From an uncultured Thermoleophilia bacterium (lineage in GTDB: Bacteria; Actinomycetota; Thermoleophilia; UBA2241): a DNA stretch of 64,000 bases. The notes beneath the pieces were generated by a model that saw only the letters and a list, made by a program, of their open reading frames with translations, did not search any database and was not told the origin of the DNA. Shown here piece after piece: positions 1 through 64,000 of this stretch. Location of the stretch: the NCBI GenBank assembly GCA_963696935.1, contig CAVOMB010000060.1, positions 1,704 to 65,703 of the forward strand, read 5' to 3'. The translations under genes were made by a program, and so were the position numbers. How positions within the stretch are numbered: the stretch's first letter is position 1; each line of letters begins with the position of its first letter.

Positions 1-416
1 GTGTGCTGCAGCAGTTCCATGTGCTCCTGCTCGACGCTGACGATGAACTTGCTCGGTTTGACCGAGTAGTCGATGTGGCCGACCTCCATCGAGTCGAACG
101 CGAAGGCGCGCTCGAAGAGCCGGACGGCCGTCTCGCGGCCGATCGGCGCGGCGATGCCGCTGGAGAGCCGCGAGCTGATGAGCGTGTTGGTGCCGCCGTC
201 CTTGGTCATCACGGCCTCGTGACCGCGCTCGACTCCCCAGACGCGGCTGGGGCAGCAGAACATGTCGACCAGGTAGTCGACCTCGTTCTCCTCGAGCACG
301 GGGATCTTGGCCTTGACGGCCGCGGCCTCGGACCCCTCGTCGATGTCCCGGCGGATCTCTCCCCGGGTCATCTGGACGGTGCTGCCGTCACCCATGCGCG
401 TGACGATGGAACTCAC
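1..416 (-). CDS. mtbB: Dimethylamine:corrinoid methyltransferase MtbB-like, 5' part (runs off the left edge)
   Basis: Not in the ORF track. Manual translation from GTG at 416 (GGAGG RBS upstream): VSSIVTRMGDGSTVQMTRGEIRRDIDEGSEAAA...LFERAFAFDSMEVGHIDYSVKPSK. The RMGDG and ERAF..D.ME.GHIDYS.KP blocks match the MtbB N-terminus as I recall it. Confidence 0.85.
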   Translation of the reverse strand, partial: MSSIVTRMGDGSTVQMTRGEIRRDIDEGSEAAAVKAKIPVLEENEVDYLVDMFCCPSRVWGVERGHEAVMTKDGGTNTLISSRLSSGIAAPIGRETAVRLFERAFAFDSMEVGHIDYSVKPSKFIVSVEQEHMELLQH

Positions 417-457
417 CGCTCACCCCCTCCACGGTCGCACTGATGTGGGAAAAGTAC

Positions 458-500
458 CCACCTAGGTGGAGAAGAATAGGTGCATATGGGGGGTTGTCAA
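458..500 (-). promoter_or_regulatory. sigma70-type promoter and palindromic operator for the mtbB-like gene
   Basis: TTGACA-N16-TATTCT on the minus strand (500-495, 478-473); perfect palindrome CCACCTAGGTGG at 458-469 just downstream. Confidence 0.55.
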
Positions 501-541
501 GTGCAGGAGGGGTTTTTCGCCCCCCCCGGTGGGGGCGGCCG

Positions 542-1228
542 TCAGGAAGCGGGCGCCGCCGCCTCCTGCGCCCCGGCGCTCGCGGCGATCTCCAGCAACT
601 GGACCATGGAGTTGCGCAGGAGGAACTCGAGGGCGGCCAGCGGCCGGCTCAGCTCGAAGCCGTCGGGGTTGAGCCCCGCCTGCACGGAGAGGCCGTCCGG
701 GATGGCGGCGATGAGCTCGGCGAGCCCCATGAGCATCTCGTTGGCCTCGGCCCCCGGCGCCGCGAGACCCAGCCACGTGAGGTTCTGGCGATACCACCAC
801 TCGTACAGGGCGAACAGGCGCCCGCGCAGCTCCGGGTCACGGAACGCATGAGGCAGGATGTCGAAGAAGCCGCGGAACGAGTCGGCGTCCACGATCATCC
901 GCCGGATGCCCTCCATGGCCGCGTGCAGCCGCTCCTCCTGCGGCACGCTCTCGACGTCGGCCGCCAGGCGCAGGCACTCGTCGTGGATGAGGGCGTCGGC
1001 GACCGCGATGATGAGCCCGGCCTTGTTGCCGAAGTTGTAGCGGATGGACGCCTTGTTGACGCCCGCCGCGGCGGCGACGTTCTCCAGCGTGACCGCCTCG
1101 AAGCCCTTGTCGGCCAAGAGTTGCTGCGCCGCCTTGAGGATCTTCTGCGCCGTCGCCGGCAGACTCTCCACGGGGTCCTCGAACGGGAACTGCAGGCGGC
1201 CCTTGGGCTTTGGCTGGGACGTGGTCAC
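542..1228 (-). CDS. TetR/AcrR family transcriptional regulator
   Basis: N-terminal HTH ILKAAQQLLADKGFEAVTLENVAAAAGVNKASIRYNFGNK. Confidence 0.9.
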   Translation of the reverse strand: MTTSQPKPKGRLQFPFEDPVESLPATAQKILKAAQQLLADKGFEAVTLENVAAAAGVNKASIRYNFGNKAGLIIAVADALIHDECLRLAADVESVPQEERLHAAMEGIRRMIVDADSFRGFFDILPHAFRDPELRGRLFALYEWWYRQNLTWLGLAAPGAEANEMLMGLAELIAAIPDGLSVQAGLNPDGFELSRPLAALEFLLRNSMVQLLEIAASAGAQEAAAPAS

Positions 1229-1345
1229 GGTCTCCCCTCACGGTCGGTACTACACGCTACACCGGACACTCCGGTCATCCACCCGGGTGGCGGGAACGCA
1301 CGTAGAGTACCCCCGCAGGACGCTACAGCCAACACCCGCGTGCTC

Positions 1346-2386
<1,041 letters not shown>

Positions 2387-2509
2387 GGGGCCTCCTTGGC
2401 CGGGCGTGCGGGTGCCGTGCGAGCGTATCGCAGGGAGACGCCTCCGCGGAACCGGCGGTGATGGGAGGCGACAGGCAGACCCGGCGGGCGGCCCGGACGC
2501 GCCGGCGGC

Positions 2510-3250
2510 CTACGCCCGCTGCGGCCGCGGCAGCCCGAAGAGCCGGTGCGCCGGCACCGGCGCGGGCGGCCGGCGGAGCCAGCGCCGGCGGGGCGGCCGC
2601 TGCGCGGGCAGCAGCCCGTCGGCGGCCAGGCGGCCGGCGCCAAGCAGCCTCGCGAGCGCGCTCCACAGCACGATGAGCGCGAGGCCGCCGAAGAGCAGCG
2701 CCTTGCGCAGGGCCGGCGCCGGCGTCCAGTACATGGCCACCTGGTCGGCCCACTCCTGACGCAGGTTGACGACCTGCGGCAGGTGGAAGAACCACTCGCC
2801 GTTCTGGCGTCCCGCAATCTGCACCCCGGGGTTCTCGAGCGCGTTGGCCGTCTTGCCCGGGTAGTCCACCCAGATGTGGTCGAGCGACATGTACAGGTGG
2901 TTGGGAATGCCCTTGGCGGTGAGGATGCTTGCGAGCACCACGGCGCGGCTCTCACAGTCGCCGGCGCCCGTCTTGAGCGCCTCGGCGGTGGTCGGAAAGT
3001 ACCAGGGCACGCCCGCCGACCGCCAGTCGTAGGCGTAGGGCACCTGCTTGTCGAGCACGTAGGCCTCGATGGCCTTGGGGTCGTTGGGGAGCCTCGCCGC
3101 GATGGCCGCGACCGCCTGCGGCTGGATCCGCGGCCGCATGGTGTTGCGCACGCTGCGCACGAGCGCCGTGGGGTCCGGATAGAGCATCACGAGGACCCAG
3201 GCGGCGAAGAGGAAGATGAGGGCACGGCGGGGCAACATCACTGACTGCAT
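2510..3250 (-). CDS. Membrane-anchored transglutaminase-like protein
   Basis: GDCESRA catalytic Cys motif, DHIWVDY, N- and C-terminal hydrophobic segments. Confidence 0.65.
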
Positions 3251-3289
3251 GATACCCGGGGCGGCGCGCGCGGCAGCGCGGTTCGCCGG

Positions 3290-4610
3290 CCCGGATGAAG
3301 CATGTGTGAAGAAGTGAGAAGGAAGCTCGGCGTCAGGCGTGGGACGAGCCGTCAGAGAGACGGGTGTTGCACTACGGACTTGAACTCAGGCAATCGCGTC
3401 AACGCCCGAGGACGATGTCGATGCCGAGCTTCCATCCGCGCTCCACCCTGGGGGCGGGCGCAGCGATGGCCTGTGCGGCAGCGGGGAGGCCGAGTCTTGT
3501 TGACGAGGGTCGCTGGGCGCCCTCAGCGCATCTGAGGCGGCTCTCCTTCGCTAGGCCGCTGCCCTGTACACCTCCCCACGGTCGAGGAGGGTCCAGGACA
3601 GTCCGAGCGGCTCGCGCGCGGCCGCCACCAGGGCGACCTTCTTGCCGCGGCGGTGGGCACGTGCGAGGTAGCGGTCGCGTAGCGGCCCAAGCAGGCGCAC
3701 GGCGACGTGCGCCGCCTCGACCAGGGCGCGGCGTGCGTGCGGCGAGCCGGCGCGCGTGATGCGCCCGTAGTGGGCGACGTCGGCCGAGGCGCGCACGCAG
3801 GGCACGAGCCCGAAGTAGGCGGAGACCTGGGCCGCGCGCGCGAAGCGGTGCGGGTCGCCGAGCTCGGCGACGAGCGTCGCGGAGGTGAGGAAGCCGACCC
3901 CGGGGATGGTCTGCAGCAGAGCCACCTCAGGGGCGCCGCGGAGGCGCTCGCGCAGCAGCGCCGTGAGCTCCGCCACGTGGGCGTCGGCCTCGTCGATGGT
4001 GGCGAACAGCAGCTCGACGAGCGTGCACGTGTGGGCGTCGAGCTCGAAGCTCGGCGAGCCAGACGCGGCCGCCTCTGCCGAAGAGGTCCGTGCCCGCGAA
4101 GCGCAGGCAGTGGCGCGTGAGCAGGTTGCTGATGCGGTTCTTGGCGGTGGTGCGCTGGGCGACGAAGCGCCAGCGGAGGCGCACGAGGCTCGCGCAGCTC
4201 GCGCACCTCGGCCGGCGGCGCCCAGGCCTCGGGCACGAGGTCGCAGCGCAGCAGATGGGCGAGGATGCGCGCGTCGATCTTGTCGGTCTTCACGCGCGCC
4301 GAGGCGATCGCCTTCACGTGCGAGGGGTGCGCCAGCTTGACGGAGGCGGCGCAGCTGCGCAAGGCGTCGTAGGTGCGGTGCCAGCTGCCGGTCGCCTCGA
4401 GGACCACGGCGCAGTCGCCCGGGACGATGCTCGCGACCTCTTCGGTCGGCAGGCTGCCCTCGCGGAGGATCTCTCCGACCGGGTCCATCAGGCAGTACTG
4501 GGTGCGCACCTTGTGCACGTCGAGTCCCAGGTAGTACGTTGGCATCGGCGCTCTCCTTCCCTGTCGGCGGTGGCTACGACGACAGTACGGGGAGCGTCCT
4601 GTTCATGCCA
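3290..4610 (-). mobile_element. IS110/IS1111-family insertion sequence (ends approximate)
   Basis: Frameshifted transposase flanked by a ~60 bp 5' and a ~260 bp 3' non-coding region; no terminal IRs or target duplication seen. Confidence 0.8.
3551..4545 (-). pseudogene. IS110 transposase, split over several frames
   Basis: RuvC-like YLGLDVHK / VLEATG / KTDKID in ORF 3523-4545; C-terminal LQTIPGVG..SAYFGLVP..S..GRITRAG in ORF 3551-3976; middle part in ORF 3927-4184. Confidence 0.9.
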
Positions 4611-4621
4611 TCTTGTTAGTC
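4601..4621 (-). other. Probable left half of an attC site (R'' plus L''-like box), interrupted at the IS110 end
   Basis: GACTAAC overlaps the parE TAA stop and is near-complementary to the cassette's 5' core GTTGGTC; followed by GCATGAAC. No matching right half found. Confidence 0.45.
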
Positions 4622-4924
4622 ACGCCCAACGTCGTCCGGCTCTGCGGGGAGCTGAGCCGAGTGCCAGGCCGCGACCACCCAGACCGCGTCCTCCTTGACG
4701 CGGTAGAAGAAGCGGTAGGGCGGAACGATGACCTCGCGGAACGCAAGGTCAGGGAACTCGGGTAGCACGCGCCCCGACTCCGGGTACTCGCCGAGGCGCG
4801 AGAGCGAGGCGGCAGCTCGGTCGCGCAAGTTGCGCGCTGCGACTGGGTCGTCAGCCGCAACGTAGGCGAGCGCCGCGAGGAACTGTTCGCGGGCGGCGGG
4901 CGTGAAGAGGACCCTGCGGCTCAA
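4616..4924 (-). CDS. RelE/ParE family toxin
   Basis: TTG start overlapping the antitoxin stop; VLFTPAAREQ..YVAADDPVAA..YPESGR..FREVIVPPYRFFYRV. Confidence 0.85.
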   Translation of the reverse strand: MSRRVLFTPAAREQFLAALAYVAADDPVAARNLRDRAAASLSRLGEYPESGRVLPEFPDLAFREVIVPPYRFFYRVKEDAVWVVAAWHSAQLPAEPDDVGRD

Positions 4925-5197
4925 GGCCTGCCGAGCAGGTGGTCGGCCTCGGCGAGTACCTCCGCGAGCGCGTGGCCGGAACCGGCCTCGATCTCGGCCT
5001 CGCCGCGGGCGAGCAGGCGCAGGATCTCGAAGCTCGTGCTGCGTGCGCTCGTAGGCCCGTGCGCTGACCACGACTGCCGCTGCGCGGCCGCGCTGGGTGA
5101 TGAACACCGGCTGCTGCGTGTCGGCGGCGCGCTTGATCACGCCAGAGGCGTCCTGACGCAGGTCGGTGATGGGGACGATGTCGGGTACTGATGCCAT
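4921..5197 (-). pseudogene. Phd/YefM antitoxin with a +1 frameshift near 5030 (possibly sequencing error)
   Basis: IVPITDLRQDASGVIKRAADTQQPVFITQRGRAAAVVVS; removing one T restores ..HELEILRLLARGEAEIEAG..ADHLLGRP*. Confidence 0.85.
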
Positions 5198-5212
5198 TGA
5201 AGCTACCTCCTA

Positions 5213-5232
5213 TGATACCGACAACGGTATCA
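5213..5232. promoter_or_regulatory. Palindromic operator upstream of phd-parE
   Basis: TGATACCG-acaa-CGGTATCA, perfect 8-bp inverted repeat just upstream of the RBS; typical of toxin-antitoxin autoregulation. Confidence 0.6.
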
Positions 5233-5266
5233 CTAACGTACTCTCGCGACCAGAGGAGAGGGCTGT

Positions 5267-5353
5267 GACCAACGCCCGGCGCATAAGCTGTGCGCCGCGC
5301 CGTCCCGGTCAATCTGGGCGCTCCGGCGCATCAGGTTGATGCACTTGTTGGGT
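5267..5353 (-). other. Integron attC site (hicBA cassette), 87 bp
   Basis: R'' ACCCAAC, L'' CATCAACCTGATGCGCC, L' GGCGCACAGCTTATG, R' GTTGGTC; arms pair with unpaired C and A (G and T on the bottom strand). Confidence 0.8.
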
Positions 5354-5360
5354 GGCGCGA

Positions 5361-5585
5361 TCACCGCGCCTCAAGAAGTTCGTCGATGGTCAGGTGGATG
5401 TCTGCGGCGATCTTGCGCAGCAGCGCGGGCGAGATGTCGCGACCGGCGTGGAAGGGCACCGTCGTCGTGCGGCCGTCGGGATGGCGGAACTGCTTGTGCG
5501 AGCCGCGCTGGCGGACTTCCGCGAAGCCGAGGGCCTCGAGTAGGGTGACGACCTGCCGCGGCTTGAGGACCGGCAGGCTGCCCAT
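5361..5585 (-). CDS. hicA: HicA family toxin
   Basis: LEALGFAEVRQRGSHKQFRHPDGRTTTVPFH (GSH motif). Confidence 0.92.
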   Translation of the reverse strand: MGSLPVLKPRQVVTLLEALGFAEVRQRGSHKQFRHPDGRTTTVPFHAGRDISPALLRKIAADIHLTIDELLEAR

Positions 5586-5591
5586 GGAAGG

Positions 5592-5807
5592 TCAGGCGAC
5601 CTGGATGGTGCGCACGTCGATGAACTCGGACTCGAGCGCCGGCTCACCGTCCTCGAGCAGCATCTCGATGACCTCGCGCAGGTTCTGCTGCAGTTCGTCG
5701 ATGTCGGCGCCCTGGCTGTGAGCGCCGGGCCAGCCCGGCACGTAGCCGATCAGCAGGTTGGTGTCGGGGTCACGCTCGACGACGAAGTTGTACGACCGCA
5801 TGGTCAC
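5592..5807 (-). CDS. hicB: HicB family antitoxin (short form)
   Basis: YNFVVERDPD..GYVPGWPGAHSQGADIDELQQNLREVIEMLLE. Confidence 0.9.
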   Translation of the reverse strand: MTMRSYNFVVERDPDTNLLIGYVPGWPGAHSQGADIDELQQNLREVIEMLLEDGEPALESEFIDVRTIQVA

Positions 5808-5875
5808 GCCTCCTTGCGACCCTTCTAAGATAGCCCACGCCCAGGCGAGGACGCCAGACGTACCGGCGAACGTCC

Positions 5876-5959
5876 GCCCAACGTGTTAGGCATGAGCGGC
5901 GGCCCATGCCCTGCTGGTTGATACTACCTGACGCCGTCCGCTCGATGCCTTTGTTGGAC
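5876..5959 (-). other. Integron attC site (GNAT cassette), 84 bp
   Basis: R'' GTCCAAC, L'' CATCGAGCGGACGGC, L' GCCGCCGCTCATG, R' GTTGGGC; canonical extrahelical G and T on the bottom strand; lies 2 bp after the GNAT stop. Confidence 0.88.
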
Positions 5960-5961
5960 GG

Positions 5962-6438
5962 CTAATGGCGAGTGTCGCAGTGTCGAATGAGCGTGACCAT
6001 CGGAATCCCGTCAGGAGTCGTCCAGCGGCTCTGCTGGGAGAAGCCGTGCGCAGCATACAGCTCTAGCGCCGGGATATTCTGGACCCCCGTCGAGACCGTG
6101 AGGTCTACGCAGGGATGAGTCTCGACGATGTCGCGCAGAAGCGCCGTCGCCAGTCCCTCGCGAAAGTGGGATGGGCTCACAACCAACGCGCTGATCTGTT
6201 GAAGCCCCGGCTCAACTTGCTCGAGTTCAGCAACGGCGGTGAGACCACCGTCCAGCCAGATGCCAAGGAAGCAGGCCTGAGCGCCCGCGATTTGCGCGGT
6301 TGTGCGACGCAGAGGCATGAAGTCCACAACGCCGAGAATGGCAGCCTCGACACGATAGGCAGCGAACATGACGGCCCGAATCGCGTCTGCCACATCCAAG
6401 GACGCATGGTCGAGCTGGACAATCTGGCTGGTGGTCAA
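5962..6438 (-). CDS. GNAT family N-acetyltransferase (gene cassette)
   Basis: ISALVVSPSHFREGLATALL acetyl-CoA motif A, NIPALELYAAHGF; lower GC and atypical codons. Confidence 0.88.
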   Translation of the reverse strand: MTTSQIVQLDHASLDVADAIRAVMFAAYRVEAAILGVVDFMPLRRTTAQIAGAQACFLGIWLDGGLTAVAELEQVEPGLQQISALVVSPSHFREGLATALLRDIVETHPCVDLTVSTGVQNIPALELYAAHGFSQQSRWTTPDGIPMVTLIRHCDTRH

Positions 6439-6449
6439 AGGTGGAGTCC

Positions 6450-6510
6450 GTCCAACTACTATTCTGCAGTCTGCGTAAGCGTGTTACGCAGCTGCCGACT
6501 TCTGCATAAC
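6450..6510 (-). other. attI-like recombination site heading the cassette array
   Basis: Core GTTGGAC (6456-6450) is the exact complement of the cassette's R''; upstream inverted repeat CTGCGTAA/TTACGCAG and direct repeat TGCAGAA; no attC-type hairpin. Confidence 0.45.
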
Positions 6511-6731
6511 AGCGTACCACGAGCCTACGAGAAGGTAGAGAGCAACCTGCATAGGACGTGTCGGGAGCCGTGGGAGTCCATCGAAGCGAAACACCGTAGA
6601 CGACCGACGAACGCAGGCGCGCTCCCACTGCACGGGACTGTGCGACGGCTCACCCAGGCGGAATGCCGCTTCGCGGGAACCTTGATGTGCCTACGGTCGG
6701 GTGAGCCTTCGGCGCACCCGACGGTGACCCG

Positions 6732-6767
6732 CCTCCGGCGAGCCGCAGAGCGGCTCGCCTCCGGAGG
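6732..6767 (-). terminator. GC-rich hairpin directly after the guaA stop
   Basis: CCTCCGGcGAGCCGC...CGGCTCgcctCCGGAGG inverted repeat; no U-tract. Confidence 0.4.
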
Positions 6768-8324
6768 TTACTCCCACTCGATGGTGCTGGGCGGCTTGCT
6801 CGAGACGTCGTAGACGACGCGGTTGACCTCTGGCACCTCGTTGATGATGCGCGAGGCCAGGGTCTCCAGCAGGTCGTAGGGGAGCCGCGCCCAGTCGGCC
6901 GTCATGGCGTCGTCGCTGGTGACGGCCCTGATGGCGATGGCGTAGCCGTAGGTGCGCTCGTCGCCCTGCACGCCGACGCTGCGGATGACGGGCAGGATCG
7001 CGAAGCACTGCCAGAGCTCGCGGTAGAGACCCGCCTTGCGGATCTCCTCCTGGACGATCGCGTCCGCGCGTTGCAGCACGTCCACGCGCTCGCGGGTGAT
7101 CTCGCCGATGATGCGGATGGCGAGGCCGGGACCCGGGAACGGCTGCCGCCAGACGATGTGCTCCGGCAGCCCGAGCTCCTCGCCCACGGCGCGGACCTCG
7201 TCCTTGAACAGCCAGCGCAGCGGCTCGACGAGCTCGAAGTCCATCTTCTCGGGAAGGCCGCCGACGTTGTGGTGGCTCTTGATCTTGGCGGCCTGCCGCG
7301 TGCCGCTCTCGATGACGTCGCTGTACAGGGTGCCCTGCACGAGGTACTTGGCGTCGGTGAGCTTGCGCGCCTCCTCCTCGAAGCAGCGGATGAACTCCTC
7401 GCCGATGATCTTGCGCTTGCGCTCCGGCTCGGTGACGCCGGCCAGCTTGTCCAGGAACCGGTCGCTGGCGTCGACCGACACCAGCGGGATGCCGAAGGTG
7501 CCGGAGAAGGTCTCGACGACGCGGTCGGCCTCGCGCATGCGCATCATGCCCTGGTCGACGAACACGCAGGTGAGCCGGTCGCCGATGGCCCGGTGCATGA
7601 GCAGCGCGGCCACGGACGAGTCGACGCCGCCGGAGAGGCCGAGGATCGCCTTGGACTCTCCGACCTGCTCGCGGATCTTGCGGATGGACTCCTCGACGAC
7701 CGCCTCGGGCGTGAAGGTGGGCGCGCAGCCGCAGGCCTTGTAGAGGAAGCTGCGCAGGACGTCCATACCCTTGGGCGTATGCACGACCTCGGGGTGGAAC
7801 TGCACGGCGTAGAAGCCGCGCTCCCGGTCCTCCATGGCGGCCACGGGAGCGCCGGGGGTGGACGCGAGCACCTCAAAGCCGGGCGGCGCCGCGGTGATGC
7901 TGTCGCGGTGGCTCATCCAGCACTGCTCTTCGGGGCGCATGCTCTCGAGCACGAGGCCCTTCTTGTGCACGCTCAGCGTGGTCTTGCCGAACTCGCTGAG
8001 GTCGGTGCGCGAGACGGTGCCGCCGAGCTCGAGGGCGACTCCCTGGGCGCCGTAGCAGATGCCCAGCACGGGGATGCCGAGCTCGAACAGCTCGGGATTG
8101 ACCCTGGGGGCGTCCTCGACGTACACGCTGGCAGGGCCGCCGGACAGGATGATGCCCTTGGGGTCATAGCTCTTGATGCGCTCGACGGACGCGTCGTGCG
8201 GGATCAGCTCGGAGTAGACCCTGCACTCGCGCACGCGACGCGCGATGAGCTGTCCGTACTGGGCCCCGTAGTCGAGGACCAGGACGGTGTCGAACCCCTT
8301 GACCTGCGGCGCACCCTGAACCAC
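6768..8324 (-). CDS. guaA: GMP synthase (glutamine-hydrolysing)
   Basis: [55 protein letters not shown]. Confidence 0.98.
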
Positions 8325-8333
8325 TGCGCCTCC

Positions 8334-9491
8334 TTATCCCATGCCTACGTCTTGTTCCTTCTGCAGCTTCTTGCCCTCGGTCATGAGCGCCGGCGCGACC
8401 ATGACCTCGGCCTTCTGGAACGAGGTCAGCGTCTCGTAGCCGCACGTCGCCATGCTGGTGCGCAGGGCGCCGAACAGGTTGCGCGTGCCGTCGTTCTCGT
8501 GCGCCGGGCCGAGCAGGATCTCCTCGAGCGTGCCCTTGGTGCCGGCCTTGACGCGCGTGCCGCGCGGCAGCTCGGGATGGAACGTCGCCATGCCCCAGTG
8601 GTAGCCACGGCCGGGCGCCTCGCTGGCGGTCGCCAGCGGCGAGCCGATCATGACCGCGTCGGCGCCGAGGGCGATGGCCTTGCTCACGTCGCCGCCGGTG
8701 CGCATGCCGCCGTCGGCGATGACGTTGCAGTACTGACCGGTCTCGAGCACGTGCTGGACGCGCGCCGCGGCGGCGTCGGCGATGGCCGTGGCCTGCGGGA
8801 CGCCGATGCCGAGCACGCCGCGCGTGGTGCAGGCGTGGCCCGGGCCGACGCCGACGAGCACGCCTACGGCGCCGGTGCGCATGAGGTGCAGCGTGGTGGC
8901 GTAGCTGGCCACGCCGCCCACGATCACCGGCACCTCGCACTCGCTGATGAACTTCCTGAGGTCGAGCGGCTCGACCCTGGTGCTGACGTGCTCGGCCGAG
9001 ACCACGGTGCCCTGGATGATGAGCACGTCGAGGCCGGCCTCGAGGGCGATCTTGTAATAGTCCTCCACCCGCTGCGGCGTGAGCGACGCGGCGGCGAGCA
9101 CGCCGCCGTCCTTGATCTCCTTGATGCGCTTGGCGACCAGCTCGGCCTTGATGGGCTCCTTGTAGATCTCCTGCATGGTGCGGGTCGCCGTGTCGTTGGG
9201 CAGCGACGCGATGCGGTCGAGCTGCTCGGCGGCGTTCTCGTAGCGGGTCTGGACGCCCTCGAGGTTGAGCACGGCGAGCCCGCCGAGCTTGCCCATGGTG
9301 ACGGCGAAGCCGGGGTCGACCACGCCGTCCATCGCCGAGGCGAGGCAGGGAATCGGCAGGGTGTGCTCGGCGAGCTTCCACGTTATGTCGACGTCTTCGG
9401 CGTCGCGGGTACGCCGGCTGGGCACGATGGCGATGTCGTCGAAGCCGTAGGCCCTGCGGCCCTTCTTGCCGCGGCCGATCTCTACTTCCAT
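8334..9491 (-). CDS. guaB: IMP dehydrogenase family protein (GuaB3-like, lacks CBS domains)
   Basis: MEVEIGRGKKGRRAYGFDDIAIVPSRRT, GVGPGHACTT, IADGG; ATG at 9491 with AGGAGG RBS. Confidence 0.9.
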   Translation of the reverse strand: MEVEIGRGKKGRRAYGFDDIAIVPSRRTRDAEDVDITWKLAEHTLPIPCLASAMDGVVDPGFAVTMGKLGGLAVLNLEGVQTRYENAAEQLDRIASLPNDTATRTMQEIYKEPIKAELVAKRIKEIKDGGVLAAASLTPQRVEDYYKIALEAGLDVLIIQGTVVSAEHVSTRVEPLDLRKFISECEVPVIVGGVASYATTLHLMRTGAVGVLVGVGPGHACTTRGVLGIGVPQATAIADAAAARVQHVLETGQYCNVIADGGMRTGGDVSKAIALGADAVMIGSPLATASEAPGRGYHWGMATFHPELPRGTRVKAGTKGTLEEILLGPAHENDGTRNLFGALRTSMATCGYETLTSFQKAEVMVAPALMTEGKKLQKEQDVGMG

Positions 9492-9635
9492 GCCGTCCTC
9501 CTGACAGGGGCGCGATGCGAGATAAACAAAAGACCCGGGCACGGACGTCCCTGGGTCTCTAGGCTCTGGGTGATGTCTTTTGCGCTTTGCGGTGGCAACG
9601 TGCTCCGACTCTACCAGCGCCCCAGCCGAGGGTCA
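9492..9635 (-). promoter_or_regulatory. guaB promoter and ~110-nt leader with intrinsic terminator (putative attenuator or riboswitch)
   Basis: TTGACC-N16-TAGAGT with extended TG (9635-9608); hairpin AGACCCAGGG..CCCGGGTCT (9558-9531) followed by TTTGTTT before the RBS. Confidence 0.6.
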
Positions 9636-9726
9636 ACGCGCGCGGGGTGGGCGCGCGGGGTGGCACAACGCGCGCGAAGAGCGGCGCCCGCGAGGCGCCG
9701 CGGACGCGACGGCGGCCGCGACCGCG

Positions 9727-10230
9727 TCAGGCCGCCTGCTCCCGGTCGGCCGGAAGGCGCAGGCGGATGCCGGCGGTCTCCTCGTAGAGGCGCACCGGCG
9801 TCATCTCCCCCGCGTCGTCGCCGAAGGCGGCGCGGGTGCGAGCGAACAACTGCTCGACGACTGCGCTGAGCTCGGCCGGCACGCCTGCGGCCCGGGCGAG
9901 GTCCATCGCCAGGCGCAGATCCTTGGCGGCGAGCGCCATCGTGAAGCCTTCCTCGTAGTCGCCGCGCGTAAGCAACGGGAGCATGTCGTGCGCGAGGAGA
10001 CGGCTGGTGGTCGGTCCCTCCGCCAGCGCGGTGTGCAGCACGCCGAGGTCCACTCCGGCGCGCGCGCCGATGGTGAGCACCTCGGCGATCGCGACCAGTT
10101 GGTCGAACCACAGCAGGTTGCGCATGAGTTTGACGACGTAGCCGGCCCCGTGGCCGCCGACGTGGAAGATCCGCTCGGGGTCGCCGAGGTGCTCGAGGAT
10201 GGGGCGGGCGACCGCGACGTCGGCGGCGTG
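9727..10230 (-). pseudogene. C-terminal half of an NAD(P)-dependent 3-hydroxyisobutyrate/6-phosphogluconate-dehydrogenase-like oxidoreductase
   Basis: ARPILEHLG..IFHVGGHGAGYVVKLMRN..GFTMALAAKDLRLA; the N-terminal Rossmann fold is missing. Confidence 0.8.
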
Positions 10231-10640
10231 GTCAGTGTGGCCTCACGGTCGTTCTCGTACACCGCCTGCTCGTCGCTGGCAGCCGGGTTCACCCAGACGG
10301 CGGCGATCAGCGCCAGTTCGGCGACCCTGCCGCCGTCGACGACCCCTTCCGCAACCGCATCGGCGACGCCGGCTGCGACGCCGGCCTGAGCGGCGCCCCA
10401 CGTGAGGTCCGCGTGGCGCCCGGGCTCGATCGCCGCCTTGTCGACGAACAGCGTCGGCGGCTGGACCGCGAGCCCCGGCTCCAGCACGGCGACAAAGGGC
10501 ACGTGGCCGGCGCGAGGCGTCGCCAGCGCCGTCGCCCACGCCGTCCCGGCCGGGCCGTCCCTCGGCCCGAGCACGACGTTGACGTGAGCAGCGTCGACCC
10601 CGTCACCGATGAAGGACTCGCCGGTCAGCATCTCGCTCAT
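10231..10640 (-). pseudogene. fae: Formaldehyde-activating enzyme (Fae) family, C-terminally truncated
   Basis: GESFIGDGVDAAHVNVVLG..PPTLFVDK..TWGAAQAGVAAGVADAV..LIAAVWVNP..VYEN; homology ends at ENDREAT. Confidence 0.8.
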
Positions 10641-11094
10641 ACACACCCTCCGCGCACCGGTGCCGGCTCTCGCCGGGGGCCGCGTCGCAGGCCTGCCTCT
10701 CCGTTGCCCGTCGGAGGGCCCGAAACGAATCACCGCTGACGATGCGACCGGCGCGAGCGGAGCGCCGGGAGCGCGACGGCAGGAAGCCCGTACGTGGCCG
10801 GGGCGAGCGAAGGTCCTAGGCAGACGACCGTCGCTCGCCCCTTGGAGGCCAGGCAAGGCAAATGAGCATCTGGGACGTGACCGGGCGCGCCTCCTTGTGG
10901 GTGATTGGGGAGGTCCCGCCGGACCAATCGGGAGCTCGACGCGCTCCCCGAGGAATCTTCGCGCGACCCGGCGGAATCTCTGCCGTCCCTAGAAGCATCG
11001 TCGTACGCCTTCCCCACCGCGATAGGGATACGCCCCCGAATCGCGAGGGACAGGCGGGCGCGGCGCCTCTGCCGGCACGCCGCGCCCGCCGCTG

Positions 11095-12129
11095 CTACCT
11101 GCCTTCCGGCCGACGCCGGCGCAGGAGGGCGAAACCCATGACGAGCACGATGGCCACGAGGCCGCCCATGAGCCCGTACATCAGCCAGGACGTCTTGGAC
11201 CCTCCGCCACTCTCGGCCGGCCCGACCAAACGCTCTCCAAGCTTCTTCGCTTCGGCACTGCCAACGGTGACGTTGCCCGACCAGGTCGCCACCTTGGTGT
11301 CGTCCGCGTAGCGGATCTCGACCGTCGCGGGATACGTGCCCTCCGAGGGATTCCTCTTCCACTTGACCGGATAGTCGGTCTTCGCCGTCGGTATCATGGT
11401 GTCGAGAGAGAACTTGTCGCTGAACGCGGCGTCCGACAGCGAGAGTGAGCCGTTGCCCGTCGTCGCCGCCGTGCCGGTATTCGCGATGGCAATGCTCAAG
11501 TACATGCCGTCGGGACGCGGCGTGGCCATGACCCCCGAGATGACGATCTCAGGAACGGCCGGACCCGGCGTGACGACCTCAACGGCAAGCACGCGGCGCT
11601 CGACGTAGAGGATGCGAGTCCCAGCTTGGTTGGCGGCGGCGGCCGTCGTGAACTTGGTCGTCGCGGAAGGTTCCCACACTGACAGGCCCCCGACATGCTC
11701 GCCCGAGGAGGCGTCAGATGGCACGCTGACGACGAAGGGCACCTTCGCCGATGCTCCCGGAGCGAGCTTCACCGCAGAGCGGGACACCGCGATCCACGTG
11801 CCGACCGCAGCAGAAGTGGCGCCGACATCCGCATAGTCCACGCCGCCATACACCGACGCCCCGCCGTCATTCGAGACGATCCGTAGTGATTGAGCCTTCT
11901 TCGACGTGTTGGTGATGAGAAGGACCCGGGACACCGAAGCGCCGGGCGCCGCGTTGAACTTGAAGTAGCCGAACTCGGCACCGAGAGAGCCGGGAAGCGG
12001 CTGCGCCGTGAAGCCGATGCCTGCCGCCCGGGCGGCGACCGGAGCCAGGAACACGCCCGCGAACGCGGCGAGCACGAGCACTGCCCGGAGAAGTCGCCGG
12101 CCTGACAGGAGTCTGAATCTACGAGTCAT
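11095..12129 (-). CDS. DUF916/DUF3324 WxL-interacting cell-surface protein (CscA-like)
   Basis: Signal peptide, GYFKFNAAPGAS, VKLAPGAS.KVPFVVSVP..GEHVGG, C-terminal TM followed by RRRR. Confidence 0.75.
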   Translation of the reverse strand: MTRRFRLLSGRRLLRAVLVLAAFAGVFLAPVAARAAGIGFTAQPLPGSLGAEFGYFKFNAAPGASVSRVLLITNTSKKAQSLRIVSNDGGASVYGGVDYADVGATSAAVGTWIAVSRSAVKLAPGASAKVPFVVSVPSDASSGEHVGGLSVWEPSATTKFTTAAAANQAGTRILYVERRVLAVEVVTPGPAVPEIVISGVMATPRPDGMYLSIAIANTGTAATTGNGSLSLSDAAFSDKFSLDTMIPTAKTDYPVKWKRNPSEGTYPATVEIRYADDTKVATWSGNVTVGSAEAKKLGERLVGPAESGGGSKTSWLMYGLMGGLVAIVLVMGFALLRRRRPEGR

Positions 12130-12286
12130 GAACCCTCCGTCCCGCCGGCGACCTGCGCCGAGCACTGGAGCGATGCTGGAAGGGAGCCGCCGAGAGCGGA
12201 TGGATCCTCTCGGCGACTCCCGTCGCGGTTCTAGATTCGACGGAGCGAGCACTTCTCAAACCGTCGGCCAGATTGGGCGACTTGGA

Positions 12287-12886
12287 TCACGGACCAGTGG
12301 TCAGCGACATCGTGATGGTGCTCGTGTACACGCCCGCGTAGGCGTTCGTCGGAACTGAGAGAGTCCAGTCGCCGCCCTGCGAGAAGTCGTACCAACCCAT
12401 GCCCGCGCTGCCGTCGTCCGGCGCGCTGGCGAACTGCACGGAGCCGCTGGCCGCGTCGATGGCGACGGGGTCGGTCCGCGAGAGCGTCGGAACGGGCCCA
12501 GAGTCGTTAGAGAGTGCGTTCTTGTCCACCGTCATCACCGGAACGCTGAGCGAGCCGGCCGCCAGATCCTTGCCCGCAGTCGTCCCGTTGGCGAAGATGG
12601 TGGCGTGCAGCGTGACGTTCCAGCCGGCGCCCATGCCGCGCGGATCGTTGATCGAGAACCCGCTGAACTCACCGGTCGCCGTCTGCGCCACGCCCGTCAG
12701 GGTGATCGGCGAAAGGTGCGCCGGCACGGTCATCGCGGACTGGATCGCCAAGTCGCCGCCGGCGACCGTCGTGTCTGTGGTGGGGTCGGTGGCGAGCGCC
12801 ACACCCGCGGCCATGGCGAAGATCACCACAGCCAGGGCGCTCAGCAGAGCCACCTTCCACATGTGTTGTCCGATCCTGTGCTTCAT
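12287..12886 (-). CDS. WxL-domain secreted protein (CscB-like)
   Basis: Signal peptide; INDPRGMGAGWNVTL; WTLSVP..YAGVYTSTITMSLTTGP. Confidence 0.75.
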   Translation of the reverse strand: MKHRIGQHMWKVALLSALAVVIFAMAAGVALATDPTTDTTVAGGDLAIQSAMTVPAHLSPITLTGVAQTATGEFSGFSINDPRGMGAGWNVTLHATIFANGTTAGKDLAAGSLSVPVMTVDKNALSNDSGPVPTLSRTDPVAIDAASGSVQFASAPDDGSAGMGWYDFSQGGDWTLSVPTNAYAGVYTSTITMSLTTGP

Positions 12887-13241
12887 CTGGACCGCCTCCT
12901 CCTTGTGCGACAACTGCGTCGCAAGCCGTGGGTTGAACCTGTCTCAGGCAGTATCGCCATCCGGGGATGCGCTCAACAGAGCCCTGGCACCCCAGCATGA
13001 GGGCCCCTGTTGCCCGCAAGGTAGACACGGACCTCAATGACCTTCCGTAGGGAGGCAGACGGATGTTCGAGCCCCAGGGAATCTGCAATCCAGAGAAGGT
13101 GGCATCGGGGCGCCGTCAGGCTCGCAAGAGGGTGGCGCCGGCGCGGACGCCCTGCCTCTCGGACATGGGTACGCTGCCTGCCGCGCCAGGCAGGGACCTA
13201 TGACGCCTGGCAAGGGCACTAGACGGACGTTCCACGGCGAG

Positions 13242-13330
13242 CGGACACCCGGAAGGCACCACGCGGACGCACGGAAGGTACTGTGAAATCGCGTGCGCGG
13301 AAATGGAGACCGGGACCCGCGTGCGCGGAA
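13242..13330. repeat. Two pairs of short direct repeats upstream of the WxL operon
   Basis: CGGACnCnCGGAAGG at 13242 and 13264; CGCGTGCGCGGAA at 13290 and 13318. Confidence 0.6.
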
Positions 13331-13417
13331 CTGGAGGAAGGTGTGAGCAGATGGCGCCCGGGGGAGCCCCGGCCACGGCGCGGCGGGCCCCCGGAGCGGG
13401 GCCCGCGCGTCCGATAT

Positions 13418-14086
13418 CTAGCCTCTGTTGTCGATGAGGTGCAGCTCCATGCCCTTGACGATGGCCTCGGAGCGGCTGCGCACGTCGAGCTTGCGGTAGA
13501 TGGCCGAGATGTGGTTCTGCACCGTCTTCTTGCTCAGGAAGAGCTGGGAGGCCATCTGCGCCGGCGACTTGGGCGTGGCGAGCAGCCGCAGGATCTCGAG
13601 CTCCCTGTCGGTGAGCGCGAGGCGGCGCTGCTCGTAGGCGCCGGGGGCGTAGTCGAGCTGGCGGATGCCCTCGCCGAGGTTCTGGGCGACGCCGGTGCTG
13701 AGCACCGTGCCGCCGCGCATCACGAGGTCGATGGCGGCGAACAGCTGGTCGGGCTCGGCGTCCTTGGCCACGTAGCCGCGCGCGCCCGCCGAGATGGCGC
13801 TGAACAGCGCGTCGCGGTCCTCGCGCGCGCTCAGCATGACGACCTTGACGTCGTCGCGGCGCTCGTTGAGCCACCGCGCCACCTCCAGGCCGTTCAGGCC
13901 CGGCATGGCGATGTCGAGCAGCAGGACACAGCCCTGGTGCTCGGCGACGGCCGTCAGCGCCTCGTCGCCGCTGGTCGCCTCCGCGGCCACCACGTAGCCC
14001 TCGGCCTCGAGCAGTTGACGCAGTCCCTGACGGAACAGCGCGTGGTCGTCGGCGATGATCACTCTTCCCTTGTCGCTCACAGTCAT
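13418..14086 (-). CDS. NarL/LuxR family response regulator
   Basis: IIADDHALFRQGL, LLDIAMPGLNG, LTDRELEIL..LFLSKKTVQNHISAIYRKL. Confidence 0.95.
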   Translation of the reverse strand: MTVSDKGRVIIADDHALFRQGLRQLLEAEGYVVAAEATSGDEALTAVAEHQGCVLLLDIAMPGLNGLEVARWLNERRDDVKVVMLSAREDRDALFSAISAGARGYVAKDAEPDQLFAAIDLVMRGGTVLSTGVAQNLGEGIRQLDYAPGAYEQRRLALTDRELEILRLLATPKSPAQMASQLFLSKKTVQNHISAIYRKLDVRSRSEAIVKGMELHLIDNRG

Positions 14087-15483
14087 GTCGCCCCCAACAG
14101 GAGTGAGACGAGATCGAGGTAGAGCTCGATCTCTACGGGTTTGGGCCGGTACCATGCGCGCCTGTCGCGCACCTCGGCCAAGGCCGCCCCTGCGGCCGGG
14201 TCGCTGCTCACGAGGAGCACCGGGGTCCCGGGCGACAGGCGCGTCGCGATGTCTATACCGGTCATGGTACCCGGCAGGTGGTAGTCAAGCGCCGCGCAGT
14301 CCCACCGCTCCGAATCCAGTGGGACATCCTTCCCTGCGGCGGCCGCGGTGACGCTGGCGCCGCACTCCTCGAGCGCGATGACCGCGGCCTCGCGGAGCGG
14401 AGCGTCGTCCTCCACGACGAGGATACGCGCTCCGCGCAGCCGTGCGTGCCGCGGCAGCGGAAGGCGCACGGTGAACACGGCGCCGCCGCCCCTGCGGTTG
14501 CCGGAGGAGATGCTGCCGCCGGCGTCGTCGATGAGGCGGCGGGTCAGCCACAGGCCGAGACCCGTGCCGCTCGACTTGGTCGTGTAGAAGGCCTCGAACA
14601 CGTTGCCGTCGGGCAAGCCCGGGCCGCGGTCGGCGATGGTGATGGTGAGCGCGTCTTCGTCGCTGCTCAGCGTCACCGTCACCGCGGCCTTGCTGCCACT
14701 GGCCTGCACGGCGTTGACGATGAGATTGCTGACCACCGAGCGGAGGTCGTTCTCGGCCAGCGCCACCCGGGGCTCGCCGGAGGCTCCGCGCAGCTGGATG
14801 CGTGCGTCCTCGTGGCGCCGGTGCAGGTCGTCCACCACGTCGCGCAGGAGCGGCACGACGGGAGTGAGCGCCATACCGCCGGCCTTGGCGAGGTCGGGGT
14901 TGATGGAGTGCATTATCGCGCCGATGCGGTCGAGGCAGAGCCTCGTCTGGTCCTTGATGATGTCCAGCCGCTCCAGGGAGGTGGCGTCGTCGCCCAGCGC
15001 GCGCCGCATGAGGTTGGCGTAGAGCTCCACGGTGGCGAGCGGCGACTTGAGCTCGTGCGCCATGGCGCTGGCGATACGGCCGACCTCGGCGAAGCGCTGG
15101 GCCTCGGCCGCTCGCTGCTCCTCGGCGAGGGCGTCGGTGAGGTCGGCGAAGAACACCGCGGTGGCGCCGTCGCCGAGCAGTGAGGCGCTGTAGCCGAGCA
15201 CCTGCTGACCGCCCGTCCCTGCGACGGTGAGCTGACGCCGGGCCACGGTCAGGCCCGTACGCCGCGTCTCGCGAAGGACCCCGGCGAGCGCGGCGACCGC
15301 CGCGTCCCCCTCGGCGAGCTCGTCGAGGTCGCGCCCGAGGACGTCCCCGACGTCCACGCCGAGGACACGAGCCGCCGCGGGGTTGAACACGCCGACGCGA
15401 CCGTCACCATCTGCGGCGATGGCGGCGGTCTGGACGTGCTGCAGTACTGTGCCCGCGAGCTGGTCTATCGCCCGGTCCTCCAC
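14083..15483 (-). CDS. Cytoplasmic hybrid sensor histidine kinase (PAS-HisKA-HATPase-REC)
   Basis: AHELKSPL, NLIVNAVQA, DRGPG, FYTTKSSGTGLGL, C-terminal ILVVEDD..LDYHLPG. Confidence 0.9.
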   Translation of the reverse strand: MEDRAIDQLAGTVLQHVQTAAIAADGDGRVGVFNPAAARVLGVDVGDVLGRDLDELAEGDAAVAALAGVLRETRRTGLTVARRQLTVAGTGGQQVLGYSASLLGDGATAVFFADLTDALAEEQRAAEAQRFAEVGRIASAMAHELKSPLATVELYANLMRRALGDDATSLERLDIIKDQTRLCLDRIGAIMHSINPDLAKAGGMALTPVVPLLRDVVDDLHRRHEDARIQLRGASGEPRVALAENDLRSVVSNLIVNAVQASGSKAAVTVTLSSDEDALTITIADRGPGLPDGNVFEAFYTTKSSGTGLGLWLTRRLIDDAGGSISSGNRRGGGAVFTVRLPLPRHARLRGARILVVEDDAPLREAAVIALEECGASVTAAAAGKDVPLDSERWDCAALDYHLPGTMTGIDIATRLSPGTPVLLVSSDPAAGAALAEVRDRRAWYRPKPVEIELYLDLVSLLLGAT

Positions 15484-15615
15484 TCCCTCGGCTCACCCCC
15501 CGAAAAGCAGTATGTCCCGAGAAAACGGGTTACGAACGCGGTCGGACGCAGATGTGCACTCGGAGCAGGCGACGCCGGACCTCTCAGACGGCGACGGGCG
15601 GCGCCGGAGCCGGGC

Positions 15616-16570
15616 TCAGGAGCTCGCGGGGAGCTCCTCGACGTCGGTGTCGTCAAGGAGCTTGGCCGCGAGCGCGGCGTCGAGGACGCCGGCGCCGAAG
15701 CGCTGGGTGTTGGCGGCGCCGGCGGCCAGGCCGTGCCGCAGGCACTCCGGGAGCTTCGAGCTTCTGGAAGCGCGCGCTGATGAAGCCGGCGAGGAACGAG
15801 TCGCCGGAGCCGACCGTGCTGACCACGGTCTCGAGCGGCGCGACGGTGCCGCGGAACACGCGCTGCTTGCGCCCCACCTGGAAGCGGGCCACGCAACCGT
15901 ACTGCGTCTTGATGATGACGTTGCGCGCGCCCATCTCGCAGACGATGCCGGTGGCGTCGACGAGGTCCTGGTCGTCGTGGAACTCGTGGCCGACAAGGTC
16001 CTCGGCCTCGCGCAGGTTGGGCAGCACCAGGCTGGGCTGCGCGCGGACGCCGCGACGCAGAGGCTCGGCGGCGCTGTCGAGGATCACGAAGCAACGGTGC
16101 TTGCGGATGCGCTGCAGCGCGGCCGCGTAGAAGTCCTCCGACATCTTGCGCGGCAGCGAGCCGGCGAGCACGACGAACCGCGCGCCCCTGGCGAGGTACT
16201 CGATCTTCTCGAGCAGGGACTCCGTCTCCGCCTCGGTGACAATGGGGCCGTACTCGACGACCTCGGTCTGCGTCATGGTGGTGGGGTCGACCACGGCCGT
16301 GGAGGTACGCGACTCCCCGCCGATGTGCACGAAGTCATTCAGGATGTTCTCGCGCTGCAGGCCTTCGACGATGAGCTGGCCCGCGCGCCCGCCCACGAGC
16401 CCGGTGATGACCACGGGCTCGCCCAGCGTCTTGAGCGCCCGGGCGATGTTGACACCCTTGCCCCCCGGAAGCGTGAGGCTCTCGGGAGCGCGGTGCCGGA
16501 ACCCGGTCTGGAAGTTGGGAACGGTGAGTGTCTTGTCAACCGCAGCGTTGGGCGTGACGGTGATGATCAC
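15616..16570 (-). pseudogene. 1-phosphofructokinase/PfkB-family sugar kinase with a frameshift near 15750
   Basis: MIITVTPNAAVD, GGKGVNIA, VGSGDSFLAG; C-terminus ECLRHGLAAGAAN is in another frame. Confidence 0.85.
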
Positions 16571-16720
16571 GCGAGGCCTCCTGTGACCTTCGCACAGAAG
16601 CCGGCGCCTGTGCGGCGCCGGCCCTCGGCGGCGCTCAGTATACCACCGCACCGGGACAGGCCCCACCTTGACACTGCCGGAGCGCGGCGATACGTTCAGC
16701 AAGCGTCAACCAAGCGCATT

Positions 16721-16875
16721 CCTCGTTAGGTGAGGCTCCGGCACACATAGAAGCCGTTGCCCGGAAACGTCCAGAGACGCCAACGGGTAGGACAGGCACT
16801 ACCGGCACAAGGTTTTGCCCGAAACGGCTGAGGCTCTGACCTCTACGGTGTGTTGTGCCAAAGCTGGGACGAGTG
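16721..16875 (+). ncRNA. M-box (ykoK) Mg2+ riboswitch
   Basis: CTCGTTAGGTGAGGCTCC..GTTGCCCGGAAACGTCCAGAGACGCCAACGGGT..ACAGG..CACAAGG..GTGCCAAAGCT..ACGAG follows the M-box consensus; lies upstream of Mg transport genes. Confidence 0.95.
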
Positions 16876-16904
16876 AGGATCGCCCCTTCGCTCTGCGCGC
16901 CCGG

Positions 16905-16930
16905 AGCCTCCCCGACAGGGAGGCTTTTGT
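16905..16930 (+). terminator. Riboswitch expression-platform terminator
   Basis: AGCCTCCC-cgaca-GGGAGGCT followed by TTTGT. Confidence 0.85.
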
Positions 16931-16973
16931 ATGTCTGGTGGCTGTACGCCGTCACGCGAGGGAGGTGAGGCCT

Positions 16974-18224
16974 GTGTTCTACCTGAGCAAGCTGCTCGGC
17001 AGTCCCGTCAAGGACGTCGAGAACAAATCCGCCGGGACGCTCCACGACCTGGTGGTCAGTACGAGACAGGCCTACCCGCGCGTGACCGCCGTGAGCGTCA
17101 AGTGGCGCGGCAAGGTGGTCTACGCGCCGTGGGACGCCGTGAGCAGCTTCGAGGAGTCGGGCCTCATGCTGCGCATCCCCGGCTCCGAGCTCGCCGAGCG
17201 TGAGCTCGAGACCGACGAGCTCCTCCTCTCGGCGAGGTTCCTCGACAAGCAGCTGGTCGACACCGAGGGCCGCAAGGTCATCCGTGTCAACGACATCCAG
17301 CTGCTGCGCAACGGGCCCTTCGTGCACGTCGCTGCGGTGGACGTGTCCAGCAACGCCATCCTGCGCCGCGTCGGCCTCGCCATGGTGGGCGAGCGCCTGG
17401 CCAAGGGCCGCCAGAACCCCAAGCCGCACCTGATCGACTGGAAGGACGTCGACATCGAGCAGACCGACGACGCCGCGGTGCGGCTCGCCGTGCCTCAGAC
17501 CAAGCTCGAACTGCTGCACCCCGCAGACATCGCCGAGCTCGTGCACGAGCTCTCTCCGGAGGAGCGGGCGGCGATCTTCGACGCCCTCGAGGACGACCTC
17601 GCCGCCGACACCTTCGAGGAGCTGCACCCGTCGTACCAGGCGTCGCTGCTGCTCGACCTGCCGGACGACAAGGCCAGCGAGATCCTCAACGAGATGTCGC
17701 CGGACGACGCCGCCGACCTGCTGGCGGACCTGCCGGACGACCGCCGCCAGCACTTCATCGCCATGATGGAGAAGGACGACGCCGAGGACATGCGCGAGCT
17801 GTTGAGCTACCCGGAACACTCCGCCGGCGGCATCATGACGACCAACTACGCCTGGGCGCGCCTCGACGACACGGCCTACAAGGCGATCGAGAGGCTGCGC
17901 GAACAGGAAGAAGAGGCGGAGACCGTCTACTACATCTACGTGGTCGACCGCTCCGAGCACCTGCGCGGCGTGTTCTCGCTGCGCGAGCTGGTCATGTCGA
18001 CGCCGGACCGCAAGGTGCGCGAGTTCATGACCGAGAACCCCATCTCCGTGCGCCCCGAGGCCAGCGAAGAAGAGATCACCGAGGTGATCGCCAAGTACAA
18101 CCTGCTCGCCCTCCCCGTCGTGGACCAGGAGGGTGAGCTGCACGGCATCATCACCATCGACGACGCCATCGACCTGGTGCTTCCGCTCGCGTGGAAGAAG
18201 CGCCTGCCGAGGATCTTCCATTGA
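16974..18224 (+). CDS. Soluble MgtE-N/CBS-domain protein with an N-terminal PRC-barrel and no transmembrane pore
   Basis: LHPADIAEL, MSPDDAADLL, YPEHSAGGIMTT, CBS pair (YYIYVVD, LPVVD..GIITIDD). Confidence 0.9.
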   Translation: MFYLSKLLGSPVKDVENKSAGTLHDLVVSTRQAYPRVTAVSVKWRGKVVYAPWDAVSSFEESGLMLRIPGSELAERELETDELLLSARFLDKQLVDTEGRKVIRVNDIQLLRNGPFVHVAAVDVSSNAILRRVGLAMVGERLAKGRQNPKPHLIDWKDVDIEQTDDAAVRLAVPQTKLELLHPADIAELVHELSPEERAAIFDALEDDLAADTFEELHPSYQASLLLDLPDDKASEILNEMSPDDAADLLADLPDDRRQHFIAMMEKDDAEDMRELLSYPEHSAGGIMTTNYAWARLDDTAYKAIERLREQEEEAETVYYIYVVDRSEHLRGVFSLRELVMSTPDRKVREFMTENPISVRPEASEEEITEVIAKYNLLALPVVDQEGELHGIITIDDAIDLVLPLAWKKRLPRIFH

Positions 18225-18234
18225 GGAGGCCTCG

Positions 18235-19509
18235 ATGGCGCAGGCTCAGCGCAGGGTAGGCAGCTTGCGGCACGCCGGGCGCATCGGCCGCACCCGGCTC
18301 CTCGTCATCCTCGCGATGGTGGGGCCCGGCTTCATCGCGGCCAACGCCGGCAACGACGCCGGCGGCATCACGACGTGGTCGGTGATCGGCTCCCGCTACG
18401 GCTACAGCCTGATCTGGCTGCTGGTCCTGATCACGCCGGTCCTCGCCATCGTGCAGGAGATGAACGCCCGCGTCGGAGTGGTCACCGGACGCGGGCTCGC
18501 CGGGCTCATCCGCGAGAACTTCAGCCTCAAGATCACCGCGCTGGCGATCCTCGCCACGGTGATCGCCAACTTCGGCACCACCGTGGCGGAGTTCAGCGGC
18601 GTGGCCGCCGCGAGCAGCCTGTTCCACGTGCCCTCCTTCGTGGCCGTGCCCGTCGTCGCCGTGGGCGTCTGGCTGCTCGTCACGCGCGGGTCGTACCGCA
18701 AGGTGGAGCGCGTGCTGCTCGTCCTCGGCTTCGTGGTCCTGACCTACGTCGTCTCCGGCATCCTGGCCGGCCCCGACTGGGGCGAGGCGCTCCACGGCGC
18801 CACACACCCCTACGTCTCGTGGAACAGCTTATGGATCTTCACCGTCATCGCCGCCATCGGGACCACGCTCACGCCCTGGGGCCAGTTCTTCATCCAGGCG
18901 GCGGTGGTGGACAAGAAGGTCTCGTGGAAGCAGTTCGTGTACACCAAGTACGAGATCTACGCCGGCTCCGTCTTCATGACGACGATCGACTTCTTCATCG
19001 TCATCGCCTGCGCCGCCACGCTCTACAAGGAGGGCGTCGTCGTCCAGTCCGCGGAGGAGGCGGCCCAGGCCCTGGTGCCGTTCCTCGGCGCGGCGGCGCA
19101 GTACCTCTTCGCCGTCGGCCTGCTGAGCGTGTCCGTCCTCGCCGCCGGCGTGCTGCCGCTGGCCACCGCCTATGTGGTCTGCGAGGCGTTCGGCTTCGAG
19201 AGCGGCCTCGACAACTCGTTCCGCGACGCGCCGGTGTTCAACGGCCTCATCACCTTCCTGATGTTCGTGCCGGCGGCCGTGGCCATCATCCCCGGGCTGC
19301 CGCTGGTGAAGGTCATCCTCGTAGCCCAGTCCCTCAACGGCATCTTGCTGCCGGTGATCCTCATCTTCACGCTGCTGCTCATCAACGACCGCCGTGTGAT
19401 GGGGACGCACACCAACGGCAGGATACGCAATGTGATCGCCTGGACCTTCACCATCACGCTCATCGGCATGAGCGCCGTCCTGCTGCTCTCCCCGCTGTTC
19501 ACCTCGTGA
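18235..19509 (+). CDS. Nramp-related Mg2+ transporter (NRMT type), paralogue 1
   Basis: GPGFIAANAGNDAGGI (TM1) and GTTLTPWGQFF (TM6) in place of the Nramp DPGN/MPH motifs. Confidence 0.88.
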   Translation: MAQAQRRVGSLRHAGRIGRTRLLVILAMVGPGFIAANAGNDAGGITTWSVIGSRYGYSLIWLLVLITPVLAIVQEMNARVGVVTGRGLAGLIRENFSLKITALAILATVIANFGTTVAEFSGVAAASSLFHVPSFVAVPVVAVGVWLLVTRGSYRKVERVLLVLGFVVLTYVVSGILAGPDWGEALHGATHPYVSWNSLWIFTVIAAIGTTLTPWGQFFIQAAVVDKKVSWKQFVYTKYEIYAGSVFMTTIDFFIVIACAATLYKEGVVVQSAEEAAQALVPFLGAAAQYLFAVGLLSVSVLAAGVLPLATAYVVCEAFGFESGLDNSFRDAPVFNGLITFLMFVPAAVAIIPGLPLVKVILVAQSLNGILLPVILIFTLLLINDRRVMGTHTNGRIRNVIAWTFTITLIGMSAVLLLSPLFTS

Positions 19510-19525
19510 CCCCGGAGAGCGACAG

Positions 19526-20797
19526 ATGGCGTGGGGCGCCAGGCACCTCGTAGGTCGCCGGCTGGCCGGCCGCATCGGCCGCTCGCGGCTCATGATGCTG
19601 CTCGCGGTGATGGGGCCCGGGCTGATCGCCGCCGCATCCGACAACGACGCCGGCGGCATCACCACGTGGTCGGTCATCGGCTCGCGCTGGGGCTACAGCC
19701 TGCTGTGGCTGCTGGTGATCATCACGCCCATCCTGGCGGTGACGCAGGAGATGGGCGCGCGGATGGGCGCCGTGACCGGCAAGGGCCTGGCGGCGCTCAT
19801 CCGCGAGAAGTTCAGCCTGAAGGTGACGGCGTTCGCCATACTCGCGCTTCTGGTCGCCAACTTCGGCACCACAGTGGCGGAGTTCAGCGGCATCGCCGCC
19901 GCGTTCAGCCTCGCGCACGTGCCGGCTTGGGCGTGCGTGCCGCCGGTGGCCGCCGGCGTGTGGCTGCTGGTCACGCGCGCGAGCTTCCGCAAGGTCGAGC
20001 GCGTGTTCCTGGCCCTCACCGCGGTCTACGCCGCGTACATCGTCGCCGGATTCCTGGCGAAGCCCGACTGGAGCGCGGCGCTGCACGGCGCGGTGCGGCC
20101 GCAGGCGACCATGAGCAGCGTGTGGCTGCTCACCGTGGTCGCCGCCATCGGCACCACCATCACGCCCTGGGGCCAGTTCTTCATCCAAGCCTACATCGTC
20201 GACAAGCGCGTCTCGATCCGCGACTACGTGTACACCCGCATCGAGGTGGTGGTCGGCGCGATCTTCACCGACGCGATCGACTTCTTCATCGTCGTGGCCT
20301 GCGCCGCGACCCTGTACAAGTCGGGGATCGTCGTCGAGACCGCGCAAGAGGCCGCCCGCGCCCTCGAGCCCGTCGCCGGGCGGGCGGCCGAGCTCCTCTT
20401 CGGCTTCGGCCTGCTCAACGTCTCGATCCTCGGCGCGGCGATCCTGCCGCTGACCACCGCCTACGCGATCTGCGAGGCGTTCGGCTTCGAGAGCGGCCTG
20501 GACAAGAAGTTCGACGAGGCGCCCGCGTTCAACGGCATCCTGACGGTGTTCATCGTCGTCCCGGCGCTCGTCGCCATCATCCCGAACCTGCCCTTGGTCA
20601 AGGTGATGCTGCTCAGCCAGGACGTCAACGGGATCCTCCTGCCGATCATCCTCTTCTACGTGCTCAAGATCATCAACGACCCGCACGTGATGGGCGACCA
20701 CGTCAACGGCAGGGTGTACAACACGGTCGCCTGGGCGTTCTCGGCGGTGCTGGTCGGCCTCTCGGTGACGCTGGTCGCGTCGCCGTTCATCTTCTGA
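19526..20797 (+). CDS. Nramp-related Mg2+ transporter (NRMT type), paralogue 2
   Basis: GPGLIAAASDNDAGGI and GTTITPWGQFF. Confidence 0.88.
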   Translation: MAWGARHLVGRRLAGRIGRSRLMMLLAVMGPGLIAAASDNDAGGITTWSVIGSRWGYSLLWLLVIITPILAVTQEMGARMGAVTGKGLAALIREKFSLKVTAFAILALLVANFGTTVAEFSGIAAAFSLAHVPAWACVPPVAAGVWLLVTRASFRKVERVFLALTAVYAAYIVAGFLAKPDWSAALHGAVRPQATMSSVWLLTVVAAIGTTITPWGQFFIQAYIVDKRVSIRDYVYTRIEVVVGAIFTDAIDFFIVVACAATLYKSGIVVETAQEAARALEPVAGRAAELLFGFGLLNVSILGAAILPLTTAYAICEAFGFESGLDKKFDEAPAFNGILTVFIVVPALVAIIPNLPLVKVMLLSQDVNGILLPIILFYVLKIINDPHVMGDHVNGRVYNTVAWAFSAVLVGLSVTLVASPFIF

Positions 20798-20827
20798 CGC
20801 GTCGGCGGCCCGGCGCGGCGGCCGCGC

Positions 20828-21826
20828 TCAGTCCCCGCCGCCGGGCGGCGCGGCCTCACTCTCGTCGCGCCGCGGCGTGGCGGCCTCGCCGTCCTCCGCC
20901 TTGTGCGTGCGCGGCTCGACGTGGACGAGCACGTCGGTGTTGGGGATGCAGGCGCGGATGTCGGCCTCGATGTGCTCGGCGATGTCGTGCGCCTGCGTGA
21001 TCGTGAGGTTGTCGTCCACGAGCACGTGCAGGTCGACGTGCCGCCGGCTGCCGGCCCGGCGGGCGCGCAGCTTGTGGTAGCCGCTGATGATGTCTCCCCG
21101 GTGCTCGCGCACGCAGCGGCGGATCACCTCGAGCTCGTCGTCGGGCAGCGTCTCGTCGAGCAGCACGCGCGTGGACTGCATGACCAGCTCGTAGCCCGTG
21201 TGGATGATGAGCACCGCCACGGCGATGGCCGCGATGGGGTCGAAGTAGGACCAGCCGGTGATCTTGACCAGCAGCAGACCGCCGGCCACGCCGAACGAGG
21301 TGTACACGTCGGTCGTCAGGTGGGCGGCGTCGGCCTCGAGCGCCGCCGAGTCGGTGCGCCGGGCCGCCGGGTAGAGGACCTTTCTCGAGACGTACAGGTT
21401 GACGAGTCCCGAGACGACCATGACGCCGATGCCGAGCCACACGTGGTCCAGCGTGGGGCCGTCGATGATCTTGGTGACGCCCTCGAAGATGATGACGCCG
21501 GCGGCGGCGATGATGAGCAGCGCCTCGATGACGCCACTCAGGTTCTCGACCTTCTCGTGGCCGTACTGGTGGCTCTCGTCCGGGGGCTGCGCCGCCTGGC
21601 GCACCGACCAGAAGGCGATGATCGCCGCCACGAGGTCCGAGCCGGAGTGCAATGCCTCCGAGATGATGGCGATGGACCCGGAGAGGATGCCTACGGTGAG
21701 CTTGAAGACGATGAGGACCGCGTTGGACGCGATCGAGGTCGCGGCGGCGCGCGACTTGAGCTTGTGGTTGAGGCGGTCGTCGGCCGGAGCGGCCGGATCA
21801 GTCGACTTGTGCGCCTTCGTCGGCAT
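20828..21826 (-). CDS. Cation diffusion facilitator (FieF-like)
   Basis: SEALHSGSD, HQYGHEKVE, ADAAHLTTD, HDIAEHIE, VLVHVEP. Confidence 0.92.
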   Translation of the reverse strand: MPTKAHKSTDPAAPADDRLNHKLKSRAAATSIASNAVLIVFKLTVGILSGSIAIISEALHSGSDLVAAIIAFWSVRQAAQPPDESHQYGHEKVENLSGVIEALLIIAAAGVIIFEGVTKIIDGPTLDHVWLGIGVMVVSGLVNLYVSRKVLYPAARRTDSAALEADAAHLTTDVYTSFGVAGGLLLVKITGWSYFDPIAAIAVAVLIIHTGYELVMQSTRVLLDETLPDDELEVIRRCVREHRGDIISGYHKLRARRAGSRRHVDLHVLVDDNLTITQAHDIAEHIEADIRACIPNTDVLVHVEPRTHKAEDGEAATPRRDESEAAPPGGGD

Positions 21827-22520
21827 GCAGCAGGCCCTCCCGTCGCAAGATATCGACGAGGGCCCTCCCGGCCAGTGCGCGGTGGCTGGCCTGGTCCTTG
21901 GCATCCTGCGGCCACTCGGCCACGGAGAGGTCCGACCCTTCGGGGATGAAGACGGGGTCGTAGCCGAACCCGCCCTCGCCGCGCGGCGCCTCAGCGATGG
22001 CGCCCCACCAGTGTCCCGTTGCGGTGTAGTGTGTCATGTCCGGCGCGACGGCGACAACCGAGCAGACGAAGCGGGCGCGGCGCGCGACGGGGCCGGCGAA
22101 GCCGGCCAGCTCGCGCAGCAGGCGCTCGTAGTTGGCGGCATCGGCGCCGGGCCCGTCCACGCCCGCGTAGCGGGCGCTGGTGACGCCCGGCGCCCATTCC
22201 AGGGCCTCGACCTCCAGGCCGGAGTCGTCGGCGAGGTAGAGCACCTGCTCGTCCGGCCGCAGGCCCAGCTGCTCGAGCAGCGCGGGGTCGGCCGTGACCG
22301 CCCGCGCCAGCCCCTCCGCCTTGCCGAGGGCGTTCTCCACAAACGACTCGACGCCCTCGGGCGGCAGCTCCACGCCGGCCGGCATGACGTCCACGCGGCA
22401 CGGCGCCAGGATCGCGCCGAACTCCTTGGCCTTGTGGCGGTTGCCGGTGGCGAGGACGAAGCGCGTAAGCGATGCTCCTTCGGCGCTCCGCTCAGAGCTC
22501 GGGCTACGTGGAGCTTTCAC
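21798..22520 (-). CDS. rdgB: Non-canonical purine NTP pyrophosphatase (RdgB/Ham1)
   Basis: [38 protein letters not shown]; GTGA overlap with the rph stop. Confidence 0.93.
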
Positions 22521-23242
22521 GCCTGCTCGAGCTCCGCGCAGGCGCCCGCCTGGACGCCGGCGAGCGTGTGGGCGCCGGCCGTGACGAGGTCGAGCATGCC
22601 TTCGAGCGCCGCGCGCGAGTACGGCTCGCCCTCGGCCGTGGCCTGGACCTCGACGAGGCGGCCGTCGCCGGTGATGACCGCGTTGAGGTCCACCTCGGCG
22701 GATGAGTCCTCCTCGTAGTCCAAGTCGAGGCGTAGCTCGCCGTCCACGACCCCCGCCGAGATGGCGGCGACCGAGTCGAACAGCGGCAGCTCGTGCAGCC
22801 CCAGCAGGTCTTTGATCTTGAGCGCGACCTGGTACACGGCCACATAGGCGCCGGTGATGCTCGCCGTGCGCGTGCCGCCGTCGGCCTGCAGCACGTCGCA
22901 GTCGACGGCGATGGTGCGCTCGCCGATGATGCCCATGTCCATGACGCCGCGCAGGCTGCGGCCGATGAGGCGCTGGATCTCCATGGTGCGCCCGGACTGC
23001 TTGCCGCGGACGGCCTCGCGGGCCGTGCGCGTGGGCGTGGCGCCCGGCAGCATGCTGTACTCGGCGGTGAGCCAGCCGCGGCCGGAGCCGCGCAGCCAGC
23101 CCGGCACCCCGTCGCTGAGCGACGCCGTGCAGAAGACGTGCGTGTCGCCGAACTCGATGCGGGCCGAGCCGGCGGCGAACTTGGCCACCGCCGGCGTGAT
23201 GGTCACCGGACGGAGCTCGTCGGGCTTGCGTCCTTGTCTCAC
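22517..23242 (-). CDS. rph: Ribonuclease PH
   Basis: [52 protein letters not shown]. Confidence 0.97.
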
Positions 23243-23276
23243 GTCTTCCTCCTCGCCGCCGGGGCGGCAACGGCCG

Positions 23277-23759
23277 TCAGGCGGCCGGTCGTGTCAGTCC
23301 GAACAGGTCGCGGTGCCTGCGCACCGAGAGCAGCAGCGCGAGGCCGAGCGTGAACAGCACCGCGGCCTCGCCGACGCCCACCCAGAGCGCGCTCGCCCAG
23401 TATGGCAGGTCGAGGACGAGCGCGAGCATCGCCGCCACGCCGAACGCGTTGACGACCACCGGCGCGGCGAGCGCGACGACGTGCGGCCCGACCCGGTACA
23501 TGATCGCGCCCGCCGCCAGCGTGAGCAAGGCGCCGAAGACGGTGTCCACCGGCATCATCGGGCTGCCGAGGTTGGCGATCGCGCACCCCACCGTCAGGCC
23601 CGCGACGGCCGCCGGGTCGAAGCAGGCGAACACCATGAGCACCTCCGAGACGCGGAACTGGACCGGCCCGTAGGCGAGTGAGTTGAGTCCCGGGGCGAGG
23701 GTGAGCGCAGCGTAAAGGGCGGCGTAGACCGCCGCCCTCACGAGGAACCGGCTGGTCAT
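23277..23759 (-). CDS. queT: QueT-family membrane transporter
   Basis: [29 protein letters not shown]. Confidence 0.8.
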
Positions 23760-24613
23760 GGCGCGACGAGCTCGCCGAGCCGCTCGAGCGGCAGGGCGCG
23801 GACGCGCGTGAGCGGCATCTGGAGGAACCGGGCGCCGGTGTCGCGGAAGCGGTCGACGTCGCCGGTGGTGTAGAAGCGGTAGGAGCCCATCTCGTCGCCC
23901 GGGCGCTCGAGGCCCTGACGCAGCAGCATGGCCTCGACCTCCCGGGCGATCTCGGCCGCCGGGTTGATGAGCGTGACGTCGCGCCCCAGGAAGCGCTGCA
24001 GCATGGGCGCGATGAGCGGGTAATGCGTGCAGCCCAGGATGACCACGTCCGGCCGGCGCGCCTTGAGCGGCTCGGTGAAGCCGCGCACGGCGTCGGCCAG
24101 CTCTTGGCTGGCCACGTCCCCGGCCTCGATGAAGTCGACCAGGCCGGGGCACGCCTGCTGGATGACCTCCGCGCCGGAGTCCAGGCTGGCGATGGCGCGC
24201 GGGTACGCGCCGCTCGCCACCGTGGCCTCCGTGGCGAGCACGCCGATCTTGCGGTAGCGCGAGCTCTCCACAGCCGCGCGCGCACCCGGCATGACCACGC
24301 CGATGATGGGCGTCTCGAACTGCTCCTGCAGCACCGGCAGCGCCGCCGACGTGGCCGAGTAGCAGGCCACGACGATGAGCTTGCACGGCACGGTCTCCAG
24401 GAAGGCGGTGATCTGCCGCGAGAACAGCTCCAGCTGCTCGCGGCTCTTCTCGCCGTAGGGGAACCGCGCGGTGTCGCCGACGTAGGCGAAGTGCTCCGCC
24501 GGCAGTTGCACCAGGCACTCGTGGAGCACGGTGAGGCCACCCATGCCGCTGTCGAACATGCCGATGGGCAGGGTGGAGAGCTGCTGCGCGTTGTCTGAAG
24601 GAGAAGCGGTCAT
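23756..24613 (-). CDS. murI: Glutamate racemase
   Basis: GMFDSGMGGLTV, DTARFPYG, VVACYSA (usual CNT reads CYS), ILGCTHYP. Confidence 0.95.
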   Translation of the reverse strand: MTASPSDNAQQLSTLPIGMFDSGMGGLTVLHECLVQLPAEHFAYVGDTARFPYGEKSREQLELFSRQITAFLETVPCKLIVVACYSATSAALPVLQEQFETPIIGVVMPGARAAVESSRYRKIGVLATEATVASGAYPRAIASLDSGAEVIQQACPGLVDFIEAGDVASQELADAVRGFTEPLKARRPDVVILGCTHYPLIAPMLQRFLGRDVTLINPAAEIAREVEAMLLRQGLERPGDEMGSYRFYTTGDVDRFRDTGARFLQMPLTRVRALPLERLGELVAP

Positions 24614-24787
24614 GTCGGAGCGCGGTGAGGCGCCCCGGTAGTATTCCCCACCGCGCTCGGGCCTGTCCAGATGAGGGCCTCGCGGTGGGCCGTGCGCCGC
24701 CAACGAATGTACCCCTCAAGCGCCCGCGGCGGGCGGCCGATACGTGCAGTGAGAGAGGGACACGGACCACGGGCCTGGAGGCGGGTC

Positions 24788-25258
24788 GTGAGCGCTGAGG
24801 AGTTCAAGATCGAGTTGTTCGTCTTCCCCGACGGGACGTCGGTGGAGCTGATGGTCTTCGACCAGGTGCGCCGGCGCCAGGCCGCGCGAGGCCCGAAGTC
24901 CGCTCCCGCCACGACCGCTCCGCTGCCGTGCTGCGCGCCTCCGCCGCCTCCGCGCGTGAGCGAGGACTTCGAGGCGCACAAGTGCCCCCTCTGCGGCGGC
25001 ACTCTCGTCTATCCCATCGACTGGGACCGCACGGGCCCGTCTGTCTGGACGCTCGACCTCCGCTGCCCCGACTGCGAGACGCGGCGCGAAGTGACGCTGG
25101 ACCGCGCCTCCGTGGAGCAGCTCAACCGCGAGCTGTACTTCGGCGCCCAGGCGCTCGCGCGCGAGGCCGACCAGATGGCGCGGTGCAACTTCGGGGACGA
25201 GGCGGACCGGATCGTGATCGCGCTGGAGCGCGACCTCATCCTGCCGATGGACTTCTGA
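24788..25258 (+). CDS. Hypothetical protein with a CxxC..CxxC zinc ribbon
   Basis: CPLC..W..W..RCPDC; genome-like codon usage; start site uncertain. Confidence 0.65.
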   Translation: MSAEEFKIELFVFPDGTSVELMVFDQVRRRQAARGPKSAPATTAPLPCCAPPPPPRVSEDFEAHKCPLCGGTLVYPIDWDRTGPSVWTLDLRCPDCETRREVTLDRASVEQLNRELYFGAQALAREADQMARCNFGDEADRIVIALERDLILPMDF

Positions 25259-26177
25259 GCTCCGGCTCGCCCGCTCCGCCCGCCTCGGCACCACTCCTCC
25301 TCCGCCCGCTGTTCGTCAGCCACACGCCCGCCACGACCACGACCGCGGCTGCGCCCTGCGCGAGCGTCAGCCTCTCCCCCAGCAGCACGTAGGCGCTCGC
25401 CACGGCCACCACCGGGGTGAGGTTGATGAACACGCTCACCCGGCTCGCCGGCAGAAAGCGGAACGCGTAGTTGAGCAGCAGGTAGGCGAGGATCGAGCAC
25501 ACGATCGTGAGGAAGAGGACGCCGCCGGCCGCCTGTGCCGTGGGCCGGCGGACCCCCACCACAAGCGCCTCCACCAGCGCCAGCGGCGCCATGAAGAGCG
25601 CGCCGAACAGGTTCTGGTACGCAGTGACGAACAGCGCGGAGCGGCTCACGAGCAGCCTCCGCGCCAGGATGCTGTACACGGCCCCCGACACGGAGGCGGC
25701 CAGCACCAGCAGGTTGCCGGTGAGAGAGCCGCCCCCGGCACCGCCGGCGGCGACCACGAGCGCGACGATGCCGGCGAACGAGAGCAGGATGCCGGCCCAC
25801 TGGCGGCCCGAGGGCCGCTCGGCCGGCACGAACGCCCCGATCACGGCGACGAAGATCGGGATCGTGGCGATGAGGATCGCGGCCTGCGAGGCGCTCGTGC
25901 GCGCGATCCCGGTGTTCTCGAAGCTGAAGTACACGGTGAGGCTGACCAAGCCGATCAGCGCGAGCCGGCCGAGTTCCCTGCGCGTCACCGGCTCGCGCAC
26001 CGGCCGCAGGCGCCACGCCACCCACAGGATGGCGCCGGCCAGCGTGAACCGCAGCAGCGCGATCAGCAGCGGCTCGAACCCCTTGAGCGCCGTCTTGGTG
26101 GCGACGAACGAGAGCGCGAACGCCACCGTCATGCCGACGGCGGCGACGTAGGCGGAGGCGGGCGGGCGGTCGTGCAC
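25236..26177 (-). CDS. DMT/EamA family transporter
   Basis: Ten hydrophobic segments in two EamA repeats; ALLRF, FINLTPVVA. Confidence 0.9.
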   Translation of the reverse strand: MHDRPPASAYVAAVGMTVAFALSFVATKTALKGFEPLLIALLRFTLAGAILWVAWRLRPVREPVTRRELGRLALIGLVSLTVYFSFENTGIARTSASQAAILIATIPIFVAVIGAFVPAERPSGRQWAGILLSFAGIVALVVAAGGAGGGSLTGNLLVLAASVSGAVYSILARRLLVSRSALFVTAYQNLFGALFMAPLALVEALVVGVRRPTAQAAGGVLFLTIVCSILAYLLLNYAFRFLPASRVSVFINLTPVVAVASAYVLLGERLTLAQGAAAVVVVAGVWLTNSGRRRSGAEAGGAGEPELRSPSAG

Positions 26178-26253
26178 CGGACAAGCCTACCTCAGGCTCG
26201 CTCCGCGTTGCGGCCACGCGGTTGATGAACGAAGAGGGAGGAAGCCGGAAGGT

Positions 26254-26330
26254 TGGTGCCCCCGGAAGGATTCGAACCTTCGACCTCGCGCTCCGGAGGC
26301 GCGCGCTCTAATCCCCTGAGCTACGAGGGC
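26254..26330 (-). tRNA. tRNA-Arg(CCG)
   Basis: GCCCTCG/CGGGGGC acceptor, GCTC/GAGC D-stem, CGCGC-ctCCGga-GCGCG anticodon arm, GAAGG-TTCGAAT-CCTTC T-arm, encoded CCA. Confidence 0.97.
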
Positions 26331-26409
26331 ACGGTCAGGCATTCTAGCACGGCTGCCCCGCACGCCGCGCTCGCGGACCGGGCGGGCCGTCCCCCTGCCC
26401 CTCCCCGGC

Positions 26410-26688
26410 TCAGGCGAACTGCTGAAGCGCCTCGGCGAGCTTCACGTCGCGGTCGGTCAGGCCGCCGGCGTCGTGGCTGCTCAGCCGCAACGTCACCTTG
26501 TTGTAGCGGATGTCGATGTCGGGGTGGTGCCGCTGCGCCTCGGCGACCTCGGCGAGTTGCTCCACGAAGTCCACGGCGTGCACGAAGTCGGCGAAGCGGA
26601 AGGTGCGGACCAGCGCTCCGTCCTCGAGCTCCCAGCCGTCGAGATCGGCCAGCGCAGCGGCGACCTGCTCCCGGCTCAGCGTGTCCAT
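26410..26688 (-). CDS. phhB: Pterin-4-alpha-carbinolamine dehydratase
   Basis: AEAQRHHPDIDIRYNKVTLRLSSHDAGGLTDRD. Confidence 0.93.
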   Translation of the reverse strand: MDTLSREQVAAALADLDGWELEDGALVRTFRFADFVHAVDFVEQLAEVAEAQRHHPDIDIRYNKVTLRLSSHDAGGLTDRDVKLAEALQQFA

Positions 26689-26736
26689 GAGCGCCTCCCC
26701 AGTCGTCCGGCCGGCGCCGCGAAGTGACGCCGGCTC

Positions 26737-27225
26737 CTACCGCCTGTCTTCCCCGCGTCCGCGCAAGGCACGCTGCATGTCGCGCTTGGCGTCCTTGTCG
26801 GCCATGTCGTGGCGCTTGTCGTAGAGCTTCTTGCCGCGCCCGAGACCGATCTCGACCTTGGCGCGCCCGTCCTTGAGGTAGACCTTGGTCGGCACGATCG
26901 TGTAGCCCTTCTCGCGCACCTTGCCGGCGAGGCGCTCGATCTCGTGCCGGTGCATGAGCAGCTTGCGCGCCCGCAGCGGGTCGTGATTCCAGATGTTGCC
27001 CTGGTCGTAGGGGCTGATGTGGGCGCCGACGAGGAACAGTTCCGGCGCGTGCGCGCTGCCGCGCACCTCAACGTAGCTGTCGCGCAGGTTGATGCGGCCC
27101 TCGCGCAGCGACTTCACCTCGGTGCCGACGAGCACGATGCCCGCCTCGAAGGTGTCGTCGATGAAGTAGTCGTGGCGCGCCTTGCGGTTCTCGGCGACGC
27201 GTTTGATCCCGGTCTCTCGCGGCAT
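26737..27225 (-). CDS. smpB: SsrA-binding protein
   Basis: [41 protein letters not shown]. Confidence 0.97.
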
Positions 27226-27363
27226 GCCGCCTAGGGTACCGCATCGGGGGCGGCGGGATGTCCTCGGCGCGACACTGTCCGTTGATAGCTTCAAAGCCAT
27301 CAAGTCACAGTGGCCCGGGACCCACACTCCCGCCCCGGCGGATGAGTGCGTGCAAGGGGGCGG

Positions 27364-29478
27364 TCAGCGGTGCTTGCGCTGGGTCTCGCGGCCGGAGGCG
27401 CGGCGGCGGGGCGGGCGCGAGCCCGTAGTCCGCCGCGCCGGACGGCGGTTGGGCCCGGTGACGGGGTGGTCGCCGGGCGGGCCCGCCGGCGCGAGGTCGA
27501 CCTTGCCGGTGAGCTTGTCCACGCGATCCACCGTGACGTCGATCGCGTCACCGAGCCGGTGGCGTGTGCCCGTCGACTCGCCGACGAGGGCCGTCTCGTG
27601 GTCGCTGACCTCCATGCGCTCGCCGCCGAGACGGCGCGACGAGAGGAATCCCTCGAAGACGTCGCCGAAACGGATGAAGAGCCCGCCGCCCACGAGGCCG
27701 ACGATCTCCCCGGTGAACGTCTGCTCCCAGCCCTCCGCCTGCAGGCGGCGCTCGAGCAGGAAGCACAGGGCCACGTCGTCGCCCTTGAGCTCGACGCGGC
27801 TGAAGTCCCGCTCGCGCGTGGAGCAGTCCTCGGCGGCCGTGGCGAGCTCGGCGTCGCCGAGCTCGGAGCCGCCCTCCCCGAGGTGGAAGAGCAGGCTGCG
27901 GTGGGTCACGAGGTCCGGGTAGCGGCGGATGGGCGAGGTGAAGTGCAGGTAGGCGGGGCTGGCGAGGCCGAAGTGGCCCAGGTTCCCCGGCGCGTAGCGC
28001 GCCTGCTTGAGCGAGCGCAGGATGAGCGTGGACCAGGAGAGCCGGCCGCGGCGCTCGCGGACGCTCGTCTCGAGGACGAGGCGGCTGAGGCGGCCGTAGA
28101 ACTCCGCCAGCTGGGCCGCCGGCACCGCCTCCCCGGCCGGGAACGGCGGCGTGGGCACGCCCAGCTCCTCGAGCTGGTCGAGCAGTTCGCGCGTGCTCGC
28201 CGCCTGCGGCGGTTCGTGCACGCGGTACAGGGTGTGCGCCCTCTTGCGCAGCAGGTACTCGGCCACGGCCTCGTTGGCGGCGAGCATGAACTCCTCGACC
28301 AGCGCGTGCGAGGGCGTCTCCGGACGCGCGGCCGCTCCGCTGAGCGCGCCCGCGTGGTCGAATGCGTACTCGGGCTCGAACGAGCCGATGGTGAGCGCGC
28401 CGCGGGCCAGGCGCCGGCGGCGCAGCACCCCGGCGAGCTCGGCGGCCAGCAGCAACTGCTCGCGCAGCGCGTCGTCGGCCTCCATGGTGGCGTCGGGCAC
28501 GTCGCGCGGCGGCTCCGCCCTGCCGGCCACCAGGTGGGCACCGGGCAGGGCGGCGACGGCCGCCTTGGGGTCTGCGAGCGGCGCCGCGGCGGCGAGCGCG
28601 CCGGACGGGTCCTCCGTGCCCGCGGCGGCCTCCACACCGGCCGGGCCGATCACCGTGTCGGCGAAGCCGTAGGTGAGGCGGTGGTCGCTGCTGATGAGCG
28701 ACCGGTAATACTGCGTGGCGGTGCGGCGGCCCGCGGCGTCGAACGTGAACTCCACGGTGACGCATTTGCGCGGCTGTCGCGGCACCAGGCTGCAGAGGTC
28801 GCTGCTGAGCGCCGCGGGCAGCATGGGCTCGGCGAAGAGCGGCAGGTACAGGCTGGAGGTCCGGCGGCGCGCCTCACGCTCGATCTCGCCGTCGCCGTCG
28901 ACGAAGTAGCTGACGTCGGCGATGTGCACATGCGCCCGGTACCCGGAGCCCTCGCGCGCGACCGAGATGGCATCGTCGAAGTCGCGCGCGGTGTCCGGGT
29001 CGATCGTGAAGGTGGGCAACTCCGTGAGGTCGTGGCGGCCGGCGTCGGGGCGCGTCGCACGCGCCTTCACGGCGGCCGCCTCGTCCGTCACGGCGCTCGG
29101 GAAGCCCTGGCGCACGCCTTTGGCGTGGAGCAGGGCGCGCAGGACGGCCCTGACATCGTCGCTGCCGCCGAGGACCTCGACGATCCTGCGCCTGTCGCCG
29201 TGCGACGGCACGGCGAGCACCAGGTCGTCGAGCTTCGGCGGCATCCCTGCCTTGGCCACCAGATACGAGCGCTGGTCGGCGAAGAGAGGCTCGAGCGACC
29301 AGAACTTGCCCCAGCGGGCGACGCGGTACGGGAGCGGACGGCTACGGTCCTGGGGCTCTTCCGGCCGACCCTGACGCTGCTGCGGGCCTCGGGGCTGCGA
29401 GCCTCGGCCCTGGTCGGGGCCTCGCCCTCTTCCTCTCGCTCTGTCGCCCGGGCCGCCGGGACGCCGCGAGGGGCTCAC
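27364..29478 (-). CDS. rnr: Ribonuclease R / RNB-domain exoribonuclease
   Basis: FTIDPDTARDFDDA, HIADVS, EEFMLAAN, HFTSPIRRYPD, C-terminal S1 domain. Confidence 0.92.
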   Translation of the reverse strand: MSPSRRPGGPGDRARGRGRGPDQGRGSQPRGPQQRQGRPEEPQDRSRPLPYRVARWGKFWSLEPLFADQRSYLVAKAGMPPKLDDLVLAVPSHGDRRRIVEVLGGSDDVRAVLRALLHAKGVRQGFPSAVTDEAAAVKARATRPDAGRHDLTELPTFTIDPDTARDFDDAISVAREGSGYRAHVHIADVSYFVDGDGEIEREARRRTSSLYLPLFAEPMLPAALSSDLCSLVPRQPRKCVTVEFTFDAAGRRTATQYYRSLISSDHRLTYGFADTVIGPAGVEAAAGTEDPSGALAAAAPLADPKAAVAALPGAHLVAGRAEPPRDVPDATMEADDALREQLLLAAELAGVLRRRRLARGALTIGSFEPEYAFDHAGALSGAAARPETPSHALVEEFMLAANEAVAEYLLRKRAHTLYRVHEPPQAASTRELLDQLEELGVPTPPFPAGEAVPAAQLAEFYGRLSRLVLETSVRERRGRLSWSTLILRSLKQARYAPGNLGHFGLASPAYLHFTSPIRRYPDLVTHRSLLFHLGEGGSELGDAELATAAEDCSTRERDFSRVELKGDDVALCFLLERRLQAEGWEQTFTGEIVGLVGGGLFIRFGDVFEGFLSSRRLGGERMEVSDHETALVGESTGTRHRLGDAIDVTVDRVDKLTGKVDLAPAGPPGDHPVTGPNRRPARRTTGSRPPRRRASGRETQRKHR

Positions 29479-29482
29479 AGGG

Positions 29483-30670
29483 CTACTTCGTCTTCTGCCG
29501 ACGGTCGATGTAGCGCAGCGCCGCCTGCAGCTGCTCGTCGGCCTTGGATTTGGGGTTGTCCTTGACCACGATGTCCGGGGTGATGCCCTTCTTGTTGATG
29601 TTGGTGCCGTTGGGCGTGAGGTACACGGCGGTGGTGAGCTTGAGGGCGGCCCCGTTGCCGAGGTTGATGATGGTCTGGACGAGGCCCTTGCCGAACGTGG
29701 TGGTACCGATGATCTCGGCGCGCTTGTGGTCCTTGAGCGCGCCGGTGGTGATCTCGGAGGCGCTGGCGGAGAAGCCGTTGACCAGCACGACCATGGGCTT
29801 CTTGGTGGCCACGGGGCCCGTGGCGTCGAGTACTTCCTTGGGCGAGTGCAGGCCGGCGGTGGAGGTGACGAGCCCCTGCTGGAAGACGTTGGTGACGTCC
29901 ACGGCCTGGGTGAGCAGCCCGCCGCCGTTGTAGCGCAGGTCGAAGACGAACCACTGCGCGCCCTTCTTGGTCAGCTCGTCGACGGCCTTGCGCACATCGC
30001 GGCCGGCGAGGCCGCCGAACTCGAAAAGCTGCACATAGCCGACCTTGACGCCCTTGTCGTTGATGATCTTGCTGCTGGTCTCGGGGATCTCGATGCTCTT
30101 GCGCACGATCTTGTAGGTCTTGGCCGGCTGCTTCTTGTCCTTGGGCTGCACGGTGAGCGTGACGGTGCTGCCCTCCGCGCCCTTGATGCGGGTGATGCTG
30201 GTCTCGATGGACGTGCCCTTGGTGTCCTTGCCGTCCACCGTGAGGATGGCATCGCCGGGAGCGAGGCCTGCGGCCTTGGCCGGCGACCCCTTGAACACGC
30301 CGGTGATGACGAGGCCGTCCTTGGTCTTCTGCAGCGAGGCGCCGATGCCCGAGTACGAGCCCTTCTCCTTCTCCGCGAAGTCCTGGACTTCTCGGGGCGT
30401 GAGATAGACCGTGTACGGGTCCTTGAGGGACTTGAGCATGCCGTTGACGCCGGCGGTGGAGAGCCTGTCGACGCTCACCGGCTTGTAGTAGCGGGTCTGC
30501 AGCTCCTCGATGATCTTCTGCTGGAGCTTGCCGGCGTCCTTGGCCGACGAGGCCTCGGTCGGCGTGAGGCGCACCGTGTTCTCGCCGTGCAGGTACCAGC
30601 CGACGAAGTAGCCGCCGAGGAACCCCAAGGAGACGAGAAGGACGACGATGACGGTGCGGAGGATGCGCAT
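29483..30670 (-). CDS. ctpA: S41 C-terminal processing peptidase with PDZ domain
   Basis: DLRYNGGGLL, SASASEI, TTFGKGLVQ. Confidence 0.93.
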   Translation of the reverse strand: MRILRTVIVVLLVSLGFLGGYFVGWYLHGENTVRLTPTEASSAKDAGKLQQKIIEELQTRYYKPVSVDRLSTAGVNGMLKSLKDPYTVYLTPREVQDFAEKEKGSYSGIGASLQKTKDGLVITGVFKGSPAKAAGLAPGDAILTVDGKDTKGTSIETSITRIKGAEGSTVTLTVQPKDKKQPAKTYKIVRKSIEIPETSSKIINDKGVKVGYVQLFEFGGLAGRDVRKAVDELTKKGAQWFVFDLRYNGGGLLTQAVDVTNVFQQGLVTSTAGLHSPKEVLDATGPVATKKPMVVLVNGFSASASEITTGALKDHKRAEIIGTTTFGKGLVQTIINLGNGAALKLTTAVYLTPNGTNINKKGITPDIVVKDNPKSKADEQLQAALRYIDRRQKTK

Positions 30671-30743
30671 CAGGTGTAAATGGTAGTCGGTCGCGGGTGG
30701 GGCGGCAAACGGCGCCCGCCGGCCGCGGCGGGCGGGCGCCGGC

Positions 30744-31937
30744 TCAGAGGTAGCCCATGGGGTCGACGGGGTTGCCGTTGACGCGCACCTCGAAGTGCAG
30801 GTGCGGGCCGGTGCTGAACCCCGTCGAGCCCACGTAGCCGACGGTCTGGCCGCGCGCGACGTGGGCGCCGCTGCCCACCGCCAGGCTCGACTGGTGCGCG
30901 CACAGCGTCGACAGGCCATTGCCGTGGTCGACGATGACCACGTTGCCGTAGCCGCCCATCCAGGTGGCGTAGATCACGGTGCCGGCCGCCGCGGAGTGGA
31001 TGGGCGCCCCGTACCCGACGCCGATGTCGATGCCGGTGTGGAACTTCTTGTAGCCGAGGATCGGGTGGATGCGCCAGCCGAACGGCGACGTGACCGGGCC
31101 GCTCACCGGCCAGCTCAGGCTGCCCGAGCCGCTGCCGGTGCTGCCGCCCCCACCGACGACGCCGGTGATCGCCCGGCTCTCGGCGAGCAGCTCGTTCTCC
31201 TGCTTCTCGAGCTCGGCGAGGTCCTGGTTGACGCCCTTGAGCGCGTCCTGCTTCTGCTGGCGCACGGCCAGGGCGGCCGCCTGGCTCGCCGCCTGCGCGG
31301 CGTTGAGGGCGGCGAGCTCATCGCTCTTCTCCTGGAGGACGCGGGCCGCGTCGGCCACCGCGTCCTCCCGCTTGGCGATGGCGTCCTTCTCGGCGTCCAC
31401 CTCGTCGCGCGTCGCCTGCAGGTCGCCGACCAGCGCGTTGTCGCCGCCGAGCAGCTCGTGGATCGTGCCGGCGCGGCTGATGAGGTCCTCGAAGTCCGAG
31501 GACGCCAGCAGCACGTCGAGGTAGTCGAGGTCGTCGCTCTTGTAGCTCAGCACGGCGTGCTTCGCGAAGTTCTCCTGCTCGAGCTTGAGCCTGGCCTGCG
31601 CCTTCTGCAGCTCGAGCTGCTTGAGCCGCAGCTCTTTGTGCAGCAATGCCAGCTTCTCCTGCATCACGGAGAGCCTCTCCTCGACGGCGGCGACCTCGGG
31701 GGCCAGACCGTCGAGCTTCTTCTGGATCGCCGCCAGCCGGCCGTCGAGGTCGCTGATCGCCTCGTTCAGCGACTGCTTCTGCTTCGTGGCGGCATCGATC
31801 TTGGAGCGCGCGTCCTGGAGCTTCTTCTGCAGCTCGGCGGCCGTCTCACCGCGCGCGGCGCCCGCCGCCGCCCCGCCGAACGCAAGCACGGCGGCGGCCA
31901 GAAGGATCAAGACCGTGAGTTTGCGCGGAGAGACCAT
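30744..31937 (-). CDS. EnvC-like coiled-coil + M23 peptidase
   Basis: Signal peptide, long coiled coil, FHTGIDIG, HQSS, GFSTGPHLHFEVR. Confidence 0.92.
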   Translation of the reverse strand: MVSPRKLTVLILLAAAVLAFGGAAAGAARGETAAELQKKLQDARSKIDAATKQKQSLNEAISDLDGRLAAIQKKLDGLAPEVAAVEERLSVMQEKLALLHKELRLKQLELQKAQARLKLEQENFAKHAVLSYKSDDLDYLDVLLASSDFEDLISRAGTIHELLGGDNALVGDLQATRDEVDAEKDAIAKREDAVADAARVLQEKSDELAALNAAQAASQAAALAVRQQKQDALKGVNQDLAELEKQENELLAESRAITGVVGGGGSTGSGSGSLSWPVSGPVTSPFGWRIHPILGYKKFHTGIDIGVGYGAPIHSAAAGTVIYATWMGGYGNVVIVDHGNGLSTLCAHQSSLAVGSGAHVARGQTVGYVGSTGFSTGPHLHFEVRVNGNPVDPMGYL

Positions 31938-32031
31938 GGCAATCAAAAGAGTTCGGCGGCCGGAAGGGGCGTTCCTTGTCCGCCCCTTCCGGCCGCCGAG
32001 TACTCAGGCGCGGGAGCGCCTCAGGTCTTCG

Positions 32032-32952
32032 TCAGGTCTTGAGGTAGCGCCGCAGCGCCACCATGCTGCCCAGGGCGCCGAGGACTGCGCCGAGGACGGC
32101 GAGCGTGGGCATGAGGCCGGCGGGCCAGGACCCGTTCTGCCACCACATGCTGAACACGCGGATGTCCAGGAAGTTGATGTCGCTGGTCTGGAGCCAGTTG
32201 GCGAGCGCCCAGTTGGCGAGCCAGACGAACCCGGCGGCGATGACGGCGCCGATGAGCCCGGTGATGAACCCCTCGAGCACGAACGGCCAGCGGATGAACC
32301 AGTTGGTCGCGCCGACCAGGCGCATGATCTCGACCTCGCGCCGCCGGGCGAAGATGCTGAGGCGCACCGTGGTGCTGATGAGCAGCACGGCGGCGAGCGC
32401 GAAGATACCTGTGGCGACCCACATGGCCATGCCGATCAGGTTGATCGTGCCGAGCATCTTGCGCACGGTCTCGCGTGCGTACTTGACCCCGTTGTGCGTG
32501 CCCGGGTCGTTGTCCACGGCAGGGTTGTCGAAGAACTTGGACGCGACCGCGTCGACCTGGTCGGTGTTCTTGACCTGGACCTCGTAGCTGGCCGGCAGCG
32601 GGTTGATGGGCAGGTTCTGCACGATGCGCGAGCCGAACCGGTCCTCGAAGCGCTTGAGCGCCTCTTCCTTGCTGATGTACTTGTAGCTCTTGACCTGACC
32701 TTGGGACTGCAACTGCTGGATCCTCTGCTCCAGGCCGGCCTTCTGCTCCTCGGTGGCGTCGTCCTTGATGAAGACCTCGATGAGGACCCGGTTCTTGAGG
32801 CTCGTCGCGCCCTGGTTGAGGTTGTCGCGCGTGACGAGCACGGCGCCGAGGATGGCCGTGCTGATGAACACGGTGATGACGGCCGCCATGGCCATCACCC
32901 AGTTGCGGCGCATCGAACCGAGAGCCTCGCCGAGGAAGAAGCCGAGTCTCAC
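32032..32952 (-). CDS. ftsX: Cell division permease FtsX
   Basis: RRNWVMA, NPLPASYEV, RREVEIMRLVGATNWFIRWPF. Confidence 0.95.
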   Translation of the reverse strand: MRLGFFLGEALGSMRRNWVMAMAAVITVFISTAILGAVLVTRDNLNQGATSLKNRVLIEVFIKDDATEEQKAGLEQRIQQLQSQGQVKSYKYISKEEALKRFEDRFGSRIVQNLPINPLPASYEVQVKNTDQVDAVASKFFDNPAVDNDPGTHNGVKYARETVRKMLGTINLIGMAMWVATGIFALAAVLLISTTVRLSIFARRREVEIMRLVGATNWFIRWPFVLEGFITGLIGAVIAAGFVWLANWALANWLQTSDINFLDIRVFSMWWQNGSWPAGLMPTLAVLGAVLGALGSMVALRRYLKT

Positions 32953-33662
32953 GTGAGCACCTCCTGCCCCTCCACGTCGGTCACCTGATCGTAGCCGCCG
33001 CGACGCTCGTCGCGCACGAGCCTGCCGGCGTCGAGCTGAAGGACGCGGCGGCGCATGCGGTTCACCATGTCGCGGTCGTGTGTGGCGATCACGACGGTGG
33101 TGCCGGTGCGGTTGATGCGCACGAGCAACTGCATGATGCCGACCGCCGTCTCGGGGTCGATGTTGCCCGTGGGCTCGTCGGCCAGGAGCAGCGGCGGATG
33201 GTTGACGAACGCGCGCGCCACGCTGACGCGCTGCTGCTCGCCGCCGCTGATCTCGTGCGGGTAGCTGTTGGTCTTGTCGCTGAGACCCACAAGGCTGAGG
33301 ATCTCCGGCACCTTGCGGCGGATGCTGCGCCGCGGCTCGCCCACTACCTCGAGAGCGTAGGCCACGTTGTCGTACACCGTCTTGTTGGGCAGGAGCTTGA
33401 AGTCCTGGAACACACAGCCGATGTTGCGCCGCAGCAGCGGCACCTTGCTGTGCCGCAGGGTGCCGAGGTTGCGACCGGCCACGAGGATGCGCCCCGTCTC
33501 CGGGACGAGCTCCTTGAGAACCAGCTTGATGAGCGTGGATTTACCCGAGCCGGAAGCGCCGACCAGGAACACGAACTCGCCCTTGCCTATGTGACAGGTG
33601 AAGTTCTGGAGGCCGACCACGCCCGGGTCGTAGGTCTTGGTGACGTCTTCGAAGACGATCAT
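32949..33662 (-). CDS. ftsE: Cell division ATP-binding protein FtsE
   Basis: [36 protein letters not shown]. Confidence 0.96.
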
Positions 33663-33929
33663 GGGACAGGCTCTCCCTTGTCAGCCGTCAAGGCCAAGCC
33701 ACGAGTATGAGGGTTCGCTTTGGTCTGCTCAACCCGATCCCCCCTGTCGTCACCCGCGCCTTCCGCCGTGCCCGCCCAACGAACTGGGGTCGCCGTTTGA
33801 GCTGAGAAGGACCAGCGGAGCGAGCCAAGGAGCACTGGGATGGCCGGCGACCCCAGCCAAGGGTTCGCCGCGCGGCGAGGCGTTCCTGCCGGGTGTCCGG
33901 CACGCGCGAGTCCGGAGGGATCGGGGCAA

Positions 33930-34088
33930 AGAAAAGGGGGCCAACCGGGGGGTAAGCAAAGCCTGGCGAGTCAATGCTAAGAGGGGAGGTTGGCCCCGTG
34001 GGAGACTGTACGCCGCTCAACGCCGTCTGTCACCCGGGTTGTTCGTCCAGATGAAGGGTTGGCCCGCAGCGTACCAGGCGACCCCCCC
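33930..34088 (-). ncRNA. Putative 6S (SsrS)-like RNA
   Basis: Rod-like fold: GGGGGG/CCCCCC and GCCTGG/CCAGGC closing stems, large central bubble, apical GTG/CAC and AGAC/GTCT stems, then a U-tract. Confidence 0.45.
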
Positions 34089-34098
34089 GGGGGGGCCT

Positions 34099-34512
34099 TC
34101 ACCCGAGTGACTCGGCGAGCTCCTTGAAGGCCAGCAGATCGTCGTGCACACGCGCCTGCAGGCAGGCCCGCAGGCCCTCCTCCTCCACGCCCCACGGGCC
34201 CGGCTCGTACTCGAGCTGGTAGTGCACCTGCGTGGAGCCGGCCTCCCACTTCTCGAACGTCACCTCGCCGGTCTCGCGCCCGTCGCGAGCCCGCCAGCGC
34301 ACGCGCGTGTCTTGCACGTGTTCCACGACGTCGGCCTCCCACGCCTCGGTGCGCCCGCATACGCGCCCGGTCCAGCGGAGGCGGCAGTAGCCGGTCACGG
34401 CCACGTCGTCGATGCTCTGCATGAACCGCGGGTACCGCTCGTAGTCGAGCCAGAGCGAGTAGGTGGCCTCGATGTCGGCAGCCACCTCGATGGACTCGTC
34501 AACGAACCCCAT
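34099..34512 (-). CDS. SRPBCC/polyketide cyclase-like protein
   Basis: ESIEVAADIEATYSLWLDYERYPRFMQ, RVRWRA, GEVTF, DDLLAFKELAE. Confidence 0.85.
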   Translation of the reverse strand: MGFVDESIEVAADIEATYSLWLDYERYPRFMQSIDDVAVTGYCRLRWTGRVCGRTEAWEADVVEHVQDTRVRWRARDGRETGEVTFEKWEAGSTQVHYQLEYEPGPWGVEEEGLRACLQARVHDDLLAFKELAESLG

Positions 34513-34828
34513 GTCCGCCCCCCCTGTGTGCGGCCGGCCAACACCGCCGGCACTCCGTGGTGTACCCGGGGCCCCGGCGCGGCAGTCGCCGTGGAAGGCG
34601 CCGGCGGGCGGAACTCATTCGCCGACCCCCTGTTCCCTGCGCGACTCTCGCGCGCTCCCTGCTGGGAGGGTCGACAGTCAGGCCGTACGCTCGATGGAGT
34701 ACGTTGCCCGGAACGTCCCGGGCAGATGCACCAACCAACCCAGGACTCAGGCTCGAAACGGGCTCGAGAGGTCGCCCGGGGCGGCTACACAAGGGGCCGC
34801 GGAGCGCTGCTCCGGGCCCCGGCGGGGC

Positions 34829-35338
34829 TCACCAGCGCTCGTACCTGACGAGCTCCTCGAGCGGCCGGCGCGACGTCACCGCCGAGCCCTTGTCGGGGTA
34901 GCCGAGGGGCGTCAGCGCCACGAGCTCGACGTCGCCGGGCAGGCCGAAGACCTCGCGCGCGGCGTCGGGGTCGAAGGCGGCGATCCAGCAGGTGCCGAGG
35001 CCCAGCGCCGTCGCCGCGAGGACAAGGTGGTCCATGGCGATGGTGGCGTCGACCTCGTCGTAGGGCTTGTCGTCCATGCGCCTCCAGGCCTCGCCGGGCA
35101 CGGCGACGAAGGCGACCACGAGCGGGGCCTGCAAGAGCCACCGGCGGCCGTACACGCGCGCCAGCTCCTCCTCGCGCCCGGCCGTGTGCACCACCAGCAT
35201 GCGGAACGCCTGGCGGTTCGCGGCTGTGGGAGCCTGCCGTGCGGCCTCGAGGACCTGCTGCAGCTTCTCGTCCTCGACGGCGTCCTGCGTGTACCCGCGC
35301 ACGCTGTAGCGCTTGTCGATGGCCTCGAACACGTCCAT
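34829..35338 (-). CDS. Nitroreductase family protein
   Basis: AIDKRYSVRGY, APTAANRQ, AATALGLGTCWI, PLGYP. Confidence 0.93.
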   Translation of the reverse strand: MDVFEAIDKRYSVRGYTQDAVEDEKLQQVLEAARQAPTAANRQAFRMLVVHTAGREEELARVYGRRWLLQAPLVVAFVAVPGEAWRRMDDKPYDEVDATIAMDHLVLAATALGLGTCWIAAFDPDAAREVFGLPGDVELVALTPLGYPDKGSAVTSRRPLEELVRYERW

Positions 35339-35432
35339 GCCGCTCTCCTCCCGCCGTTTCCCGGCCGCAAGCCTACCACGAGGTCGAGCGGCGGTAGGAT
35401 GGCACGGCAGGACCGGCGGAAGGACCCACCCC

Positions 35433-36190
35433 GTGTCGCGCAAAGGCCGGCTGCCGTTCATCTCGCTGTGCGTGATCTGGGGCATCCCGTACCTGTTCAT
35501 CCGCGTCGCGGTGCGCGAGCTGCCCCCGCCGGCGCTGGTCTTTTTGCGCACGGCACCGGCGGCGCTCCTGCTCCTGCCCTTCGCGTCTACACGGCCGTCG
35601 AGGTGTGCATCCCCTGGCTTCTGCTGGCCCACGCGGAGCTGCGCATCTCCAGCTCGCTCGCCGGCCTGCTCATTGCGACGGTTCCGCTCATCGGCGCAGC
35701 CGCCTATCGCTTCCTGGGCGTCGCCGATCACTTCGACGCACGCCGGCTCACCGGTCTCTTCATCGGGTTCGCCGGCGTCGCCGCGCTGGGCGGGCTCGAT
35801 CTCTCGCGCAGCGACGCGCTCGGCATCGTCGAGACTGTCGACGTCGCCTTCTGCTACGCGATGGGCCCCGCGGTCCATCAGCCGCCGCCTCTCACACCTG
35901 CCGGCGATCGGCGTGTTCTGGGCGTCGCTGGTGGCGACCACGGCGCTGTATGCGACGCCCGGCCTCCTGACCATGCCGGCGTCGCTTTCGGCCGAGACCA
36001 TCGGGTCGGTGGCCGTGCTCTCGGTGGTCTGCAGCACCGTGGTCGCGTTTCTGCTGTCTTCGCACTGATCCGCGAGGTCGGGCCGTCGCGGACCACCGTC
36101 ATCACCTACGTCAATCCGCTGGTCGCGGTGCTGCTGGGCATCGTCCTGCTGAGCAAGCCCACCCCTACGCGCCCTGAGGCACCTCAGTCG
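35433..36190 (+). pseudogene. EamA/DMT transporter with frameshifts and deletions
   Basis: LCVIWGIPYLFIRVAV, SSSLAGLLIATVPL and TTVITYVNPLVAVLLG fall in different frames. Confidence 0.8.
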
Positions 36191-37029
36191 TGCGCGGCGA
36201 CCCAGTCCCGCGTCTGCTCCACCTGGTTGAAGGTGAAGAGGTGGACGCCGCGGAGGCCGAGGGCCGGGTCCGCGGCGTACTCCGCCACTTCCTCGGCCAG
36301 CGGCGTCGGGTCGTAGCGGCGCGCGCGCGCCAGCGTCACGATCTGACGGCCGTGCTTGCGCAGGTAGCGGAGCGACGCACCGACGCCCGACTTGAGCGAG
36401 ATCTCTGCCAGCTTGCGACGCTCGACCACGCCGGGCAGGCCGACGGAGACGGGCAGGTGCACACCGGCGGCCCGCATGCCGGCCGTCCACTCGGCCAGGG
36501 CGCGGGCGTCGAAGCAGAGCTGCGTGACCACCTGGCTGGCGAAGGGCTGCTTGCGCAGCAGCGCCTCGAGCAACTGCGCGTCGGTCGCCAGAGGGTGGCC
36601 CTCCGGGTACCCGCCGACGCCGATGCGCGCGAACGGGTGCGAGATCCCGGCCAACTCCTCCAGCAGGTCGCCGGCGTCGGCGTAGCCGCCCGCCGGGGGG
36701 TCGGCGTCGCCGCCGATCACAAAGACCTCGCGGATGCTCGTGCCCTCCACCTGCTGCACGAGCCGCTCGAGGTGCCCGCGGCTGGTGACCATGCGCGCGG
36801 CGAGATGAGGGACGACCTTGAAGCCGCGCGCTGCGAGAGCCGTGCTGACGTCGAACGTCCGGTCGATGCCCAGTTTGGGCGACGCGGTCACGGTGACCGT
36901 GGCGCCGTAGGGCAGCGCGGCCACCTTCCGCTCGATCCCCTGCACGGGGATGACTTCGTAGCGCGGGTCCTGCAGCAGCAGCGACAGGGCCGACTGGTCG
37001 GCGAAGGCGGGCGCACCACCACGGCTCAT
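36184..37029 (-). CDS. metF: Methylenetetrahydrofolate reductase-like protein
   Basis: VPHLAAR, FVIGGD, GVGGYPEGHP, LLRK, VVTQLCFD, HLFTFN. Confidence 0.8.
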   Translation of the reverse strand: MSRGGAPAFADQSALSLLLQDPRYEVIPVQGIERKVAALPYGATVTVTASPKLGIDRTFDVSTALAARGFKVVPHLAARMVTSRGHLERLVQQVEGTSIREVFVIGGDADPPAGGYADAGDLLEELAGISHPFARIGVGGYPEGHPLATDAQLLEALLRKQPFASQVVTQLCFDARALAEWTAGMRAAGVHLPVSVGLPGVVERRKLAEISLKSGVGASLRYLRKHGRQIVTLARARRYDPTPLAEEVAEYAADPALGLRGVHLFTFNQVEQTRDWVAAHD

Positions 37030-37319
37030 GGATCACCTCTCACGGAGAAAGTGGACGCAACCAGTCCTCTTATACCCGTGCACCCTTCCGACACACCGGC
37101 GGGAGCGGCTGAAAAGTGATCCCGCAGTGCGGCATCGCCGGCGTCACAGTGTCGCTCGAGGTCAGCGACAGATGTGGCGCCATCTTCGGTGCCATCTCTG
37201 GCGCTGACCCCCCAGAGGACATACCTCCCCGCCCTCCGGCGGAGCCGCGCGGGAAGCGGACGGCCGAGCACGGCCCCGGCGCCGCCCGGCAGCCCGGCCG
37301 CCCGCGTGGTGCTCAGGCG

Positions 37320-37652
37320 CTAGTGACGACAGATCACCTCATCGCAGCGGCGCGACACGAAGTCGCGGAACTTGCTCATGTCCTGATCCAGCTCGCGCTG
37401 GGCCCTGTCGATGGCGCCACGGTCGCCGGTCGTATTGAACTCCAGCTCGACGTGCACGCGGGACCGGTTGGTCCCCAGGTCCGCGAAGTAGACCTTGCCG
37501 TCGTCGGCGTCCAGGTCGGCCAGCGACGAACGCAGGTCGTCGTACCCCTCGGGAAAACGGTCGTACACGGAACGGCCGACGAACTCGCGCCACTCCTCGT
37601 CGGCGAACGAGACCGGGACGTCGGCCTCGATGGATGCGGTCAGCACTGCCAT
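37320..37652 (-). CDS. Hypothetical protein (SRPBCC-like fold possible)
   Basis: GGAGG RBS; SIEADVPVSFADEEW..RVHVELEF..ELDQDMSKFRDF. Confidence 0.6.
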   Translation of the reverse strand: MAVLTASIEADVPVSFADEEWREFVGRSVYDRFPEGYDDLRSSLADLDADDGKVYFADLGTNRSRVHVELEFNTTGDRGAIDRAQRELDQDMSKFRDFVSRRCDEVICRH

Positions 37653-37808
37653 GTTCGGAATCTCTCCTCCGTCGTGTCCGGAACCTCTGCGGCGGGTCCG
37701 GCTACCGGGGGTGTTCCCACAATACCGGGGCACATCACTCCGATTTACGTCGCGGCATGACGGCGTGCGCTAGGATGGCGAGCGCCCCGGCCCCGAGAAG
37801 GACGACGC

Positions 37809-38561
37809 ATGGACGACGAACTGCTGCAGCCGCTGCCCGGCATCACGGTGAGCATCGGACCGCGCGCGGTCCGGGTCTCGAGCCGTGAGCCGCTGGCAGT
37901 GCTCAGCTCGGCCGTCGCCGGCGGCGGCTACGGGCACGCGCGCGAGATCCTCAACGTGCACGTGGACGACAAGTACGACGGCGAGCGCCCGGAGGAGGAC
38001 CTCGCCGCGGTGGCCGCGGAGCTCGGCGCGGAGGCGCCGTTCGTGGGGCTCATGACGGCGGCGTACACGCAGTTCGCACGCTGCGCCGTGGAGACGCTCG
38101 GCGACCTCAAGGTCGCGGCGGTGGTCTCCATCGGGCTCAGCAACACCACCTCGGCGGGCGTGACGCCGCCCATCGGTGCAGATGCGGCCGGCGAGGCCGG
38201 CTCGGAAGCCGGAGCCGCGGACCCCCGGCCCGTCGCGACGCCCGGACCCGGCACCATCAACGTCATCCTGCTGGTGGACGGCTCCCTGACGCCGGCGGCC
38301 ATGGTGAACGCCGTGATCACGGCGACAGAGGCGAAGACGATGACGCTCGGCGCCTGGGATGTGACGACGCCGGAGGGAGACGCGGCGAGCGGCACGTCCA
38401 CGGACACCGTGGTCGTGGCCTGCACCGGCCGCGGCGAGGAGCTGTGGTACGCGGGCCCGGCCACTCCGGTGGGGTGGCTGGCGGCCCGCGCCGTGCGCGC
38501 TGCGATGAGCCGTATCTGCGAGGAGAAGATCGCCCGCGACGGCGGCCGCGACGGGTGGTGA
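37809..38561 (+). CDS. cbiZ: Adenosylcobinamide amidohydrolase
   Basis: LSSAVAGGG, GLMTAA, GTINVIL, AMVNAVITATEAK, ASGTSTDT, YAGPAT. Confidence 0.85.
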   Translation: MDDELLQPLPGITVSIGPRAVRVSSREPLAVLSSAVAGGGYGHAREILNVHVDDKYDGERPEEDLAAVAAELGAEAPFVGLMTAAYTQFARCAVETLGDLKVAAVVSIGLSNTTSAGVTPPIGADAAGEAGSEAGAADPRPVATPGPGTINVILLVDGSLTPAAMVNAVITATEAKTMTLGAWDVTTPEGDAASGTSTDTVVVACTGRGEELWYAGPATPVGWLAARAVRAAMSRICEEKIARDGGRDGW

Positions 38562-38591
38562 GGCCGCGGCCGCCGCGTCGGACGACGCGGC

Positions 38592-38909
38592 TCACGCGTT
38601 CAGGACCTCGTCGATCCAGCCCATGCCGGCGATGGCCGCCGGGAAGCCGCAGGTCGTGATGGCGAGCACTCCGACCTGCCGGACAGTCTCCGGCGTCGCC
38701 CCGGCCGCCAGCGCCTTGCGGGCGTTGGACTTGACCGAACCCTCGGCGCCGGCGCCGATGGCGAGCCCGAGCTTGACCAGCCGGGCGCACTTCTCGTCCA
38801 GCGGGCCGACACCGTCCACGGCCTCGCCGAGGCCGTCGAGCGCCGACGCCACAGCCGGGTAGTTCTCGCGAAAGCCCAGATACACGTCGGGAAGATGGTC
38901 GTCCGTCAT
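38592..38909 (-). CDS. Carboxymuconolactone decarboxylase/AhpD family protein
   Basis: PLDEKCARLVKLGLAIG, ALAAGAT, TTCGFPAA. Confidence 0.88.
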   Translation of the reverse strand: MTDDHLPDVYLGFRENYPAVASALDGLGEAVDGVGPLDEKCARLVKLGLAIGAGAEGSVKSNARKALAAGATPETVRQVGVLAITTCGFPAAIAGMGWIDEVLNA

Positions 38910-39008
38910 GCGGTGTCCTCCTTGCGTAGTCGCGGCGCGGCCGAGCGCCGCTCAGGTTACCGGCCCATAGTACGGGAGTAACGGCGGCGGGACGGCGTTT
39001 CGCCGCCG

Positions 39009-39296
39009 TCAGCGCGGCGATTGGAGCGCCAGGTCGAGCACCGTGACGCGCGGCGTGGTGACGCCGCCGTCGGCCCAGTCCAAGGCCTCCTCGAGCTCGA
39101 GCGACCCGGCGAAGTCGCGCGCGTCCTCCACGGTGTCCCACTCGAGCACGACGATGACGTTGCCGGGGTCGTCGGCGACGCGGTACACGACCCCGCCTCT
39201 GGAGCCGAGCTCCTCGCGGCGCACGGCGTCGTCCAGGAAGACCTGCTTGAACTTCTCGAAGTCACCGACGCGGTGCTCGATGAGGACGAAGGCCAT
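39009..39296 (-). CDS. Small ABM/cyclase-like dimeric barrel protein
   Basis: VLIEHRVGDFEKFKQVF..VYRVADDPGNVIVVLEWDT..ARDF. Confidence 0.75.
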   Translation of the reverse strand: MAFVLIEHRVGDFEKFKQVFLDDAVRREELGSRGGVVYRVADDPGNVIVVLEWDTVEDARDFAGSLELEEALDWADGGVTTPRVTVLDLALQSPR

Positions 39297-39386
39297 ACGA
39301 GCCCCTTTCATCGTGTGCGCGAGAGTGTACGCCCGAAGCGGTGCTTTTCAAGGTGCCCATCGTGGCGCGGGCCGCGCACACCGCCG

Positions 39387-41417
39387 TCAGCCGAGGTCGC
39401 GCCGCCAGTCCCACTCCGGCGCGATGACGTCGGTGCCGTCCTGGTCCTCGATGCTGCGGCGCCACGCCACGCGCCTGCCCACGCGGGCGCGCAGGCGCCA
39501 GCCCACCGGCTTCTCCTCCGCCTCGATGGCCTCGCCGATCGCCCTGAGGCGGCGACGCACGCGCGCGCGCTCCTCCTCGTCCAGCTCGAAGTCGTCCAGG
39601 AGCGCGAGGACCTTGCCGATGTTGGCCAGCACGTCCTCGTGCAGCCCCCAGTCGGCGGCACAGGTGGCGGCGATGCCGCGGACGTACAGGGAGTGCTCGT
39701 CGTCCGTCTCGCGCAAAGGAACATCCTTGACCAGGGCGATCACGTCGTGGGCGTCCTTGACGTTGAGGCGGCCGATCTGCAGCTTGCCGATGAACGCGTC
39801 AGCCGGAGAGATGGCGTAGTCGTCGATGAGCAGACGCTCGCGCACATCGAGGTCGTGGTCCATGCGCATGACGTCCAGGAAGACGTCGACGTGGTCGACG
39901 AGGACGTCCGCGCCGGCGCCCTCCAGCACCTGGGTCTTGACCCACTGGAGCTGGCCGGCCCCCGTGGCCTCCGTCACCAGACGGTTCTCGGCGTAGCCCA
40001 GGCGCTGGAACACGTCGTTGAGGCCGCGGTTCTGCACGGAGAGGCCGACGAGGTCGATGTCCGAGTACTCGCGGTCCATGAAGACGAGGTCCGTGCAGTA
40101 CCGGCGCACGGCCAGACCGCCCATGAGCCGCACTTGCACCCCGAAGCGGCGAGCCTCGTCGATGAGCGCCAGGGCCTCGGTCATGTGTCGTTCGGCGGGC
40201 TTCTCCGGCGGCTCCTCGACGTCGGTGGCCGACTTGAGCGGCGCTCCCATGGCCGCTGCCGCCGAGGTCACCCGCAGGTCCTCGAGAGGCGCCTGCATGG
40301 CGTCGAGGATCGGCCGCGCGATGTAGGCGCGCGGCCAGCGGCGCGCCGCCAGCTCCTCGAGCATGCCCCACTCCTGCAGCTCACGGACCGCCTTGCGCGC
40401 CGTGGCGTTGCTCACGCCGAGCGTGAGCTGCGCCTCGGGCACGGTGACGAACGGCGTGCGGAACAGGTCGTCCACCAGCTCGCGGGCGTGGCCGGAGACC
40501 TTCCACCGGTACTGCTCGCGCAGGGCCATGAGCGCGCGCGCCTGAGCCGACGCGCGCTCGGCGCTCTCACGGACCGCGTCGCAGAAGAACGCCAGCCACG
40601 GCTCCCAGGCGCCGTCGGTGCGCACCGCCTGAAGGCGCGCGTAGTACTCGTCGCGGTGCGCCTCGATGTAGGCGGACGGGTAGAGCAGCGGGTGTGACAG
40701 GCGACCGCGTTCGATGAGGAACAGCGCGATGAGCAGGCGGCCGAGGCGGCCGTTGCCCTCGAGGAACGGGTGGATGGCCTCGAAGCGCTCGTGCATCAGC
40801 GCGCACTGCACGAGCGGCGGCAGGCCGGTGCGCTCGCCGAGGAAGGCGTCCCACTCGGCGAGCGCCGCGTGCATCTCGGGCACCGGTGGGGGCACGTAGA
40901 CCGCCGTCTCCAAGGTCGAGCCCGGCGGTCCCACCCAGTTCTGGCCGGTGCGCAGCTCGCCCGGGGTCCAGGCGGCGTCGCGCACGCCGCGCAGCAGCCG
41001 CTCGTGCAGTTCCAGCACGAGCTTGGTGCCCAGCGGGACCTCCGCCAGCCGCTCGACGCCGTACTGCAGCGCGGCGACGTAGTTGCGCACCTCGCGCAGG
41101 TCCTCCCGGAGCTCGAGGTCGGGCGAAGCGGCGACCTCGTCGAACAGCAGGTCCACGAGTGTGGCCGGTGTGCCCTCGATGCGCGAGCTGAGCACGGCCT
41201 CCTGGCGCAGGAAGGGCGCGACGAGGATCTGCGGGTCGCGCCGCGCCCCGGCCAGACCGCTCAGCTCGCCGAGCGCCGCGTCCGCGGCGGAGAGGCGCTC
41301 CACGAGGTCCGTCGAGAACGAGAGCTCGGGCGGCAGCGGCGCCGGCACGAACGCCAGGCCGCCCTCGGCAGGCATCAGGCGCCCGCTCGCCCGCTCGGTG
41401 AATGTGGCCGGGTCCAC
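39387..41417 (-). CDS. Fic-family protein fused to a C-terminal nucleotidyltransferase-like domain (copy 2)
   Basis: SSRIEG inhibitory helix, HPFLEGNGRLGR, HTH, then RLMGGLAV..SDIDL..HVDVF. Confidence 0.9.
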   Translation of the reverse strand: MDPATFTERASGRLMPAEGGLAFVPAPLPPELSFSTDLVERLSAADAALGELSGLAGARRDPQILVAPFLRQEAVLSSRIEGTPATLVDLLFDEVAASPDLELREDLREVRNYVAALQYGVERLAEVPLGTKLVLELHERLLRGVRDAAWTPGELRTGQNWVGPPGSTLETAVYVPPPVPEMHAALAEWDAFLGERTGLPPLVQCALMHERFEAIHPFLEGNGRLGRLLIALFLIERGRLSHPLLYPSAYIEAHRDEYYARLQAVRTDGAWEPWLAFFCDAVRESAERASAQARALMALREQYRWKVSGHARELVDDLFRTPFVTVPEAQLTLGVSNATARKAVRELQEWGMLEELAARRWPRAYIARPILDAMQAPLEDLRVTSAAAAMGAPLKSATDVEEPPEKPAERHMTEALALIDEARRFGVQVRLMGGLAVRRYCTDLVFMDREYSDIDLVGLSVQNRGLNDVFQRLGYAENRLVTEATGAGQLQWVKTQVLEGAGADVLVDHVDVFLDVMRMDHDLDVRERLLIDDYAISPADAFIGKLQIGRLNVKDAHDVIALVKDVPLRETDDEHSLYVRGIAATCAADWGLHEDVLANIGKVLALLDDFELDEEERARVRRRLRAIGEAIEAEEKPVGWRLRARVGRRVAWRRSIEDQDGTDVIAPEWDWRRDLG

Positions 41418-41429
41418 GTCCGGCGTGCC

Positions 41430-42440
41430 CTACTGCGCCGGCCGGCGCCCGCCGGCGAACTCGCTGCGGTAGGGCTCCGTGGACAGCGACACGGTGCTCA
41501 CGGAGCTCCCGGTGCTGGGCGCGTGCATCATCTTGCCGGCGCCGACGGAGAGCCCGACGTGGTGGATCGCGCCGGCGGCGTTGCGGAAGAAGACGAGGTC
41601 GCCGGCGCGCAGCGCGCCGCGCGTGGCGACCCGCGTGCCCACCTTCGCCTGGTCGGACGCGTCCCGCGGGATGGTGACGCCGCAGGCCCTGTAGACGAGC
41701 TCGGTGAACCCGGAGCAATCGACGCCGAAGCCGGAGGTGCCGGCCCACAGGTACCCGAGGCCGGCGAAGGCGCGCGCCTGCTTCACGAGCTGCGCGCCGG
41801 TCGGCCGCGGCCAGGCCGTGCCGGTGTCGTGCAGGAGGACGCCGGCGCGCCGCACGTAGGCGTGCGCGCCGTCGAGCAGCAGCACCTCGACGGCCTGGTC
41901 GGAGGAGGACACCACCGGGAGGCGCGTGCCGCACGAGACCTCGAGCACGCGCCCGGTCAGCTCCTGAGTCTCGTAGAGCCACATCGTGGGCCACCTGACG
42001 AGCGCCACCGACTCTGCCGCCTGAGGCTTCACCGCGGTGAGCTGCCGCGTGGGCACCCAGCCGGGGTAGCCCCACCTGTTCCTCGGTGTGGGCTGGCCGG
42101 CCGCGGCGATGTGCGACCAGCCTCCAGACGTGCCCAGCAGGGAGACCTTGGCGCCGTACAGCGCTTGCGTCTCGAGCCTGCCGACCAGCCCGCGCTTCTG
42201 GGTGACGCTCATGCCGCGGACCCAGGCGCGCGGGTCGGCCGGATAGGCGACGGCGGGCGCGTCCACGGCGCGCGTCTCACCCGGCCGCACCCACAGGGTG
42301 GCCACCGAGACGCGCACCCAGCGCGCCGGCGGGCGGGCGGCCTCGTGGGCGGAGGTCGCGCCGGCGGCGTGCGCCTGCGGCGCCCCCGCGAGCGCGGCCA
42401 CGGCGGCGAGCAGACCGAGGGCCGCCAGGGCGGCCCGCAT
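41430..42440 (-). CDS. Secreted NlpC/P60 peptidase (YkfC-like, SH3-type N-terminus)
   Basis: Signal peptide, ETQALYG, YLWAGTSGFGVDCSG, IPRDASDQ, HHVGL. Confidence 0.9.
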   Translation of the reverse strand: MRAALAALGLLAAVAALAGAPQAHAAGATSAHEAARPPARWVRVSVATLWVRPGETRAVDAPAVAYPADPRAWVRGMSVTQKRGLVGRLETQALYGAKVSLLGTSGGWSHIAAAGQPTPRNRWGYPGWVPTRQLTAVKPQAAESVALVRWPTMWLYETQELTGRVLEVSCGTRLPVVSSSDQAVEVLLLDGAHAYVRRAGVLLHDTGTAWPRPTGAQLVKQARAFAGLGYLWAGTSGFGVDCSGFTELVYRACGVTIPRDASDQAKVGTRVATRGALRAGDLVFFRNAAGAIHHVGLSVGAGKMMHAPSTGSSVSTVSLSTEPYRSEFAGGRRPAQ

Positions 42441-44413
42441 CAGCCCTTGAGGTGCCGGTCGAACCACTCGACCACCAGCTCGAAGCGCCAGACGCGGTGC
42501 AGCGGGCTGCCGGACCGTGTCAGCTCGTGGGACTCGGCCGGGAACCGCACGATCTCCACCGGCCGCTTCAGCAGCCGCAGCGTGGTGAAGAGGTGCTCGC
42601 CCTGCTCCACGGGGCAACGCAGGTCCTCCTCGGAGTGCAGGATGAGCAGCGGCGTGTGGATGTCCTCGGCGTAGGTCACCGGCGAGACCTTGCGGTACAG
42701 GTCCACGTCCTCGAAGAGGAACTTGTCGGTGTAGCCCTTGAAGTCCCAGCCGAAGTCGCTGGAGCCCCACTGCGAGTCGAAGTTGTTGACGGCGCGCTCG
42801 GAGACGGCGGCCTTGAAACGGTCGGTGTGGCCGACGATCCAGGAGGTCATGTAGCCGCCGTAGGAGCCGCCGATGACGCCGAGGCGGTCCGCGTCGACGA
42901 AGTCGAAGCGGCGGACCGCCTCGTCCACCACGGCCATGCAGTCCTCGTAGTCGACGGAGCCCCAGCCCGGGCCGCTCTCGCCGGGGCCGCGGATGGCGCG
43001 CGCCCAGTCCTCGGTGGAGCCGGACGAGCCGCGCGGGTTGCTGAAGACGACGGCGTAGCCGGCGCCGCAGTACACCTGGAACTCGTCGAAGAACACCTCG
43101 CCGTACTGGCCGTAGGGCCCGCCGTGGATGTTGAGGAGGGTGGGGTACTTCTTGCCCTCCTCGTAGCCGGCGGGCCGCATGATCCAGGCGTCGACGCCGC
43201 TGCCGTCGGGCGAGACGGCCGTGAACATCTCGGGCCTGACGAGCTCGCGGCCGGCGCTGAAGACGTCGCCGGCGTCCGTGAGACGCACGCCCGCGGAGGC
43301 CGGGTGCTCGACGGCCGCCGCCGGCCCGGCGTCGTAGAGCTCGCTCAGGTGGGTCGGGTCGCTCGCCGTGAACACCAGACGGCCGGCGGCGAGGTCGAGA
43401 CCGGTGACCTCGCGCTCGCCGCCCACCACCACGTGCGGCTCGCCGGAGCCGTCGGCCGCGACCGCGTAGATGTGCACGCGGCCGTGGTCCTCCACGACGA
43501 ACAGCAACTCACCGTCGTTCCACAGCGGCTCGCGCATGCCGGGGTACGTGGTGCAGTTGCGGTCGAGCGTGGCGGTGAGCAGCGTCAACTCCCCACTCTG
43601 CGCGTCGACGAGAGCGATCTTGGTGTGCCGCGGGTCGTCCCAGACGCCGGAGACCCGCTCGACCGCCAGGCGGCCGTCCGGCAGCCAGGCGACGCCGCCC
43701 ACGGCGCCGCCGCCCTGGGTGAGGCGCCGTGGCTCCGCGCCGGCGGCGTCCACCAGGTACACGTCGTTGACCAACTCGAGGTCCCAGTCGGGGTGACGGG
43801 CGGAGACGAACGCGATGGTGCGCCCGTCCGGAGACCAGCACGGCGAGTGGTCCTCGTAGTCGCCGTCGGTAAGCTGCAGGGGCTCCGCCGAGCCGTCGGC
43901 CGGCACGACGAAGACGTGCCGCGGCCTGCCGGCCGTCCAGCCCACGCTGTCGAGCTTGTACTGCAGGCGGGTCAGGCGCCGGGGACGGCGCTTCTTGTCG
44001 TCGTCTTCTTCGTAGGCCTCGTCGCGCACGCGCGCCACGAAGGCGATGCGCGTGCCGTCGGGCGACCACGCCGCCTGCGTCACGTCCTCCTTGAGCGAGG
44101 TGAGCTTGCGCGGCTCGCCACCGCCCACCGGCAGGACGTAGAGCTGCGACGCCTTATCGGCGCGGTTGGACGTGAACGCGAGCCGCGAGTCGTCCGGCGA
44201 CCAGCGCGGGTCGGCGTCGGACTTCTCCCCGCTCGTGAACTGGAGCGGCGGCTCCGACCCGCCGGCCGCCGCCAGCCAGATCGCCGAGCGGTACTCGTTG
44301 GCTTCCTCATCCACGCGGCCGACCACACAGGCCACCGTCTCGCCGTCGGGAGAGAGCCGCGGATCCGCGACCCCCGCGAGCTCGAACACGTCGTGCGGGA
44401 CCATGCCCGTCAT
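42440..44413 (-). CDS. S9 prolyl oligopeptidase / acylaminoacyl peptidase
   Basis: WD40/PD40-like WSPD repeats, IHGGP, GGSYGG nucleophile, DLRCP, ESHEL. Confidence 0.95.
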   Translation of the reverse strand: MTGMVPHDVFELAGVADPRLSPDGETVACVVGRVDEEANEYRSAIWLAAAGGSEPPLQFTSGEKSDADPRWSPDDSRLAFTSNRADKASQLYVLPVGGGEPRKLTSLKEDVTQAAWSPDGTRIAFVARVRDEAYEEDDDKKRRPRRLTRLQYKLDSVGWTAGRPRHVFVVPADGSAEPLQLTDGDYEDHSPCWSPDGRTIAFVSARHPDWDLELVNDVYLVDAAGAEPRRLTQGGGAVGGVAWLPDGRLAVERVSGVWDDPRHTKIALVDAQSGELTLLTATLDRNCTTYPGMREPLWNDGELLFVVEDHGRVHIYAVAADGSGEPHVVVGGEREVTGLDLAAGRLVFTASDPTHLSELYDAGPAAAVEHPASAGVRLTDAGDVFSAGRELVRPEMFTAVSPDGSGVDAWIMRPAGYEEGKKYPTLLNIHGGPYGQYGEVFFDEFQVYCGAGYAVVFSNPRGSSGSTEDWARAIRGPGESGPGWGSVDYEDCMAVVDEAVRRFDFVDADRLGVIGGSYGGYMTSWIVGHTDRFKAAVSERAVNNFDSQWGSSDFGWDFKGYTDKFLFEDVDLYRKVSPVTYAEDIHTPLLILHSEEDLRCPVEQGEHLFTTLRLLKRPVEIVRFPAESHELTRSGSPLHRVWRFELVVEWFDRHLKG

Positions 44414-44439
44414 GCCGCCCCCTTCCTCCCGGTCCTCTC

Positions 44440-46515
44440 TCAGCCCAGGTCGCGCCTGTAGTCCCACTCCGGCGCGATGATCTGCGTGCCCTCCGTATCT
44501 TCTATCTCACGCCGCCAGGCGACGCGCTCGCCCACTGTAGCGCGAAGGCGCCAGCGCAGGCTCTTGCCGGCGCTCTCCACCGACTCCTTGATGGCACCCA
44601 GACGAGCGTACACCCGGTCCTGCTGCCCTTCGGTCAGGCCGTAGTCGCCCACCATCGCGAGAGCGTTGTCGAGATTGGTCGTGATATCGCGGTACAGGCC
44701 CCAGTCGTGCGAGCAGACCTCGGCGATGTAGAGCAGGTCGATGGAGGTGTCGTCGTCGACGTCGCGCAGCGGCACGTCCTTGACCAGGGCGATGACGTCG
44801 TGGACGTCCTTCTGGTTGATCTTGCCGATCTGCATCTTGGCGATGAACGCGTCGGCCGGGGAGATCGCGTAGTCGTCGATCTCGAGCCGCCCGTGGACGT
44901 CGAGGTCGTGGTCCATACGCATGATGTCGAGGAAGATGTCGACGTGGTCGACGAGCGGCGGCTCGTAGGCGTGATGCACGCCCTGGGCCGCCGCCTCCGC
45001 CTCGGCCTTCATGCCCTCCAGCGCCTCGTTCTTGATGTACTGGAGCTGGCTGGAGCCGGTGGACTGGGTGACGTACCGGTTCTCGGTGTAGTCCAGGCTC
45101 TCGAAGACCGCGTGGATGTCCTTCTTCTGGTCGCCGAGGCCGACGTAGTCGATGTCGGAGTACTCGCGCTCCATGAAGTCCAGGTCGGTGCAGTAGCGGC
45201 GCACGGCGAGCCCGCCGGTGAGGCGCAGCTGCACGCCCATGGCGCGGGCCGCGTCGATGGTGTCCATGGCCTCCGCCATGAGGCGGTCGGCGCGGCGCGG
45301 GGCCCGCTGCACCTGCGCGGTCTCGCTCTTGACGGTGGTGTGGAGCGCGGCCGTGCCGGGGCCGCTGCGCAGGTCCTCCAGCGGGTGCAGAACGGCGTCC
45401 AGCACGTGCTTCGCGAGGTACACGCGCGGCCAGCGTTTCTCGGACCACTCCACGAGCAGGCCGCGGGCCTCGAGCTGGCGCACGGCGCTGCGCGCCGTGG
45501 GGTTGGCGACGTCGAGGATGCGCTGGGCCTCGGGCACCGTCATCGCCGGCGTGCGGAAGAGCTCGTCGGCGAGCCGCAGCGCGTGGCCCTTGACCCTCTC
45601 GCGGTCGCGCTCGTAGTGGCGGATGAGCGCGCGCGCCTGGCGGGTCGCGCGCTCGGCCGTGCCGTGCACGCCCTCACAGAAGAACGTCAGCCAGGGCGTC
45701 CACTCGTTGTGCGTGCGCACCCGCTGCAGCAGCGTGTAGTACTCGTCGCGGTGCCCCTCGAGGTAGGCCGAGATGTACAGCAGCGGCCGAGTGAGGCGCT
45801 GTCGCTCGATGAGGAACAGCGTGATGAGCAGCCGGCCCAGCCGGCCGTTGCCGCCGACGAACGGGTGGATGCTCTCGAACTGCGCGTGCAGCATCGCGCA
45901 CTGGATGAGGTCGGGCAGCTTGTCGCGCTCCTGCAGGAACTGCTCGAACGCAGCCAGCAGCTCCGGCAGCTGCTCCACCGGCGGCGGCACGTAGGTCGCC
46001 GTCGCCTGGGTGGCGCCGGGCGGGCCCAGCCAGTTCTGCGAGGCGCGGAACTCGCCCGGGGTGCGCGCGCCGCTGACGTCGTCGCGCAGCAGCTGCTCGT
46101 GCAGCTCCCTGATGAACTCCAGCGACAGCGGCTCCTGGCGCAGCTGCTCGACGCCGAAGCGAAGCGTCTGGATGCAGGAGCGCACCTCGCGCAGGTGGTC
46201 GCGCGGCACGCTGGGGCGCGCGGCGCCGACCTGGTCGAGGTACAGGTCGGAGAGGCTCACCTGGGCGCCCTCGATGCGCGACGAGCAGAGCGCCTCCTGG
46301 CGCTTGAACGACGCGTCGAGGATGGCCGGGTCCGGGAGCTCGCCACCGACGCCGGAGAGCTCTCCGAGCGCGGCGTCGGCCCGCGACAGCGCGAGCACCA
46401 GGTCCTTGGTGTACGAGATCTTCGGGGGGAGCGGCGCCGGCACGAACGCGGCGTAGCCCTCCGGGGAGCTCACGACCTTGCCGGCTCCGGGGGCGTGGAA
46501 CTCGCTTGGGTCCAT
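44440..46515 (-). CDS. Fic-family protein fused to a C-terminal nucleotidyltransferase-like domain (copy 1)
   Basis: SSRIEG, HPFVGGNGRLGR, HTH, RLTGGLAV..SDIDY..HVDIF. Confidence 0.9.
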   Translation of the reverse strand: MDPSEFHAPGAGKVVSSPEGYAAFVPAPLPPKISYTKDLVLALSRADAALGELSGVGGELPDPAILDASFKRQEALCSSRIEGAQVSLSDLYLDQVGAARPSVPRDHLREVRSCIQTLRFGVEQLRQEPLSLEFIRELHEQLLRDDVSGARTPGEFRASQNWLGPPGATQATATYVPPPVEQLPELLAAFEQFLQERDKLPDLIQCAMLHAQFESIHPFVGGNGRLGRLLITLFLIERQRLTRPLLYISAYLEGHRDEYYTLLQRVRTHNEWTPWLTFFCEGVHGTAERATRQARALIRHYERDRERVKGHALRLADELFRTPAMTVPEAQRILDVANPTARSAVRQLEARGLLVEWSEKRWPRVYLAKHVLDAVLHPLEDLRSGPGTAALHTTVKSETAQVQRAPRRADRLMAEAMDTIDAARAMGVQLRLTGGLAVRRYCTDLDFMEREYSDIDYVGLGDQKKDIHAVFESLDYTENRYVTQSTGSSQLQYIKNEALEGMKAEAEAAAQGVHHAYEPPLVDHVDIFLDIMRMDHDLDVHGRLEIDDYAISPADAFIAKMQIGKINQKDVHDVIALVKDVPLRDVDDDTSIDLLYIAEVCSHDWGLYRDITTNLDNALAMVGDYGLTEGQQDRVYARLGAIKESVESAGKSLRWRLRATVGERVAWRREIEDTEGTQIIAPEWDYRRDLG

Positions 46516-46611
46516 TCCGCCTGCCTCGTTTCGACGGGTGCTTGATCAGCGCTGTTGCGTTTTGAAAGCATACCCCATAAATGTTAGGAAATGGCGTAAC
46601 TCGTGCAAGGT

Positions 46612-46752
46612 TCAGGCGTCGTCGTCGTCCACCTCGTGCCGGTCGACGCTGCCCCCGCGCAACTCCACGATCTGCCGCCGCAGAGCCTGCTCGTCCGGGA
46701 ACTCGTCGTCCGCCGCCCGGTCTCGGTGCACCGGTTCGTCGAAGCCGCGCAT
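46612..46752 (-). CDS. Possible 46-aa acidic peptide
   Basis: Manual translation MRGFDEPVHRDRAADDEFPDEQALRRQIVELRGGSVDRHEVDDDDA; GC3-rich codons. Confidence 0.35.
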   Translation of the reverse strand: MRGFDEPVHRDRAADDEFPDEQALRRQIVELRGGSVDRHEVDDDDA

Positions 46753-46773
46753 GAGCTTGGGCGCGGCCGACCC

Positions 46774-47340
46774 TCAGTCGTGCTCGGCGGCGAGGATCTC
46801 GTCGAGGCGCGAGCCGAAGCTCGCCATGGACTCGCCGCCGTAGGCGTAGATACGCCCTAGGGAGAAGAGGTCGCGCGGTATGGCCGCCCCATAGCGGGTG
46901 CCCGTCGCCGCGAGGTAACCGGCGCGGCGCACCGCGAGCTTGACCCGCTTGTCGTAGATGCCGCCGCGGATGCAAAAGAAGTCGATCTTGACGTCGAACA
47001 GCTCCTCGAGGCTGGTGCGTGAGTCGACCAGCTCGTGGTGCAGCTTCTTGCCCCACAGCCTGGTCAGGTCGAGGTGCGACACCGAGCGGGACTCCAGGCC
47101 CCAGCCGTCGTCGATCAGGCCCTGGACCACCTCCGGCGTGAGCCTGGTGGCCGGCGGGCTGTCGCCCGTGTACAGGGCGCTCGAGACCAGGTCGAGCTCG
47201 GCCGGCCACTGGTACTGCCCCAGAGGACGGGCACCGCGTTGCGCACCAGGTCGGCGTACCCGTCGTCGAACGTCAGGACGATCGGCTGGCGGGCTCCCGC
47301 CCGCGGACATGCCACACGGCCACCAGCGCGAGCACGGCGG
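46774..47340 (-). pseudogene. Polysaccharide deacetylase (NodB homology), fragmented
   Basis: PIVLTFDDGYAD in one frame; GWGLES..SHLDL..EL.DSR..AVRRAGY.AA in another. Confidence 0.75.
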
Positions 47341-47510
47341 CGGCAAGAACGACGACCGCGACGGGTAGAGCCGCCCGCCCCGGCGGCGACGTGTCGCGTG
47401 CTGGCGCACCACGCGCGGACGCCGCGCAAAGCTGCCGCCGGGCGGAGGGATGCCGCCTGGACGCTGCGCGAGGCTGCGGCCGGGCGGAGGTATGTCGTTT
47501 GGGGGTCGGA

Positions 47511-47690
47511 GCCTTGGATGGTGCCCTGGATGGCGTCATCGAAGGTGCCGTCCAAGGCGCCATCGAAGGCGCTATCGAAGGCGCCTTGCAAGGGGCCATC
47601 GAAAGTGCCATTCAAGGCGCCATCGAAGGCGCTATCGAAGGTGCCTTGCAAGGGGCCATCGAAAGTGCCATTCAAGGCGCCATCGAAGGC
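47511..47690. repeat. 15 x 12-bp tandem repeat with a 60-bp higher-order duplication
   Basis: Consensus GCCATCGAAGGC; on the plus strand reads (A-[ILV]-[EQD]-G)n with mostly third-position changes. Confidence 0.92.
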
Positions 47691-47859
47691 ACCGGGCTCC
47701 AGACGACATATGCGCTGGCCCGCGCCCGGCACGTGCGGGCGGGTGCGGCGGCGGCACGCGCGCCGATCGGGCCGCTGGAGGCGACCGGCCGACCGCTTTC
47801 AGCCGCCGTCAGGATGCGAGCATGCGCTCCGCGTCGAGCGCGCCGCCGCCGGTCGGCCG

Positions 47860-47923
47860 GATAGAACACCGGCTTCCAGGCCGGGTAGGCGTACCCCGAC
47901 GTGCCTGCGTACAGCCTCGCCAT
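47860..47923 (-). pseudogene. DUF72 (YecE-like) N-terminal remnant
   Basis: MARLYAGTSGYAYPAWKPVFYP, then loss of homology. Confidence 0.65.
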
Positions 47924-48173
47924 CTCGTCCATCCCTTCCGCGTCGTTCAAGACGGGCGGCGTGCAGTGGAGGGCCCCGCGCCGCCGCCCGTCTGCTTGTG
48001 ACCTGCCCGGACGGCGGCGCGGCTAACGCGGGGCCGTCACTGCCGGCGCCGTCGGCGACCGCCCGCCAACGCAGCAGGGTCGCCGGCGTCCGGCCCACAG
48101 GGAAAGCAAAGAGCAGCAAGCATGCGCGGCGCACGCGCCTGCGCGTGACGCGAACGGAACGAGGAGACCGATC

Positions 48174-50072
48174 ATGAGCACGCTACCCGAAAGAGCCTCG
48201 CGGCCCGCCCTCGAGGGCGCCGCCGCCCTGGCCCGGCAGCTGCGCGTGGACAGCATCCGCTGCACCGCGCGGGCCGGCTCCGGCCACCCCACCTCCAGCC
48301 TCTCCGCGGCCGACCTGATGGCCGTGCTGTTCTCCCGCCACCTCCACTACGACTGGAGCCGGCCGGGCCGCCCCGACAACGACCACCTCATCTTCTCCAA
48401 GGGGCACGCCTCCCCGCTGCTCTACTCCCTGTTCAAGGCGGCGGGGGTCATCGACGACCGAGAGCTCGTGGAGACGTACCGCACCATCGGCTCCCCGCTC
48501 CAGGGCCACCCGACGCCGAAGCTGCCCTGGGTGGACGTCGCCACCGGCTCGCTGGGCCAGGGCCTGCCCGACGGCGTAGGCGTCGCCTTGGCCGGGAAGC
48601 GGCTCGACCGTCTGGACTACCGCGTCTGGGTGCTCTGCGGCGACAGCGAGCTCGCCGAGGGATCGATGTGGGAGGCGCTGGACAAGGCCGCCCTGTACGG
48701 GCTGGACAACCTGACGGCCATCGTCGACGTGAACCGGCTCGGGCAGTCGGGACCGACCGAGCTCGGCTGGGACGTGGAGGCGTACCGGCGCCGCGTGGAG
48801 GCGTTCGGCTGGCGCGCCGTCGTCATCGACGGCCACGACCTGCGGCGGATCGACGACGCTCTGTCCGTCGCCGAGCGGTCAGACCGTCCCACGGCGATCC
48901 TCGCCAAGACGGTCAAGGGTAAGGGTGTGCCCGAAGTCGAGGACCAGGAGGGCTGGCACGGAAAGCCCATCCCGCGTGAGGCCGGCGACGCCGCGATCGA
49001 GGCGCTCGGCGGCGTGACGGACCTTCACGTGGCGACGCCGCCGCGCCCGTCGCGGCCGGCGGCGGCGCCGGAGTCGCGACCCTCGACCGTCACCTTGCTC
49101 AAGTACGAGATGGGCATGAAGGTGGCGACGAGGACCGCCTTCGGCGACGCGCTCGCCGCCCTCGGCGCCCGTCCCGAGGTGGTGGTCGTCGACGGCGAGG
49201 TCGGCAACTCCACCTTCACCGACAGCTTCAAGAAGGCCTGGCCCGACCGCTTCTTCCAGATGTACATCGCCGAGCAGCAGATGGTCGGCGCGGCGGTCGG
49301 CCTGAGCGTGCGCGGCTACGTCCCCTTCGCCGCCACCTTCGCCGCGTTCTGGACACGGGCCTACGACTTCATCCGCATGGCCGCCGTCTCCCAGGCGGAC
49401 ATCCGCCTCTGCGGGTCGCACGCGGGCGTCGAGATCGGGCAGGACGGTCCATCCCAGATGGGCCTGGAAGACCTCGCCGCCCTGCGCGCCGTGCACGGGT
49501 CGACGGTGCTCTACCCCAGCGACGCGACCTCGGCGGCGGCGCTCACCGCGGCCATGGCCGACCTCCCCGGGGTGAGCTACCTGCGCACCACCCGCGGCGC
49601 TTACCCGGTGCTCTACGGCCCCGACGAGGAGTTCCCCGTCGGAGGGTCCAAGATCCTGCGCGAGTCGTCGCAGGACCAGGTCCTGCTGGCCGGCGCGGGA
49701 GTCACCTTGCACGCCTGCCTGGAGGCCGCGCAGCGGCTCGGCGACCGCGGCCTGCCGGCGCGCGTCATCGACCTGTACTCGGTCAAGCCGATCGACGCAG
49801 CGGGCCTCGCGAGCGCGGTGCACGCGTCCGGCAGGCGGCTGGTCGTGGCGGAGGACCACTATCCGGAGGGCGGCCTGGGCGAAGCCGTTCTGGCCGCCCT
49901 CGCCTCCCTCTACGAGCCGCTGCGCTTCGAGCACCTCGCCGTGCGCGACCTCCCCGGCTCGGGGACGCCCAAAGAGCTGATGGAGGCCGCCGGCATCGCC
50001 GCCGGCGACATCGAGGCGGCCGCCCTGCGGCTGCTGGGCGACCACGGCGAGCCGCGGCTGCAGCAGCCGTGA
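48174..50072 (+). CDS. tkt: Transketolase
   Basis: SGHPTS, SKGHA, ATGSLGQG, GDSELAEGS..N, IAEQQMVG, GQDGPSQM. Confidence 0.96.
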   Translation: MSTLPERASRPALEGAAALARQLRVDSIRCTARAGSGHPTSSLSAADLMAVLFSRHLHYDWSRPGRPDNDHLIFSKGHASPLLYSLFKAAGVIDDRELVETYRTIGSPLQGHPTPKLPWVDVATGSLGQGLPDGVGVALAGKRLDRLDYRVWVLCGDSELAEGSMWEALDKAALYGLDNLTAIVDVNRLGQSGPTELGWDVEAYRRRVEAFGWRAVVIDGHDLRRIDDALSVAERSDRPTAILAKTVKGKGVPEVEDQEGWHGKPIPREAGDAAIEALGGVTDLHVATPPRPSRPAAAPESRPSTVTLLKYEMGMKVATRTAFGDALAALGARPEVVVVDGEVGNSTFTDSFKKAWPDRFFQMYIAEQQMVGAAVGLSVRGYVPFAATFAAFWTRAYDFIRMAAVSQADIRLCGSHAGVEIGQDGPSQMGLEDLAALRAVHGSTVLYPSDATSAAALTAAMADLPGVSYLRTTRGAYPVLYGPDEEFPVGGSKILRESSQDQVLLAGAGVTLHACLEAAQRLGDRGLPARVIDLYSVKPIDAAGLASAVHASGRRLVVAEDHYPEGGLGEAVLAALASLYEPLRFEHLAVRDLPGSGTPKELMEAAGIAAGDIEAAALRLLGDHGEPRLQQP

Positions 50073-50217
50073 GCGCCGTGCGCAGCGGGAGGCGCCGGCC
50101 CCACCAGAGGGCGAGGGCGCCGGCATGATCGGCCCGGCGCTCCGGCGCTGACGAGGGAGGTGGCACGGACGAGACGGGGATCGGGGCGCCCGCGCAGCCG
50201 CCCCGCCTCGGTCACCC

Positions 50218-50433
50218 TCAGACTCTCGCCCGCCCCAGTCTGCAGGCGGCCACGTCGCCCAGCCGGCACAGCAGCTCGTCCCGGCTACCGAAGGTGCGGC
50301 TGGGCGACGACTGCAGCTGCGAGACCACGCTCCGCGGGCAGCCGTTCCGCTCCGCCTGTTCGGTGACGCTGGTGATGTCCGCCGGGAAACCGACCCCGCT
50401 CAGGCAGTCGTCCATGAGTTCCATATCGATCAT
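50218..50433 (-). CDS. Small DUF2795-like protein
   Basis: DCLSGVGFPA..TEQAERNGCP..QL..RTFGSRDELL. Confidence 0.65.
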   Translation of the reverse strand: MIDMELMDDCLSGVGFPADITSVTEQAERNGCPRSVVSQLQSSPSRTFGSRDELLCRLGDVAACRLGRARV

Positions 50434-50572
50434 CGTGAAGCCCCTTCTCGGATCGGGGGTGATTGCGTACACCTGCGTTGTTCCCCCAAGCGGCCGAAGG
50501 GCGGCTCCATCGCGGTGGGCCGCCCTCCGGCACCGTTCCTCTCTCGAGCCCTTGCAGGGCCCCCGGAACGTC

Positions 50573-51050
50573 TTACTTCACGGTCAGGACGGCCGTCCTG
50601 GCCCTCGCCTGCCGGTTGCCGGCCCAGTCCCTGGAGGTCGCGACCACGCGGTAGCTCCCGCGGTGGAGCGCGGCTCCCAGCTTCACGGCGACCGTCACGG
50701 TGGTGTTGACCTCGACGCCGGCCACCGTGCGGTTGGCGACGGTGCTGCCGGCTGAGTTCTTGATCTTGAGCGTCACGCCGGCGGTGAGGGAGCCGGGCAT
50801 GGCGTCGCCGACCTTGAGGCGCAGCTTGAGCCGGTCGCCCTTCTGCGCGTCGCGGGCGGAGACGACCGCGGCGCCGGTCTTGCACGACGGCTTCGGCAGG
50901 AGGTCGGCGCAGACGCCGTCGAGCACCACGCGCGCCAGGTAGACGGCCTCGCCCGTGCTGAGGTCCAACGTACCGAACAAGGCGACCTCGTCGCCCTCGG
51001 CGATGTCGGCGAGGGTGATCGCCGTCCTCCCGTGGTCGGCGACCTTGAAG
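50573..51050 (-). pseudogene. C-terminal Ig-like fragment of a surface protein
   Basis: LKLRLKVGD..VTLKIKNSAG..GSYRVVATSRDWAGNRQ; no plausible start or signal peptide. Confidence 0.55.
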
Positions 51051-51178
51051 ACGCCTTGGAGCGGCCTGAGCCGGGCCTGTGTAGATGGCCTGAGAACGCC
51101 TCATGCGGGAAAAGAGACGGCACCCGGGGAGACGCGAGGCAGGCGGACGCGGTACCCTGACGAACTCAAGGGAGAGGG

Positions 51179-52504
51179 ATGAGGACCAGACGACGCAGCG
51201 ACCTGACGAGCGGCCCGCGGCCATACTGGATGGCCGTCGTTTCCAGCTGGCGCTGCGTGACCGTCACGCTGGCCGCCCTCGTCGTCCTCGCGCTCGTCGC
51301 CAACGGCTGCTCCACCTCGTCCATCTCGGGTACGGACGGCCCGGCCGCCAGCCCGAGCCCCACGCTCTCGGCGGCCAAGGTCAAGATCACGCCGAACAAC
51401 GGCTCGCACGCGGCCAAGCCGTCCAAGGGCATCATCGTGACCGTCAAGGACGGTACCATCGTCAAGGTGACCGCGCGCGGCAACGGCGGCGCGGTCGGCG
51501 GCACGATGGACGACACGTCCACCGGGTGGCAGAGCAAGTGGACGCTCGCGACCGGTAAGCAGTACGTGGTCCGGGTCACCGCGGTCGACGCCGAGGGGCG
51601 CGAGATCACCAAGATGAGCCGCTTCCGCACGCTCGTGCCGAACACGACCGCCGACTGCCAGATCTACGAGGGGAAGGGCCAGACCTACGGCGTCGGCATG
51701 CCGGTCATGCTCTCCTTCAGCAAGCCCGTCGAGAACAAGAAGGCCGTGGAGGAGGCGCTGGTGCTGACGAGCTCCAGGCCGGTCGTCGGCGCCTGGTACT
51801 GGAACGGCGACCAGGCGCTCCTCTTCCGCCCCCGCAACTACTGGCCGCAGAACATCAAGCTGAGCTTCACCGGTCACCTCGACGGCGTGCAGATCTCGTC
51901 CGGCGTGTACACCACGCACACGCTCCGCCAGAGCTGGAGGATCGGCCGCTCGCTCATCCTTGTCGCAAGCGCCAGCGACCACCACATGGACGTCTACAAG
52001 GACGGCAAGCACTACGCCACGTGGCCCATCAGCACCGGCAGGCCGGGCCACGACACGCCCAACGGCACCTACCTCTCCATCGAGAAAGCCAACCCGCAGC
52101 ACATGGTCGGCCCGGACTACGACCTCATGGTGCCGTACTCGGTGCGGTTCACCTGGAGCGGCGACTTCGTCCACGCAGCTTCCTGGTCGGTCGGGTCGCA
52201 GGGATACACCAATGTCAGCCACGGCTGCGTCAACGTCAGCCCCAGCAACGCGGCCCTGTACTACTCCTGGTCCATCCCCGGCGACCCGGTCACGGTCACC
52301 GGCAGCCCCAAGCCCGGCTCCTGGGACGACGGCTACACGGTCTGGTTCCTCAGCTGGAAGCAACTCTGGAAGGGCAGCGCGCTGAACATGGCGGTGCGCG
52401 TGAACCAGGACGGCAGCACCTACGTCAAGGCGTCCGAGATCAAGACGTCACACGCCAAGGCGCCGGTCGCCAAGCCCAAGCCGGACAACTCCGCGGCGTC
52501 CTGA
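51179..52504 (+). CDS. L,D-transpeptidase (actinobacterial LdtB type, Ig + YkuD)
   Basis: Lipoprotein-like C after a hydrophobic stretch, YGVGMPV, WPISTG, DFVHAASW, VSHGCVN. Confidence 0.93.
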   Translation: MRTRRRSDLTSGPRPYWMAVVSSWRCVTVTLAALVVLALVANGCSTSSISGTDGPAASPSPTLSAAKVKITPNNGSHAAKPSKGIIVTVKDGTIVKVTARGNGGAVGGTMDDTSTGWQSKWTLATGKQYVVRVTAVDAEGREITKMSRFRTLVPNTTADCQIYEGKGQTYGVGMPVMLSFSKPVENKKAVEEALVLTSSRPVVGAWYWNGDQALLFRPRNYWPQNIKLSFTGHLDGVQISSGVYTTHTLRQSWRIGRSLILVASASDHHMDVYKDGKHYATWPISTGRPGHDTPNGTYLSIEKANPQHMVGPDYDLMVPYSVRFTWSGDFVHAASWSVGSQGYTNVSHGCVNVSPSNAALYYSWSIPGDPVTVTGSPKPGSWDDGYTVWFLSWKQLWKGSALNMAVRVNQDGSTYVKASEIKTSHAKAPVAKPKPDNSAAS

Positions 52505-52527
52505 CCTCGGCCGCGGCTTCCTGACGC

Positions 52528-52830
52528 TCAGACCAGCCGGTTCGCCACCGCGATCACGGCCGCCGTGGTGCTATTGGGCGCGTGCAGCTTCATCAGCACG
52601 TTGCTCACGTGCAGGCGCACGATCGCGGTGCTCAGGATGAGCTTCTCGGCGATCTCGTCGTTGGTCAGGCCCTTGACCAGCAGCGGGATCGCCTCCGGGC
52701 GCGTGTCCTTGAGCAGGTAGCTGATGGCCCCCGCGTCGAGCGCCCGTTACACCAGGTCGTCGGCGGCGAAGCTGGTCAGCGCGATCACCTTCACATTGGG
52801 GTTGGCAGCCTTGATCTTCGCCGTGGCCGC
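52528..52830 (-). pseudogene. LuxR-family response regulator remnant with internal deletion
   Basis: Manual translation KVIALTSF..ALDAGAISYLLKD joined directly to LLVKGLTNDEIAEKLILS..HVSNVLMKL. Confidence 0.75.
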
Positions 52831-52869
52831 GGCGACGGTCCTCGGCCAGGGGAGCCTGCGGCGGAGCGG

Positions 52870-53421
52870 CTACTCATTCCGGGGCTGGAACACCGCCGCC
52901 GACGGCACCTCGAGGTGTACGACGAGCGCCCCGAGTGTGTCCAGGCCGCGAAAGCAGCGCCGGCGGGCGACCGTCGGCCAGAAGAGGGGATCCTCGGCCA
53001 GCCGCGAGAGCTGCTCGTCGAGGGCCGCCTCGCGGGCGCGCGAGAGGTCGCGCGCCGCCGCGAAGGCCGGCAAGGGCACACTGATCGGCGTGAGCGCGCC
53101 CGCGGCCAGCAGGCGCACGAGCAGCTCGGCGTCCTTGCGGTCGGTCTTGACGCGGTCGCCGGGGCCGCGCGGCGTCTTGCTGGGGGCCACCACCTGCATG
53201 CCGACGCCGGCCGCGGTAGCGGCCCGGTAGAGTCCGTAGTCGGTGGGACCCGCCTCGTAGCAGGCGCTGACCGGAGCCGCGAGGCCGGTCAGCCAAGCGA
53301 CCACCGGCTCACTCTCGCCGCCGAAGCGCCGGTGCAGGAGCTCGCCGCTCCTCACATCGACGGCCGCCGCCTCGATCGAGCGGGCATGGACGTCCAGGCC
53401 GACCCATGTCATGGTAGCCAT
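52870..53421 (-). pseudogene. IS110 transposase remnant (internally deleted)
   Basis: WVGLDVHARS, CYEAGPT, RVKTDRKDAELL; the C-terminal Tnp domain is truncated. Confidence 0.88.
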
Positions 53422-53613
53422 TGCCGGACCCTCCCTTCGTCTGGGGCCAGCCGGAGCCTCGTCTCCGGCCAGGTAAACCCCCGTACATACGAACAGGGTC
53501 CGGCGCTGGGATGCCAAGGTCCGGCGGTTAGGGACCGCCATAGGGTCTATGCGCGACGGCGCCTGGTTTGCGCCGCGCCTCTGGCGCGCACGTAACCAGT
53601 AGGAGAGTGCGCG

Positions 53614-54282
53614 ATGGCGACGACGCGGCGACGGGCAGAACACGGGTCGGGGCGGCCGGGAGAGGCCGCCTATGCCGCCGTGCTGGGGCCGGCCGACGTC
53701 CTGCCGGGCCGGCCCTTCACCGATCCCGTAGAGACGGAAGCGGACGTGCTCGTCATGACCCGCATGCTCGCCCTCGAGCGCGAGATCGCGCTCACCTGGG
53801 GACCCGACATCGTCGGGCCGGACATCAGCGAGCAGGTGCGCGGCGAGACCCGGCAGCTGCTCGCCGTCCCCGACGGCCGCGCCCTGCTGGGCTCGCGCGA
53901 CGTCACCGTCGTCGGGTTCTTCGGGCTGCTGCGCCGGGGCGTCGACCACGCGGTCCTGTTCGAGCACGAGCGCGCCATCACGCAGACGTTCCCGGAGTTC
54001 GCCCCGCTCGGCTTTCTCAGCTACCTCGACTTCGGACCGGAGCACGGCCGGTACGGCAACCTGATCCTGTTCTGGACCCCGGATGTACCGGACGAGTGGC
54101 ACCGCGGCGAGACGCACCGGGCGGCGGTGGCCGTCGCCCCGGAGCACTACGAGTTCATCCGCCTGCACCGGGGGAGGATCCCGGGACCGTTCATGGGCGC
54201 CAGTCAGGTCGAGGTGATGCGGACGCAGTACCTGGACTTCGCCGGCCCACGGGTGTGGCGGGCAGTCCGGTCGTACGGCTGA
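53614..54282 (+). CDS. Hypothetical protein
   Basis: Full ORF with RBS and genome-like codon use; YGNLILF..W....HR.AV..APEHY..IRLH. Confidence 0.65.
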   Translation: MATTRRRAEHGSGRPGEAAYAAVLGPADVLPGRPFTDPVETEADVLVMTRMLALEREIALTWGPDIVGPDISEQVRGETRQLLAVPDGRALLGSRDVTVVGFFGLLRRGVDHAVLFEHERAITQTFPEFAPLGFLSYLDFGPEHGRYGNLILFWTPDVPDEWHRGETHRAAVAVAPEHYEFIRLHRGRIPGPFMGASQVEVMRTQYLDFAGPRVWRAVRSYG

Positions 54283-54422
54283 CGAGCGCCGTGTGCAAGA
54301 CCCCGAGTGCGAGCGGCCTGAGTCCGGCACGCCGCGCTCGAGAGGGCGTGTGGAGCGGCCGATGCCGCTGAGGGCCATCGTGATGCAGAACAGCGACACG
54401 GCGGAGAGCCGTCGCGCCCTGG

Positions 54423-54790
54423 ATGCGCGACGGACCGGTGGTGGCGACCGCTCCGGACGGCCCCCCGGCCTTGCGGCGCGACGTCGCAGCCGGCGAACTC
54501 GCGGCCCAGCCTTGGGTGGCGCGCGAGCTCGGGCCCACGACCGCCGTCAAGGGCGCCGTGGCCTCCGGGATGGGCGTGAGCCGCCTGTCGCGGGCGGCCG
54601 TCGTCCGGGAGCTCCGCGCGGGCACACTGGTCGAGGTACGCACGCCGCTCCGCACCCAGCGCTGGTTCCGCACAATCACACGAAGAGACGAGCGGGCCGG
54701 CGGCCTCCTGGACACACTGTTCGACTGGCTGCGCGAGCACGCGGCGCAGGACCCGCTGCCCGACCCCGCGAACGCGGCCGCGGCATCCCC
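54423..54790 (+). pseudogene. LysR substrate-binding domain fragment
   Basis: QPWVARE.G..TTAVKGAVASGMGVSRLSRAAVVRELRAGTLVEV; no HTH. Confidence 0.65.
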
Positions 54791-54960
54791 CCATCTCTCC
54801 GCGAGACCCGGGCAAGGGCGAGTAGCGCGCGGGCCCCGGACGACCTTCGGGCGCGCGAGCGGTATCATGCGTGGAGACAATCCCGGCGGCGTGCGGCACC
54901 ATGACCGCTTGGACCACCTGCGGGTCCTCCGCCAGACCACACAAGACCGAGAGGGGCGAC

Positions 54961-57042
54961 GTGCATCCCACACCCATCACCCGAGGAGTCCTCCGGACGG
55001 CCATCGTCGGCGCCACGGTCGCCGTCGTCCTGATGCTGGCGGTGCCGGCGTTCGCCGCGAGCGGCTGGAAGCCCGCGGCGAGCGGCGCCACCACGAACCT
55101 GAAGGGAGTGGCGGCCCCGACCGCCGGCCTGCGCTGGGCGGTCGGCGGCGGCGGCGTGATCCTCGCCTCGGCCGACGGCGGCACCACGTGGACGGCGCAG
55201 GACTCGCACACCACCGCCGACCTCAACGGCGTCGCCTTCGTCGACGCGCACAACGGCTGGGCGGTCGGCGGCGAAGGCGTCATCGTGGCGACCACCGACG
55301 GCGGCGCCACGTGGACGCCGCAGGCCTCGCACACCGCCGCCGACCTCAAGGCCGTCGCATTCGCGGACGCGAACACCGGCTGGGCGGTCGGCGGCGGCGG
55401 CGTGATCGTCGCCACGACCGACGGCGGAAGCACGTGGAGCGCGCAGACGTCGGGTGTGGGCGACTACCTCCTCGGGGTGGCGTTCGCGGACGCTACTCAC
55501 GGCTGGGCCGTCGGCCTCGGCGGAGTGATCGTCGCGACCATCGACGGTTCCACCTGGACGGGGCAGACGTCGGGCACCACCCAGGATCTCCGCGCGGTCG
55601 CCGCCGCCGACGCCACGCATGCGGTCGCCGTCGGCGCCCGCGGTACGATCGTGACCACTACCGACGGCCCCGGCTGGGCGGCGCGTGCCTCAGGCACGAC
55701 GAGCGACCTGATCGGCGCCGCCTACGGCGACGCCGCCCACGTCTGGGCGTCCGGCTCCGGCGGCATCGTCCTCCGCTCGGTGGACCGCGGCGTCACGTGG
55801 GCGACCCAGAGGACGGGCTCGATGGTGCTCACTTGCGTGGCCTTCGCCGACCCGGGCCGCGGCATCGTGGCCGGCGACGCCGGCACGATCAGCACCACCA
55901 CCAGCGGCGGCGTCGTCGACACCACCGCGCCCAAGACGAAGGCCACAGGCCTGCAGGTCACCGCCGCCAAGGGCTGGCGGAACTCGAAGCAGCCCGTCAC
56001 GCTCAAGGCCACCGACGCCGGCTCGGGCGTGGCCGCCACCTACTACACGCTCGACGGCGGCGCCAGGCAGACGTACGCCGGGCCGTTCGACATCACCACC
56101 GCCGGGTCGCACCGCGTCCAGTACTGGTCCATGGACTGGGCCCGCAAGGTGGAGACCAAGCACACGGGCTACGTCAACATCGACCTCAGCAAGCCCGTCT
56201 GCAAGGCGATCGGCAACCCCACCGCCTACACCGGGACCGCCGTCAAGTTCACCTTCAAGGTCACCGACGCCAAGCCCACGTGCGGCGCCGGCTCGGTGAG
56301 CATCGCGGTCCAGAAGGGCGATCAGACCAAGCGACGCATCACCATCGCCCGGACCACGTTCAACGTCGCGCACTCGACATCGCCGGTCATCTCACTCCCC
56401 GCCGGCAAGTACACGTGGGTGGTCACCGCCAAGGACCTCGCCGGCAACGTCCAGTCGGTCAAGGGCCACGCGCGGCTGACGCTCAAGAAGATGCCGCTGC
56501 CGACCATCGCCGACGTCCAGCGACGCCTGATCCAGCTCAAGTACCTGCCCTCCGGCGCGGTCACCGGCAAGGCGGACTACCGCACCTCGCAGGCGCTGAT
56601 GGCCTTCCAGGCGTGGAACGGCCTCTCGCGCGACGGCGTCGCCGGCGTGGCGACGCGCAAGAAGTTGGTGACGGCCTCGGTGCCCACACCGCGTCCCGCA
56701 AGCGCCAGCGGCCACTACGTCGAGGTGTTCCGCAGCTTGGGCGTGTGCCTCTGCATCGACAACGGCGCGGTCGTGCGCGCCGTCCACTGCTCCACGGGCC
56801 GTCCCGGCCTGGCTACCACGCCGGGCACCTGGAGCGTGTACCTCAAGTCGGTCCGCTTCTGGTCCAAGGACTACCAGTCGTGGATGCCGTACGCGAGCTT
56901 CTTCCACAACGGCGAGGGCCTGCACGGCTATGAGGATGTGCCCGCGTATCCGGCGTCGCACGGATGCGTGCGCCTGCCGATGCCCGAGGCGCCCTGGGTG
57001 TACCAGTTCGCCTACATGGGCGCCACGGTCTACGTCTACTGA
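54961..57042 (+). CDS. Secreted YCF48-like beta-propeller + Ig-like + PG-binding + L,D-transpeptidase protein
   Basis: Signal peptide; repeats of L.GVAF.DA..GWAVG.GG.I.ATTDGG.TW..Q; ALMAFQAWNGL..DG.AG; GLHG..SHGCVR. Confidence 0.88.
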   Translation: MHPTPITRGVLRTAIVGATVAVVLMLAVPAFAASGWKPAASGATTNLKGVAAPTAGLRWAVGGGGVILASADGGTTWTAQDSHTTADLNGVAFVDAHNGWAVGGEGVIVATTDGGATWTPQASHTAADLKAVAFADANTGWAVGGGGVIVATTDGGSTWSAQTSGVGDYLLGVAFADATHGWAVGLGGVIVATIDGSTWTGQTSGTTQDLRAVAAADATHAVAVGARGTIVTTTDGPGWAARASGTTSDLIGAAYGDAAHVWASGSGGIVLRSVDRGVTWATQRTGSMVLTCVAFADPGRGIVAGDAGTISTTTSGGVVDTTAPKTKATGLQVTAAKGWRNSKQPVTLKATDAGSGVAATYYTLDGGARQTYAGPFDITTAGSHRVQYWSMDWARKVETKHTGYVNIDLSKPVCKAIGNPTAYTGTAVKFTFKVTDAKPTCGAGSVSIAVQKGDQTKRRITIARTTFNVAHSTSPVISLPAGKYTWVVTAKDLAGNVQSVKGHARLTLKKMPLPTIADVQRRLIQLKYLPSGAVTGKADYRTSQALMAFQAWNGLSRDGVAGVATRKKLVTASVPTPRPASASGHYVEVFRSLGVCLCIDNGAVVRAVHCSTGRPGLATTPGTWSVYLKSVRFWSKDYQSWMPYASFFHNGEGLHGYEDVPAYPASHGCVRLPMPEAPWVYQFAYMGATVYVY

Positions 57043-57113
57043 CAGTGACGAAGAGGGGGCGCGGCGCGCCCCCTCTCGAGTCTCTGGACCCGAGCCGCGG
57101 CAGCCGTAGGGCT

Positions 57114-57767
57114 TCAGCCGCGCCAGTCGCCGCGAAAGCCCGCGACGCAGGCGCGGAACACGTCGCGGTGCCGGCCGCGCAGCAGCTCACGTTCGGGTTC
57201 CTCGTACAGAGCGTCGTACTCGGCCATGCCGTGCGCGAGCGCCCAGAGGGCGTGCAGGATCACGAAGATGTCGCCCTCGTCGCGGATGTCCAAGGCGCCG
57301 CTCTGGCGCGCCGTCTCGCCGAGCCGGAACATGCGGCGCACGAACTCGTCCGGCAGGGCGGCCGCGCGGAAGTCCGGCGCTTTGCTCCCGGCCGCGGTGA
57401 GCAGCAGCCGCCGCTCCCCGGGGTTCTCCCGCGCGTACTCGAGGTACGTCATGCAGATCTCGATGATCTGCTCCTCGGGCGGCAGATCCTCGGACACGCG
57501 GCGCATGTAGTCACCGAGGCGCTCGAGCCCGCGGGAGGCGAGCGCCCCCACGATCTCCTGCTTGCTCTCGAAGTACCGGTAGAGCGACGCAGCGTTGCCG
57601 AACCCGGCCCGCGTCGCCACCTCCTGCAGGTTCAGGGCGTCGACGCCGCGTTCGTCGACGAGCTCGGATGCGGCGTCGAGGATCTCGTCCCGGGTGCGCG
57701 CGTGGCGGACGGCGCGCCGTCCGGACGGCGCCTCCCGGCCCGCGCCGGTGGACTGCGGGCCGCTCAT
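57114..57767 (-). CDS. TetR/AcrR family regulator
   Basis: EILDAASELVDERGVDALNLQEVATRAG..ASLYRYFESK. Confidence 0.9.
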   Translation of the reverse strand: MSGPQSTGAGREAPSGRRAVRHARTRDEILDAASELVDERGVDALNLQEVATRAGFGNAASLYRYFESKQEIVGALASRGLERLGDYMRRVSEDLPPEEQIIEICMTYLEYARENPGERRLLLTAAGSKAPDFRAAALPDEFVRRMFRLGETARQSGALDIRDEGDIFVILHALWALAHGMAEYDALYEEPERELLRGRHRDVFRACVAGFRGDWRG

Positions 57768-60700
57768 ATGCCGCCGCCCAGCTCGTACCCGGGGATCCGG
57801 CCGTGCGCGGCCGCCGCGCCTCCATCCGCGGCCGCTTCAGCTGCTGCGCCCGCGGTGCCCTCATCCGCGGCGCCGGCGTCCTGCGTCTTCCCCTCGATGT
57901 CTATGCGCGGCAGCCACCCCAGCCAGTGCGGCATCCACCAGTAGCGGTCGCCGATCAGCGAGATCATCGCCGGCGCCACGATCACCCGCACCACGAACGC
58001 GTCCAGCAGCACGGCGATCGCCAGGCCGAACCCGAGCTCCTGCAGCACCACCATCTGCCCGCTCCCCATGCCCATGAACACGGCCACCATGATCAGCGCG
58101 GCGCCGGTGATGATGCCGGCCGTGGACTGTACCCCGAACACCACCGACTCGCGGCTCTCGCGCGTCTCGTACCAGCGCTCGCGGATGCGGCTGAGCAGGA
58201 ACACCTGGTAGTCCATGCTCAGCCCGAACAGCACGCAGAACATCAGCAGCGGCACCCACGACTCGATCGACTCGACCTTGGTCAGCCCCACCACGTCGGC
58301 GCCCCAGCCGTGCTGGAACACCAGAGTCAGGGCGCCGTAGGCCGCGCCGACGGAGAGCAGGTTCATCACGATCGCCGTGGCCGAGACGATCACCGAGCGG
58401 AAGGCGAGCAGCAACAGGAGGAAGCTGAGCGCGAGGACGACGCCGATGACGATGGGCATGTAGTGGTCGGTCAGGTCGGTGGAGTCGATCTGCGCGGCCG
58501 TGTTGCCGCCCACGTACACCTGGGCGCCTGTGCCGGCGAACGCCTCGGGCACGAGCGTCGAGCGCAGGTCACGCACGGCGGTCTTGGCCTTCTCGGACAT
58601 CGCGTCCGAGTCCTGCACCATCTGGAGCATGGCCAGGGAGCCGTCGGCGCTGGTGGAGAGGCCGGTGACGGTAAACCGCCCGTCCTCCTTGACCTTGGCG
58701 ACAAAGTCCTTGAGCCCCTCCTGGACCCTGGCGTCGCCGATGTCGCCGTCGATCACCACGCTGGTCGGCTCGCTCATGCCGGCGGCGAAGTCGCGCTGCA
58801 GCATGTCGAGCCCCTGCTTGGAGGTGTAGGAGTCGGGGAAGGTGGCGGCGCTCAGCCCGCCGCTGCGCATGGTGAGCGCCGGGGCCGCGATGGCGAGCAG
58901 CAGGATGATGCCGAGGGTGAGGCTCACGGCGGGCCGCCGCATGACGCGCCGCGCCATCCTGCCCCACCAGCCGTGCTCGCCGTGGCTGCGCCCGTAGCGG
59001 TCCAGCCACGGCACCTTGAGCGCGTCGACCTTGTCGCCGAGCAGCGAGAGCATGGCCGGCAGCAGCGTCAGCGCGGCGGCCACGGCGGCGAAGACCGCGC
59101 TCATCGCCCCGACGCCGAGACTGACGAAGATCGAGAGCGGGACGATCAGCATGCCGACCAGCGCCAGCACCACGGTCATGCCGCTGAAGAACACGGCGTT
59201 GGACGCTGTCGCCGACGCCGCCGCGATGGCCGCCATCTTGTCGAGGCCCCCGCGGCGCTCCTCGCGGTACCGCGAGACGATGAACAGGGAGTAGTCGATG
59301 CCGACGGCGAGCCCGGTCGCGGTCAGGATGTTCAGCGCGAACACCGAGAAGCTCGAAAACCTGTCCGATGAGAATGGTGATGGCCAAGCCGGTGACGATG
59401 GAGACGAGGCTGAGTACCAGCGGCAGGCCGGCGGCAACGAGCGCGCCGAACACCAGCACCAGGATGACGAGCGCCGCGGGGATGCCGATGGCCTCGCCGC
59501 GGCGCAGGTCCTTGCCGCTCAAGTCCTGCGCGTCCTTGTAGAGCGCCGCCGCGCCGGTCACGGCCACCTGGAACTGCGGCTGCGCATTCGCCTGCTCCAC
59601 AATCGCGTAGACTCCGTCTATATGGTCCATGGCCTGGTCGGTCGGGGTGGAGAGCTCCAGCTTGAGCAGCGTGGTGTGCAGGTCCTTCGCGGTCAGGCCG
59701 TCGCGCACCGCGGGGTCGACGCCGCTGTCGTAGCGGCTGAGCACGCTGACCACGTCGGTCTCGGGCAGCGCGTCGAGCTGGTCGCGGATGTGCAGCACCT
59801 CGGCCTTGAAGGCCGGCTCGCTCACGGTGAGCGTGGGGCTGTGGACGATGACGACCTCGCTGTCGTGGCTGCTGAGGGTGCCGACCGACTGGAGCGCACT
59901 GTCGAGCTTGCCGGCGCCACTCGAGGCCGAGGCGAGACTCTGGGTCAGCTTGGCGGCCCCCGAGGTGACGGTGCCGCTGCTCTTCGCGAGCTTGCCGGAG
60001 CCGGCGGCCGCGCCGCTGACGCCGGAGGCGAGCTTGCCGGTCCCGGAGGCGAGCTGCTGCTGGCCGGCGGCGATCTGCTGCGAGCCGGCGGCGGCGGAGC
60101 CGACCCCGCCGGCGAGGGCCGCGCCGCCCGAGGCCAGCTTGCCCATGCTCTGGCCCAGGGTGCGCGCGCCGGAGGCGCTCCGGCTGATGCCGGAGCTGAG
60201 CCGGCGCGCGGCCGACGCCACGCCTGCGGCGCCGGAGGCCACCTGATCGGCGCCGGAGGCCACCGACGAGGCTCCGGCGCTCGCCTGCTGCAGACCTGAG
60301 GCCAGCCCCGACGTGCCGCTCTTGAGCTGTCCGGCCAGGCCCATGATCTGCTGGTACGCGGAGTCGGAGGCCCAGTCGGGGTGCGCCTGCGCGTAGGCGT
60401 TGACGAGCTGGTCGAGCGTCGACGCCCCGCCGGCGAGCTGGTCCGCCGTCGAGGCGGCCGTCTTCACCCCCTGCGCGGTGGAGCCGGCGCCGGAGGCGAG
60501 GCTCTTGGCCCCGCTCGCAACCTCGCCGGCGGCGGAGGAGAGCTGGGAGCCGCCGCTCGAGAGCTGCGAGAGCCCGCCGCTGAACGTGCCCGTCGCGCCG
60601 CTCACCTTCTGCAGCCCGGAGCTGAGGCTGCTCGCGCCCTGCGATGCGGTGACGAGGCCGCTGCTCAACTGACTGGCGCCGGCGCTGGCCGACTTCGAGC

Positions 60701-61106
60701 CGTTGCTCACCTTGCCCGCGCCTTTGGCTAGCTTGTTCAGGCCGCGGTGTAACTGCTTCGCTCCCGAGGTCACGGACTTCGACCCCTTCGCGAGCTTGCG
60801 CGCGCCGGTGTGCGCGCTGTCCAGGCCGTCGGCGAGGCCCTGCACGGCCGCGCCGGCCTGCGCCAGCGAGCTGCCGGCGTTGCCGCCGTGCTGCTGGATC
60901 AGGTCGGAGGCCTTCTTCGAGGCCGGCTCGTTGAGGAACCGGGACGAGGAGGTGAACACCCCGCCCAGGGTCAGGTACACGGTGCCGGCGGCTACCAGGG
61001 CGACCAGCCAGACGCCGATCGTCCACCACGGGTGCCGCGCGCAGGCCAGGGATACGCGCTGTGTGAACCCGCCCCTGCGGCCATTGGCGCCCCTACCGTT
61101 GCTCAC
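57764..61106 (-). CDS. MMPL-family RND transporter with a long heptad-repeat insertion; frameshift near 59350
   Basis: RHPWWTIGVW, GLAVGIDYSLFIVSRYREE, FGLSMDYQVFLLSRIRE, LLDAFVVR; GASQLSSG-type repeats at ~59.9-60.9 kb. Confidence 0.88.
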
Positions 61107-61404
61107 AGCAGCGCCGGCCCAGCCGCGTCGCGCAAAGCGCAAATCACCATAGTGAACGCAAACATGATTCGCAGTATGCCCGCTACCCCCAGTCGGTGGC
61201 AACCTGCCGTCCCGAGCCGTGCCGGGGGGGCGACCACCACGGAGGGGAACATGTGCTCGGGGGGTCAACGCCACAAATGGCGCCACATCTGACGTCACAG
61301 GTGGCGCTTACCCCGAGGAGGCACTACCCGGACGGCGGAGGTGAGCCGACGGCCATGGAGCCGGAGCAAGGCACCGGCGGCGGGCGCCCTCGCCGGCCGC
61401 GCGG

Positions 61405-62328
61405 CTAGGCCAGGGCGGTGACGAAACGCGAGAGCTCGTCGTCCTCGCCACGCAGCACGGCCAGGTACCGCTCGCGCAGCCGCTCCGTCAGCGGTCCGAC
61501 GGCGGCGTCGTTGACGACCCGGGCGTCCACCTCGATCACCGGAGCGATGTAGGTGGACGTACCGCAGGCGAACACCTCGTCGGCGATGTACAGCTCGGTG
61601 AGATCCACCTCGCGTTCGTGCGCGGGCACGCCCATGCTCTCCGCGAGCGAGAGCACCGTGCTGCGGTTGATGCCCTCGAGCAGGTCCTGTGCCGTGCTCG
61701 GTGTGATGAGCGCGCCGCCGCGGACGATGAAGATGTTGGCGGCGCTCAGCTCGCAGACGTGGCCGGCGGCGTCGAGGAAGATGCAGTCGTCGTAGCCGCT
61801 GTCGATGGCGTCTTGCTTGGCCAGCACCGAGTTGACGTAGGCGCCGTTGACCTTGGCCCGCGACGGGATCGAGTAGTCGGGGATGCGGCGCCAGACGCTC
61901 GTCTTGAGTCTGGCGCCGTCCAGCGGCAGGATCGGCTCGGCCCCGTAGACGAACATGCTGAGCCGCGTGCTGATGCCGCGCGAGCGCGTCCCCGGCAGCT
62001 CCGCGTCCACGTGCACGCTCACGCGCACGAAGATGTCCTCGGTGATCTGGTTGGCGCGCACGACCTCGGCCAGGGCCGCCTCGAAGCGCTCCTCGCTCCA
62101 GGCTGGCTCCCACGTGTCGATGCCGATGATGCGCTCCGAGTTGACCAGCCGGCGGTAGTGGTCCGAGAGGCGGAAGCCCAGGGGGGTGCCGTCGCGGGAC
62201 ACCGTCACCGGCAGGACGGTGTACACGCTGAGGCCGTAGAGCACCGCGGCGCTTGTGATGCTCAGGCCGGCGTCCTCCACGGGGATGAGACCGTCTCCGA
62301 ACCAGGCCTGGGGATAGACGCGTGCCAT
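61405..62328 (-). CDS. ilvE: Branched-chain amino acid aminotransferase (class IV PLP)
   Basis: AKVNGAYVNS, GYDDCIFLD, ELSAANIF, LLEGINR, EVFACGT. Confidence 0.88.
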   Translation of the reverse strand: MARVYPQAWFGDGLIPVEDAGLSITSAAVLYGLSVYTVLPVTVSRDGTPLGFRLSDHYRRLVNSERIIGIDTWEPAWSEERFEAALAEVVRANQITEDIFVRVSVHVDAELPGTRSRGISTRLSMFVYGAEPILPLDGARLKTSVWRRIPDYSIPSRAKVNGAYVNSVLAKQDAIDSGYDDCIFLDAAGHVCELSAANIFIVRGGALITPSTAQDLLEGINRSTVLSLAESMGVPAHEREVDLTELYIADEVFACGTSTYIAPVIEVDARVVNDAAVGPLTERLRERYLAVLRGEDDELSRFVTALA

Positions 62329-62471
62329 GGCGGGAGTCTTCCAGACGCCCACGGCGGGGGCAAGTGCACGTGGGGCGGGGCGGGCATGGACGAGCCGGGG
62401 CGGCGAGCCCAGGCGAGGGCGGCGAGCCCAGGCACGAGCTCGCCGCCCCGCCGCCTCGTGCCGTCCCGGCC

Positions 62472-62666
62472 TCAGCAGTAGGTGCTGTTGCCGAGCGTGC
62501 AGAGCACCTGGTCTTCGGACGTGAACGTACCCGCGGACGACTCCCTGATCTGGCAGAGGATGTCGCTGGGACATGAATTGACCTGGGCACAGTCGGCGAC
62601 CGTGTGCGCCTCCGCAGGGAACGTGATGCCCTCGAGACACCGGTCGAGGGTGCTCTTGTCTCTCAT
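62472..62666 (-). CDS. Small DUF2795-like protein (paralogue of 50218-50433)
   Basis: RCLEGITFPA..DCAQVNSCP..FTSEDQVLCTLG. Confidence 0.65.
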   Translation of the reverse strand: MRDKSTLDRCLEGITFPAEAHTVADCAQVNSCPSDILCQIRESSAGTFTSEDQVLCTLGNSTYC

Positions 62667-62737
62667 GCCGTCCTCCTGATCGAGCTGAGATGACAGGGAG
62701 GTGATTCCCGCGGCGCGCCGCCACGGGCGGGGCGGCG

Positions 62738-64000
62738 TCAGGGCACGTGGAAGCTGGCGGTGCTGCCGTCCGGCCCGCCGGTGACCTCGAGGCGGGCCTT
62801 GATGACCTGCCGCAGCTCGGGGACGTGACTGATCACGCCCACCAGGCGGCCGGTGTGCTGCAACTGGACCAGCGCCTCCATGGCGAGGTCGAGCGCGCTC
62901 TGGTCGAGGGCCCCGAAGCCCTCGTCGACGAAGATCGTCTCCAGGCGCACCCCGCCCGACTGCGCCTCGACCGCCTCGGCCAGGCCGAGCGCGAGTGAGA
63001 GGGCGGCGAGGAAGCTCTCGCCGCCCGACAGCGTGACCGCCGCCCGCGAGCGGTTGGACCAGGCGTCCGCGACCGCGAGCTCCAAGCCGCTGGCGCGCCG
63101 CAGATCGGTGGTCTCGCGCTGCCGGTGCAGCTCGTACCGCTCGCGGCTCATCGCCCGCAGCCGCTCGCTGGCGGAGACGAGCACGACGTCGAGGTACTTG
63201 CCGAGCACCCAGCGCTGGAACGACACCTTGGCGCCGCCGCCCTCGCCGCTGGCCACGTCCGACAGCCTGCCGACGACCCGGTACAGCTCGTCGACCTCCT
63301 GGTGCTTGCGCGCGAGCTCGTCGAGGGCGGCGCGGACGGCGCGCAGGCCCTGCAGCCGGGCGTCGGCCTGGCCCTGCCGGGACTGCGCCTGCCGCGCCGC
63401 CTCGGCCGCGCCACGATGGGCCGCGTCGAGCGCGCCGAGATCGCCGACGCCGGGGTGCTCGGCGACGGAGGCCAGGGCCTGCGTGAGCTGCCCCCTGGCC
63501 CCTTCGACGTCAGTCTGGTGCCGCTGGACCTCGGCCTCGGCCAGCGCCAGCTCCTCCTCGGCCAGCACCGCGGCTGCGAAGGCCGCCTCATCGGCGAACC
63601 CGTGCTCCTCGAGCGCGGCGGCGAAGAGCGTCCGCGCTTCGGCCTCCGCCCGGGCCTCCCGGCCGGCCGTCTCCTTGGCGGCCGTGAGGTCGTGCTCGGC
63701 CGCCACCTGGTCTTCGCGCGCCTTCGCGTGACCCTTCTGGGCTTTCTCGAACTGCTCCGCGAGCGCGGCCGCCGCCGCGGTCGCCTCGGCCAGCGCACCC
63801 TCGAGAGCCTCGGGCTCGCGCAGGTCCTGAGGCACCCCGGCTGCGAGCTGTGCGGCGACCGCTGCCTTCTCCGCGAGCGCGCCATGTGCGTCGCGCTCCG
63901 CCTGCTGCGCCGTGCCGGCGCGCTTGTCCGCCGTTGCGACAGCCCCGCCGGCCGCGGCGAGCGCCTCTTCACGGTCGGCGGCCGCAGCGATCGCAGCGTC
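62738..64000 (-). CDS. sbcC: SbcC SMC-family ATPase, C-terminal part (5' end outside the window)
   Basis: Coiled coil, TLSGGESFLAALSLALGL, IFVDEGFGALD, VGVISHV. Confidence 0.95.
   Translation of the reverse strand, partial: DAAIAAAADREEALAAAGGAVATADKRAGTAQQAERDAHGALAEKAAVAAQLAAGVPQDLREPEALEGALAEATAAAAALAEQFEKAQKGHAKAREDQVAAEHDLTAAKETAGREARAEAEARTLFAAALEEHGFADEAAFAAAVLAEEELALAEAEVQRHQTDVEGARGQLTQALASVAEHPGVGDLGALDAAHRGAAEAARQAQSRQGQADARLQGLRAVRAALDELARKHQEVDELYRVVGRLSDVASGEGGGAKVSFQRWVLGKYLDVVLVSASERLRAMSRERYELHRQRETTDLRRASGLELAVADAWSNRSRAAVTLSGGESFLAALSLALGLAEAVEAQSGGVRLETIFVDEGFGALDQSALDLAMEALVQLQHTGRLVGVISHVPELRQVIKARLEVTGGPDGSTASFHVP

What the first reader, a model, noticed from the sequence alone, without database searches (positions are those of the whole stretch)
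1..416. MtbB-type (pyrrolysine-family) dimethylamine methyltransferase in an actinobacterial-looking genome
Seen: a minus-strand frame absent from the ORF track carries RMGDG..., ERAFAFDSMEVGHIDYSVKP. Established: MtbB of Methanosarcina and some anaerobic bacteria transfers methyl from dimethylamine to a corrinoid protein and carries an in-frame UAG read as pyrrolysine. Inference: this host may demethylate methylamines and may have an expanded genetic code, which would be unusual for its apparent lineage. The expected amber position lies outside the window.
Basis: partly seen in the sequence, partly recalled or inferred. Interest (0 to 1): 0.85.

Follow-up and report, generated by a model that had tools for sequence, protein, structure and literature searches.

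The report
Pyrrolysine-type dimethylamine methyltransferase gene, Thermoleophilia
The window's left edge holds the start of a real dimethylamine-type methyltransferase gene that needs the rare 22nd amino acid pyrrolysine, and this uncultured soil actinobacterium (class Thermoleophilia) carries all the genes to make and insert it; the trait has already been mentioned in print for this phylum, so this is a well-documented new example and not a new kind of thing.

Summary
Window 3-416 (minus strand) encodes the first 138 residues of an MtbB-family protein (Pfam PF09505, E 1.3e-36). The contig runs 1.7 kb further left. There the gene is complete: 474 codons with one in-frame TAG at codon 354, exactly at the family's pyrrolysine motif (DGL-O-VGTGDP). 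Homology continues for 120 codons after the TAG. A match to Rfam's mtbB pyrrolysine insertion element (PYLIS_2) starts at the TAG.

The same genome holds tRNA-Pyl(CUA), pylB, pylC, pylD, pylSn and pylSc. It also holds five more TAG-bearing mtbB copies and more than 30 MttB-family genes. In 301 genomes of the class, PylS and TAG-mtbB co-occur in two families. In near-complete relatives they lie on the same contigs, so a binning artefact is excluded.

TAG still ends about 19% of ORFs, so this is site-specific recoding and not a changed code. However, pyrrolysine-encoding mtbB in Actinobacteriota was already reported in 2023 (PMC10805028). I rate it a new member of a known kind.

Side results:
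- A conserved TetR operator and promoter lie upstream of the gene.
- The Leu codon before the TAG is always UUR.
- A hairpin 72-90 nt after the TAG covaries at synonymous sites.

The parts
1..416 (-). 5' part (138 codons, GTG start at 416-414) of mtbB, a pyrrolysine-type dimethylamine:corrinoid methyltransferase gene. The gene continues off-window to C60:695 (474 codons). The Pyl TAG is at C60:1058-1060, that is 644-646 bases left of window base 1.
   Evidence: ORF and translation. PF09505 E 1.3e-36 for the fragment. Full length: 624 bits Pfam and 523 bits TIGR02368, above the 369.1 cut-off.
426..430 (-). Shine-Dalgarno GGAGG, 9 nt upstream of the GTG start.
   Evidence: Read from the sequence. 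The GAGG(G/T)GG block and the start position are conserved in 25 orthologous loci.
473..500 (-). Promoter-like site TTGACA-16 nt-TATTCT for mtbB.
   Evidence: It is the only promoter-like hit in window 1-1500, with 10 of 12 matches and 0.0 expected from shuffles. TTGACA and TAnnnT are conserved in most orthologs while the flanks vary.
458..469 (.). Perfect 12-bp palindrome CCACCTAGGTGG just downstream of the -10 box: probable operator of the adjacent TetR repressor (inferred).
   Evidence: CCACCYRGGTGG lies 45-123 nt upstream of mtbB in 25 of 26 orthologous loci. It is absent from 17 loci of other mtbB paralog clades.
542..1228 (-). TetR-family regulator with a BetI-type C-terminal domain, same strand, directly upstream of mtbB.
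   Evidence: PF00440 E 6e-14 and PF13977 E 3.8e-8. The weak BetI match is below cut-off. The same gene sits in the same place in ortholog locus L022.
1279..1290 (.). Second copy of the palindrome (CCACCCGGGTGG), about 50 nt upstream of the tetR start: probable autoregulation site (inferred).
   Evidence: Found at C60:2982. A second copy 820-1120 nt upstream of mtbB occurs in 19 of 26 orthologous loci.

Best explanation
Window 1-416 is the 5' end of an intact mtbB gene of an uncultured Thermoleophilia (Actinomycetota) bacterium.

Shown:
- The gene has 474 codons with one in-frame UAG at codon 354, at the family's pyrrolysine position.
- The reading frame, invariant residues and a catalogued RNA element (Rfam PYLIS_2) continue after the UAG.
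- The genome encodes tRNA-Pyl(CUA), the split synthetase PylSn + PylSc, and the biosynthesis enzymes PylB, PylC and PylD.

Inferred mechanism:
- PylBCD make pyrrolysine from lysine and PylS charges tRNA-Pyl.
- tRNA-Pyl competes with release factor 1 at this UAG, giving full-length MtbB, a TIM-barrel enzyme with Pyl on a barrel strand.
- MtbB moves a methyl group from dimethylamine (or a close secondary or tertiary methylamine) to the Co(I) corrinoid protein encoded by the next gene (mtbC-like).
- A RamA-type activase keeps the corrinoid reduced.
- A second methyltransferase hands the methyl group to tetrahydrofolate, from where it can enter the acetyl-CoA synthase pathway that the genome also encodes.
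- Transcription probably starts at a sigma-70-like promoter and is repressed by the adjacent TetR protein, bound to a conserved palindrome, until a methylamine-related ligand is present.
For: Gene and UAG:
- The frame and the TAG position are read directly from the contig.
- The full-length protein scores 523 bits in TIGR02368, cut-off 369.1, in one stretch spanning the Pyl site.
- After the UAG, 18 columns are invariant in 26 sequences down to 48% identity.
- All 6 own paralogs and 74 of 76 full-length relatives from four phyla have exactly one TAG in the motif DG[LIY]-O-[VIA]G.GD. The other 2 look frameshifted.
- Rfam PYLIS_2 (RF02509) scores 54.9 bits against a gathering score of 36, starting at the TAG. 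Its 3' hairpin covaries: score 0.250 against 0.106 in shuffles, reached by 0 of 500 shuffles.

Pyl machinery in the genome:
- tRNA-Pyl(cta) at C53:15560-15632.
- pylB 447 bits, pylC 346.6 bits and pylD 195 bits, contiguous and just upstream of it.
- pylSn 128.7 bits, about 6 kb downstream.
- pylSc 314.9 bits on C55.

Same organism:
- C53, C55 and C60 are close to the genome's mean tetranucleotide composition.
- PylS occurs in 61 and TAG-mtbB in 63 of 301 genomes of the class, in the same two families.
- Both lie on one contig in relatives G008:C1, G191:C10, G026:C11, G226:C5, G178:C1 and G100:C33.
- Orthologs at 81-96% identity lie on contigs up to 2 Mb named Thermoleophilia.

Partner genes:
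- A corrinoid protein gene follows mtbB. The own copy shows the B12-binding_2 domain at E 7.4e-21, and the full ortholog has both B12 domains.
- Two RamA-like genes, two MtaA-like URO-D family genes and acetyl-CoA synthase CdhC at 212.9 bits.

Structure and regulation:
- The AlphaFold model has pLDDT 90.6 with K/Pyl354 in strand 352-355, and its PDB matches are TIM barrels.

Expression: Pyl-type mtbB is reported as expressed in Actinobacteriota MAGs (PMC10805028).
Against: - No protein-level evidence exists here. Pyl insertion is inferred from genes and conservation only.
- In this assembly the downstream corrinoid gene is cut after about 87 codons by a 46% GC stretch at the contig end. The operon may therefore be disrupted in this strain, or the contig end may be chimeric.
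- The corrinoid protein scores below the MtbC equivalog cut-off, 191 against 350 bits.
- As far as I know, no bacterial MtbB has been assayed, so dimethylamine as the substrate rests on homology. The six paralogs are only about 50% identical and fall in two deep clades, so they may have different substrates.
- The 5' stem of PYLIS_2 is not maintained in this sequence.
- Rfam's tRNA models do not report the tRNA-Pyl. Only ARAGORN does.
Confidence: 0.9

Rival explanations
1. The enzyme belongs to the MtbB family and uses pyrrolysine, but this copy (or some of the six paralogs) acts on a methylated amine other than dimethylamine.
For: The own genome has six copies at only about 50% identity. They fall in two deep clades with different sister groups, Desulfobacterales and Firmicutes. 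The genome also holds more than 30 MttB-family genes, a sign of broad methyl-amine specialisation. The neighbouring corrinoid protein scores best against a glycine-betaine-type model, though below cut-off. The regulator has a BetI-type ligand domain.
Against: The C60 copy passes NCBI's equivalog cut-off for dimethylamine methyltransferase. The Pyl-site motif and many other residues are invariant across the family. In ortholog locus L022 the gene sits beside a Pyl-type mttB, which would produce dimethylamine from trimethylamine.
Confidence: 0.25
2. The TAG is a true stop. The gene is a decayed or split pseudogene that yields a 353-residue fragment, as public gene calls show.
For: All 120 best database relatives are stored as fragments of about 353 residues that end at the TAG. 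TAG is a normal stop for 18.6% of ORFs in this genome. One paralog (C17) looks frameshifted.
Against: The frame stays open for 120 more codons with 18 invariant columns. The TAG sits at the same motif in 80 genes of four phyla, and no sense-codon variant was found. A complete pyl gene set is present. PylS and TAG-mtbB co-occur across the class. The truncated database entries are what gene callers produce with table 11.
Confidence: 0.03
3. Binning or assembly artefact: the mtbB contig and the pyl contigs come from different organisms, so the actinobacterium itself has no pyrrolysine.
For: The genome is a MAG of 115 contigs, 82.6% complete with 3.2% contamination. mtbB, pylBCD-T-Sn and pylSc lie on three different contigs. 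The first 437 bases of C60 have foreign composition. One ortholog is labelled Deltaproteobacteria (L027).
Against: Composition of the three contigs is typical of the bin. Of 56 sampled genomes of the family, 54 have TAG-mtbB and 52 have PylS. Both genes lie on the same contig in several relatives assembled into 5-30 contigs. mtbB is physically joined to 64 kb of the window.
Confidence: 0.02
4. Genome-wide reassignment: all TAG codons are read as pyrrolysine, as recently described for some archaea.
For: The complete Pyl machinery and at least 10 TAG-containing methyltransferase genes are present.
Against: TAG ends 409 of 2196 coding-like ORFs (18.6%). The distance to the next in-frame stop is the same after TAG as after TGA and TAA.
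Confidence: 0.02

Closest known systems
Methanosarcina barkeri MtbB1-3 with MtbC (dimethylamine:corrinoid methyltransferase system; Paul, Ferguson and Krzycki 2000, cited in PMC10805028)
   Same: Same protein family (PF09505/TIGR02368, above the equivalog cut-off). A single read-through UAG at the same motif. A corrinoid protein gene sits next to it. The Rfam PYLIS_2 region follows the UAG. The pylTSBCD machinery is in the genome.
   Different: The host is a bacterium, so the methyl group probably goes to tetrahydrofolate and not to coenzyme M (inferred). PylS is split into PylSn and PylSc. The paralogs are deeply diverged (about 50% identity), whereas from memory the Methanosarcina copies are nearly identical. 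The corrinoid protein is below the MtbC equivalog cut-off.
Pyrrolysine-encoding mttB/mtbB of Actinobacteriota MAGs in Stordalen Mire (Ellenbogen et al. 2023, PMC10805028)
   Same: Same phylum, same gene type, and identified through truncation at the amber codon. Expression was seen in metatranscriptomes. The genus RBG-16-64-13 is named there as the most active Actinobacteriota methylotroph.
   Different: That paper gives one sentence and no analysis of the pyl genes, paralogs, regulation or context. I could not verify that this window's genus is the same one.
Bacterial Pyl systems of Desulfitobacterium hafniense and Acetohalobium arabaticum (Prat et al. 2012, cited in PMC12626013), and of marine Deltaproteobacteria (PMC1976440)
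   Same: Split PylSn + PylSc, pylBCD, tRNA-Pyl, and UAG kept as a common stop. Pyl is used in methylamine methyltransferases. The nearest non-actinobacterial MtbB relatives are Desulfobacterales and Firmicutes at about 50% identity.
   Different: The pyl genes are dispersed here: pylBCD-pylT, pylSn 6 kb away, pylSc elsewhere. From memory, those organisms have a single cassette. This host has 70% GC. mtbB is under a TetR-type operator.
Rfam RF02509 PYLIS_2 (mtbB pyrrolysine insertion sequence; Have et al. 2013, PMC3639795)
   Same: A 100-nt match that starts at the UAG, 54.9 bits. The 3' hairpin is present and covaries.
   Different: The 5' stem of the model is not maintained here. Two positions that Rfam leaves unpaired (third bases of the Ala and Leu codons) pair and covary in bacterial sequences. 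The function of the element is untested.

Membership tests
MtbB, dimethylamine:corrinoid methyltransferase (PF09505 / TIGR02368) | Full-length match above the curated cut-off | tested here: met
   TIGR02368 523 bits against cut-off 369.1, positions 7-465 of 466 in one stretch. PF09505 624.3 bits.
MtbB, dimethylamine:corrinoid methyltransferase (PF09505 / TIGR02368) | Single in-frame UAG at the conserved pyrrolysine position | tested here: met
   TAG at codon 354 in GKADGL-O-VGTGDP. The same column holds TAG in 80 homologs.
MtbB, dimethylamine:corrinoid methyltransferase (PF09505 / TIGR02368) | Adjacent cognate corrinoid (B12-binding) protein | tested here: met
   The next gene overlaps the mtbB stop (GTGA) and has B12-binding_2 at E 7.4e-21. 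It is truncated by the contig end in this assembly. Ortholog L022 has both B12 domains. It is below the MtbC equivalog cut-off, 191 against 350 bits.
MtbB, dimethylamine:corrinoid methyltransferase (PF09505 / TIGR02368) | TIM-barrel fold with Pyl in the barrel | tested here: inconclusive
   The AlphaFold model has pLDDT 90.6 with residue 354 in strand 352-355. PDB matches are generic TIM barrels (BHMT, MetH, HisF) with TM 0.3-0.6. No MtbB structure has been solved.
MtbB, dimethylamine:corrinoid methyltransferase (PF09505 / TIGR02368) | Dimethylamine-dependent methylation of the corrinoid protein | not testable with these tools
   Requires a biochemical assay.
Pyrrolysine decoding system (pylTSBCD) | tRNA with CUA anticodon and tRNA-Pyl architecture | tested here: met
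   ARAGORN calls tRNA-Pyl(cta) at C53:15560-15632, directly after pylD. It has one base between the acceptor and D stems, a 6-bp anticodon stem and a short variable loop. Rfam reports nothing there.
Pyrrolysine decoding system (pylTSBCD) | Pyrrolysyl-tRNA synthetase (bacterial split form, PylSc + PylSn) | tested here: met
   TIGR02367 314.9 bits against cut-off 178. TIGR03912 128.7 bits against cut-off 51.
Pyrrolysine decoding system (pylTSBCD) | Biosynthesis genes pylB, pylC and pylD | tested here: met
   447, 346.6 and 195 bits, all above cut-off and contiguous on C53.
Pyrrolysine decoding system (pylTSBCD) | Pyrrolysine actually present in the protein | not testable with these tools
   Needs mass spectrometry.
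Rfam RF02509 PYLIS_2 | Match above the gathering score, starting at the UAG | tested here: met
   54.9 bits against 36, model positions 1-100, C60 1060-961 minus strand.
Genome-wide TAG=Pyl code (archaeal type, Kivenson et al. 2025, cited in PMC13695967) | TAG no longer used as a stop | tested here: not met
   TAG ends 18.6% of 2196 coding-like ORFs, and there is no excess of back-up stops.

The most novel reading that the evidence does not exclude
In bacteria that still use UAG as a common stop, the Pyl UAG of mtbB (and of mttB) may be marked by a cis-acting context under nucleotide-level selection. One part is a fixed rare codon in the P site directly before the UAG: UUR for Leu in 76 of 76 mtbB genes, and GGU-GCG in 30 of 30 mttB genes. 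The other part is a 7-8 bp hairpin with an AGAY loop 72-90 nt downstream that covaries at synonymous sites. Together these would raise the share of ribosomes that insert pyrrolysine and do not terminate. No sequence cue for targeted Pyl insertion is currently accepted (PMC12626013).
Probability: 0.35. Interest if true: 0.7.

Novelty: new member of a known kind. Interest (0 to 1): 0.38.

Why it matters
The finding documents that a whole family of uncultured soil and sediment Thermoleophilia carries a complete pyrrolysine system. Of 56 sampled genomes in nine genera, 54 have TAG-mtbB and 52 have PylS. The family also carries several deeply diverged Pyl-dependent dimethylamine methyltransferases. 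This makes these actinobacteria likely consumers of methylamines, which otherwise feed methylotrophic methanogens. That matters for carbon and nitrogen cycling and for methane budgets in wetlands and soils.

In practice, public protein databases store these genes as 353-residue fragments, so their abundance is easy to miss.

The side observations are a fixed UUR codon before the UAG and a covarying hairpin after it, in a 70% GC background where such codons are rare. They give a directly testable handle on an open question: how pyrrolysine UAGs are favoured over stop UAGs.

Tried and rejected
I could not test transcription, read support for the TAG, or the junction at C60:437.
2. Rfam did not report the tRNA-Pyl. 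I rely on ARAGORN and on its position directly after pylD.
3. No solved structure matches by sequence. The fold search gave only generic TIM barrels, so structure adds little to family assignment.
4. RNAalifold over -30 to +150 nt found no long-range structure. The stem predicted immediately at the TAG in the single sequence is not supported by compensatory changes, and the 5' stem of PYLIS_2 is broken here.
5. I considered pairing between UAGGU and AUCUG of the downstream element. It has only 5 pairs, two of them wobbles, and no extension, so I rejected it.
6. I considered an SD-like or re-initiation reading of GGAGAUCUGGUG. The spacing is poor and the covariation fits a hairpin better, so I rejected it.
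7. The preference for GTR in the Val codon after the TAG is not unique: other Val columns show the same bias. I do not claim it.
8. The palindrome CCACCYRGGTGG is not enriched genome-wide: 6 copies against about 4 expected from composition (my estimate). The evidence for it is its position and conservation, not its count.
9. The terminator-like call on the palindrome depends on a T-run that orthologs lack, so I rejected it.
10. I did not search for mtmB (monomethylamine methyltransferase).

Full report
**Observation**

The minus strand of window 3-416 is an open frame that starts with GTG at 416-414, preceded by GGAGG at 430-426. It runs off the left end of the window. They match Pfam PF09505 (Dimeth_Pyl) at E 1.3e-36 over profile positions 4-136 and TIGR02368 at E 2e-25.

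**The rest of the gene**

- The window is G000:C60:1704-65703 in a 3.04 Mb, 115-contig, 69.6% GC genome. It is 82.6% complete with 3.2% contamination.
- On the contig the frame continues to a TGA at C60 695-697, giving 474 codons.
- One in-frame TAG sits at codon 354 (C60 1058-1060) in the context GKADGL-TAG-VGTGDPNGMG.
- Read through, the protein scores 523 bits against the 369.1-bit equivalog cut-off of TIGR02368, in a single stretch that spans the TAG. It scores 624 bits in Pfam.
- In an alignment of 26 relatives down to 48% identity, 18 invariant columns lie after the TAG. The part after the TAG is therefore translated and under selection.

**Is the TAG the pyrrolysine codon?**

- The genome has five more full-length mtbB copies and a fragment. 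Each full-length copy has one TAG in the same motif DG[LY]-TAG-[VI]G.GD.
- Of 76 full-length relatives fetched from public genomes, 74 have exactly one internal TAG there. These come from Thermoleophilia, Desulfobacterales, Firmicutes and Dehalococcoidales. The other two look frameshifted.
- No relative has a sense codon at that column.
- Rfam's family RF02509 (PYLIS_2, 'pyrrolysine insertion sequence mtbB') matches from the TAG for 100 nt at 54.9 bits, gathering score 36.

**The decoding machinery**

- ARAGORN finds tRNA-Pyl(cta) at C53:15560-15632. It has the typical single base between the acceptor and D stems, a 6-bp anticodon stem and a short variable loop. Rfam reports nothing there.
- Directly upstream on the same strand lie pylB (447 bits), pylC (346.6 bits) and pylD (195 bits). 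All are above NCBIfam cut-offs.
- pylSn (128.7 bits) lies about 6 kb downstream.
- pylSc (314.9 bits) is on contig C55, translationally coupled to a cell-wall amidase gene.
- The pyl set is therefore complete but dispersed.

**One organism or a binning artefact?**

- C53, C55 and C60 rank 8th, 37th and 16th of 113 contigs by closeness to the genome's mean tetranucleotide composition.
- Among 301 genomes sampled from the class, 63 have mtbB and every listed hit has one TAG. PylSc is present in 61 of those 63.
- These genomes belong to two families: the window's own (54 of 56 with mtbB, 52 with PylS) and a second one (9 genomes).
- Two small genomes of the same genus lack both genes.
- In several relatives assembled into few contigs, mtbB and pylS lie on one contig: G008:C1, G191:C10, G026:C11, G226:C5 and G156:C3. 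In the second family they are adjacent: G100:C33, G168:C11, G010:C12 and G178:C1.
- This excludes a binning artefact.

**Lineage**

Orthologs at 81-96% identity sit on contigs of up to 2 Mb. Nearly all are titled 'Thermoleophilia bacterium', or uncultured Actinomycetes or Actinomycetota. Thermoleophilia is a class of Actinomycetota. The next nearest MtbB sequences, at about 50% identity, are from Desulfobacterales, Dehalococcoidales and Firmicutes.

A maximum-likelihood tree puts the Thermoleophilia sequences in two well-supported clades. The window's gene falls in a clade next to Desulfobacterales sequences. Four other paralogs fall in a clade next to Firmicutes sequences. The tree has no archaeal outgroup, so direction of transfer is not resolved.

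**Code change or site-specific recoding?**

TAG ends 409 of 2196 coding-like ORFs (18.6%). The distance to the next in-frame stop is the same after TAG as after TGA and TAA. UAG is therefore still a normal stop, and Pyl insertion must compete with termination, as in other Pyl bacteria.

**Gene neighbourhood and likely pathway**

- In the 96%-identical ortholog locus L022 the order is: guaB-like, guaA, a transglutaminase-like membrane protein, threonine aldolase, tetR, mtbB(TAG), a 208-residue corrinoid protein with both B12 domains, an MttB-family gene without TAG, an mttB with TAG, and a second mtbB with TAG.
- The window shows the same upstream genes.
- In this assembly the corrinoid gene starts with a GTGA overlap at C60:698 and has the B12-binding_2 domain (E 7.4e-21).
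- Homology to the ortholog stops at about C60:437. There GC falls from 0.70 to 0.46, and an open frame resembling a transposase helix-turn-helix begins.
- A nearly identical full copy of the corrinoid gene (close to the L022 ortholog's) exists at C86:21874-22500. A repeat-induced assembly break or chimera is therefore as likely as a real insertion.
- Elsewhere the genome has two RamA-type corrinoid activase genes, two weak URO-D-family hits of the MtaA/MtbA kind, and acetyl-CoA synthase (CdhC, 212.9 bits). CdhC is also present in 31 of 51 genomes of the family.
- From this I infer, but have not shown, the route: dimethylamine to methyl-corrinoid to methyl-tetrahydrofolate to acetyl-CoA or CO2.

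**Regulation**

- The only promoter-like site in window 1-1500 is TTGACA-16-TATTCT at 500-473, on the strand of mtbB.
- Directly after it lies the perfect palindrome CCACCTAGGTGG (458-469).
- In 25 of 26 orthologous loci the motif CCACCYRGGTGG lies 45-123 nt upstream of mtbB, while the sequence around it varies.
- In 19 of 26 a second copy lies upstream of tetR, as in the window at 1279-1290.
- None of 17 loci of other mtbB clades has it near the gene.
- I read this as the operator of the adjacent TetR (BetI-type C-terminal domain), with autoregulation. This is inferred from position and conservation only.

**Nucleotide-level constraints around the UAG**

1. *The codon before the TAG.* The Leu codon directly before the TAG is TTG or TTA in 76 of 76 genes, and in 29 of 29 representatives below 85% identity. 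Fourteen other conserved Leu columns of the same alignment have 0-12% TTR. In this genome TTG is 3.1% of Leu codons. Among 174 conserved columns in 17 high-GC representatives, this is the most anomalous codon column.
2. *The same effect in mttB.* At the Pyl site of neighbouring mttB genes, the two preceding codons are GGT-GCG in 30 of 30 distinct contexts, or GGG-TTG in 2. These 30 are related orthologs, so they are not independent.
3. *Composition after the TAG.* GC3 in 61 high-GC mtbB genes drops from about 0.95 to 0.62 in codons +20 to +29. The Gly codon at +26 is GGA in all 34 representatives, although GGA is 6.6% of Gly codons genome-wide.
4. *The hairpin.* This region is the 3' hairpin of PYLIS_2. 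On 55 distinct sequences, an 8-pair helix with loop AGAY forms standard pairs in 88.6% of cells.
   - The third bases of the flanking codons covary. Pair 9-24 is CG 24, UA 10, AU 8, UG 6, GC 2. Pair 12-21 is CG 34, UG 13, GC 5, UA 1.
   - The covariation score is 0.250 against 0.106 +/- 0.012 in shuffles, reached by 0 of 500.
   - Slid controls give 0.03-0.12.
   - The hairpin is therefore real as RNA. Its function is unknown.

Current literature says no sequence cue is essential for Pyl insertion and that context 'might be important' (PMC12626013). A canonical structure after the UAG of mtbB was proposed in 2013 (PMC3639795). Other agents of this scan reported the same UUG rule and hairpin in other genomes. 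Those are unchecked notes, but my counts were made independently here.

**Structure**

An AlphaFold model built on 26 sequences has mean pLDDT 90.6 and pTM 0.91, with residue 354 in a beta strand (352-355). The PDB has no sequence relative. The best structural matches are generic (beta-alpha)8 barrels, including betaine-homocysteine methyltransferase and the barrel domains of methionine synthase, with TM 0.3-0.6. This agrees with a TIM-barrel methyltransferase but does not add to family assignment.

**What is known, and novelty**

[quoted passage not shown] It names genus RBG-16-64-13 among the most active methylotrophs.
- PMC9630628 counts two Actinobacteria among 81 bacterial genomes with PylRS.
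- No paper in the library combines pyrrolysine and Thermoleophilia in substance.
- Public protein collections hold these genes as fragments of about 353 residues, some named dimethylamine-corrinoid protein Co-methyltransferase.
- The gene is therefore a new, well-supported member of a known kind, in a lineage where the trait has been mentioned but not described.
- The points I did not find in the papers searched are: family-wide distribution with perfect PylS/mtbB co-occurrence; the dispersed pyl genes; the deep paralog clades; the TetR operator; and the upstream codon rule.

**Verdict**

Novelty is 'new member of a known kind', and interest is moderate to low for the gene itself. The most novel reading still open is that the fixed codon before the UAG and the downstream hairpin are functional signals for pyrrolysine insertion.

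Noticed in passing
G000:C60:1-437 (off-window, left of window base 1): The contig's first 437 bases have 46% GC against 70% elsewhere. They carry an open frame resembling a transposase helix-turn-helix and cut the mtbC-like corrinoid gene after about 87 codons. A nearly identical full copy of that corrinoid gene sits at C86:21874-22500. An assembly chimera at a repeat or a real insertion are both possible.
   Followed up: partly
window 458-469 and 1279-1290: Two copies of the palindrome CCACCYRGGTGG flank the tetR gene. One overlaps the mtbB promoter and one lies upstream of tetR. Both are conserved in position in most orthologous loci and absent from other mtbB paralog loci. This is a probable TetR operator pair.
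   Followed up: yes
G000:C60:1061-1063 (codon before the Pyl TAG) and the same column in loci L022-L100: The Leu codon before the Pyl TAG is TTG or TTA in 76 of 76 mtbB genes from four phyla. TTR makes up 0-12% at 14 other conserved Leu columns and 3% genome-wide. At mttB Pyl sites the two preceding codons are GGT-GCG in 30 of 30.
   Followed up: yes
G000:C60:968-991 minus strand (codons +24 to +30 after the TAG): A 7-8 bp hairpin with loop AGAY and an invariant GGA Gly codon covaries at synonymous third positions in 55 distinct sequences. It is the 3' hairpin of Rfam PYLIS_2. Two positions that Rfam leaves unpaired also pair and covary.
   Followed up: yes
G000:C53:12215-15632, C53:21708-21968, C55:42852-43712: The pyl genes are dispersed: pylB-pylC-pylD-pylT together, pylSn 6 kb downstream, and pylSc on another contig, overlapping the stop of a peptidoglycan amidase gene. 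In the second Pyl-positive family of the class, pylS lies next to mtbB.
   Followed up: partly
G000:C56:52228-53676, C100:19692-21167, C1:40207-40773: Three MttB-family matches contain one in-frame TGA. The genome also has a tRNA-Sec at C100:12240-12337, 7 kb from one of them. Selenocysteine, a frameshift and a pseudogene were not distinguished.
   Followed up: no
G000 whole genome: There are more than 30 MttB-superfamily genes, 4-5 of them with TAG, and 6 mtbB genes in a 3 Mb genome. Acetyl-CoA synthase and two RamA-like activases are also present. The organism looks like a specialist in methyl-amine demethylation.
   Followed up: partly
G000:C17:3183-4451: One mtbB paralog has a disrupted N-terminal third. 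The frame shifts near profile positions 134-171. It may be a pseudogene or an assembly error. It still carries the TAG, preceded by TTG.
   Followed up: no
window 3523-4545: A minus-strand ORF starts like an IS110-family transposase (MPTYYLGLDVHK...), but its C-terminal half reads as low-complexity sequence, suggesting a frameshift. In ortholog locus L022 the guaA gene lies at the corresponding place, so the window has an insertion or rearrangement here.
   Followed up: no
public protein collection: All 120 best database relatives of this protein are stored as fragments of about 353 residues that end at the amber codon. Automated annotation therefore truncates this family systematically.
   Followed up: yes

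Follow-up and report, generated by a model that had tools for sequence, protein, structure and literature searches.

Probable remnant of a seekRNA/bridge-RNA gene in a truncated IS1111-type element at an attC site of an uncultured Thermoleophilia bacterium

An insertion sequence (IS) of the IS1111 type very probably left the 5' half of its guide-RNA gene in the DNA described here, a window of 64,000 nucleotides from an uncultured Thermoleophilia bacterium. The surviving half occupies positions 3423–3550 of the minus strand, and the copy, which lies in an attC, appears to be both truncated and frameshifted. The window element is a broken member of the seekRNA/bridge RNA mechanism published in 2024, attC targeting included. 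Since that mechanism, with attC targeting, was already published in 2024, the general interest of the locus is modest.

Composition of the non-coding interval

Between the transposase stop codon (3551–3553) and the start of the next gene (3250) lies a gap of 297 nt without a convincing ORF; a 77-aa ORF at 3302–3535 matches no Pfam family. The minus strand of the interval folds with an MFE of −139.6 (z −3.3), and 1 of 100 shuffles folds equally well. The initial annotation took this interval for a structured non-coding unit of about 260 nt located 3' of an IS110 transposase. The ORF-poor gap is real and folds better than shuffled sequence, but homology to related elements is restricted to 3423–3550, and therefore 3255–3550 is not one structured unit. 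Judged by these homologs, it is a mosaic, and the share derived from the IS is only the 128 nt of 3423–3550 on the minus strand.

The inverted repeats named in the initial annotation do exist, for example 3318–3334 with 3420–3436 (15/17 positions matching). As an RNA stem, the GCCGAGCTTCC-type repeat does not hold: it joins IS sequence to unrelated DNA and is absent from every homolog. Inverted pairs of such quality are common in this 70% G+C DNA, with 85 of them within 1.7 kb. A further proposed stem, CCTCAG/CTGAGG, competes with a hairpin that covaries in relatives (GAGGG/CCCTC). The pyrimidine-rich tract is present on the minus strand at about 3300–3340. An Rfam search over 2500–5500 (E ≤ 10) returned chance matches only, ARAGORN reported no tRNA and no tmRNA (one motif is T-loop-like in look), no promoter- or terminator-like site was found in the interval, and no second copy of any part of 3255–3440 was found elsewhere in the metagenome-assembled genome (MAG).

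The part adjoining the next gene (3251–3288, minus strand) is the conserved leader, or upstream region, of that gene, which occupies 2510–3250 on the minus strand and has a weak transglutaminase-like match. The leader is 76–86% identical in four relatives, and all of them diverge past 3288. Its conservation upstream of the same gene would fit an interval that is, as a whole, a 5' leader or regulatory RNA of the gene at 2510–3250. Such a role is highly improbable, as conservation ends at 3288 with each relative different beyond, the Rfam, promoter and terminator searches gave no match, and the rest of the interval is explained by mobile-element sequence. Positions 3289–3344 (minus strand) are pyrimidine-rich DNA, in part similar to the sequence that follows a 45-nt repeated motif (described below) at the loci L098 and L099. 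In genomes of the same genus, the left chromosomal flank is conserved as far as 3288 and the phd-parE flank from 4612–4614 on, the two being located on separate contigs there. An annotation of the interval should list its parts separately, as a pseudogenised IS that retains half of a guide-RNA gene, the remnant of mazF, the repeat and the leader of the next gene, and should avoid the label of a functional non-coding RNA.

Transposase and element ends

The transposase pseudogene, of the IS110 family (DEDD), lies at 3551–4545 on the minus strand and carries its two Pfam domains in different frames. Read in a single frame, it is a 340-aa ORF with the N-terminal DEDD domain alone (DEDD_Tnp_IS110, PF01548). 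Transposase_20 (PF02371, E 2.6e-25) lies in another frame that ends at TAG 3551–3553, which is the true transposase stop once two frameshifts are read through. In the closest relative, L004, both domains lie in one ORF, an intact gene of 331 aa (L004:2003–2998) with 85% nucleotide identity to the window copy. Compared with L004, the window copy has +1 insertions near 4189 and 4048, neither in a long homopolymer, and an in-frame 3-nt deletion near 4416. The transposase is at most 41% identical to anything among 72,556 plasmid records.

The relatives used for comparison are six genomic and eight metagenomic elements with a transposase 72–100% identical to that of L004, plus L092, a right end without a detected transposase match. 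Intact relatives total about 1.3 kb, made up of a 66-nt left end, the 331-aa DEDD transposase and a right end of 217–244 nt. They read in the order left flank ..CTAAC (or CTAGC, CTGAC), AAG, ATGG and a 12-nt repeat, CATGAAAAGGAC, and the right end closes with the complementary repeat, G and AAG. The bases outside the repeats are ATGG on the left, G on the right and one shared AAG, which can be divided as 7+1 or 5+3; they sum to 8, not to the 10 of the IS1111 group (7 bp on the left + 3 bp on the right), and in this they also depart from the attC-targeting IS1111 elements compared below.

In the window, the left end (4546–4611, minus strand, 66 nt, aligned to five homologs) consists of ATGG, the 12-nt sub-terminal inverted repeat CATGAACAGGAC (4596–4607) and then the RBS. 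The window keeps this left copy of the repeat alone, whereas the relatives have the repeat and its complement. Its 12 nt fall within the 7–17 bp of sub-terminal inverted repeats in the IS1111 group. IS1111 elements are recognised by a 5' end that is short compared with a long 3' end, and by repeats in a sub-terminal position (Siddiquee et al. 2024, PMC11187229; Durrant et al. 2024, PMC11208160). On these features, with a 3' end that is non-coding, a place for the window element in the IS1111 group of the IS110 superfamily is supported.

Further decayed copies of the IS occur at L064 (G193:C3) and L094, where the transposase has several frame breaks and the right ends are complete. At L090:5179–5376, a partial match to the first 67 transposase residues (81% identity) lies 1.6 kb downstream of a complete copy on the same metagenome contig.

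The attC target site

The phd-parE cassette ends in an attC inverse core of the R'' type, the box GACTAAC (4615–4621, minus strand); the empty sites of relatives and the IS flanks identify it as the left target of the IS. The parE stop codon, TAA at 4616–4618, lies within this box. Next to it is the core, AAG (4612–4614, minus strand), of which an empty site has a single copy and an intact IS insertion has one at each junction. In eight relatives the orthologous parE cassette has no IS and reads GACTAAC-AAG-CG(C/G)ATC.., closing with ..GCGGTGCGTTRGRC (a GTTRGRC end). By their inverse core, imperfect inverted arms and core site, these uninterrupted sites are attC. The same target recurs among the related IS copies: nCTAAC, nCTAGC or nCTGAC stands at the left flank in all 12 copies whose left flank is present, and an attC 3' half ending GTTRGRC, recognised by eye, follows the IS in at least 10 of 15 copies.

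The IS sits directly 3' of the attC inverse core, that is, near the 5' end of attC. An IS1111-attC group with insertion near the 5' end of attC was reportedly described by Tetu and Holmes in 2008. With respect to orientation, tnp is on the same strand as parE (sense), and all copies read from inverse core through the IS to the core site. The flanking target had been placed at 4611–4625 and at about 3285–3300. At the first of these the match is found, as the GACTAAC box and the AAG core, whereas the second is not an IS boundary and has no guide match.

The phd and parE genes of the window (4616–5197, minus strand) read as one ORF of 193 aa with both Pfam domains. The phd antitoxin gene appears to be frameshifted, through either decay or an assembly indel.

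Conserved structure of the guide RNA

The segment 3423–3550 (minus strand), the proximal half of the IS 3' non-coding end, is identified as the remnant of a seekRNA/bridge-RNA gene by a covariance model and by homologs. It is 71–90% identical to the first half of the non-coding end (217–244 nt) of 15 homologs. Covariance model R1, which covers the first 150 positions, matches 3400–3549 with 115.4 bits (E 2.1e-26), with similarity gone after about model position 121; on intact genomic copies the same model scores 138–155 bits. A covariance model built from homologous elements had been suggested as a check. These elements do yield one with covarying structure and a match of 115 bits, but it covers part of the interval only.

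The first module spans about 67 nt (3483–3549) and consists of an outer stem P1 (GGGGAG-A-GCCG with CGGC-CUCCCC), an internal loop and a hairpin P2, as predicted by RNAalifold and by most single-sequence folds. For RNAalifold the alignment was trimmed to a common start; the untrimmed version misses P1 owing to a 1-nt indel. The 3' strand of P1 (3485–3492, minus strand) would pair with 3538–3546, and two P1 pairs covary in relatives; in the window copy, the two lowest P1 pairs are mismatched in the model alignment. Hairpin P2 (GAGGG...CCCUC, 3505–3524, minus strand) lies between the two loop strands. Two of its pairs show GC/AU changes that are compensatory, one pair in 4 and the other in 5 of the 14 distinct sequences.

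Pairs were counted on a MAFFT alignment that is not fitted to the structure. In this alignment 93.3% of cells are paired, compared with 38–47% with slid partners, and 17 cells are changed on both sides, compared with 6.5 ± 1.9 in shuffles (0/500 that high). Double changes occur at five pairs in all, namely GC/AU at two P1 and two P2 pairs and CG/GC at one pair of hairpin P4 in the second module. The covariation backs a conserved RNA, and with 14 distinct related sequences, few events and an effective sequence number of 1.26 it is supportive rather than overwhelming. The 3' end of the IS very likely encodes a conserved, covarying RNA, the transcript and its ends being predicted. The proposal of a guide RNA downstream of the transposase in the IS1111 manner agrees with the short 5' end, the long 3' non-coding end and the covarying RNA in relatives.

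Guide strands and their match to the target

The two strands of the internal loop of the first module appear to read opposite strands of the target on the two sides of the attC core and to overlap at the crossover. To the right of the core, the top strand of attC has its complement in the 5' loop strand, CCUCAGAUGCGCU (3525–3537, minus strand). The reverse complement of CCUCAGAUGCGCU agrees at 11/13 positions with the empty site of the ortholog L038 (AAG-CGCATCGAG). In the relatives, the reverse complement of the 5' loop strand gives the top strand of attC, starting with the final two bases of the core; this is AG-CGCATC in group A and AG-CGCGTGCA in group B. Private variants of the guide fit their own right flank, at 11/11 positions in L060, 9/9 in L062 and 11/11 in L088. 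When the seven distinct guide classes were paired with flanks in all 5040 combinations, only 6 combinations reached the score of the cognate assignment. Several copies of group A match their own right flank at just 7–8 of 11 positions.

The 3' strand, GUCAACAAGACU (3493–3504, minus strand), corresponds to the left target AAC, the core AAG and the first base of the IS left end, and it is an invariant block in the homologs. Across them it reads TAAC, AAG and the first left-end base, with a T/C difference as the sole variation.

The idea that the loops encode an attC-like target is therefore upheld for the two loop strands within 3423–3550, which match attC and of which the 5' strand varies with the target in relatives; it does not extend to 3285–3300, where a guide match is absent. 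Among the intact relatives, changes in the guide strand go along with changes in the attC arm, which makes them a natural series, if a small one. Bridge RNAs have been defined with evidence of this sort, and here it concerns integron sites in Actinomycetota, in which integrons are little studied.

The second (putative donor) module

The second module (3428–3471, minus strand) comprises GGCCAUCGC (3463–3471), hairpin P4 (3438–3461) and AUGGAAGC (3428–3435); the two blocks are invariant in the homologs, and P4 has one covarying pair. Its geometry mirrors that of the first module. The block GGCCAUCGC, with its GCCAUC, is complementary to GATGGC of the IS left end, while AUGGAAGC equals the IS right end ATGG, the AAG core and the first target base. 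From the junctions of the relatives, we infer that these are donor matches. The matches to both IS ends are 6–8 nt long, the blocks never vary, and alternative pairings exist. For example, CCAUC is pairable with a nearby GAUGG or with a distal CGRUGG, and helix 3 is 84.5% paired with no double changes. Three outer stems are candidates: CCAUCG with distal CGRUGG and CCAU with proximal AUGG, neither of which shows double changes, and GCCG/UGGC, seen by eye only.

Truncation, mazF remnant and the 45-nt repeat

Similarity to the relatives stops after ..GGAUGGAAGCUCGGC, and hairpin P5 and all distal sequence are missing. Right after the break follow 40–44 nt that are 92.5–100% identical, at six loci of five relatives, to the last nine codons, the stop codon and 10 trailing bases of a gene. 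In the best case, 41/41 positions past the breakpoint are identical to the mazF 3' end. The matching gene encodes 113 aa (PemK_toxin, E 2.8e-26). By this homology to the gene 3' end in relatives, 3399–3429 (minus strand) is the end of a toxin gene of the MazF/PemK type, namely its last nine codons and its stop, and a 7-nt microhomology (3423–3429) joins it to the IS.

In a genome of the same genus (L048:2417–3560, G001:C8), a mazE/mazF cassette comes after the parE cassette, and both have an attC of their own. It is likely that this order is the ancestral one of the array end seen in the window. In G001, 716 bp separate the two points that the window joins through the IS.

Two readings of the interval as an intact structure have to be weighed against a truncation. 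In the first, the whole of 3255–3550 is one complete, working bridge/seek RNA gene with attC-like targets encoded in its distal loops. The distance of 262 nt from the stop codon to the synteny break at 3288 is near the 217–244 nt of the right ends of intact relatives, and the z of −3.3 points the same way. Yet similarity to the 15 homologs ends at 3423–3429, the next 40 nt are identical to the mazF end in relatives, and the sub-terminal repeat, the ..CATGG terminus and a guide match at 3285–3300 are all absent, so that a complete gene is hardly credible.

The second reading, that the element is intact in the organism and that the frameshifts and the IS/mazF junction are metagenome assembly artefacts (indels, a collapsed or a chimeric join), is unlikely, if somewhat less so. 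In its favour, the MAG is 82.6% complete and divided into 115 contigs, phd-parE too reads as a fused ORF, at least four frame breaks occur in copy L064 of a related MAG, and frameshifts could be errors of long-read assembly. The insertions, however, lie outside long homopolymers; the junction is mid-contig and flanked by coherent remnants (mazF tail, 10-nt trailer, repeat), and a chimeric join is not expected to land on a 7-nt microhomology.

A truncated remnant is therefore the preferred reading. As the right terminus and its repeat are gone and no other copy of the element was found in the MAG, the element is immobile even if the frameshifts should prove not to be real. With two +1 frameshifts and a deleted right terminus, the window copy lacks the features of an active IS, and this copy, as read from its sequence, is a decayed remnant and not a working guide-RNA gene.

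Beyond the mazF remnant, 3345–3389 (minus strand) is a 45-nt motif that is repeated across the genus. Its 24-nt core, GAGTTCAAGTnCGnAGTGCAACAC (3364–3387), occurs 21 times among 54 genomes of the genus, in 17 of them and at 1–3 copies each, and a reversed-pattern control gave none. In the window the motif starts after the 10-nt mazF trailer, where the attC inverse core of the mazF cassette would be. Its other copies (L098–L118) have different flanks on both sides, and their neighbours are the end of an IS30-type transposase, the end of a tyrosine-recombinase-like gene or an attC 3' half. An IS30-family inverted repeat was considered as an identity for the motif; it fits three loci and fails at others.

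Proposed history and mechanism

The locus is best explained by the following history. The IS, in sense orientation, would have entered the attC behind the phd-parE cassette at the AAG core, directly 3' of the inverse core (..CTAAC). In intact relatives, transcription presumably takes in the right end, either together with the transposase or after it, and the RNA would fold into the first module of P1, internal loop and P2. The 5' loop strand would pair with the attC top strand right of the core, and the 3' loop strand with the bottom strand left of the core and with the core itself, while the second module would hold short matches to both IS ends. By analogy with experiments on IS1111 and IS621, the RNA could in this way unite the circularised IS junction and attC for recombination at AAG. 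In the window copy, a later deletion of about 0.8 kb probably occurred between GCUUGGC of the IS right end and GCUCGGC of mazF, the 7-nt microhomology. It would have removed some 110 nt from the far side of the right end, including the sub-terminal repeat and the terminus, along with the remainder of attC, mazE and most of mazF.

Relationship to known guide-RNA elements

In IS1111 elements, the seekRNA is located 3' of tnp, with the match to the top strand 5' of the match to the bottom strand, which is the reverse of the IS110 order (PMC11187229). For 93% of IS1111 elements, the right end is predicted to contain a bridge RNA (PMC11208160). ISKpn4, ISPst6 and, by prediction, ISPa25 target attC (PMC11187229). 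The element described here shares with these three a DEDD transposase, a long non-coding end 3' of tnp, a sub-terminal inverted repeat (12 nt here), a common core with no true target duplication, a target at the 5' (inverse-core) end of attC, and a segment complementary to the top strand that lies 5' of the one complementary to the bottom strand. It differs from them in its hosts, which are an uncultured Thermoleophilia actinobacterium and soil/sediment metagenomes, not Proteobacteria, and in that the window copy is truncated and frameshifted. ISPa21 and ISPst6 are described as antisense to cassettes (PMC3001079, a secondary source), whereas the insertion here is sense to cassettes. The identity of at most 41% to plasmid records and the sense orientation leave membership of the named IS1111-attC clade unsupported.

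The lineage, found in Thermoleophilia MAGs and in contigs from soil, sediment and sludge metagenomes, might have gained attC targeting independently of the proteobacterial IS1111-attC clade, with sense insertion and a guide retuned in each copy to different attC arms; we put this forward tentatively, with slightly more doubt than confidence. If true, it would be a natural record of guide reprogramming inside actinobacterial integrons.

The bridge RNA of IS621, an IS110 element (PMC11208160; Hiraizumi et al. 2024, PMC11208158), has the same modules of stem, internal loop and hairpin, with loop strands that read opposite DNA strands around the core; it also has a second module that matches the element's own ends, the role predicted for the second module here. 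In the present RNA, the 3' loop strands extend beyond the core by one base of partner DNA, a feature that resembles the handshake guides. In contrast to IS621, the RNA here is in the right end and not the left, the order of the strand matches is reversed, and the apparent core is 3 nt (AAG) rather than CT. ISEc11 and ISPa11, members of the IS1111 family in which the seekRNA has been shown by experiment, are organised in the same way, with a target-reading RNA of 82–96 nt just after the stop codon, where the first module here spans about 67 nt; their targets are different, namely a linear site and REP elements.

Two minor observations concern the right end. An orphan, full-length but mutated IS right end (L123:1501–1740, G072:C7; 62.9 bits) has no transposase upstream, and its terminal repeat has the same AACAGG variant as the left-end repeat of the window. 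In the right ends of L004, L059–L062 and L088–L097, an invariant CTTG directly adjoins the inner side of the right sub-terminal repeat, some 25 nt away from the terminus. This CTTG could be the −35 box of a promoter built at the circle junction, as described for ISEc11.

What the first reader, a model, noticed from the sequence alone, without database searches (positions are those of the whole stretch)
3290..4621. IS110 element sits directly against the R'' box of the last cassette (IS1111-attC-like targeting)
Seen: the parE stop lies inside GACTAAC, and the IS left non-coding end follows within a few bases. Established: a group of IS1111 elements inserts specifically into attC sites in Proteobacteria. 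Inference: this may be an actinobacterial analogue that disrupted the third attC. The missing half of that attC was not found at the other IS end, so a later deletion would be needed.
Basis: partly seen in the sequence, partly recalled or inferred. Interest (0 to 1): 0.62.

Follow-up and report, generated by a model that had tools for sequence, protein, structure and literature searches.

The report
Broken attC-targeting insertion sequence
A dead copy of an RNA-guided jumping gene sits exactly inside the recombination site of an integron gene cassette in a soil actinobacterium. Its relatives always land at that same spot, so this lineage targets integrons separately from the Pseudomonas/Klebsiella elements already known to do so.

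Summary
The parE stop lies in GACTAAC (4621-4615), and the IS starts three bases later (AAG, then ATGG at 4611).

Eleven same-genus genomes carry the same phd-parE cassette without the IS. There GACTAAC-AAG runs straight into a complete attC.

About 22 left and 19 right junctions of related IS copies, from MAGs and metagenomes, all lie between R''+AAG and the L'' arm. All are in one orientation.

The element is IS1111-type: a 12-bp subterminal inverted repeat and a long non-coding region (NCR) 3' of the transposase gene. That region folds into two stem/internal-loop modules. Their strands match the target left, target right, IS left end and IS right end. The guide for the L'' arm changes together with the L'' sequence.

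The transposase is 25-27% identical to ISKpn4 and ISPa25 and falls in another clade, nearest ISAtu7. It points the same way as the cassettes, unlike the proteobacterial group.

The window copy is a fossil. It has two frameshifts and is cut at 3427, where it is fused to the last 28 nt of a MazF-like cassette gene. An IS30-type end fragment follows (3388-3293). So the inferred deletion is real, and the IS does not reach 3290.

Verdict: a new variant of a known kind.

The parts
4615..4621 (-). R'' box (GACTAAC) of the phd-parE cassette's attC; holds the parE stop TAA (4618-4616)
   Evidence: Sequence. In 11 empty alleles the same heptamer is followed by AAG and a full attC. The cassette's 5' boundary in relatives, GTTAGTC, is its exact complement.
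4612..4614 (-). AAG: the attC spacer, and the probable core of the recombination (AG is shared by all junctions)
   Evidence: AAG, or rarely CAG/AGG, precedes the IS in about 22 copies, and AAG follows the right end in about 19. Uninterrupted attCs read AAC-AAG-YGCATC.
3427..4611 (-). 3'-truncated IS1111-type insertion sequence (1185 bp kept of about 1290-1307 bp)
   Evidence: 85-90% nucleotide identity to L015 and L021 from 4619 down to about 3417. Full copies continue ~110 nt further, to ...GTCCTTTTCATGGAAG.
4596..4607 (-). Left subterminal inverted repeat CATGAACAGGAC (consensus CATGAAAAGGAC); the right partner is deleted here
   Evidence: Inverted-repeat pairs CATGAAAAGGAC / GTCCTTTTCATG in L015, L016 and L021.
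3551..4545 (-). DEDD (IS110-family) transposase pseudogene; single-base insertions near 4195 and 4048
   Evidence: Pfam PF01548 and PF02371 match on separate frames. Three-frame reading. Alignment with intact L015, L016 and L138 shows the two insertions.
3427..3550 (-). Non-coding region 3' of the transposase gene, coding a seekRNA/bridge-RNA-like molecule. It holds guide A GATGCGCT (3532-3525), guide B GTCAACAAGA (3504-3495), the donor guide GCCATCGCT (3470-3462) and the donor guide GATGGAAGC (3436-3428).
   Evidence: Alignment of the non-coding regions. Consensus fold with compensatory pairs. Guide-target covariation and permutation test.
3399..3426 (-). Last 28 nt (..GIDIVLGR*) of a MazF/PemK-like toxin cassette gene, fused to the cut IS
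   Evidence: 97-100% identical 32-35-mers in many same-genus genomes, where they end a PemK_toxin gene followed by an attC.
3293..3388 (+). End fragment of an IS30-family element. The terminal ~45 nt are recognisable (3345-3388); the rest is unverified. It is cut at the junction with the chromosomal backbone.
   Evidence: Motif TGAGTTCAAGTNNGTAGTGCAACACC (written on the minus strand) matches the right end of an IS30 element in L119. That element's transposase hits NF033563 at 150.8 and 99.2 bits in two frames.
4616..5197 (-). phd-parE toxin-antitoxin cassette genes (cassette runs 5272 to 4612); phd carries a +1 insertion near 5031
   Evidence: Pfam PhdYeFM_antitox and ParE_toxin. Alignment with L125, L126 and L129.
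5267..5353 (-). attC2, complete, after hicA
   Evidence: Strict attC pattern and fold.
5876..5959 (-). attC1, complete, after the GNAT gene
3293..6656 (-). Island (cassette array plus IS remnants) between guaA and a transglutaminase-like gene; absent from the closest relatives
   Evidence: In G003, G022 and G001 the two flanking genes are only 25-190 bp apart.

Best explanation
Window 3427-4611 (minus strand) is the fossil of an IS1111-type, RNA-guided insertion sequence. Its lineage lives in Thermoleophilia and other Actinomycetota and inserts specifically into integron attC sites.

The insertion point is fixed: after R''-AAG and before the L'' arm. The orientation is also fixed, with the transposase gene co-directional with the cassette genes.

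Target choice is most likely made by an RNA coded in the non-coding region (NCR) 3' of the transposase gene. This RNA has two stem/internal-loop modules.
- Module 1, 5' strand: pairs with the target top strand right of the cut (AG plus L'').
- Module 1, 3' strand (GTTAACAAGA): has the sequence of the target left side (R'' TAAC plus AAG) and so would pair with the bottom strand.
- Module 2: carries the matching pair for the IS left and right ends.
- All four segments contain the AG/CT core.

Proposed history in this genome:
1. The element entered the attC of the phd-parE cassette. That splits R'' from the rest of the site and should inactivate it for IntI.
2. A deletion then ran from inside the IS non-coding region to the 3' end of a downstream mazF-like cassette gene. 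It removed the IS right end, the rest of the attC and at least most of one cassette.
3. The transposase gene also carries two frameshifts.

Shown here: the anatomy, the empty alleles, the constant insertion point, guide-target covariation, the phylogenetic position and the deletion junction.
Inferred: that the non-coding region is transcribed, that the RNA does the targeting, and the effect on IntI.
For: Empty alleles. Eleven same-genus genomes have the same cassette (86-92% identity) ending GACTAACAAG, followed by a complete attC. An example is L126: CGCATCGAGCAG...CTGCTCATGCGCGGTGC GTTGGGC.

Constant target.
- About 22 left junctions read ..YCTAAC-AAG|ATGG.
- About 19 right junctions read CATGGAAG|L''-arm.
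- The rebuilt empty site of L021 folds as a canonical attC; in L015 and L016 the motifs are present, but the R''/R' pairing did not form in the computed fold.
- Uninterrupted sister attCs lie in the same loci. One has the identical target sequence (L016 1708-1798).

IS1111-type anatomy. A 12-bp subterminal repeat, about 65 nt of non-coding sequence 5' and about 240 nt 3' of the transposase gene. This matches the criteria in PMC11187229 and PMC11208160.

RNA structure. The consensus fold has 96.8% of cells paired, against 33-48% when partners are slid. Five pairs show compensatory changes.

Guide-target covariation:
- GATGCGCT with CGCATC
- GATCCGCT with CGGATC (L136, L148)
- GTTGCACGCGCT with TGCGTGCAAC (L016)
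- GCAACGGCT with CCGTTGC (L017)
Only 1-2 of 20,000 shuffles of IS-target pairings reach the observed complementarity.

The window's own guide (GATGCGCT) matches the L'' arm of empty alleles L125, L126 and L127.

Separate lineage.
- BLASTP gives ISAtu7 36%, ISKpn4 24.7%, ISPa25 27.5%.
- The ML tree puts the core IS1111 clade, including ISKpn4 and ISPa25, behind a 100/99 branch that excludes the window clade.
- The nearest outgroups (41-46% identity) have non-attC flanks.

Deletion. IS similarity ends at GGATGGAAGCT. The sequence then continues as the mazF-like tail, which is 97-100% identical to cassettes in other genomes.
Against: - Expression of the RNA and the reality of the frameshifts are therefore untested.
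- The Rfam 15 scan found no RNA family in the non-coding region.
- Some copies sit at targets with mismatches to guide A (L140, L145, L163), so pairing is not strict, or other determinants contribute.
- Many copies share one guide and one target type, so the independent covariation events number about four, not seventeen.
- Only one copy exists in this genome, and it is dead, so nothing here shows current activity.
- The right-hand AAG could be carried by the IS or be a target duplication. No copy with a variant left trinucleotide also kept its right end.
Confidence: 0.88

Rival explanations
1. Chance neighbourhood. An ordinary IS110-family element happened to land next to the parE stop, and GACTAAC only looks like an R'' box.
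For: Only one IS copy exists in this genome. No second half of an attC is found at the other IS end.
Against: Eleven empty alleles show a full attC at exactly this point. About 22 independent junctions are at the same position. The strict attC pattern occurs only twice in 3 Mb, both times in this array.
Confidence: 0.01
2. It is a true member, by descent or transfer, of the proteobacterial IS1111-attC group (ISPst6, ISPa21, ISKpn4, ISPa25).
For: Same kind of target and a similar position, near the 5' end of the attC. IS1111-type anatomy.
Against: 24.7% and 27.5% identity to ISKpn4 and ISPa25, no better than to IS110-type references. The ISKpn4/ISPa25 clade groups with IS1111A and IS4321 behind a 100/99 branch that excludes the window clade. 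The orientation relative to the cassettes is the opposite of what PMC3001079 reports.
Confidence: 0.04
3. The transposase recognises the folded attC hairpin as a structure, as IntI does. The sequence matches in the non-coding region are then a by-product of the IS ends resembling the target.
For: attC sites are structured. Some insertions tolerate guide mismatches. Guide B and the donor guides hardly vary, so they carry little covariation signal.
Against: Guide A changes together with very different L'' arms (L016, L017, L136, L148). Related IS1111 elements were shown to need their seekRNA (PMC11187229).
Confidence: 0.06
4. The IS is complete and ends near 3290, as first drawn. The region 3290-3550 is all its non-coding region.
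For: No gene is called there, and the island edge lies at 3292/3293.
Against: Full copies end in GTCCTTTTCATGGAAG, which is missing here. Positions 3426-3399 are a mazF-like gene tail and 3388-3345 an IS30-type end.
Confidence: 0.01

Closest known systems
IS1111-attC group (ISPst6, ISPa21, ISKpn4; more distantly ISPa25). Sources: Tetu & Holmes 2008; Post & Hall 2009; seekRNA shown for ISKpn4 and ISPst6 in Siddiquee et al. 2024, PMC11187229.
   Same: DEDD transposase, subterminal inverted repeats and a long 3' non-coding region with guide RNA. Site- and orientation-specific insertion near the 5' end of integron attC sites.
   Different: Only 25-27% transposase identity and a separate clade. The hosts are Actinomycetota with 70% G+C chromosomal arrays. 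The transposase gene is co-directional with the cassettes, whereas the proteobacterial group is reported as antisense (PMC3001079). The guides are tuned to a different attC type (AAC-AAG-YGCATC).
ISAtu7 (ISfinder; in the sequence file of PMC11187229 it follows the IS1111A entry, which I took to start the IS1111 block)
   Same: Best reference match (36% identity, 158 bits). It lies in the same large clade in the tree.
   Different: ISAtu7 and most of that clade have about 400-aa transposases with a C-terminal extension. No attC-like flanks were seen in the sampled clade members.
IS621 / IS110 bridge-RNA recombinases (Durrant et al. 2024, PMC11208160)
   Same: A two-module guide RNA with target and donor internal loops, each holding two guide strands around a short core.
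   Different: The guide RNA is in the right end, not the left. The subterminal repeats are long. The core is AG/AAG rather than CT.
Group IIC-attC introns (PMC3001079)
   Same: Another class of mobile element that homes to attC sites.
   Different: A retroelement with an unrelated mechanism and no DEDD transposase.

Membership tests
IS110 family (DEDD, RNA-guided transposases) | DEDD N-terminal domain plus the IS116/IS110/IS902 C-terminal domain | tested here: met
   PF01548 and PF02371 match the window's frames. The intact relative L015 hits NF033542 at 246 bits, against a cut-off of 140.
IS1111 group | Subterminal inverted repeats of about 11-13 bp with short terminal extensions | tested here: met
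   CATGAAAAGGAC / GTCCTTTTCATG in relatives. Extensions are 4-7 nt on the left and 1-4 nt on the right, depending on where AAG is assigned. In the window only the left repeat survives.
IS1111 group | Long non-coding region downstream of the transposase gene, coding the guide RNA | tested here: met
   About 240 nt 3' against about 65 nt 5'. Two-module fold with guides.
IS1111 group | Transposase clusters with IS1111 | tested here: inconclusive
   It lies outside the core IS1111 clade (IS1111A, IS4321, ISKpn4) and inside an ISAtu7-containing clade with 81/95 support. The reference set was limited to 21 ISfinder sequences.
IS1111-attC group | Insertion at one fixed position in attC sites | tested here: met
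IS1111-attC group | Monophyly with ISPst6, ISPa21 and ISKpn4 | tested here: not met
   24.7% identity to ISKpn4, and separated from it by starred branches.
IS1111-attC group | Antisense orientation relative to cassette transcription | tested here: not met
   The transposase gene is on the same strand as the cassette genes in the window. It has the same polarity as the attC (R'' to R') in all relatives. The criterion comes from PMC3001079.
Integron attC site (for the disrupted third site) | R''/R' and L''/L' pairing with extrahelical bases, at the 3' end of a cassette; R'' complementary to the cassette's 5' boundary | tested here: met
   Only R''+AAG is left in the window. Empty alleles carry the complete attC sequence after the same R''-AAG: L''/L' arms, a spacer and a GTT R' box, read from the sequence and not folded here. 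GTTAGTC/GACTAAC are exact complements. An integron integrase is present in the genome (TIGR02249, 468 bits).

The most novel reading that the evidence does not exclude
In Thermoleophilia, chromosomal integron attC sites may serve as a shared landing pad for at least two unrelated IS families.
- One is the RNA-guided IS1111-type lineage at the R''/L'' junction. Its target guide diversifies along with attC L'' subtypes, which would be co-diversification of an RNA-guided parasite with integron recombination sites.
- The other is an IS30-type element at the 5' edge of R''.

On this reading, their decay products freeze the distal ends of arrays into integrase-less clusters.
Probability: 0.35. Interest if true: 0.65.

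Novelty: new variant of a known kind. Interest (0 to 1): 0.5.

Why it matters
**A second origin of attC homing.** Homing to attC by IS1111-type elements is not confined to one proteobacterial clade. An unrelated lineage reached the same solution, apparently by programming its guide RNA. It also re-programs that guide as attC arms vary. This is a natural series of guide-target pairs for bridge/seek RNA recombinases.

**Integrons in a phylum where they look rare.** Surveys of complete genomes found integron components extremely rare in Actinobacteria (PMC9024848). Here cassette arrays with canonical attC sites are common in one Thermoleophilia genus: parts of the same cassette turn up in 25 of 54 genomes.

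**How arrays decay.** The locus shows how IS insertion followed by deletion erodes the end of an array.

The earlier notes of this scan report several other attC-targeting IS110/IS1111 lineages. That lowers the surprise of this single case, but it suggests a general pattern.

Tried and rejected
- **Naive attC scan.** An R''/R' plus fold scan of the genome gave 997 hits, mostly noise at 70% G+C. I replaced it with a strict motif pattern.
- **Rfam.** The 'evalue' scan of 1-12000 gave only a chance IRES hit.
- **tblastn against plasmids.** This did not let me pick out ISKpn4-type elements. I took the reference transposases from the supplement of PMC11187229 instead.
- **Tetu & Holmes 2008** is not held in the library.
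- **GTTGACG (3403-3397) as the R' of the lost attC.** Rejected: it is the end of the mazF-like gene (..CGT TGA CG).
- **GAGTTCAAGTCC as a tRNA 3' fragment or att site.** Rejected: ARAGORN finds nothing, and the motif is an IS30-type end.
- **The motif as a second attC class.** Rejected: it has no hairpin.
- **The frameshifts as systematic assembly errors at GAGC^TCGAG.** Not supported: GAGCTTCGAG occurs 26 times against 403 for GAGCTCGAG, similar to other insertion variants. The coincidence remains unexplained.
- **The integron on C87.** It has intI but no attC of this type next to it.
- **L018/L019 (Anaerolineae).** The right flank ends in an attC-like ..GAC GTTAGCC, but the left flanks are not R''-like. 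This stays unresolved.

Full report
**Context.** The window is contig C60:1704-65703 of a 3.04-Mb, 70% G+C MAG with 115 contigs, 83% complete. Its close relatives are Thermoleophilia MAGs.

All genes of interest are on the minus strand. In reading order they are:
- guaA (8324-6768)
- a GNAT gene (6438-5962)
- hicB-hicA (5807-5361)
- a frameshifted phd fused in one frame to parE (5197-4616)
- IS110-family transposase pieces (4545-3551)
- a transglutaminase-like gene (3250-2510)

**The observation.** The minus strand reads GAC TAA C AAG ATGG CATGAACAGGAC.
- The parE stop (4618-4616) lies inside GACTAAC (4621-4615).
- Three bases later (AAG), similarity to related IS copies begins.

This part of the finding is correct. 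The right-hand coordinate is not. BLASTN against relatives found with the rebuilt transposase shows 85-90% identity to L015 and L021 from 4619 down to about 3417 only.

**It is an attC, and this is its empty form.**

Two complete sites in the array share one architecture: attC1 at 5959-5876 and attC2 at 5353-5267. That architecture is R''(7) + 3-4 nt + GCATC-type L'' ... L' + 7 nt + GTTRRRY.

A strict pattern for it hits only these two places in the whole genome.

The cassette rule holds. Each cassette's 5' boundary is the complement of its own R'':

| 5' boundary | R'' |
|---|---|
| GTTGGAC | GTCCAAC |
| GTTGGGC | ACCCAAC |
| GTTGGTC | GACTAAC |

The same phd-parE cassette occurs in many same-genus genomes.
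- In eleven of them it ends ...GGGCGTGACTAACAAG.
- It then continues without interruption into a full attC. In L126 this reads CGCATCGAGCAG...CTGCTCATGCGCGGTGC GTTGGGC.
- In relatives the 5' boundary is GTTAGTC, the exact complement of GACTAAC.

The genome also codes a bona fide integron integrase on another contig (TIGR02249, 468 bits).

**The IS lineage always sits at this spot.**

In L021, L015, L016 and L017 the element continues about 110 nt beyond the window's break. It ends ...GTCCTTTTCATGGAAG and is followed by an attC L'' arm, L' arm and R' box.

Joining the flanks of L021 rebuilds a site that folds as a canonical attC. In L015 and L016 the motifs are present, but the R''/R' pairing did not form in the computed fold.

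Uninterrupted attCs of the same type and polarity lie beside the insertions. One in L016 has exactly the sequence of the occupied target.

A metagenome scan added about 17 more copies. Across all copies:
- About 22 left junctions read YCTAAC-AAG|ATGG. Rare variants are CTGACAAG, CTAACCAG and CTGACAGG.
- About 19 right junctions read CATGGAAG| followed by L'' arms: CGCATCRAGC, CGGATCAAGC, TGCGTGCAAC, CCGTTGCAGAC and others.
- The trinucleotide before the IS follows the local attC type (CAG in L033 and in its neighbouring attC). It therefore belongs to the target, and AG is common to all.

**How it most likely works.**

The element has the IS1111 hallmarks:
- a 12-bp subterminal inverted repeat
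- a short 5' non-coding region (~65 nt) and a long 3' one (~240 nt)

These match the criteria in PMC11187229 and PMC11208160.

Fourteen of these 3' regions fold into two stem/internal-loop modules. In the consensus, 96.8% of cells are paired, against 33-48% when partners are slid, and five pairs show compensatory changes.

Module 1:
- The 5' loop strand is complementary to the target top strand right of the cut. In the window it is GATGCGCT, complementary to AG+CGCATC.
- The 3' loop strand is GTTAACAAGA, which has the sequence of the target left side (TAAC-AAG).

This order, with the top-strand match placed 5' of the bottom-strand match, is the one reported for IS1111 seekRNAs.

Module 2:
- GCCATC(G)CT or CCCATCTT is the complement of the left end AAGATGGC.
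- (G/C)ATGGAAGC has the sequence of the right end CATGGAAG.

Guide A covaries with the target:

| Guide A | Target L'' arm | Copies |
|---|---|---|
| GATCCGCT | CGGATC | L136, L148 |
| GTTGCACGCGCT | TGCGTGCAAC | L016 |
| GCAACGGCT | CCGTTGC | L017 |

Only 1-2 of 20,000 shuffles of IS-target pairs reach the observed complementarity.

A few insertions tolerate mismatches (L140, L145, L163).

Transcription of the RNA and its role are inferred, not shown.

**Relationship to known attC-targeting IS.**

Reference transposases came from the supplement of PMC11187229.
- By BLASTP the window protein is 36% identical to ISAtu7, 28% to IS1111A, 27.5% to ISPa25 and 24.7% to ISKpn4.
- In an ML tree of 97 sequences, ISKpn4, ISPa25 and ISPa111 group with IS1111A and IS4321 behind a 100/99 branch.
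- The window, L015 and L016 form a 100/100 clade on a long branch. That clade sits inside another group, which holds ISAtu7 and all fetched loci.
- Nearest outgroups (41-46% identity) have similar ATGAAAG-type subterminal repeats, but their flanks are not attC-like. L018/L019 remain unclear.

PMC3001079 states that the proteobacterial IS1111-attC subgroup is monophyletic. It also states that the subgroup inserts near the 5' end of attC, antisense to the cassettes. Here the position is similar but the orientation is sense. The element therefore works like the IS1111-attC group but is not a member of it.

**The window copy is a fossil.**

The transposase gene has single-base insertions near 4195 and 4048, relative to the intact genes of L015, L016 and L138.

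IS sequence ends at ...GGATGGAAGCT (3427). From 3426 the DNA is CGGCATCGACATCGTCCTCGGGCGTTGA. This is 97-100% identical to the last codons (..GIDIVLGR*) of a PemK/MazF-like cassette gene. That gene is present in many same-genus genomes and is followed there by its own attC.

The junction shares a GCT microhomology.

So a deletion removed three things:
- the IS right end
- the remainder of the parE attC
- most of a mazEF-like cassette

L033 shows a comparable decay: the IS is cut at about transposase residue 281 and fused to the 3' end of an attC.

After the mazF-like stop and CGCGATTGCC comes TGAGTTCAAGTCCGTAGTGCAACACC (3388-3345). This is the terminal repeat of an IS30-family element seen whole in L119 (NF033563, 150.8 and 99.2 bits in two frames). 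That element in turn is cut at 3293, where the chromosomal backbone resumes.

Synteny confirms that 3293-6656 is an island. In G003, G022 and G001, guaA and the transglutaminase-like gene are 25-190 bp apart.

**Limits.**
- Two of the three insertions (transposase gene ~4048 and phd ~5031) are the same +T in GAGC^TCGAG. A k-mer test did not support a systematic artefact.
- The reference tree uses 21 ISfinder sequences only.

**Verdict.** This is a new variant of a known kind: a second, actinobacterial origin of attC homing by an IS1111-type RNA-guided element, caught here as a decayed footprint at the end of a cassette array.

The earlier notes of this scan describe other independent attC-targeting IS110/IS1111 lineages. 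I did not test them. They lower the surprise of this single case.

Noticed in passing
window 3293-3388 (+); also L117, L118, L119, L120, L123: IS30-family element ends (TGAGTTCAAGTNNGTAGTGCAACACC, written on the minus strand of the window) abut the 5' edge of attC R'' boxes in several same-genus genomes. They follow ..GCC in five of the six cases and ..GCGC in L120. L118 holds a solo ~45-nt end inside an attC. L119 holds a full element next to a complete attC. This may be a second IS family that favours attC borders.
   Followed up: partly
window ~5031 and ~4048: The phd antitoxin and the IS transposase gene each carry the same +T insertion in GAGC^TCGAG. The phd frameshift fuses Phd to ParE in one 193-aa frame. 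This is either a real mutation or an assembly error. The k-mer test gave no sign of a systematic error.
   Followed up: partly
window 3399-3426: Tail of a MazF/PemK-like toxin cassette gene. The full cassette, with its own attC, is widespread in the genus.
   Followed up: yes
window 3293-6656: The whole cassette array plus IS remnants is an island between guaA and a transglutaminase-like gene. It is absent in G003, G022 and G001. G009 has a different 1.4-kb insert (a flavin monooxygenase-like gene) at the same place.
   Followed up: partly
window 6446-6531 (-): An ~80-nt element before the first cassette core GTTGGAC (hairpin CTGCGTAA..TTACGCAG, direct repeat TGCAGAA). It recurs at 72-82% identity in 18 other same-genus genomes. 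In G060 it lies directly upstream of the phd-parE cassette. It may be a second attC or attI-like class.
   Followed up: partly
G000 contig C87 (L012 2909-4003): An integron integrase gene (468 bits) is followed by a small two-gene unit and then housekeeping Fe-S genes. No attC of the window's type lies next to it.
   Followed up: partly
L171 1431-1854: A 423-bp internal-deletion derivative of the IS sits in an attC. It keeps both ends and the first 63 codons, so it is probably a non-autonomous copy.
   Followed up: no
L033 ~3790: Another copy of the IS is cut inside the transposase gene and fused to the 3' end of an attC, ahead of a HigB/HigA-like cassette. This is the same kind of decay as in the window.
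   Followed up: partly
L143 and L145 (one 118-kb metagenome contig): Two copies with the same guide lie 5.6 kb apart. One is at a matching target (CGCATC) and one at a poorly matching target (CGGAGC). This suggests some off-target tolerance.
   Followed up: no
same-genus genomes: Parts of the phd-parE cassette occur in 25 of 54 genomes of the genus. Integron cassettes thus look common in this Thermoleophilia genus, although surveys of complete genomes call integron components extremely rare in Actinobacteria (PMC9024848).
   Followed up: partly

Follow-up and report, generated by a model that had tools for sequence, protein, structure and literature searches.

An integron gene-cassette array headed by attI, with no adjoining integrase, next to guaA in an uncultured Thermoleophilia bacterium

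We analysed 64,000 nucleotides (the window) of contig C60 from the metagenome-assembled genome (MAG) of an uncultured Thermoleophilia bacterium. Next to guaA, the window carries a 3.4-kb block (~3290-6664), the features of which are given here in minus-strand order.

6768-8324, minus strand: guaA (GMP synthase), native flanking gene, co-oriented with the array and syntenic with six congeners
6535-6664, no strand: right border of the block, separating attI-B from the native 3' region of guaA
6446-6534, minus strand: attI-B, an integron insertion site by homology, with no integrase adjoining
6542-6553, 6499-6509 and 6462-6478: the three direct repeats of attI-B, respectively TATGCAGGTTGC (degenerate, just beyond the aligned core), TTATGCAGAAG and TTACGCAGACTGCAGAA
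6450-6456: crossover box of attI-B, GTTGGAC, after tagta; G/TT crossover predicted between 6456 and 6455
5882-6455, minus strand: cassette 1, a GNAT acetyltransferase ORF (5962-6438; Pfam Acetyltransf_1/7/10) and attC1
5876-5959, plus strand, i.e. the recombinogenic bottom strand: attC1, 84 nt, boxes GCCCAAC...GTTGGAC, extrahelical T and G on the 3' arm
5273-5881, minus strand: cassette 2, the toxin-antitoxin pair hicB (5592-5807) and hicA (5361-5585) and attC2 (Pfam HicA_toxin, 71.6 bits; HicB-like, weak)
5267-5353, plus strand: attC2, 87 nt, sequence type typical of the genus, slight decay (three mismatches in the stem)
4615-5272, minus strand: cassette 3, phd (4921-5197) and parE (4616-4924), ending in R'' GACTAAC (Pfam PhdYeFM, ParE_toxin)
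3417-4614, minus strand: truncated insertion sequence (IS) of IS1111-attC-like type, directly after the R'' of attC3 (Pfam DEDD_Tnp_IS110 and Transposase_20)
3389-3429, minus strand: 41-nt tail of a mazF-type cassette (C-terminal codons, stop and the spacer as far as the GCC of R'')
3345-3388, minus strand: conserved motif (GCC)TGAGTTCAAGTCCGTAGTGCAACAC..., occupying the expected R''-L'' half of the next attC
3290-3344, no strand: left border of the block, lineage-specific spacer or imported DNA

On the minus strand the order is thus attI, GNAT cassette, attC, hicBA cassette, attC, phd-parE cassette and the R'' of a third attC. All cassettes are co-oriented, the GNAT, HicB, HicA, Phd and ParE genes recognized with Pfam all lying on that strand. 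The core of cassette 1, GTTGGAC (6456-6450), is the exact complement of its own R'', GTCCAAC (5959-5953), and there is one mismatch both in cassette 2 (GTTGGGC, 5882-5876; R'' ACCCAAC, 5353-5347) and in cassette 3 (GTTGGTC, 5273-5267; R'' GACTAAC, 4621-4615). The three co-oriented units with a GTT core and a complementary R'' that the original prediction had described are therefore all present. It had also proposed two full attC hairpins of 84-87 bp with extrahelical G and T on the bottom strand, and DNA folds confirmed this for both sites, the unpaired T and G lying on the 3' arm of the plus strand (the bottom strand with respect to the ORFs). Both attCs carry the R''(RYYYAAC)-L''...L'-R'(GTTRRRY) boxes and their length is inside the 57-141 nt range. 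Folded as single-stranded DNA, 5874-5961 gave z = -4.0 (plus strand) and -4.7 (minus strand); attC2 (5267-5353) adopted an attC1-like architecture with z = -1.6 and -2.6, respectively, a weak value on the bottom strand. As for the third unit, its R'' (4615-4621) stood but a full attC did not, since the IS follows R'' directly and only this box is left. Two full attCs and one R'' remnant are nevertheless clustered within 1.4 kb with no intI nearby, which makes the segment a CALIN (at least two clustered attCs, no intI nearby).

Five attCs of the same genome served to build a covariance model. The scores of attC1 (79 bits) and attC2 (77.8 bits) are those of training members, which necessarily match. 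In other Actinomycetota MAGs the model found 108 matches in 38 integrase loci, every one of them on the bottom strand and 3' of intI, and 62 more matches were obtained, nearly all in congener arrays and none at the guaA loci. There were 2-56 matches per genome in 22 of 24 congeners, and none in 16 integrase-less genomes from other families of the same class. Over the 108 independent sites, compensatory changes were observed in 14 of the 16 L-box pairs, 94.7% of L-box cells pair, and 90.6% of the whole structure pairs, compared with 22-43% when partners are slid; a covariation test counted 393 double changes versus 113 in shuffles, and the AAC/GTT pairs are almost invariant, all in an alignment that was fitted to the model and therefore leans towards the structure. 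The attC1 subtype also occurs in arrays of three congeners (G004, G017, G020), and attC2 is homologous to sites on two other contigs of the genome (C87:1526-1615, C87:1993-2082 and C51:11007-11096). A real integron array of gene cassettes, which has an attI but no adjoining integrase, occupies the minus strand of 4615-6534.

Two of the three cassettes have relatives in the genus. The hicBA and phd-parE cassettes vary in position and in neighbours among the arrays of at least nine congeners, with homology ending at window 5273 and 5882. In G022, attI is followed first by the hicBA cassette (87% identical over window 5882-5269), and homology begins at the GTT box. The phd-parE cassette, 85-88% identical, is found in the integrase-linked arrays of G018, G006, G001, G020, G016 and G021, and also in G014 and G003, in the latter of which no intI was found; in G021 it is first at attI and homology stops at window position 5273, the predicted crossover. 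Compared with three intact homologs, the phd gene of the window has a +1 frameshift, an extra T within 5023-5035. No copy of the GNAT cassette was detected among 40 relatives. Its gene is 92% identical to one on two metagenome contigs (L205, L206), where an attC (71 bits) directly follows it, and the GC content of the cassette 1 stretch is ~0.63-0.66 versus 0.70 for the contig. As judged from these alignments, the cassettes are mobile, homology breaking at the predicted G/TT crossover.

The attI-B segment aligns with the DNA immediately 3' of intI in three congeners (G011, G018, G013) and on contig C87 of its own genome, and with the heads of integrase-less arrays in G017, G015 and G002. The 15-mer GCAGTCTGCGTAAGC occurs in the whole genome only at attI-B and 3' of intI on C87, where the site is called attI-A; attI-B is nearer to the attI of G011 (82%) than to attI-A. 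We conclude from this homology that attI-B is a true attI homolog and a predicted IntI site. A scan of 4500-6800 gave no sigma-70 consensus, which says little for this phylum as the scan does not cover actinobacterial promoters; read-through transcription from guaBA into the cassettes is possible.

The original prediction had described the array as lacking an integrase. This is correct for the window and for contig C60: no intI or remnant was found in window 1-12000, and no integrase on C60. It does not hold for the genome, since a search for an intI with the integron-specific insertion found an intact gene at C87:2912-3856 (TIGR02249, 468.6-469.1 bits for a cut-off of 265), the sole integron integrase of the genome. 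The protein aligns end to end with VchIntIA (2A3V; E = 6e-90), IntI-specific insertion included. Contig C87 has its own attI-A and homologous attCs, and its intI points in the same direction as the cassettes, which is the 'inverted-integrase' layout. Its GC content is 0.694 versus 0.696 for the genome, and its flanking DNA shows 86-95% identity to a Thermoleophilia MAG and 91% identity to the congener G017. The MAG consists of 115 contigs, with 82.6% completeness and 3.2% contamination; IntI and the array are on different contigs, and their presence in one cell therefore rests on binning and on the congener evidence.

At the distal end of the array, the DEDD transposase ORF of the IS (3523-4545) is frameshifted. 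The left subterminal repeat CATGAACAGGA is present at 4597-4607, and the right end is short by ~98 nt. A copy 85% identical lies in the array of another Thermoleophilia MAG (L012, 5426-6717), with an R''-like box directly on one side and the L'' arm of an attC directly on the other, and has 11-nt subterminal inverted repeats (sTIR CATGAAAAGGA). The mazF-type remnant that follows is 95-100% identical to cassette ends in the arrays of G001, G003, G005 and G024 and 93% in that of G018; in G001 the same gene end lies ~0.7 kb after the phd-parE cassette. A 12-nt microhomology between this remnant and the right end of the IS marks a deletion joint. The (GCC)TGAGTTCAAGTCCGTAGTGCAACAC motif also stands in place of an attC left half in the G022 array (L190, ~7220-7265), and is found in G002 (L189, 10887-10915).

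Six congeners, in which both flanks are syntenic, lack the whole 3.4-kb block at guaA. The left flank common to the six ends at window 3258-3288; on the right, BLAST matches with them resume at 6690-6769, and alignment by eye with the closest congener, G022, places the border at ~6664. A REP-like hairpin, repeated in relatives, lies nearby at 6691-6740. Neither the guaA loci of the relatives nor the rest of the genome contain a match to 3290-3344, and no match elsewhere was found for 6535-6664. Arrival of the block by an IntI crossover at the attI core was rejected, because the full attI arm is present.

Four other explanations were considered. A second complete integron may have been acquired at guaA and may later have lost its integrase in place, which would make the segment a decayed integron and not a relocated fragment. 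Loss of the integrase with attI and array kept does occur in the genus (G017, at the chromosomal locus where C87 has intI), the intI gene is split or contains stops in G001, G013, G020, G022 and G024, and the greater similarity of attI-B to the G011 attI suggests a separate origin. However, the 130 nt that separate attI-B from native sequence (6535-6664) contain no integrase remnant, tblastn and DNA alignments to IntI and intI 3' ends giving scores not above those of shuffled controls, and the site is empty in all six congeners; we consider this explanation possible but unlikely. Insertion of the cassettes one by one by IntI into a non-classical attG site downstream of guaA is contradicted by attI homology: the ~90 nt at the array head are a bona fide attI, its three repeats being conserved, and are not native guaA spacer in the six relatives, and the block has non-cassette DNA at both borders in addition to the IS. 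The IntI of the genome could act in trans, and the single attCs present elsewhere in the genome (C51:11007-11096 and C26:1478-1544) resemble such strays, but one-by-one insertion at an attG remains very improbable.

The fragmentation and contamination of the MAG, together with the somewhat lower GC content of the block, could also point to a chimeric join or a contaminant fragment within C60. Since the two flanks adjoin each other in six congeners, such an artefact would need two precise, synteny-restoring mis-joins, and a genus-specific type is seen in attC2, in attI-B and in two of the three cassettes; we give this possibility very little credit. Finally, high-GC genomes are rich in hairpins, a REP-like one is present at 6691-6740, and Rfam contains no family matching the hairpins of the window, all of which would suit a mere islet of toxin-antitoxin and GNAT genes, its GTT cores being due to chance and its hairpins being ordinary terminators or REPs. 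This is refuted by the comparative data, and its probability is negligible: the hairpins have attC-specific R and L boxes and extrahelical bases and match 170 sites, almost all in arrays adjoining integrases, the same cassettes are found in integrase-linked arrays with breakpoints at G/TT, and the model is silent in the 16 integrase-less genomes.

Of the 25 genomes of the genus, 14 have an IntI above the cut-off; for the class and the phylum, the counts are 52 and 24, each out of 401 genomes. Some of the contigs that bear it are 1-3 Mb long and one is from a single-contig genome. In a quick tree, 38 of 41 rows of the clade containing these integrases are from Actinomycetota (SH-aLRT 100), and the nearest non-actinobacterial IntIs are those of Chlorobi, Ignavibacteria, Desulfuromonadia and Brocadia (65-74% identity). 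The proposal of a Thermoleophilia-like host was borne out, guaA and IntI having their closest counterparts in MAGs of Thermoleophilia and other Actinomycetota (guaA is 58-68% identical to that of Actinomycetota). Published surveys report Actinobacteria as essentially devoid of complete integrons, which is why these results matter: none was found there with IntegronFinder 2.0 (PMC9024848), and a 2026 MAG study describes a 'virtual absence' in Actinomycetota (PMC13323075). A review does count Actinobacteriota among the integron-bearing phyla (PMC8618304). The claim of an unrecognised actinobacterial integron system is thus fair with respect to the searchable literature, IntI and attC arrays being common in the genus and class, but the system is of the known 'inverted-integrase' type and therefore extends a known kind of integron and is not a new one.

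We propose that 4615-6534 is very probably an ectopic integron platform devoid of its own integrase, within a genus-wide 'inverted-integrase' system of Thermoleophilia chromosomal integrons. The original reading of a CALIN or decayed integron agrees with this, as the array is headed by an attI homolog, the genome encodes IntI on C87, and such arrays are common in the genus and class. IntI supplied in trans from C87 would bind the folded bottom strands of the attCs (the plus strand, with extrahelical T and G), cassettes would be excised by attC x attC recombination, and circular cassettes would be inserted at the G/TT of attI. From established integron biology, the GNAT cassette, which adjoins attI, would then be the newest arrival, and the two toxin-antitoxin cassettes probably stabilise the array. 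Decay of the distal end started with insertion of the IS1111-attC-like element into the third attC, between R'' and L'', followed by a microhomology-mediated deletion that removed the right end of the IS, the rest of the attC and most of a mazEF cassette. Given the mismatches of attC2 and the frameshifts in phd and the transposase gene, the array may be decaying, or the MAG may contain indel errors. More broadly, we lean towards the view that Actinomycetota, especially Thermoleophilia and Coriobacteriia, own a long-resident clade of 'inverted-integrase' chromosomal integrons, whose textbook absence would be an artefact of sampling cultured genomes, with ectopic attI-plus-array modules served in trans by a single IntI and with their own attC-targeting IS1111-like parasites.

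Several known systems can be compared with this array. CALINs are clusters of attC sites lacking an integron integrase (Cury et al., 2016; Neron et al., 2022, PMC9024848); as in these, at least two attCs are close together, cassettes are co-oriented and the contig has no intI. The CALIN definition is silent on attI, whereas the window array keeps a full attI and its cognate IntI is encoded elsewhere in the genome. With the insertion of cassettes at attG sites, outside integrons, reported by Loot et al. (2024, cited in PMC13323075), the array shares a position away from the integrase locus; it differs in being headed by attI and not by a genomic GTT site.

Like the present system, the sedentary integrons of Vibrio and Xanthomonas (PMC12444791 for Xanthomonas) are chromosomal throughout a genus and have homogeneous attCs, numerous toxin-antitoxin cassettes and an intI that is often decayed. 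They differ in intI orientation, arrays here reach at least 56 attCs, and the window array is a small ectopic copy and not the main locus. The IS1111-attC group, reportedly described by Tetu and Holmes in 2008 and Post and Hall in 2009, includes ISPa21, ISPst6 and ISKpn4. The IS of the window resembles this group (PMC11187229) by its DEDD transposase, its subterminal inverted repeats and its insertion at one attC end in a fixed orientation, in two independent arrays (the window and L012); it differs by its actinobacterial host, and the window copy is truncated and frameshifted.

Chromosomal integrons with an inverted integrase are said to have been described by Boucher and colleagues in 2007 and by Nemergut and colleagues in 2008, in Treponema denticola, Chlorobium and other non-proteobacterial lineages. 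They represent one of two integron orientation types (PMC13323075), and the present system matches them in having intI co-oriented with the cassettes and upstream of attI, the IntI-specific insertion, and attCs of ~60-130 nt with AAC/GTT boxes and extrahelical bases. This orientation of intI was observed on C87, and in the 38 related loci the bottom strand of all 108 attCs is opposite to intI. Unlike these integrons, the present system includes a copy, that of the window, without adjoining integrase, its attI has three TTAYGCAG repeats, and it resides in a high-GC Actinomycetota host with its own, Actinomycetota-dominated IntI clade.

The original prediction of an integron-type gene-cassette array in the window was confirmed, and its interpretation as a CALIN (attC cluster without integrase) or decayed integron, pointing to an actinobacterial system, was supported. 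Every core pair that it quoted is present in the window. Read on the minus strand and starting from guaA, the array has the following order.

Features of the window array
6768-8324, minus strand, guaA
6665-6767, native hairpin-containing spacer
6535-6664, 130 nt with no match at the guaA loci of relatives or in the rest of the genome
6446-6534, minus strand, attI homolog, with its GTTGGAC end at 6456-6450
5962-6438, minus strand, GNAT gene
5876-5959, attC1
5592-5807, minus strand, hicB
5361-5585, minus strand, hicA
5267-5353, attC2
4921-5197, minus strand, phd
4616-4924, minus strand, parE
4615-4621, minus strand, R'' box GACTAAC of a third attC (attC3)
3417-4614, IS110/IS1111-family element

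The window copy is a small, partly decayed, ectopic array headed by an attI. No promoter consensus was found in a sigma-70 scan of positions 4500-6800, a consensus that does not cover actinobacterial promoters. Just 3' of guaA, a GC-rich hairpin pair (6691-6740) is a dispersed repeat, of which congeners such as G017 have up to eight copies each; this is a REP-like or terminator module.

Window 6446-6534 (attI-B) aligns with the DNA located just 3' of intI in congeneric genomes (numbered G001-G024; here G011, G013 and G018), and also with the array heads of genomes that have lost intI. The conserved attI pattern consists of three direct repeats, TTAYGCAG(A/T)CTGC, TTATGCAGAAG and TTAYGCAGACTGCAGAA, the last being followed by tagta and the crossover box GTTRRRY. 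By these alignments, the window array has a real attI, the integrase being absent. The integrase-bearing contig of the same genome, C87, shares with the window attI a 15-mer that occurs in these two places only in the whole genome. It was rejected as a single point of homology between the two loci, as it is an attI direct repeat (the third one in the window, the first one on C87).

The claim that the array has no integrase holds for the window, where no intI remnant is detectable (upstream of attI-B, neither tblastn nor DNA alignment rose above shuffled controls), but not for the genome. The search for an intI with the IntI-specific insertion found one at C87:2912-3856, in the same MAG, which has 115 contigs totalling 3.04 Mb, a completeness of 82.6% and a contamination of 3.2%. 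Its product scores 468.6 bits with TIGR02249 (cut-off 265) and can be aligned over its full length with IntIA of Vibrio cholerae (PDB 2A3V, E = 6e-90), integron-specific insertion included. The GC content of C87 equals that of the genome, and its flanks share 86-95% identity with a Thermoleophilia MAG and 91% with congener G017; therefore, C87 is not a contaminant. The intI stop codon is followed, in the 3' direction, by an attI and by a toxin-antitoxin cassette of the doc type; then come two attCs that share a sequence family with window attC2, two more cassettes and, last, an IS3. The first cassette (C87:2139-2787; locus L001, 680-1375) encodes an AbrB-type antidote and a Doc toxin and reads against the array direction; it recurs, with 86% identity, deeper in the array of congener G002 (locus L192, 4991-5639). 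The IS3-family element (orfA/orfB, C87:1-1255) cuts the cassette array at the contig end, so that the main array of this genome is visible only up to that point.

The attC coordinates of the original prediction are the exact limits of the matches to R1, a covariance model trained on five sites of this genome, both of these included; R1 matches to its own training sites carry no evidential weight. Folded as single-stranded DNA, attC1 far outdid shuffled sequence (z-scores of -4.0 and -4.7), and exactly two bases, a T and a G, are unpaired in the 3' arm of the plus strand. Because these extrahelical bases lie on the plus strand, this is the recombinogenic bottom strand and the ORFs are on the top strand. 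attC2 has the same layout, but with three stem mismatches and a weaker z-score. An Rfam scan of positions 3000-8000 gave only chance matches and no attC family.

Outside this genome, R1 matched 108 sites in 38 loci of other Actinomycetota MAGs, chosen solely for encoding an IntI homolog, and all 108 lie 3' of intI on the strand opposite to it. Among these independent sites, compensatory changes affect 14 of the 16 L-box pairs, and pairing holds in 90.6% of all cells (94.7% in the L box) vs 22-43% when the partners are slid. Fourteen further congener loci yielded 62 matches, nearly all in arrays adjoining intI or attI. R1 had 2-56 sites per genome in 22 of the 24 congeners, none in 60 kb of congener guaA loci and none in 16 IntI-less genomes from other families of the class. 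A candidate fourth attC at 3397-3509 was rejected: it folds no better than shuffles (z = -0.2 and -0.7), has no R1 match and is mostly IS sequence running into a mazF cassette fragment. Two isolated attCs of the window's own genome, at C51:11007-11096 (minus strand, 87 bits) and C26:1478-1544 (34 bits), are away from arrays and integrases, and there are decayed half-sites at C101:81249-81338 and C33:21936-22026; all of these may be single cassettes that inserted astray.

In this genus, the main integron locus is not at guaA but elsewhere; G017 carries an attI and attCs beside the genes that flank the C87 integron, and has lost intI. In six congeners, no more than 24-190 bp separate the 2510-3250 gene from guaA (1.4 kb in G009), and both window flanks align to these genomes; positions ~3290-6664 therefore form a block of 3.4 kb that only this genome has. 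A chimeric contig join is strongly argued against by the synteny restored on both sides. Neither of the border pieces, 3285-3350 and 6530-6670, matched anything in the guaA loci of relatives or elsewhere in the genome. The block did not arrive by an IntI crossover at attI, because its breakpoints are outside the attI core; the presence of attI rules out cassette insertion of the attG type, and a tRNA-targeted island was rejected, there being no tRNA in window 1-12000.

At the distal end, the IS begins right after the R'' box GACTAAC and lacks its last ~98 nt; it meets, at a 12-nt microhomology, the last 41 nt (3389-3429) of a cassette of the mazF type. The same mazF-type end sequence is found in G001, in the cassette that follows phd-parE. 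In another Thermoleophilia MAG (locus L012), an 85%-identical IS copy with 11-nt subterminal inverted repeats lies within an array, bounded exactly by an R''-like box on one side and by an attC's L'' arm on the other. The simplest history is that an IS1111-attC-like element inserted into attC3 and that a deletion came afterwards. Window 4594-4614, which the G018 alignment reaches, was rejected as the L'' arm of attC3, as the L012 copy shows the IS left end there instead; this end resembles an L'' arm. Next to the mazF remnant, at the expected place of the R''-L'' half of an attC, is a conserved motif of ~40 nt, GCCTGAGTTCAAGTnCGnAGTGCAnCAC (3345-3388), present in three genomes: the window's own, G022 (array locus L190, ~7220-7265) and G002 (locus L189, 10887-10915). 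In G022 it replaces the left half of an attC, and a normal right arm and GTTGGCA follow. Another attC-targeting element may have left it as a footprint, or it may be an odd subtype of attC. Both phd and the IS transposase gene (3523-4545) are frameshifted, the former by +1 (an extra T within 5023-5035, compared with three homologs), which fuses phd to parE; these may be sequencing errors rather than biology.

Sequence comparison indicates that cassettes have clearly been shuffled between species. The phd-parE cassette is present with 85-88% identity in the integrase-linked arrays of G018, G006, G001, G020, G016 and G021, 0.2 to 23 kb from intI, and also in G014 and G003. It is the first cassette in G021, where homology to the window ends at 5273, the predicted G|TT junction. 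In G022, the first cassette after attI is hicBA, and its homology (5882-5269) is one cassette to within a few bases. The GNAT cassette has no copy in 40 relatives; a 92%-identical GNAT gene on metagenome contigs has an attC directly after it. The window GNAT cassette adjoins attI, is lower in GC and has a different attC subtype. New cassettes enter integrons at attI, and these features fit such an entry.

With a curated cut-off, IntI was counted in 14 of 25 genomes sampled in the genus, in 52 of 401 (13%) in the class (14 of 120 genera) and in 24 of 401 (6%) in the phylum (20 of 248 genera). The contigs that carry these genes are 1-3 Mb long in some cases, and one gene belongs to a single-contig genome. 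A quick IntI tree has a fully supported branch with 38 of the 41 rows on one side from Actinomycetota. Inside this clade are one 'Ignavibacteriaceae' and two 'Eubacteriales' MAGs (L026, L021, L053), and one Actinomycetota MAG (L044) has its IntI in the other clade; these out-of-place proteins reflect either mis-binning or transfer between phyla. The intI gene has in-frame stops or is split into two frames in G022:C4:258598-259551, G024:C279:2723-3676, G001:C8, G013:C3 and G020:C14; integrase decay is recurrent in the genus. G001 carries a second array, with at least 17 attCs (C12:254189-264386), on a contig other than that of its split intI, and in G016 at least 56 attCs adjoin intI over ~28 kb (C7:38220-65958).

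A survey of complete genomes with IntegronFinder 2.0 reported no complete integron from Actinobacteria (PMC9024848), a 2026 permafrost MAG study describes integrons as virtually absent from Actinomycetota (PMC13323075), and a review lists Actinobacteriota among integron-bearing phyla with no detail (PMC8618304); no dedicated description of Thermoleophilia or Actinomycetota integrons was found in the literature searched. With these integrons, soil and sediment actinobacteria become a source of cassettes that is large and unexplored, and IntI function gains a natural test in a host of high GC and monoderm type. They also show that IS elements targeting attC accompany integrons from one phylum to another. 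A specific case comes from the window, where the array is headed by an attI, stands apart from its integrase and occupies a site for which the empty-site controls are clean. In conclusion, the array is an ordinary integron in kind, unusual in its host. As in canonical cassettes, the ORFs are on the top strand and the bottom strand is recombinogenic, and on C87 intI and the cassettes are co-oriented, as in the known 'inverted-integrase' arrangement.
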